This document shows, piece after piece, positions 1 through 7,411 of a stretch of DNA of 7,411 nucleotides. A program made the position numbers and the translations under genes. How positions within the stretch are numbered: position 1 is the stretch's first letter; each line of letters opens with the position of its first letter. The notes beneath the pieces are model-generated. The model saw only the letters and a list, made by a program, of their open reading frames with translations, was not told the origin of the DNA and searched no databases. The stretch is from Octopus sinensis (lineage: Eukaryota): the NCBI RefSeq assembly GCF_006345805.1, contig NW_021828478.1:1-7411 (forward strand), written 5' to 3'.

Positions 1-46
<46 letters not shown>

Positions 47-240
47 ATATATATTATATATATATATCATATTTATGTGCATAACGCAGACACACACATA
101 TACATATATATATATACGTACGCACACACCCACATATATATATTTATGTATGTATGTGTGTGTGTGTGTGTGTGTATACTTACACATACACAATGACCAT
201 CTATTCATACACAGTCATATACACATACATTCATATACAA
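1..240. repeat. Compound microsatellite / low complexity: (TA)n, (CA)n, (TATG)n, (TG)n
   Basis: Near-pure TA run 1-67, then CA, TATG and TG runs to about 240. Confidence 0.95.
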
Positions 241-433
241 TGCTCTTCCGTTATCGGAATGAAAATGGAAACTGGCAAAATAGACAGGTGGAATAAGCAA
301 ATACATTATCAGCAAAAAGATTATACGCTCAGATACTGAGATTCATATATATTACGAATTTATGTATGCCCGAAGCAAGTCTATATAATTAGAATACAAA
401 AGCTGAAAACAACTTTTCTCTGTCAACTCAACC

Positions 434-438
434 TATAT

Positions 439-484
<46 letters not shown>

Positions 485-574
485 GCATATATATGTACAT
501 ATATATATATATATTGCATATATATGTATATATATATATATGTGCATATATATGTACTATATATATATATATGC

Positions 575-629
<55 letters not shown>

Positions 630-731
630 ATATATATGTGCATATATATGTACATATATATATATATATGTGCATATATATGTATATATATATATATATG
701 TGCATATATATGTACATATATATATAATATA

Positions 732-770
<39 letters not shown>

Positions 771-895
771 ATATATATATATATATATCTATGTGCATAT
801 ATATGTACATATATATATATATATGTGCATATATGTATATATATATATATATATGTGCATATATATGTACATATATATATATATATATGCATATA

Positions 896-945
<50 letters not shown>
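434..945. repeat. (TA)n array with recurring higher-order unit ATGTGCATATATATGTACAT
   Basis: About 510 bp of TA interrupted repeatedly by GTGCAT/GTACAT motifs (e.g. 481-500, 791-810). Confidence 0.95.
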
Positions 946-948
<3 letters not shown>

Positions 949-1305
949 TAGGAAGAAATGGGCTCCTCGTGAGCGTTTGTCGAAAGCTTGCTGTGCATTT
1001 TGTTGGAGAATTAAGTTCCTGGATTTTCCTGAAGAGAAGGCTGCAAAATGGACTCCTATTCAATCCGAATTAGGGACTTTGCAAGCCTTTGAAACATATG
1101 TAGAAAATAATAAAAGGAATTTTGTTAAATCTTCGTTCAGCTCCATTTCTTCCTACGCTAAATATATAAAACTTCAATTTCCGCACTAAGGCACGGTTTT
1201 TAGGCCCCTCAACCGTGCTTTTTCTGTTGTGATTTTTGCTACCCAGGTATCGGTTATCATTTGAATTATCCGTAATAAGATAATTCATTTATCTACTTCA
1301 ATAAT
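944..1305 (+). mobile_element. Short non-autonomous Penelope-like (pseudo-LTR-type) element carrying a hammerhead ribozyme, inserted in (TA)n
   Basis: (TA)n on both sides; 5' stub 944-961 is a 17/18 inverted copy of 1143-1160; HHR at 1023-1108 followed by AATAAA at 1109-1114; 1091-1296 homologous to element 7052-7322. PLE assignment is inferred from architecture; no RT/GIY-YIG ORF present. Confidence 0.7.
1023..1108 (+). ncRNA. Type I hammerhead ribozyme motif, canonical core
   Basis: Helix I ATTTTC(1023-28)/GAAAAT(1103-08); CTGAAGA(1029-35); helix II GAAGGCT(1036-42)/AGCCTTT(1084-90), extended by GCAAA/TTTGC; GAAA(1091-94); palindromic helix III ACATATGT(1094-1101); GUA triplet, predicted cleavage after 1102. 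Confidence 0.85.
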
Positions 1306-1470
1306 TATATATATATATATATATATAGATATATATATAATATATATATATATATAATATAATATATATATATATATATACATATATATAATATAATATA
1401 TATTATATAATATTATATATATATATATTATATACATTATCTATATATATATATATATGTGTAATATATA
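1306..1470. repeat. Degenerate (TA)n microsatellite
   Basis: Almost exclusively alternating A/T. Confidence 0.95.
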
Positions 1471-1868
1471 CTCTTTTACTTGTTTCAGTCATTTGACTGC
1501 GGCCATGCTGGAGCACCGCCTTTAATCGAGCAACTCGACCCGGGACTTATTCTTTTGTAACCAGTACTTATTCTATCGGTCTGTTTTGCCGAACCGCTAA
1601 GTAACGGGGACATAAACACACAACATCGGTTGTCAAGCAATGCTAGGGGGACAAACACAGACACACAAACATACACGCACACACATATATATATATACAT
1701 ATATACGACAGTCTTCTTTCAGTTTCCGTCTACCAAATCCACTCACAAGGCTTTGGTCGTCCCGAGGCTATAGTAGAAGACACTTGCCCAAGGTGCCACG
1801 CAGTGGGACTGAACCCGGAACCATGTGGCTGGTAAGCAAGCCACTTACCACACAGCCACTCCTGCGCC
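1471..1868 (-). mobile_element. Full-length tRNA-derived SINE, family A (CORE-like, octopus-type)
   Basis: Minus strand begins GGCGCAGGAGTGGCTGTGTGG (A-box-like), then GGTTCAGTCCC (B-box-like), ACCTTGGGCAAGT (resembles MIR/CORE motif), internal TA/TG tract and AGTAAAAGAG tail; collinear with 5234-5680. Confidence 0.92.
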
Positions 1869-1885
1869 TATTATTTATGTAATAG

Positions 1886-1928
1886 TTACAGTTGAAAAGG
1901 TCTCAAACGGCCGAAACCGGTACTGAAA
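1886..1928 (+). ncRNA. Minimal type I hammerhead ribozyme motif with U3-A8 core variant
   Basis: Helix I TTACAG(1886-91)/CTGAAA(1923-28), one mismatch; core TTGAAAA(1892-98); helix II GGTC(1899-1902)/GGCC(1909-12); GAAA(1913-16); palindromic helix III ACCGGT(1916-21); GUA triplet ending 1922. Confidence 0.7.
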
Positions 1929-1983
1929 TGTTCTTTATGAAATTATTTTAGCATTTTCTATCTTGACTTGTTTTCACCCCCCC

Positions 1984-1985
<2 letters not shown>

Positions 1986-2017
<32 letters not shown>

Positions 2018-2190
2018 AGTGTGTGGTGTGTGTGTGTGTATGTATGTATTTGTATATATATATTATATTAATATATATATTATATATATATATATATATA
2101 ATATATATATATATTATGTATAATATATATATATATATATATATAATATATATATAATATATATAAATATATTTATATATATATATATAA
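1986..2190. repeat. (TA)n/(TG)n compound microsatellite
   Basis: Direct inspection. Confidence 0.95.
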
Positions 2191-2296
2191 AATATGTATT
2201 AAAATACACAGCTTTATTTTGAGATTGCTAGTGTTAACAATACTCGCAAATAAATATAGACTGGAGTTGTAGTGCTCCAAGTGTGCTATATTCCAC

Positions 2297-2666
2297 TTCA
2301 ACAGAGGCAATGCAAGCGGAAACTATAGGAACACAATTAAGATTCACACTCGAAAATCAAATACACACATATGTTCATATAGTCTTCCATATTTACAAAA
2401 CGGATATATAAATTCCAAATATATAAATATATATAAATATAAAAATATATATAAATAGATCAAAATCAGTGTTTTACAGTGAATTTACATTTCAAAGTTA
2501 TAAAACACTGATGCAATAAAAATTTGGTATGATAAAAGATTAAAAGAACGTATTAAAATCTGGAAGAATATATGGAAGAATATATAAAATATGTGTATGT
2601 TTTTGATTTTCGAGTGTGGATCTTAATTATGTTCCTATAGTTTCCGCTCGCATTGCCTCCGTTGAA
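2297..2666. repeat. Long inverted repeat (arms 2297-2392 and 2570-2666), probable fold-back or PLE-like insertion
   Basis: Arms of about 96 bp with roughly 10 differences; perfect block AGCGGAAACTATAGGAACA (2315-2333); the unit lies between two TA arrays. Confidence 0.85.
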
Positions 2667-2677
2667 ATTAGAAATAT

Positions 2678-2716
2678 GAATATGTATATATATATATATA
2701 TTATATATATATATAT

Positions 2717-2775
<59 letters not shown>

Positions 2776-2788
2776 TACACGCACACAT

Positions 2789-2846
<58 letters not shown>

Positions 2847-2883
2847 TTGTATGTAAGTAAATATATATGTTTTTATATATATA
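2678..2883. repeat. Compound microsatellite (TA)n-(TATG)n-(CA)n-(TA)n
   Basis: Direct inspection. Confidence 0.95.
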
Positions 2884-2914
2884 AGTCCTTAAATCCTTAA
2901 AAATGTTTTAACCC

Positions 2915-2949
2915 GAAAGCTGCGGCCATTCTGGGGCACCACCGTTGAA
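2915..2949 (-). mobile_element. Short 3'-terminal fragment related to SINE family A
   Basis: CTGCGGCCATTCTGGGGCACCACC matches CTGCGGCCATGCTGGAGCACCGCC at 1497-1520. Confidence 0.65.
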
Positions 2950-2977
2950 TGTGCTACATTAGTATTTGAAACTACCT

Positions 2978-3207
2978 ATTTCTTTACTACCCACAAGGGG
3001 CTAAACATAGAGTGGACAAACAAGGACAGACAAACGGATTAAGTCGATTATATCGACCCCAGTATGTAACTGGTACTTAATTTATGGACCCCGAAAGGAT
3101 GAAAGGCAAAGTCGACCTCAGCGGAATTTGAACTCAGAACGTAGCGGCAGACGAAATACCACTAAGCATTTCGCTCGACGTGCTAACGTCTCTGCCAGCT
3201 CGCCGCT
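2978..3207 (-). mobile_element. Full-length tRNA-derived SINE, family B (central domain resembles Meta/MESC SINE domain)
   Basis: Minus strand GCGGCGAGCTGGCAGAGACGTTAG (A-box-like), GAGTTCAAATTCC (B-box-like, 3123-3135), then GCCTTTCATCCTTTCGGGGTCCATAAATTAAGTACCAG; flanked by 17-bp direct repeat AGTATTTGAAACTACCT at 2961-2977 and 3214-3230. Confidence 0.88.
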
Positions 3208-3353
3208 TTATAAAGTATTTGAAACTACCTCTGATACGTGGCACTTGGCCAACAAGGGAGTTCGACGCCGCTTCCCGCACCTGTGTTTCCTGCCGAAAAG
3301 CAGGTTCATCTGGAACCCCTGGCAAGAAAAATTCCAGTTTAGTCTTATATATA

Positions 3354-3502
3354 GTGTGGCTGGGTGGTAAGAAGCCTGTTTCCCTACCACATGGTTCCGG
3401 ATTCAGTCTCATTGCATGGCACTTTGGGCAAGTGTCTTCTACTATAGCTTCAGTCTGATGGAAACTGAAAGAAGCCCGTTCTTGCTCGTATGCGTATGTG
3501 TA
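3354..3502 (+). mobile_element. 5' half of SINE family A (diverged, internal deletion)
   Basis: GTGTGGCTGGGTGGTAAG...CCACATGGTTCCGG...TTGGGCAAGTGTCTTCTACTATAGC...GGAAACTGAAAGAAGCCCGT; lacks the CCAAAGCCTTGTGAGTGGATTTGG segment; ends at the internal microsatellite. Confidence 0.85.
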
Positions 3503-3820
3503 GATATTCCTGAATTTATGCTTCGGAGTAACGTTGATGAAGATAGCAGTAGATATATTTTTTTAACTTTAAGCTTGAAACAGGATGTTGCACACATTTA
3601 ACCAAAAGTTTAAATCATTATCTTTCTTTTATTAAACTACAGCCCTTGTTTTATATTTCAGAGTTTTTAAGGTGGTATTAGCGTCTTTTGGCGTCTAATT
3701 CAAACGCGTGGAGAGGTTTATAGCCAATCCCTTACTATAATTATGTATATAATTATTATAATATTTGTAAAATTTACCCATAAGGTCTTTATTTCCGCGC
3801 CGATCCCTTGGTAAAATCGT

Positions 3821-4167
3821 GCCAATGTGATTCCTGCCATCTCTAGCATTCTAAAAGACCACGTAGAGGATGGGCTACTTTTGCATACGTTTAAAAGAGA
3901 GAGAGTTAAGTCAACATAATACCTGACTATTTCATAAATTCTAGCGGTGTTTTTCTATGTTTGGTATTATTCTAAATTGATTTACTGAGCGAATGAGCAC
4001 GATTAGACGAATAAAGACGACAAATGAAAATTAGAAGTACATACAAGAAAAATTATACAAACTGGGAATCAAAGGTGTTAATGTCATAAATAGTAATTAA
4101 CAGAAACATCACCCTTCAAGTTAAATGAGACAAACCAGAAATTTTAAATCAATAAAACTAATTACGT
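3821..4167 (+). repeat. Direct duplication, copy 1 (347 bp)
   Basis: Collinear with 4703-5020 from GCCAATGTGAT to AATTA(C/T)GT; long identical block TTTAAAAGAGAGAGAGTTAAGTCAACATAATACCTGACT. Confidence 0.95.
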
Positions 4168-4414
4168 TGTGTGTGTGTGTGTGTGTGTGTGTGTCTGACT
4201 TTGTGTTTGTGTTGGTCGCCTACCGGCGCTTGACAACCAGTGTTGGAGTGTTGTCCCCGTAACTTAGTGGTTCGTTAGAAGAGACTGATAGAATAAATAC
4301 CAGGTTTATAAAGAAAATAAGTACTGGGATCGATTAGTTCAACAAACATTCCTCAAGGCGGTGCCCCAGCATGGCCGCAATCTTATGAGTGAAAGAAGAT
4401 AAAATACAAAAGAT
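4168..4414 (+). mobile_element. 3' half of SINE family A (diverged), starting at its (TG)n tract
   Basis: GCTTGACAACC...CCCCGTAACTTAGTGGTTCG...GATAGAATAA...AAGGCGGTGCCCCAGCATGGCCGCA and A-rich tail, matching 5430-5680. Confidence 0.85.
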
Positions 4415-4462
4415 GAAAAACTACGCCACTCTTTCCATTCTAGAATTTGTTAACTGAATATT

Positions 4463-4572
4463 TTTGGTCTGCCCGAGGTCTGTAGAAGACACTTGCCCAA
4501 GGTGCCCCGCAATGAGAGTGAACCTGAAACCATGTTGTTGGGAAGCAAGCTTCGTACCACACAGCCACGCCT
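4463..4572 (-). mobile_element. 5' fragment of SINE family A
   Basis: Reverse complement reads AGGCGTGGCTGTGTGGTACGAAGCTTGCTTCCC...ACCTTGGGCAAGTGTCTTCTAC; closest to the copy at 5695. Confidence 0.9.
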
Positions 4573-4702
4573 GTGGTCATTTTACTATTAAGTTTTCTTG
4601 CAGAAGGAGTCCTTGAATATTTTTGAGATGAGAGAATAGTTGAAAAAAATAGAGTTGAATTTGTAGGTATGACTATTTTCTATGCTATAGGCCTTAGAAT
4701 AG

Positions 4703-5020
4703 GCCAATGTGATCCCTGCTATCTCTAGCATTCTAGAAAACCACGTAGAAGATGGGCTACTTTTGAATATGTTTAAAAGAGAGAGAGTTAAGTCAACATA
4801 ATACCTGACTGTTTCATAAATTTTAGCGGTGTTTTTCTGTGTTTGGTATTGATTTACTGAGCGAATGAGTACTATTAGGAATAAAGGAGACAAATGCAAG
4901 AAAGATTATACAAGTTTGGAATCAAAGGTGTAAATATCATAAATAGTAATTAACAAAAACGTCGCCCTTCAAGTTAAATGAGACAACCCAGAAATTTTAA
5001 ATCGATAAGATTAATTATGT
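4703..5020 (+). repeat. Direct duplication, copy 2 (318 bp)
   Basis: Collinear with 3821-4167; lacks two short segments (about 10 and 17 bp) present in copy 1. Confidence 0.95.
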
Positions 5021-5233
5021 ATATGCAGTGAATGTAATCTTTCGTCGTGTGATACTTGTTTTCGTATTACTGACCTCCACAGCGAAAACGTAGCCTAAAT
5101 GTTAACGAACCTCTTCGGTGTTTAGTGAAGTCTATAAGGATTCTGGTGAAAGGACATGGCGTGTTGTAAGTTAAAATAGTTTCTTGGGAAAAGTATTCAA
5201 GGACCCCCATCTGCAAGAAAACTTAATAGTATA

Positions 5234-5680
5234 GGCGCAGGAGTGGCTGTATGGTAAGTAGTTTGCTTACCAACCACATGGTTCCGGGTTCAGTCCCACT
5301 GCGTGGCACCTTGGGCAAGGGTCTTCTAATATAGCCTCGGACCGACCAAAGCATTGTGAGTGGATTTGGTTGACGGAAACTGAAAGAAGCCCGTCGTATA
5401 TATGTATATGTATGTATATATGTGTGTGATATGTGTGTGTGTGTGTGTGTGTGTGTTAGTGTGTCTGTGTTTGTCCCCCCTCCAACATCGCTTGACAACC
5501 GATGCTGGTGTGTTTACGTTCCCGTAACTTAGCGGTTCAGCAAAACAGACCGATAGAATAAGTACTAGGCTTCCAAAGAATAAGTCCTGGGGTCGATTTG
5601 CTCGACTAAAGGCGGTGCTCCAGCATGGCCGCAGTCAAATGACTGAAACAAGTAAAAGAGTAAAAGAGTAAAGAGTAAAG
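5234..5680 (+). mobile_element. Full-length tRNA-derived SINE, family A
   Basis: A-box-like TGGCTGTATGG (5244-5254), B-box-like GGTTCAGTCCC (5287-5297), CORE-like ACCTTGGGCAAG, internal TA/TG tract, tail (AGTAAA(A)G)x4 at 5651-5680. Confidence 0.93.
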
Positions 5681-5694
5681 AGTAAAATGACCAC

Positions 5695-5921
5695 GGGTGT
5701 GGCTGTGTGGTACGAAGCTTGCCTCCCAACCACATGGTTTCGGGTTCACTCTCATTGCGTGGCACCTTGGGCAAGTGTCTTCTACTATATCTCAGGCCGA
5801 TCAAAGCCTTGTGAGTGGATTTGGTAGATGGAAATAGAAAAAAGTCCATCGTATATGTATATGTATATAAATATGTATTATGTGTGCGAGCGTGTGTGTG
5901 TGTGTGTGTGTGTGTTTGTGT
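5695..5921 (+). mobile_element. 5' half of SINE family A ending in (TG)n
   Basis: GGGTGTGGCTGTGTGG...ACCTTGGGCAAGTGTCTTCTACTATA...AAAGCCTTGTGAGTGGATTTGGTAGA, then TA/TG tract; 3' half absent. Confidence 0.9.
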
Positions 5922-5963
5922 ACATGGTATGACGATTTTTTCTGCTTCAACAATTCAACAATT

Positions 5964-6018
5964 CATGTGGTTGGTAAGCAAACTACTTACCATACAGCCA
6001 CTCCTGCGCCTATACTAT
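5964..6018 (-). repeat. Perfect 55-bp inverted copy of 5226-5280 (SINE head plus its flank)
   Basis: 55/55 identity to the reverse complement of 5226-5280. Confidence 0.92.
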
Positions 6019-6205
6019 ACTGAATCTGTCTGAAAATGCCAGAGAATATAGGTCAGTTTCAAAATATTTATGCTGAGGTCACAAAAAGCAAAATTTGAAA
6101 GGAAAGTTGTCATTTCCTTTAATTTCTCGATAGAAACAAACAGGAGCAAAAGTAAAAAGAAAGAACAATTTACCTTTAGGTTTGAATTATACCGGGTCTA
6201 CCTCT

Positions 6206-6236
6206 GTATTAATATATATATAATATATATATAATA

Positions 6237-6269
<33 letters not shown>

Positions 6270-6300
6270 CTATATATATATATATATATATATATATAGA

Positions 6301-6366
<66 letters not shown>
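6206..6366. repeat. (TA)n microsatellite
   Basis: Direct inspection. Confidence 0.95.
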
Positions 6367-6368
<2 letters not shown>

Positions 6369-6388
6369 TTCTATAATTATAAACATAA

Positions 6389-6760
6389 CTAGAAGTATCG
6401 CCCGGCGTTGCTTGGGTTTGTTTCGACCCTCTAGAATTTTTGAAAAGTAAAAATTTTGCATTATGTAGCTTTAAGTGAACATGTTTCTGGTTGAAATACA
6501 CCGAAAAATGGCGACACAGCAGTAAAAAATCGTAAAAAATAGGGATTTACATAGAAAAAAGCCCCCTTGTGATGTAAATAATTTTTGGTGTTAACATGGT
6601 CCGATTTGAATTTTTCTTCTACAGAAGGAAGAGCAAGCCTTCTGCTATCATACTCTCAATTTTGATCAACTTGCGCCGCATGGTCTCGGAGGTGATAGTG
6701 TTAGTTGAAGGCTACCAAACCTGCCATACTCAGACAACTTCAGCTTTATATATAGAGAGA
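6389..6760 (-). mobile_element. Non-autonomous Helitron (372 bp)
   Basis: Minus strand reads A|TCTCTCTATATATAAAGC...CCCAAGCAACGCCGGG-CGATACTT-CTAG|T: 5' TC, imperfect GC-rich hairpin (6401-6416) 8 nt before 3' CTAG (6389-6392), A|T insertion site, no TSD. Confidence 0.82.
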
Positions 6761-6840
6761 TTATAATTAGGGGTCAGTTAATTGCTTCGCCGCGCACCGA
6801 ATTTAGAAATAGCAGTTTATAAATAAATAAATAACCATGA

Positions 6841-7034
6841 TAGATCGTTAGCCACTACACACATTTTTTCTCTACTAGTTTCTCTCCTTGTTTTTTTCTG
6901 TGTCCCTTTCTGTAGAAGAGCGTAGGCTTGAAACGTAAAAGACTTTTTCTATTCCTGAGCGTTACACTAATACATCTGTTAGTTTTGTGCACTACCTGTC
7001 TTCGTCTTTTGTATTTTTTTTCGTAAACTCTCCC
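6841..7034 (+). mobile_element. Putative PLE-like terminal repeat fragment with variant hammerhead motif, ending at (TA)n
   Basis: Pyrimidine-rich segment containing the HHR-like motif 6906-6941 and ending AACTCTCCC directly at (TA)n 7035-7051. Left boundary uncertain. Confidence 0.5.
6906..6941 (+). ncRNA. Hammerhead-like motif with non-canonical core
   Basis: CTTT(6906-09)/AAAG(6938-41); CTGTAGA-A(6910-17); GAGC-GTAG-GCTT hairpin (6918-29); GAAA(6930-33); palindromic ACGT(6933-36); GUA triplet ending 6937. A6 is replaced by U and there is one extra A. Confidence 0.45.
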
Positions 7035-7051
7035 TATATATATATATATAT

Positions 7052-7322
7052 CAATGGGTGAATGAATTATCCTATGTTTACCGTTACCATGGAAAATTCA
7101 ATGAACCTTTACCAGGGTAGCAAATTCACGCCAAAAACACGATTGAAGCGACCTATCCAAAGGAGAAACTCCGGGTTAATGTGCAATAATTTGTGTAGTA
7201 TAAGTAAATAAATGGAGTTGAACGAAGATGTTAATAAATTCTTTTACTTCGAAACATATGTCAAAAGTAAAGAACTTTTATTAACATCTTCGTTCAACTC
7301 CATTTAATTTATTTATTTATTC
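7052..7322 (-). mobile_element. Second, diverged member of the 944-1305 PLE-like family, with palindromic end
   Basis: 7054-7155 is an inverted homologue of 1201-1296 (AATGAATTATC, GGGTAGCAAA blocks); 7251-7305 parallels 1091-1148; 30-bp perfect inverted repeat 7209-7238/7277-7306; (TA)n on both sides. Confidence 0.72.
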
Positions 7323-7348
7323 ATATATATATATATATATATATATAG

Positions 7349-7390
7349 ACTAGCATTAAAGACCCTTCGTTGCCGGGTCATAGTGCTAGT
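7349..7390. mobile_element. Palindromic Helitron-like 3' terminus
   Basis: ACTAGCA(7349-55)/TGCTAGT(7384-90) enclosing a GACCC(7361-65)/GGGTC(7375-79) hairpin; gives hairpin + CTAG|T on either strand. Confidence 0.6.
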
Positions 7391-7411
7391 GCATGTATAT
7401 ATGTGTACATA

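What the first reader, a model, noticed from the sequence alone, without database searches (positions are those of the whole stretch)
944..7322. Several distinct HHR-bearing short elements, all docked at (TA)n tracts, within 7.4 kb
Seen: three dissimilar sequences with the GAAA-palindrome-UH signature (1091, 1913, 6930) plus a remnant (7251), each in a short element ending at a TA microsatellite. Inference: the genome hosts multiple families of non-autonomous, ribozyme-carrying, microsatellite-targeting retroelements (PLE pseudo-LTR derivatives or retrozyme-like) with diversified catalytic cores. PLE-associated HHRs are known in general; the local density and core diversity are what deserve attention. 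I cannot verify whether these families are already catalogued.
Basis: partly seen in the sequence, partly recalled or inferred. Interest (0 to 1): 0.8.

Follow-up and report, generated by a model that had tools for sequence, protein, structure and literature searches.

The report
Penelope-type ends, one odd hammerhead core
Three unrelated short repeats in this stretch of animal DNA each carry a hammerhead-shaped, predicted self-cutting RNA motif and end in TA runs; they are likely the truncated ends of Penelope-like jumping genes, a known pattern, but one many-copy family has U in place of a core A that hammerheads normally need.

Summary
The three hammerheads are real. A: 1023-1108, canonical core, 55-nt stem II. 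B: 1889-1925, the known U3:A8 core. C: 6906-6941, U at core position 6. A relaxed descriptor finds exactly these three; 0 of 1000 shuffles give three. The bare 'GAAA-palindrome-UH' signature is near chance. The 7251 'remnant' is one arm of a head-to-head pair related to A (7052-7322), whose long arm starts at the predicted cleavage site. A further pair with the same anatomy lies at 2190-2680. Inverted truncated copies, a one-sided tail, (TA)n sites and a minimal dimer-type hammerhead are all published features of Penelope-like elements (PLEs). No RT/GIY-YIG ORF could be linked, so membership is inferred, and non-autonomy is supported only for C. One point was not found in the papers searched: in contigs of three public runs, family C keeps U6 (A in 0-0.7% of depth) while the free position 7 varies (17-26%). 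It is either a many-copy element with a crippled ribozyme or a selected, attenuated variant. Cleavage is untested and the key paper on PLE hammerhead variants (Lunse 2017) could not be read. Verdict: known kind of element, modest novelty.

The parts
946..963 (-). Family A inverted arm: short copy of A's 3' end without the tail, facing outward into the 434-945 TA tract
   Evidence: Reverse complement matches 1139-1159; local score 29 vs shuffle max 20, 0 of 500
964..1305 (+). Family A main copy: hammerhead, 3' part and ~145-nt tail (1160-1305), ending at the 1306-1470 TA tract
1023..1108 (+). Hammerhead A: helix I 6 bp (1023-1028/1103-1108), canonical core 1029-1035, stem II 1036-1090, GAAA 1091, 6-nt palindrome, predicted cleavage after 1102
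   Evidence: the unconstrained two-copy MFE is the double hammerhead, -44.4 vs -36.0 kcal/mol for two monomers
1870..1985 (+). Family B element, 5' side against a SINE head, 3' end at the 1986 TA tract
1889..1925 (+). Hammerhead B: helix I 3 bp, U3:A8 core 1892-1898, stem II 4 bp, GAAA 1913, 4-nt palindrome, predicted cleavage after 1922
   Evidence: active dimer -19.3 vs MFE -21.5; weak Rfam HH9 match
2190..2680 (.). Family D: head-to-head pair between two TA tracts (arms 2297-2392 minus and 2570-2666 plus, 90% alike; ~95-nt tail on the minus arm only); possible decayed hammerhead at 2502-2603
   Evidence: the hammerhead reading is post hoc and stem II does not fold convincingly
6835..7034 (+). 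Family C element (~200 nt), many-copy, shared 5' edge, 3' end at the 7035-7051 TA tract
   Evidence: 20,693, 13,462 and 1,108 contig records laid on 6760-7322 from runs X1, X5, X11, depth peaking on the hammerhead; 42-66-fold depth step at 6835
6906..6941 (+). Hammerhead C: helix I 4 bp, core 6910-6916 with U at position 6 (6913), bulged A 6917, stem II 6918-6929, GAAA 6930, 2-nt palindrome, predicted cleavage after 6937
   Evidence: across copies 6913 reads A in 0.67/0.22/0% of depth, 6914 reads T in 17/26/22%, 6929 reads C in 95/97/99%
7052..7250 (-). Family A relative (A2), main copy: starts at the first base after the predicted cleavage site, carries the tail, ends in the 7035-7051 TA tract shared with C
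   Evidence: (score 59; tail alone 47 vs shuffle max 29)
7247..7322 (+).
   Evidence: (hairpin, z -13.4); loose ends in X11 before 7247 complete a stem II 3' strand complementary to A 1036-1045 (2 contigs)

Best explanation
These are three unrelated short repeats, each with a complete minimal type I hammerhead fold and a 3' end at (TA)n, and they are likely the 3' (pseudo-LTR) ends of Penelope-like retroelements, inferred to have been pasted into TA tracts by the element's GIY-YIG nick and target-primed reverse transcription. Inferred steps: the endonuclease nicks TA-rich DNA; reverse transcription starts at one of two sites in the RNA, giving copies with or without the tail; it usually stops early (5' truncation); a second copy is often laid down inverted, giving the head-to-head pairs A, A2 and D. 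The hammerheads would cleave only as dimers, pairing through the stem III palindrome in tandem transcripts, slowly or with help from the element's protein. Copies A, B and C keep sequence on both sides of the cleavage site, so their templates were uncleaved or religated; A2 may come from a cleaved RNA. Family C is likely a short non-autonomous derivative whose hammerhead, with U6, is predicted to be strongly slowed, and the family spread regardless.
For: Shown: hammerhead folds beyond chance; dimer fold is the MFE for A and within 2.2 kcal/mol of it for B; head-to-head pairs with the tail on one arm only, TA outside both arms, in 3 insertions (A, A2, D). Family C is many-copy and runs into TA: X1 depth 1.44 M at 7026-7044 vs 1.24 M just before, and 116 loose ends behind 7051 give a TA consensus at agreement 0.48. 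C also has the bulged base after position 9, majority G10.1-C11.1, palindromic 15.2-16.2 and U-rich leader of the PLE consensus. Published: min-HHRs in PLE terminal repeats, mostly single and truncated, with U3:A8 (PMC4209133); inverted 5'-truncated copy, one-sided tail, (TA)n bias (PMC8557442); two RT start sites define the tail, AT-rich cleavage, hammerhead protein-assisted and not needed for insertion in vitro (PMC11167929).
Against: No RT or GIY-YIG ORF was linked: 0 of 20 window frames reach a Pfam cut-off; homologue searches found none; the profile search never left the queue. Tails here (~145 and ~95 nt) are longer than the 30-40 bp reported. No tandem copy lies in the window. For C the active dimer is 10-11 kcal/mol above the MFE. 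Copy data exist for C and A2 only, not for A's main copy or B. The only raw-read run (X22) laid just 6 of 12.9 million reads, which does not fit a many-copy family in that sample and is unexplained. Five of those reads (2 start places) show A at position 6, together with changes that break stem II and the palindrome.
Confidence: 0.75

Rival explanations
1. Family C's U6 hammerhead is functional and under selection: a natural slow or protein-dependent variant that tunes how much tandem RNA is cut.
For: Among listed variants inside the motif, the only high-frequency one falls on the free position 7 (17-26%); flanking 6894, 6904, 6905 and 6962 vary at 6-37%; stem II closes G-C in 95-99%. A natural A6C variant cleaves slowly, below 0.1 per min (PMC3088659, section 8). 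The PAc hammerhead cleaves only with protein (PMC11167929).
Against: All CUGA single mutants but the 3:8 swap had low activity in a mutational scan (PMC9901934, passages). 25 variant rows were not shown, and laying at 80% likeness may favour conserved words. One founder with U6 would give the same fixed letter without selection.
Confidence: 0.3
2. C, and perhaps B, are monomers shed by non-LTR retrozymes: tandem hammerhead repeats that circularise and are mobilised in trans.
For: C has a shared 5' edge; 8 of the 12 listed joints with intervening letters link the TA tract back to C's 5' part, 6 of them to 6835-6838 (54 rows not shown). Retrozymes are proposed PLE derivatives with many monomers (bioRxiv 10.64898/2026.07.22.740005).
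Against: Those joints are equally explained by TA on the 5' flank of single insertions. No array in the window. The motifs are minimal, not the canonical retrozyme type (PMC7229834, passages).
Confidence: 0.2
3. U6 is kept because the core doubles as a spliceosomal 3' acceptor (pyrimidine tract then UAG at 6913-6915), so that splicing removes the 5' half of the core and disarms the ribozyme in the mRNA.
For: The sequence shows a pyrimidine tract followed by TAG. In D. virilis Penelope the intron ends at helix I of the hammerhead (PMC4209133).
Against: 17-26% of depth has T at 6914, which destroys the AG. No joint is listed for the guessed-RNA run X11 in 11 shown rows. U-rich leaders are general in PLE hammerheads.
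Confidence: 0.08
4. The motifs are chance look-alikes in unrelated repeats (MITE or SINE fragments), and TA adjacency reflects a TA-rich genome.
For: The bare signature is near chance; Rfam gathering scores are not reached; TA tracts are dense.
Against: 0 of 1000 shuffles give three full motifs; stem II complementarity carries over between A and A2 relatives; one-sided tails.
Confidence: 0.05

Closest known systems
Minimal type I hammerheads (min-HHR) of metazoan PLE terminal repeats (Cervera & de la Pena 2014, PMC4209133; text parts 1-2 of 4 and supplement file 2 part 2 read)
   Same: Short helix I, palindromic helix III needing a dimer, bulge after position 9 and G10.1-C11.1 (C), U3:A8 core (B), many single truncated copies, several families per genome
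   Different: C has U6, whereas all 44 alignment rows seen have A6 (their descriptor required it). A has a 55-nt stem II against 7-8 bp described. No cephalopod row was seen.
Endonuclease-bearing PLEs with (TA)n bias: Neptune, Hydra, Naiad (Craig et al. 2021, PMC8557442; passages, section 11, supplement searches)
   Same: Insertion in (TA)n, inverted 5'-truncated copy at the 5' end, tail on one end
   Different: No ORF seen, so the clade cannot be named. Tails are longer. Naiads lack canonical hammerheads. No match of 7 short window motifs to a related element in their supplement (one chance 9-mer in a GC-rich sequence).
Poseidon PAc of Anolis (Frangieh et al. 2024, PMC11167929; parts 1-2 of 4 read)
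   Same: Model for the tail, AT-rich target and uncleaved template; ORF start inside stem II, where family A also has an ATG (1048)
   Different: Family A's frame is broken by 7 stops in 76 codons and found no homologue
Animal non-LTR retrozymes (Cervera & de la Pena 2020, PMC7229834, passages; Li et al. 2026 bioRxiv, part 1 of 5 and passages)
   Same: Short non-coding units with a type I hammerhead, PLE-derived, dispersed monomers
   Different: No tandem array or circle shown here; minimal rather than canonical motifs

Membership tests
Minimal type I hammerhead | Core CUGANGA (or U3:A8) and GAAA ... UH | tested here: met
   A canonical, B U3:A8
Minimal type I hammerhead | A at core position 6 (family C) | tested here: not met
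   U at 6913; A in 0.67, 0.22 and 0% of depth in three contig runs; A in 5 of 5 raw reads from 2 start places in X22
Minimal type I hammerhead | Helices I and II, palindromic helix III able to pair in a dimer | tested here: met
   energetically favoured for A, near for B, disfavoured for C
Minimal type I hammerhead | Self-cleavage after H17 | not testable with these tools
   Needs an assay; contigs cannot show RNA ends
EN+ Penelope-like element | ORF with telomerase-like RT and GIY-YIG endonuclease upstream of the repeat | tested here: inconclusive
   Absent from the window, as expected for truncated copies; no homologue; no assembly
EN+ Penelope-like element | Hammerhead in the terminal repeat near the 3' end | tested here: met
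   Cleavage sites 204, 64 and 98 nt from the 3' TA tract
EN+ Penelope-like element | Inverted 5'-truncated copy at the 5' end | tested here: met
   A, A2 and D; not seen for B or C
EN+ Penelope-like element | Tail on one end only | tested here: met
   A and A2 ~145 nt, D ~95 nt; longer than the 30-40 bp in PMC8557442
EN+ Penelope-like element | Insertion bias for (TA)n | tested here: met
   TA on both sides of A, A2, D; family-wide 3' TA for C; genome-wide enrichment not computed
EN+ Penelope-like element | Partial tandem arrangement forming pseudo-LTRs | tested here: inconclusive
   None in the window; TA-to-5'-edge joints are ambiguous
Non-LTR retrozyme | Tandem array with a hammerhead in at least two consecutive units | tested here: not met
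   0 of 44 TRF rows is such an array; window only
Non-LTR retrozyme | Circular RNA intermediate | not testable with these tools
   No raw RNA reads available

The most novel reading that the evidence does not exclude
Family C is a ~200-nt non-autonomous PLE derivative, among the most abundant hammerhead carriers of its genome, whose ribozyme has been fixed and kept under selection with U at core position 6: a natural attenuated or protein-dependent hammerhead that descriptor searches requiring CUGANGA miss. It would give a direct test of whether PLE ribozymes need to cleave for the element to spread.
Probability: 0.3. Interest if true: 0.6.

Novelty: new variant of a known kind. Interest (0 to 1): 0.38.

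Why it matters
What hammerheads do in Penelope-like elements is open: they are conserved, yet barely active in vitro and dispensable for insertion in the one reconstituted system (PMC4209133, PMC11167929). A many-copy family with a fixed change at a position that mutagenesis calls important is a natural experiment. If it is dead, cleavage is not needed for amplification in vivo. If it cleaves, the core consensus and the genome censuses built on it are too narrow. The A2 junction, starting at the predicted cleavage site, is a single hint that cleaved RNA is sometimes the template. The rest of the finding is an ordinary PLE pattern.

Tried and rejected
No assembly is held, so copy counts, TA enrichment and ORF extension could not be run. 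Pattern scans found 0 loci: family C motif in viral, metagenome and GTDB contigs, SINE motif in the same three; this organism seems absent there. No RNA holder was listed for 6366-7320. Copy variation for A's main copy and for B was not obtained, so their conservation across copies stays open. Pfam on 20 frames gave 3 hits at E 0.04-0.09, about the 2 expected; the SegE GIY-YIG hit on 1073-1288 (minus, E 0.051) lies antisense to the hammerhead and its spacing is not kept in A2, so it was rejected. Protein homologue searches were blank: (word-index searches, weak evidence). The 1.84-billion-protein profile search was still queued. The shared IFVQLH block in three A-type copies follows from DNA similarity and is not counted as coding evidence. 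A hammerhead-like stretch at 3262-3330 (minus) fails both descriptors. ARAGORN finds no tRNA. Rfam miRNA matches are microsatellite or hairpin artefacts below their gathering scores. Paper searches for the C motif, SINE motifs, A6U and U6 core strings (20 of 39 listed, titles and abstract starts only) showed no description of this family or core. Lunse et al. 2017 is not held. The O. vulgaris repeat library (PMC13282606; supplement listed, not read), Dfam, Repbase and the bioRxiv supplements were not seen and may already hold these families. The host name was not established: 'octopus' is my recall of the SINE type, used only to steer the literature search.
Full report
Setting. The window is AT-rich, repeat-dense eukaryotic DNA: long (TA)n tracts, several copies of a SINE-type repeat and no frame that reaches a Pfam cut-off (0 of 20). 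No assembly is held. From recall the SINE looks like octopus SINEs; no call names the host, and a paper search for its motifs was blank.

Observation. The signature alone means little: 10 seen, 6.2 expected in 300 dinucleotide shuffles of the 5,657 non-microsatellite bases. Full hammerheads are a different matter. A strict descriptor gives 2 (4 of 300 shuffles give one). A relaxed one, chosen after seeing the third motif, gives exactly 3 (44 of 1000 shuffles give at least one, 1 gives two, none three). Rfam finds only B, below its gathering score.

The three motifs. A (1023-1108) has a canonical core, a 6-bp helix I, a 55-nt stem II and a 6-nt palindrome; two copies fold unconstrained into the double hammerhead (-44.4 against -36.0 kcal/mol for two monomers). 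B (1889-1925) has the U3:A8 core; its active dimer lies 2.2 kcal/mol above the MFE. U3:A8 is described in Schistosoma PLEs (PMC4209133) and elsewhere (PMC3088659). C (6906-6941) fits the PLE min-HHR consensus (bulge after position 9, short helix I, palindromic 15.2-16.2, U-rich leader) except that core position 6 is U; its active dimer is 10-11 kcal/mol above the MFE. A, B and C share no sequence similarity beyond shuffles.

The 7251 'remnant' is the short arm (7247-7322, plus) of a head-to-head pair whose long arm is 7052-7250 (minus); both are related to A (scores 57 and 59, 0 of 500 shuffles). The long arm carries a ~145-nt extension that the short arm lacks. Copy A is built the same way: an 18-nt inverted arm at 946-963 ends where the extension begins. 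A third pair, unrelated at the blastn level, lies at 2190-2680 (arms 90% alike, ~95-nt extension on one), perhaps with a decayed hammerhead (post hoc, stem II unconvincing). All three pairs have TA tracts outside both arms. An inverted 5'-truncated copy, a tail on one end and (TA)n bias are the described PLE insertion pattern (PMC8557442). The tail is explained by two reverse-transcription start sites (PMC11167929), although published tails are 30-40 bp. The long arm of the 7052-7322 pair begins at the first base after the predicted cleavage site and overlaps the short arm by 4 bases. That fits reverse transcription to the end of a cleaved RNA followed by a template switch, but it is one case, and the microhomology alone could have driven the inversion. 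Two X11 contigs supply the letters upstream of 7247, completing a stem II strand complementary to A's 1036-1045.

TA docking. Predicted cleavage sites lie 204, 64 and 98 nt before a tract, and the A2 long arm starts 197 nt before one; 31% of position/strand pairs in this window lie within 205 nt, so four such cases have a naive chance of 0.009, weakened by one shared tract. For C the docking is family-wide: depth carries on into the tract and 116 X1 loose ends behind it read as TA at agreement 0.48. The 5' ends of B and C in this window are not on TA, so for them target and templated tail are not separated.

Family C across copies. Of 24 runs listed, 4 were laid on 6760-7322 at 80% likeness. 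X1, X5 and X11 gave 20,693, 13,462 and 1,108 contig records, peaking on the hammerhead. Summed depth is not a copy number; against 16-184 for listed single X1 pieces, a peak of 7.5 million suggests very roughly 10^4-10^5 copies (inference). Depth rises 42-, 66- and 43-fold at 6835; loose ends there are heterogeneous (agreement 0.45) except for the last few letters, and 6 of 12 listed joints run from TA to 6835-6838. This points to a discrete ~200-nt element, though a longer form is not excluded. Position 6 reads A in 0.67, 0.22 and 0% of depth; position 7 reads T in 17, 26 and 22%; 6929 reads C in 95-99%, so this copy's G10.1-U11.1 is private; 6935 shows 5-9% A (a CpG site); flanking sites vary at 6-37%. 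Variation thus falls on the one free core position while U6 stays. Limits: 25 variant rows were not shown, contigs drop rare variants, and a single founder would also fix U6. Against my reading, the only raw-read run, X22, laid 6 of 12.9 million reads although it shares a species label with X11. Five of them (2 start places, at least 12 other differences) read A at position 6 but also break stem II and the palindrome, probably one decayed locus. I cannot explain the low yield. Comparable data for A's main copy and for B were not obtained.

What U6 should do. A natural A6C variant cleaves below 0.1 per min (PMC3088659, section 8), and single mutants of the CUGA turn had low activity in a full mutational scan (PMC9901934, passages). 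All 44 rows seen of the metazoan min-HHR alignment have A6, by construction of the descriptor. Searches for A6U, for U6 core strings and for the C motif showed no description, but Lunse et al. 2017, on PLE hammerhead variants, is not held and may list it. The most likely reading is a strongly slowed ribozyme on a successful element, in line with hammerhead mutants not impairing PAc insertion in vitro. A selected, protein-assisted variant is the main rival. A splice-acceptor overlap is a weak third.

Link to a coding element. Not shown. Family A has an ATG inside stem II (1048), as PAc does, but the frame has 7 stops in 76 codons. Three homologue searches were blank and the profile search was still queued. 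Six collection scans found nothing. PLEs are reported as abundant and recently active in octopus genomes (PMC13282606, part 1 of 3 and passages; PMC8967140, passages); neither main text mentions ribozymes. That bears on this window only if my recalled host guess is right.

Verdict. Observation confirmed and extended. It works like the 3' ends of (TA)n-biased Penelope-like elements with dimer-type minimal hammerheads, a known kind; membership rests on structure, not on an ORF. The retrozyme label is not met in the window. An earlier AI note on another genome (e1-7882047) reached the same reading for a similar cluster; it is a lead, not support. The one departure from the known is the family-wide U6 core of C. 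Interest 0.38; new variant of a known kind.

Noticed in passing
window 2190-2680: Head-to-head repeat pair between two TA tracts with a one-sided ~95-nt tail; possible decayed long-stem hammerhead at 2502-2603
   Followed up: partly
window 1471-1871 (-), 5231-5667 (+), partial copies at 3354-3479, 4227-4413, 4463-4589, 5696-5850, 5964-6018: Seven full or partial copies of a SINE-type repeat with a tRNA-like head and internal CA/TG run, 74-100% alike; resemblance to octopus SINEs is recalled, not tested
   Followed up: partly
window 3821-4167 and 4703-5020: Local direct duplication, 84% identical over 347 columns, unassigned
   Followed up: no
window 6388-6755 and 7347-7385: Repeats starting with ACTAG and a short GC hairpin, inside or beside TA tracts; Helitron/Helentron-type non-autonomous ends by recall
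   Followed up: no
window 3262-3345: GC-rich hairpin with a hammerhead-like half core on the minus strand; fails both descriptors
   Followed up: partly
window 6760-6830: Separate repeat fragment (X1 depth 18-63 thousand) between the ACTAG-type repeat and family C
   Followed up: no
run X22: Raw DNA run sharing a species label with X11 laid only 6 of 12.9 million reads on a stretch that is abundant in X11; unexplained (label, filter or different organism)
   Followed up: no
window 1073-1288 (-): Weak Pfam SegE GIY-YIG match (E 0.051) with Y-x10-Y spacing, judged chance
   Followed up: partly

Follow-up and report, generated by a model that had tools for sequence, protein, structure and literature searches.

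The locus described here raises the question of whether the minimal hammerhead ribozymes of Penelope-like elements (PLEs), weak in vitro and dispensable in a single reconstituted system, cut in cells. The window, by which we mean the whole 7,411-nt stretch of Octopus sinensis DNA that was analysed (assembly GCF_006345805.1, contig NW_021828478.1, positions 1 to 7,411), carries on its plus strand a type I minimal hammerhead with the core UUGAAAA at 1886-1928. We confirmed from the letters themselves that this motif, first named in a sequence-only reading, is real, and that each of its elements sits where that reading had placed it. The exchange of C3-G8 for U3-A8 is no novelty, being already in print. 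The accessible text of Perreault 2011 (PMC3088659) presents natural hammerheads with the same U3-A8 covariation as already proven active in vitro and describes them without PLE context or a dimer-type motif; for the PLE minimal hammerheads of Schistosoma, U3-A8 was described by Cervera and de la Pena 2014 (PMC4209133; ~1,300 matches), whose supplementary row S. mansoni(4) has a UUGAAAA core. The published PLE motifs cut poorly in vitro, and in the available part of that paper the authors state that there is no in vivo evidence (PMC4209133). What our analysis adds to the known swap is genomic evidence for cutting in vivo; the PLE context and a predicted mispair of U3 with A17 had both been missed by the earlier reading.

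Helix I (5' strand 1886-1891, 3' strand 1923-1928) is seen in the folds; it pairs CAG 1889-1891 with CUG 1923-1925 over 3 bp and is extendable by UU/AA (1886-87/1927-28) across an A.A mismatch. The catalytic core U3 U4 G5 A6 A7 A8 A9 (1892-1898) is followed by helix II and its 6-nt loop UCAAAC (1899-1912), supported by the folds and by the alignment of copies. Here GGUC (1899-1902) faces GGCC (1909-1912) as G-C, G-C, U.G and C-G, with G10.1-C11.1 as the closing pair. The 4-bp helix with a G-C closing pair noted earlier is therefore present in the window, but its U.G is a minority state: most copies have GACC and four Watson-Crick pairs, with U-A there. G12 A13 A14 (GAA, 1913-1915) and the self-complementary ACCGGU (1916-1921) come next, the latter predicted by a two-strand cofold to form helix III between two copies. 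The predicted cut, GUA/CUGAAA, lies between A17 at 1922 and 1923; elsewhere in the family, copies have U6 and further RNAs fused at this point. Set against the hammerhead core rule (C3 U4 G5 A6 N7 G8 A9 / G12 A13 A14 A15.1), all positions are kept except C3/G8, which become the Watson-Crick pair U3/A8 of the published variant; the cleavage triplet GUA is an NUH site, and A15.1-U16.1 is in place. The extra nucleotide that the published PLE minimal consensus has between A9 and 10.1 is absent, GGUC following UUGAAAA directly.

The alignment to Rfam HH9 is weak but keeps the core in register; it scores 19.9 bits, where the gathering score is 52 (E 0.0073, 146 nt searched), and this model describes longer canonical motifs. 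Scanning the entire window with Rfam yielded only this weak HH9 match and microsatellite-driven miRNA matches. The monomer fold is no more stable than shuffles (z -0.33) and gives no signal as evidence for the motif. Our own motif descriptor, by comparison, matched the window twice, at 1886-1928 and at 1024-1107, against 0.003 matches per resampled window (300 resamples).

The window holds several further features. The second descriptor match (1024-1107, plus strand) is a minimal hammerhead whose core is the canonical CUGAAGA; its helix II is long and branched, its palindrome is ACAUAUGU and its site is GUA. It is high-copy (1,300 candidates, 40 scored), with inverted pairs present. The stretch at 6905-6945 (plus strand, ending at (TA)n 7035) has a stem-loop, GAAACGU and, in (TA)n, its 3' end; it resembles another PLE stub, one that lacks a standard core. 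A longer repeat is present in two direct, diverged copies (88-93%) at 3821-4167 and 4703-5020, ~870 nt apart. Directly before U3, a pyrimidine-rich tract with TTACAG (1886-1891; also upstream of the core in locus L031) resembles a 3' splice site; helix I is where the intron of Drosophila Penelope ends, according to the accessible text of PMC4209133.

A search of the genome with positions 3, 7 and 8 left free gave 2,441 matches and none in the reversed control, and the motif is thus multi-copy. U3 and A8 occur together in 2,419 of these, C3-G8 in none; the 15 matches without U3 (12 C, 3 G) all have A8, and the seven without A8 (5 G, 2 U) all have U3. Among the first 100 of 3,094 matches to a search anchored on the helix I flanks (control 170), 99 belonged to the family, with 96 U3/A8, two C3.A8, one U3.G8 and no C3-G8. 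As the sequence-only reading had supposed, U3-A8 is the family state of the PLE hammerhead, not decay; neither of two findings that would have told against that reading, a single-copy sequence or a C3/G8 consensus, was borne out. It also dominates the ACCGGU-type hammerheads of this genome: motifs ending GAAACCGGT number 7,977 for U3-A8 (control 129), 401 for C3-G8 (control 51), 330 for C3.A8 (control 90) and 212 for U3.G8 (control 73), and a pattern barring the second helix II base of the main family still finds 3,932 U3-A8 matches (control 100). Standard CUGANGA searches, already suspected of overlooking this family, would pass over ~95% of the paired motifs of ACCGGU type here. Most ACCGGU-type motifs in octopus are U3-A8; for Schistosoma the published figures are ~1,300 against ~2,000 (PMC4209133, in part).

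Sister families keep U3-A8 with different helices, and their reverse transcriptases (RTs) are 42-60% identical over the main matched stretches (30 loci read). Helix sequences turn over between families with pairing mostly kept, and the other catalytic positions are all conserved; in an older subfamily, A-U replaces G-C as the closing pair of helix II. At L074, L075, L080, L084, L100 and L289, the best-fitting parse of a U3-A8 family gives just 1-2 bp to helix II and 7 bp to helix I. In other U3-A8 families (L076-L078, L088, L102), the basal position of helix II is a U.U mismatch, a feature with which the axolotl motif is described in the available text of PMC7229834.

Does this dominance mean that the pair itself is selected? 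An alternative reading accepts that the ribozyme cuts and holds U3-A8 to be unselected, an A+T-biased mutation that was fixed once in an ancestral element and has been tolerated since, mismatches included. The 99% U3-A8 within the family is no proof of selection: it reflects descent from source elements, and the copies are not independent because they inherit from few sources. The U3-A8 families are related, which permits a single origin. Watson-Crick states nevertheless far outnumber mismatches after controls, and most of the mismatch matches listed have the look of single mutants derived from U3-A8 or C3-G8 families. Among the first 100 C3.A8 matches, 22 belong to an unrelated repeat, CTGATAATTGATG, which we take to resemble antisense LINE coding sequence; it has no helices and was ruled out as a C3.A8 hammerhead family.

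A sister repeat bears on both sides of this question. This 360-bp tandem, retrozyme-like repeat (L103-L152) has C3-G8, C3.A8 and U3-A8 subfamilies ~7-12% apart, and the first 100 of its 125 matches comprise 74 C3-G8, 15 U3-A8, 10 C3.A8, one A3.A8 and no U3.G8, so that both paired states exist as whole subfamilies. In a tree with positions 3 and 8 masked (51 of 54 rows, unrooted; L107_p1827, L133 and L135 dropped for short homology), the U3-A8 copies separate (100/97), and a branch of its own unites 10 of the 11 C3.A8 copies (99/94). The unrooted tree allows the change between C3-G8 and U3-A8 to be read in either direction, and since the C3.A8 subfamily has spread, mobility does not strictly require the pair; both points suit the A+T-bias reading. 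G8 of this repeat is part of a CpG, through which the C3.A8 mismatch may have arisen. On this evidence we regard the A+T-bias reading as unlikely, though deserving of weight. Selection on the pair, which the sequence-only reading derived from the joint change of both bases, is supported across families only, where paired states dominate; within the family, descent suffices. The C-G, C.A and U-A subfamilies of the 360-bp repeat provide a natural series for testing swaps of the tertiary pair.

The window copy (1872-1976, plus strand) is the 5'-truncated 3' end, or pseudo-LTR stub, of the host element, ~105 nt that form its last part. A search with these bases in the 2.72-Gb genome gave 776 candidates, of which 40 were scored; identity to the other scored copies is 93-98%, with a common 3' boundary and variable 5' ends. 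We put the family at ~3,000 copies. They share a 3' end of a T run and CATATAT, sometimes with an extra tail of 30-40 nt, so that the family has two 3' ends differing by this tail, and their 5' ends are ragged. Most lie within (TA)n, often as close inverted pairs. The C run and (TA)n that had been noted downstream are present at 1977-1985 and from 1986, yet neither is part of the family: the (TA)n microsatellite (1986-2189) is the insertion site, in which most other printed copies end too, and the C run (plus strand) was ruled out as a family feature, being absent from all other printed copies, which have the T run and then CATATAT. It is either a mutation or an assembly error. An unrelated short high-copy repeat, which we take to be SINE-like, adjoins the 5' end of the stub (1674-1871, minus strand); it has an inverted copy at 5231-5428 (91%) and adjoins the family at L002 as well. 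The window copy is probably inert, with no partner motif and no upstream element sequence.

Twelve regions between paired motifs were read, and most have RT and/or GIY-YIG frames. Pfam matches above cut-offs are RVT_1 (PF00078, E 3e-8) and GIY-YIG (PF01541, E 2e-5), and at L158 both domains share one 748-codon frame. The linker before GIY-YIG, CGRPNCGIC (CX4CXXC), fits the CX2-5CxxC rule common to Neptune and Nematis. The motif stands in sense to the ORF at both ends of a 4.3-kb unit at L031 (minus strand, 4951 and 626), accompanied by an inverted truncated copy. Pseudo-LTRs, inverted truncated copies and a 30-40 bp tail, the features of EN+ PLEs, are all found. By this layout the host element appears to be a Neptune-type EN+ PLE, with a linker that, being common to Neptune and Nematis, does not tell these two apart. 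Coding copies rule out a non-LTR retrozyme, that is, a short non-coding tandem unit, for the window family; the sister 360-bp family fits that description. Tandem retrozymes are described in PMC7229834, and bioRxiv 10.64898/2026.07.22.740005 ties them to PLEs, with no mention of cephalopods in its accessible part.

The family resembles the Neptune and Nematis PLEs of Craig 2021 (PMC8557442) and the Poseidon element PAc of Frangieh 2024 (PMC11167929), as far as their accessible text goes, in its RT, CX2-5CxxC linker, GIY-YIG domain and pseudo-LTRs, and likewise in its inverted truncated copy, 30-40 bp tail, microsatellite targets and repeat-borne hammerhead. It differs from them in an upstream ORF of 411 codons that overlaps the RT frame at -1 (L031 3560-3620, minus strand; also L033, L034, L036, L041, L158 and L159). 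The overlap contains an in-phase U UUU UUA and is a predicted programmed frameshift; no stable structure was found downstream of this heptamer. An optional frameshifted ORF1 is known from PLEs (Craig 2021, PMC8557442, in the part available). With the S. mansoni Cercyon PLEs, as described in the accessible text of PMC4209133, the octopus family shares a type I minimal motif in PLE terminal repeats, a short helix I, a palindromic helix III of the dimer, U3-A8 covariation, mostly lone truncated copies and close opposite-strand pairs. Unlike the Schistosoma motif, that of octopus has no extra base between A9 and helix II, a helix II of 4 bp, a palindrome of 6 nt, and A17 (PMC4209133). In our literature search, which covered a minority of subscription journals, we found no paper describing cephalopod hammerheads and none describing U6 chimeras with Penelope or hammerheads.

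The evidence for cutting comes from copies that begin at the predicted cut. Sequence 3' of the cut occurs without the preceding A17 in 70 matches, against 2,720 with A, and in the first 30 loci of these 70 the junction lies exactly at the cut in 14. For comparison, we read 30 loci for each of the two bases next to the cut, out of 69 matches in one case and 73 in the other. Foreign joins other than fold-backs were found at 12 of 30 loci at the cut against one of 60 at +/-1 (p 3e-6, Fisher test; counting independent sites, 10/28 against 1/58, p 3e-5), and with fold-back joins included at 14 of 30 against nine of 60 (p 0.002), all classes having been called by eye and not blind. The +/-1 loci are mostly point mutants, microhomology deletions and fold-backs; on a second inspection by eye, L191, L192, L218, L239, L247 and L251 proved to be point mutants or microhomology deletions, and they do not count among the joins.

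At three of the 14 loci with a junction exactly at the cut (L175, L177, L179), Rfam U6 runs to model position 105 and is followed directly by CTGAAA, with no insert. A pattern search for U6 joined to CTGAAA returned nine matches, eight of them true at seven loci and one a chance match (C12:64171038), which was rejected as a chimera; TTTTT, the U run of the mature U6 3' end, is present at all eight. The fused loci carry flanks of the old, the middle and the youngest subfamilies, and the joins therefore represent at least three events. Allowing 0-30 free bases between the partners (31 offsets), four of four U6 joins fall at the cut, and we found none upstream of it. U6 is also fused at the predicted cut of a second U3-A8 family (L289, an inverted pair); a third (TTGACAA) gave no U6 join. 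U6 joins are not specific to ribozyme ends, because most dispersed copies among the first 100 of 207 U6 3' ends join other repeats; many are fused to the start of common short repeats (including L256-L261), and a tandem cluster of ~28 U6 copies lies at G000:C1:141.83-141.96 Mb. The informative signal is the fixed position of the U6 join within the PLE family, not U6 fusion itself.

Joins of other kinds fall at the same base. At L304 (G000:C6:21665600-21666900), the predicted 5' product of another hammerhead is joined to the CUGAAA 3' product, both at their cuts and with 1-nt microhomology. Its donor, also seen at L307-L312, is a repeat family with hammerhead anatomy, the core CCGAAGA (U4C) and the palindrome ACUGCAGU; the piece of it at L304 stops at its GUC. 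At L166, L169/L170, L181 and L187, the cut site is fused to sense-oriented sequence from inside the element, a join that RNA fragments would be expected to give after circularisation or religation. The motif is covered by contigs of four sequencing runs, none recorded as RNA, and contigs cannot reveal RNA ends. From these junction traces in the genome, cutting in vivo by the U3-A8/GUA variant is likely.

How such a motif might act is suggested by its predicted fold. Two copies cofold into a dimeric hammerhead through ACCGGU at -21.5 kcal/mol, against -14.0 kcal/mol for two monomers, and two motifs may accordingly pair through this palindrome and complete helix III, possibly with the assistance of a protein. 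U3-A8 would substitute for the C3-G8 tertiary pair. The predicted folds also pair U3 with A17, which is worth 2.2 kcal/mol per dimer; this mispair may parallel the C3-G17 pair, a proposed inhibitory trap in hammerheads (PMC3884650, in part), and cleavage is probably weak because U3 can pair with A17 too. Hammerhead cleavage leaves a 5'-OH, which would here lie at CUGAAA. In the accessible text of Moldovan 2019 (PMC6789731), U6 carries a cyclic phosphate that RtcB ligates only to 5'-OH ends. An RtcB-type ligase may sometimes join the CUGAAA end to cyclic-phosphate RNAs, such as U6 or the 5' product of another hammerhead, and the element RT, starting at the tail 55-90 nt downstream, would then copy the chimera into DNA. 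Like the RtcB-made U6/LINE-1 chimeras, those of octopus combine U6 ending in a U run with retroelement sequence and have probably been retrotransposed; the LINE-1 partner is variably truncated, whereas the octopus partner starts at one fixed base, the predicted cut, and the insertions have PLE form, with inverted pairs, tail and (TA)n (PMC6789731, in part). We consider it likely, from sequence comparison, that the window holds a 3' stub, inserted in (TA)n, of the terminal repeat of a Neptune-type PLE with a U3-A8 minimal hammerhead, and that RNA of the full-length element self-cleaves after GUA.

A second alternative keeps the fold and removes the cleavage. The structure would be retained for another job, such as binding an element protein or shaping RNA for the RT, the CUGAAA end would be made by a protein nuclease or mark where transcription starts, and template switching would account for the U6 joins. 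The low activity of minimal motifs, the predicted U3-A17 mispair and the mobilised C3.A8 subfamily of the sister repeat agree with this account, as does PAc, which inserted in vitro without need of its ribozyme and at whose cut no reads end (Frangieh 2024, PMC11167929, in the part accessible); the PAc hammerhead is C3-G8 and needed protein to cut. Template switching would yield identical DNA, yet it still requires an RNA 5' end at this very base. Such an account must further accommodate joins that fall precisely on the hammerhead position in two U3-A8 families whose downstream sequences differ, a third hammerhead whose 5' product also ends at its cut, the absence of T-run microhomology and of a splice AG at the cut, and the retention of all remaining catalytic positions across families. 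We find it improbable. That the motif is a chance match, or a C3-G8 hammerhead decayed by two independent mutations in a single copy, has its only footing in the low Rfam score and the featureless monomer fold, and is refuted, with negligible probability left to it, by the thousands of genome matches without a single C3-G8 and by the empty reversed control.

Self-cleavage by the U3-A8 hammerhead thus remains our preferred explanation, and it has a wider reading. U3-A8 minimal hammerheads, the dominant type in this genome, probably cut in vivo despite the U3-A17 pairing, and their products would enter a common ligation pool, in which U6 and the products of unrelated hammerheads are joined at their cuts and then retrotransposed by the PLE machinery. 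The joins precisely at the base predicted, seen in three subfamilies as well as in a second family, are fossil evidence of cutting, even with a U-A core and GUA. If this reading is true, chimera junctions would offer a genome-only assay for ribozyme variants that are active in the germ line, and the ligation pool would be a route of recombination between ribozyme-bearing elements.

Follow-up and report, generated by a model that had tools for sequence, protein, structure and literature searches.

Elements A and B of the window

The window analysed here is a 7,411-nt stretch of the Octopus sinensis genome (contig NW_021828478.1, positions 1 to 7,411, forward strand). Its GC content varies from 11 to 48% per 300 nt, and it consists of arrays of the (TA)n, (TG)n and (CA)n type, for which TRF lists 44 rows, packed together with short interspersed repeats. 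Two of the inserts, element A (944–1300, plus strand) and element B (7052–7316, sense on the minus strand), each consist of an inverted stub, a sense copy and a tail, and both are inert remnants without an ORF. The (TA)n arrays that served as their targets were delimited by TRF at 434–945 (to the left of A), 1306–1470, 7035–7051 and 7323–7347. All four outer junctions of the two elements adjoin these arrays, with 0–6 nt of degenerate sequence between, and no target-site duplication was readable inside the (TA)n flanks. ARAGORN predicted no tRNA gene in the window and Rfam found no family above its gathering score there; the microRNA matches listed by Rfam were rejected as repeat or hairpin artefacts below threshold. 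Against Pfam, the two ORFs that overlap element A (of 45 listed) gave sub-threshold matches only (E = 0.15 and 0.06), and the latter match, to GIY-YIG, was rejected because it lies on the antisense strand.

The stub of element A (944–961, minus strand, 18 nt) is a 5′-truncated copy that ends at the short 3′ end of the element. It is the reverse complement of 1143–1160 (17/18 identical), possibly reaches 965 if one gap is allowed (20/22 identical), and appears in self-BLAST as a pairing of 1143–1168 with 961–936. The sense copy (962–1300, plus strand) comprises a pseudo-LTR remnant and the tail, and its homology to B covers about 1086–1298. The segment 962–1022, which has no second copy in the window, presumably also belongs to the element. 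An alternating-TA run inside the sense copy (1162–1168) marks the stub breakpoint at the short end and shares microhomology with the flanking (TA)n. The tail (1169–1300) is 132–140 nt long and contains a hairpin near 1188–1222 and a terminal stem-loop at 1262–1287; against shuffles, the terminal stem gave z = −2.77 (2/200) and the middle stem z = −2.36 (5/200). The first-pass annotation had placed this element at 944–1305. Its 18-nt stub stands, while its end is moved here to 1300 and its tail of about 145 nt is replaced by the length given above.

Element B shows the same arrangement in the opposite orientation. Its stub (7247–7316, plus strand, 70 nt) carries the 3′ half of a hammerhead, GAAACATATGTC (7251–7262, with a GUC triplet), and B keeps no other part of that motif. 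The sense copy including the tail runs from 7249 to 7052 on the minus strand and is homologous to the body and tail of A. Its short body (7199–7249) has TATA (7202–7199) at the short end and matches the stub in 48 of 54 columns, the inverted repeat spanning 7200–7316 in self-BLAST. At the inner junction, stub and sense copy overlap by 3 nt (7247–7249) and a 6-nt palindrome occupies 7248–7253; the stub holds 7250–7263, which is missing from the sense copy. The tail (7052–7198, minus strand) is 148 nt long with a terminal stem-loop at about 7100–7063. Taken alone, this terminal stem gave z = −1.55 (11/200 shuffles), and the same stem is present in the two-sequence fold with A; the middle hairpin of B had no support against shuffles (z = 0.61), and across the two tails compensatory changes were seen at 1 of 19 pairs, a count based on two sequences only. 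A stub of about 70 nt with the hammerhead 3′ half and its GUC had been recognised before, in an element extended to 7322. The stub homology ends at 7316, and the 6 degenerate nt that follow (7317–7322) are neither element nor clean (TA)n.

Because the whole of B folds into a long hairpin (z = −7.69, 0/200 shuffles) and has a weak Rfam match to MIR397 (38.7 bits), it might be taken for a MITE-like or microRNA-like hairpin whose match to A is incidental. However, the MIR397 score does not reach the gathering score (55), both arms of B are copies, of unequal extent, of A sequence, its loop is half a hammerhead and its tail is homologous to that of A. We therefore regard such an origin as hardly credible.

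Hammerhead ribozyme motifs

A hammerhead descriptor scan of both strands of the window returned two matches, one in element A and a degenerate one at 1892–1922. The match in A is a predicted minimal type-I hammerhead (1023–1108, plus strand), delimited by the descriptor scan and a constrained fold. Helix I pairs 1023–1028 with 1103–1108 (6 bp) and is followed by the core CUGAAGA (1029–1035). Helix II (1036–1090; 55 nt, 7-bp basal helix, −17.1 kcal/mol) is followed by GAAA, helix III is palindromic (ACAU/AUGU), and with the GUA triplet cleavage is predicted after 1102. The fold constrained to the hammerhead (−18.5 kcal/mol) and the unconstrained fold (−19.0 kcal/mol) are 0.5 kcal/mol apart, and the unconstrained fold of 1015–1120 is ordinary against shuffles (z = −1.49). 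Rfam gave no hammerhead match in A. The putative ribozyme matches the geometry of the minimal hammerheads of Penelope-like elements (PLEs) described in PMC4209133 and the 3–4 bp palindromic stem III of Hydra-clade rows (PMC8557442, file S2). Its helix II, with a nested hairpin, is unusually long in comparison with most of the Hydra rows in the accessible tables of PMC8557442.

The degenerate match belongs to a second hammerhead-like remnant (1872–1985, plus strand), in which a degenerate minimal motif spans 1889–1925. It ends about 63 nt before (TA)n and has a SINE-like copy directly upstream; at 1874–1944, Rfam gave only a weak HH9 match (19.9 bits against 52). This remnant is probably another PLE 3′ end. 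A further hammerhead-like motif with a variant core was seen by eye at about 6906–6941, within 6836–7034 (plus strand), and was not matched by the descriptor. The 3′ end of 6836–7034 and the tail of B use one (TA)n tract (7035–7051) in convergent orientation.

Homology and separate origin of the two elements

Homology was assessed by local alignment under two scoring schemes with 2000 dinucleotide shuffles each. In all five pairings the score was reached in 0/2000 shuffles under both schemes (z = 8.3–20.0): z was 17.0/12.0 for the two sense copies, 12.6/8.6 for the two tails (92/148 columns identical), 16.3/10.3 for A against the B stub, 8.5/8.3 for the A stub against its own sense copy and 20.0/10.1 for the arms of B against each other. 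The homology of A and B and their common layout of stub, sense copy and tail, as proposed in the first-pass annotation, are thus confirmed. The similarity it had drawn between 1091–1296 and 7054–7305 is significant as well, but it is made up of two alignments of opposite orientation instead of one: self-BLAST aligned A with the B stub on the same strand (1087–1148 against 7247–7305) and, in opposite orientation, with the body and tail of B. One core of 19 nt is present three times (1130–1148, plus; 7210–7228, minus; 7287–7305, plus), with 0.01 occurrences expected. A 20-nt core had three exact matches in bacterial contigs, which were dismissed as chance matches since no flanking homology extended beyond 20–28 nt.

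Each stub is closest to the sense copy of its own element. The A stub matches its own sense copy at 17/18 positions and B at 13/20, and the B stub matches its own sense copy at 38/41 and A at 32/47. The inverted-stub layout therefore formed twice, in separate insertions. Duplication of one ancestral insert was rejected, as each stub has the diagnostic bases of its own copy. Within A and B, self-BLAST revealed no part of the element repeated in direct orientation and hence no partial tandem or direct pseudo-LTR, as would be expected in such short truncated copies.

A third insert, element C (2190–2680, minus strand), has the same layout as A and B and an unrelated sequence. Flanked by (TA)n on both sides, it comprises an inverted arm (2570–2666), a sense arm (2392–2297) and a tail of about 101–107 nt, and its arms agree in 88 of 98 columns (z = 33/18). 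Element A had no homology to the inserts at 2186–2680, 6836–7034, 1872–1985 and 241–433 (z at most 0.4). The descriptor scan found no hammerhead in C, for which reason C is possibly a Naiad candidate. Three C motifs had no match in the published consensus files (PMC8557442 supplement, in the part accessible), where wrapped lines and divergence may hide matches.

Outer ends and inner junctions

Past the motif CTCCATTT, the A stub follows its sense copy for 12 nt, then shows one mismatch and next matches a 7-nt TA run. As this run is indistinguishable from the flank, the distance is up to 20 nt if TA microhomology is counted. The B stub continues for 10–11 nt past CTCCATTT into TATA, and 6 degenerate nt then precede (TA)n. 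The earlier observation that both stubs begin just beyond this motif therefore holds, and the "inversion start" named in it is better read as the short 3′ end of the element. The TA runs at the short ends of A and B align with each other. Alternating-TA runs of at least 4 nt occur twice in the 337 nt of the A sense copy, the other being loop III of the ribozyme, and once in the 197 nt of B; in both elements, the run at the stub end is the only one downstream of the ribozyme. The probability that a stub ends on such a run by chance is 0.05 and 0.036 (post hoc values for A and B, which are not independent), and that of two stub ends agreeing within 6 nt is 0.038–0.087, depending on the assumed range. 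The agreement is suggestive of a stub end that is fixed across the two copies. The C stub also ends near a TA run; C contains 13 runs and 28% of its positions lie near one (chance 0.28), so this position says little.

The long end follows the stem-loop common to both tails after 13 nt in A and after 11–12 nt in B. Counted from the ribozyme cleavage site, the short end is at 54–66 nt and the long end at about 198 nt, the two sites being about 140 nt apart. The inner junctions differ between the elements (about 962 in A, 7247–7249 in B), and neither has a (TA)n spacer.

These junctions bear on the idea that a short-ended and a long-ended insertion were placed head-to-head in one (TA)n tract, or that the arms were homogenised by gene conversion. 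The (TA)n tracts are crowded, as illustrated by the 7035–7051 tract that B has in common with another ribozyme-like remnant, and both end types would still represent fixed sites. Two insertions in one tract are difficult to reconcile with the lack of any TA spacer where stub and sense copy meet in A and B and, in C, with the position of the one 6-nt TA run at the junction, which lies inside the arm. The order is moreover head-to-head in all three layouts (A, B and C), and the arms are 93–98% identical over ungapped columns, whereas A and B differ in about 35% of columns. On these grounds we consider this alternative quite improbable.

Proposed mechanism of insertion

PLEs carry an inverted 5′-truncated copy at the 5′ end and a tail of 30–40 nt on one end (PMC8557442, PMC3846280). 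The features reported in the accessible parts of PMC3846280, PMC8557442 and PMC4209133 agree with the suggestion of the first-pass annotation that inverted partial copies and 3′ tails such as those of A and B are typical of PLE insertions. Penelope-like families are common in octopus (PMC13282606). In vitro, the purified protein of an anole PLE cleaves AT-rich DNA on both strands and extends both of them, and it initiates reverse transcription at two internal positions of the RNA, one at either limit of the tail (PMC11167929).

We consider it probable that A and B are independent, heavily 5′-truncated insertions from related subfamilies of one PLE (Hydra- or Neptune-like) that bears a hammerhead and targets (TA)n, and that they arose by two-site priming. 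A GIY-YIG endonuclease would cut both strands of the (TA)n target, as the flanks suggest here and as is known in vitro for another PLE. Each freed 3′ end would then prime its own cDNA on the element RNA; the ends are observed, and the priming is proposed by analogy with the anole PLE. The long priming site would follow closely on the terminal stem-loop, about 198 nt downstream of the cleavage site, and the short one would lie 54–66 nt downstream of it. Both cDNAs would stop early at variable points and be joined at their 3′ ends by microhomology, which amounts to 3 nt in B. The tail would thus be the stretch of RNA that separates the start sites; the outer ends would be fixed and the inner junction variable. 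As the cDNAs have sequence in common, they would require two copies of the RNA, either as two molecules or as two pseudo-LTRs in one transcript.

The main rival is self-priming, in which one cDNA or antisense transcript snaps back and copies itself up to a stop point. Palindromes at inverted junctions of rotifer Penelope elements were read in this way (PMC3846280), a 6-nt palindrome is located at the B junction, and the stubs of A and C are wholly contained within their sense copies. The B stub, however, extends further 5′ than its sense copy: as 7250–7263 is absent from the latter, the tail-side cDNA could not have templated this stub, which favours two cDNAs over a fold-back, except if sequence has since been lost from the middle of a long palindrome, an event that could produce a junction like that of B. 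A fold-back also leaves the common stub stop site of the two copies unexplained, and we regard it as unlikely.

Two-site priming accommodates a fixed start of the inversion, which the first-pass annotation had attributed to a second priming site. The attribution fits two separate copies and the two start sites described in PMC11167929, although the inner junction is variable. The idea of a second priming site is largely known from the latter work, and the inverted-copy layout has been published as well. Elements A and B may thus be seen as an ordinary example of PLE insertion, in agreement with the two-start-site result of the one PLE studied in vitro, and they differ from the literature in tail length and in stub ends that lie on a TA run.

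A related case is twin priming in L1, where two target ends prime two cDNAs that are joined via microhomology, resulting in a 5′ inversion. In L1, one RNA templates both cDNAs, mostly over different segments, and the position of the second site is variable, whereas in the model for A and B the cDNAs overlap and both start sites are fixed.

Comparison with known PLEs and retrozymes

Both A and B have the inverted 5′-truncated copy at the 5′ end and the homologous one-sided tail (2/2 for each feature). In the accessible parts of PMC8557442 and PMC3846280, endonuclease-bearing (EN+) PLEs (Penelope/Poseidon, Neptune and Naiad) resemble them in the 5′-truncated sense copy with an inverted copy, the one-sided tail, the pseudo-LTR ribozyme and the AT-rich or (TA)n targets. 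Their tails measure 30–40 nt, a typical but optional length, in contrast to 132–148 nt in A and B; unlike EN+ PLEs, which are defined by one ORF encoding a telomerase-like RT and a GIY-YIG endonuclease, A and B are 3′-end remnants only, with no ORF left and no readable target-site duplication. In the anole Poseidon element (PAc, Anolis carolinensis; PMC11167929), too, the tail lies between two fixed start sites on the RNA, both of them 3′ of the hammerhead; both target strands are primed, and a stem-loop is present near a start site. A and B differ from PAc, as far as it is described there, in the distance of about 140 nt between the sites and in the position of the short site, which coincides with a TA run and thus with sequence like that of the (TA)n target.

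The Hydra clade (PMC8557442, files S1, S2 and S7) resembles A in its (TA)n targeting, its universal hammerhead and its short palindromic stem III. The combination of a canonical hammerhead and (TA)n insertion is found in A, but it is not exclusive to Hydra, and a preference for microsatellites has been reported for Neptune and Naiad too (PMC8557442). Naiad lacks the canonical hammerhead, whereas A has a complete one. The other Hydra characters are RWK and DKT motifs, a CxCX5C linker and an endonuclease without CCHH (PMC8557442), all of them coding features. By eye, the listed Octopus Hydra ribozyme had no sequence match to A or B (PMC8557442, in the rows accessible). Seven window motifs also had no match in the published Naiad, Chlamys and Hydra consensuses (accessible part of the PMC8557442 supplement), where wrapped FASTA lines and divergence may hide matches; no named PLE family is accordingly linked to the elements.

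To place the two ends of A and B, we counted the 3′ ends of Hydra consensuses in the PMC8557442 tables, using the 24 of 27 families with a usable 3′ ribozyme row; two families without a row were left out, as was Penelope-18_HMa, for which the tables give a ribozyme at the 5′ end. The consensuses end 29–47 nt past the cleavage site in 10 families, 62–96 nt in four, 113–152 nt in nine and 354 nt in one. The ends of A and B (54–66 and about 198 nt) are further from the cleavage site than the Hydra ends at 29–47 or 113–152 nt, respectively. Longer tails may be latent in the published Hydra consensuses.

A last alternative concerns the donor RNA. Non-LTR retrozymes are, like A, short non-coding units with a type-I hammerhead (PMC7229834; 10.64898/2026.07.22.740005), and A and B might be a non-autonomous retrozyme, or some other short retroelement with a ribozyme (about 340 nt), moved by a machinery supplied in trans. 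The length of A (about 340 nt) is in the range given in PMC7229834, no ORF was seen in A or B, and animal retrozymes have been argued to come from PLE pseudo-LTRs (10.64898/2026.07.22.740005). Against this, A and B are single units without the tandem ribozyme array that defines retrozymes, the A ribozyme belongs to the minimal type and its helix II is very long, and the inverted stub and tail are marks of PLE insertion. We consider this alternative very improbable; the insertion would in any case be PLE-driven, so that it changes the donor RNA and not the two-site priming model.

Possible role of TA pairing in the choice of the short end

Microsatellite bias and inverted-repeat formation are listed as unexplained for PLEs in PMC8557442. 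As a tentative idea, which we hold to be less probable than its negation, the short 3′ end of (TA)n-targeting PLEs could be set by an internal UA run that pairs with the nicked (TA)n, and the long end by a terminal stem-loop 50–150 nt further on. The stub ends of A and B, each on the sole TA run downstream of the ribozyme, hint at such pairing. If this is true, TA pairing would be a second, homology-guided mode of priming, unlike the non-homologous initiation of the anole element, and would explain both the microsatellite targeting and the long tails. Among the six novel Hydra consensuses of PMC8557442, inspected by eye, all three long-ended ones (87, 96 and 114 nt) have an internal TA run of at least 5 nt at +22 to +44 from the cleavage site, and two of the three short-ended ones end on a TA run. 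The rough iid chance for the three long-ended cases is 0.0005–0.0034, a post hoc value for a range (+22 to +44) picked after looking. Against the idea, the TA at consensus ends may be target sequence, alignments drift into TA flanks, element C carries little information, and no assessable homology is seen at the long ends. Neither the TA-pairing model nor the A/B family was found in the literature searched, with most subscription journals and Repbase reports outside reach. If TA pairing picks the short end and tails reach four times the described length, genome alignments alone could test (TA)n priming, and the consensus boundaries of many invertebrate PLE families would also be fixed.

Other inserts of the window

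A SINE-like family is represented by five copies according to a 24-nt motif. Its copies and fragments (74–100% identical) lie at 1469–1871, 3354–3479, 4170–4413, 4463–4589, 5231–5662, 5696–5921 and 5964–6018, and we take the family to resemble octopus SINEs. A second, GC-richer and apparently SINE-like repeat occupies 2960–3215 and probably belongs to the minus strand. Two direct copies (3821–4167 and 4703–5020; 84% identical) represent an unclassified repeat 320–350 nt or so in length. The segment 241–433, a unique stretch of 190 nt that ends at (TA)n and has neither a hammerhead nor similarity to A, is possibly another element end. Finally, the inserts at 6388–6760 and 7348–7390 start with ACTAG followed by a short GC-rich hairpin-like motif, directly after (TA)n, and are presumably typical of Helentron/HINE-type non-autonomous elements.
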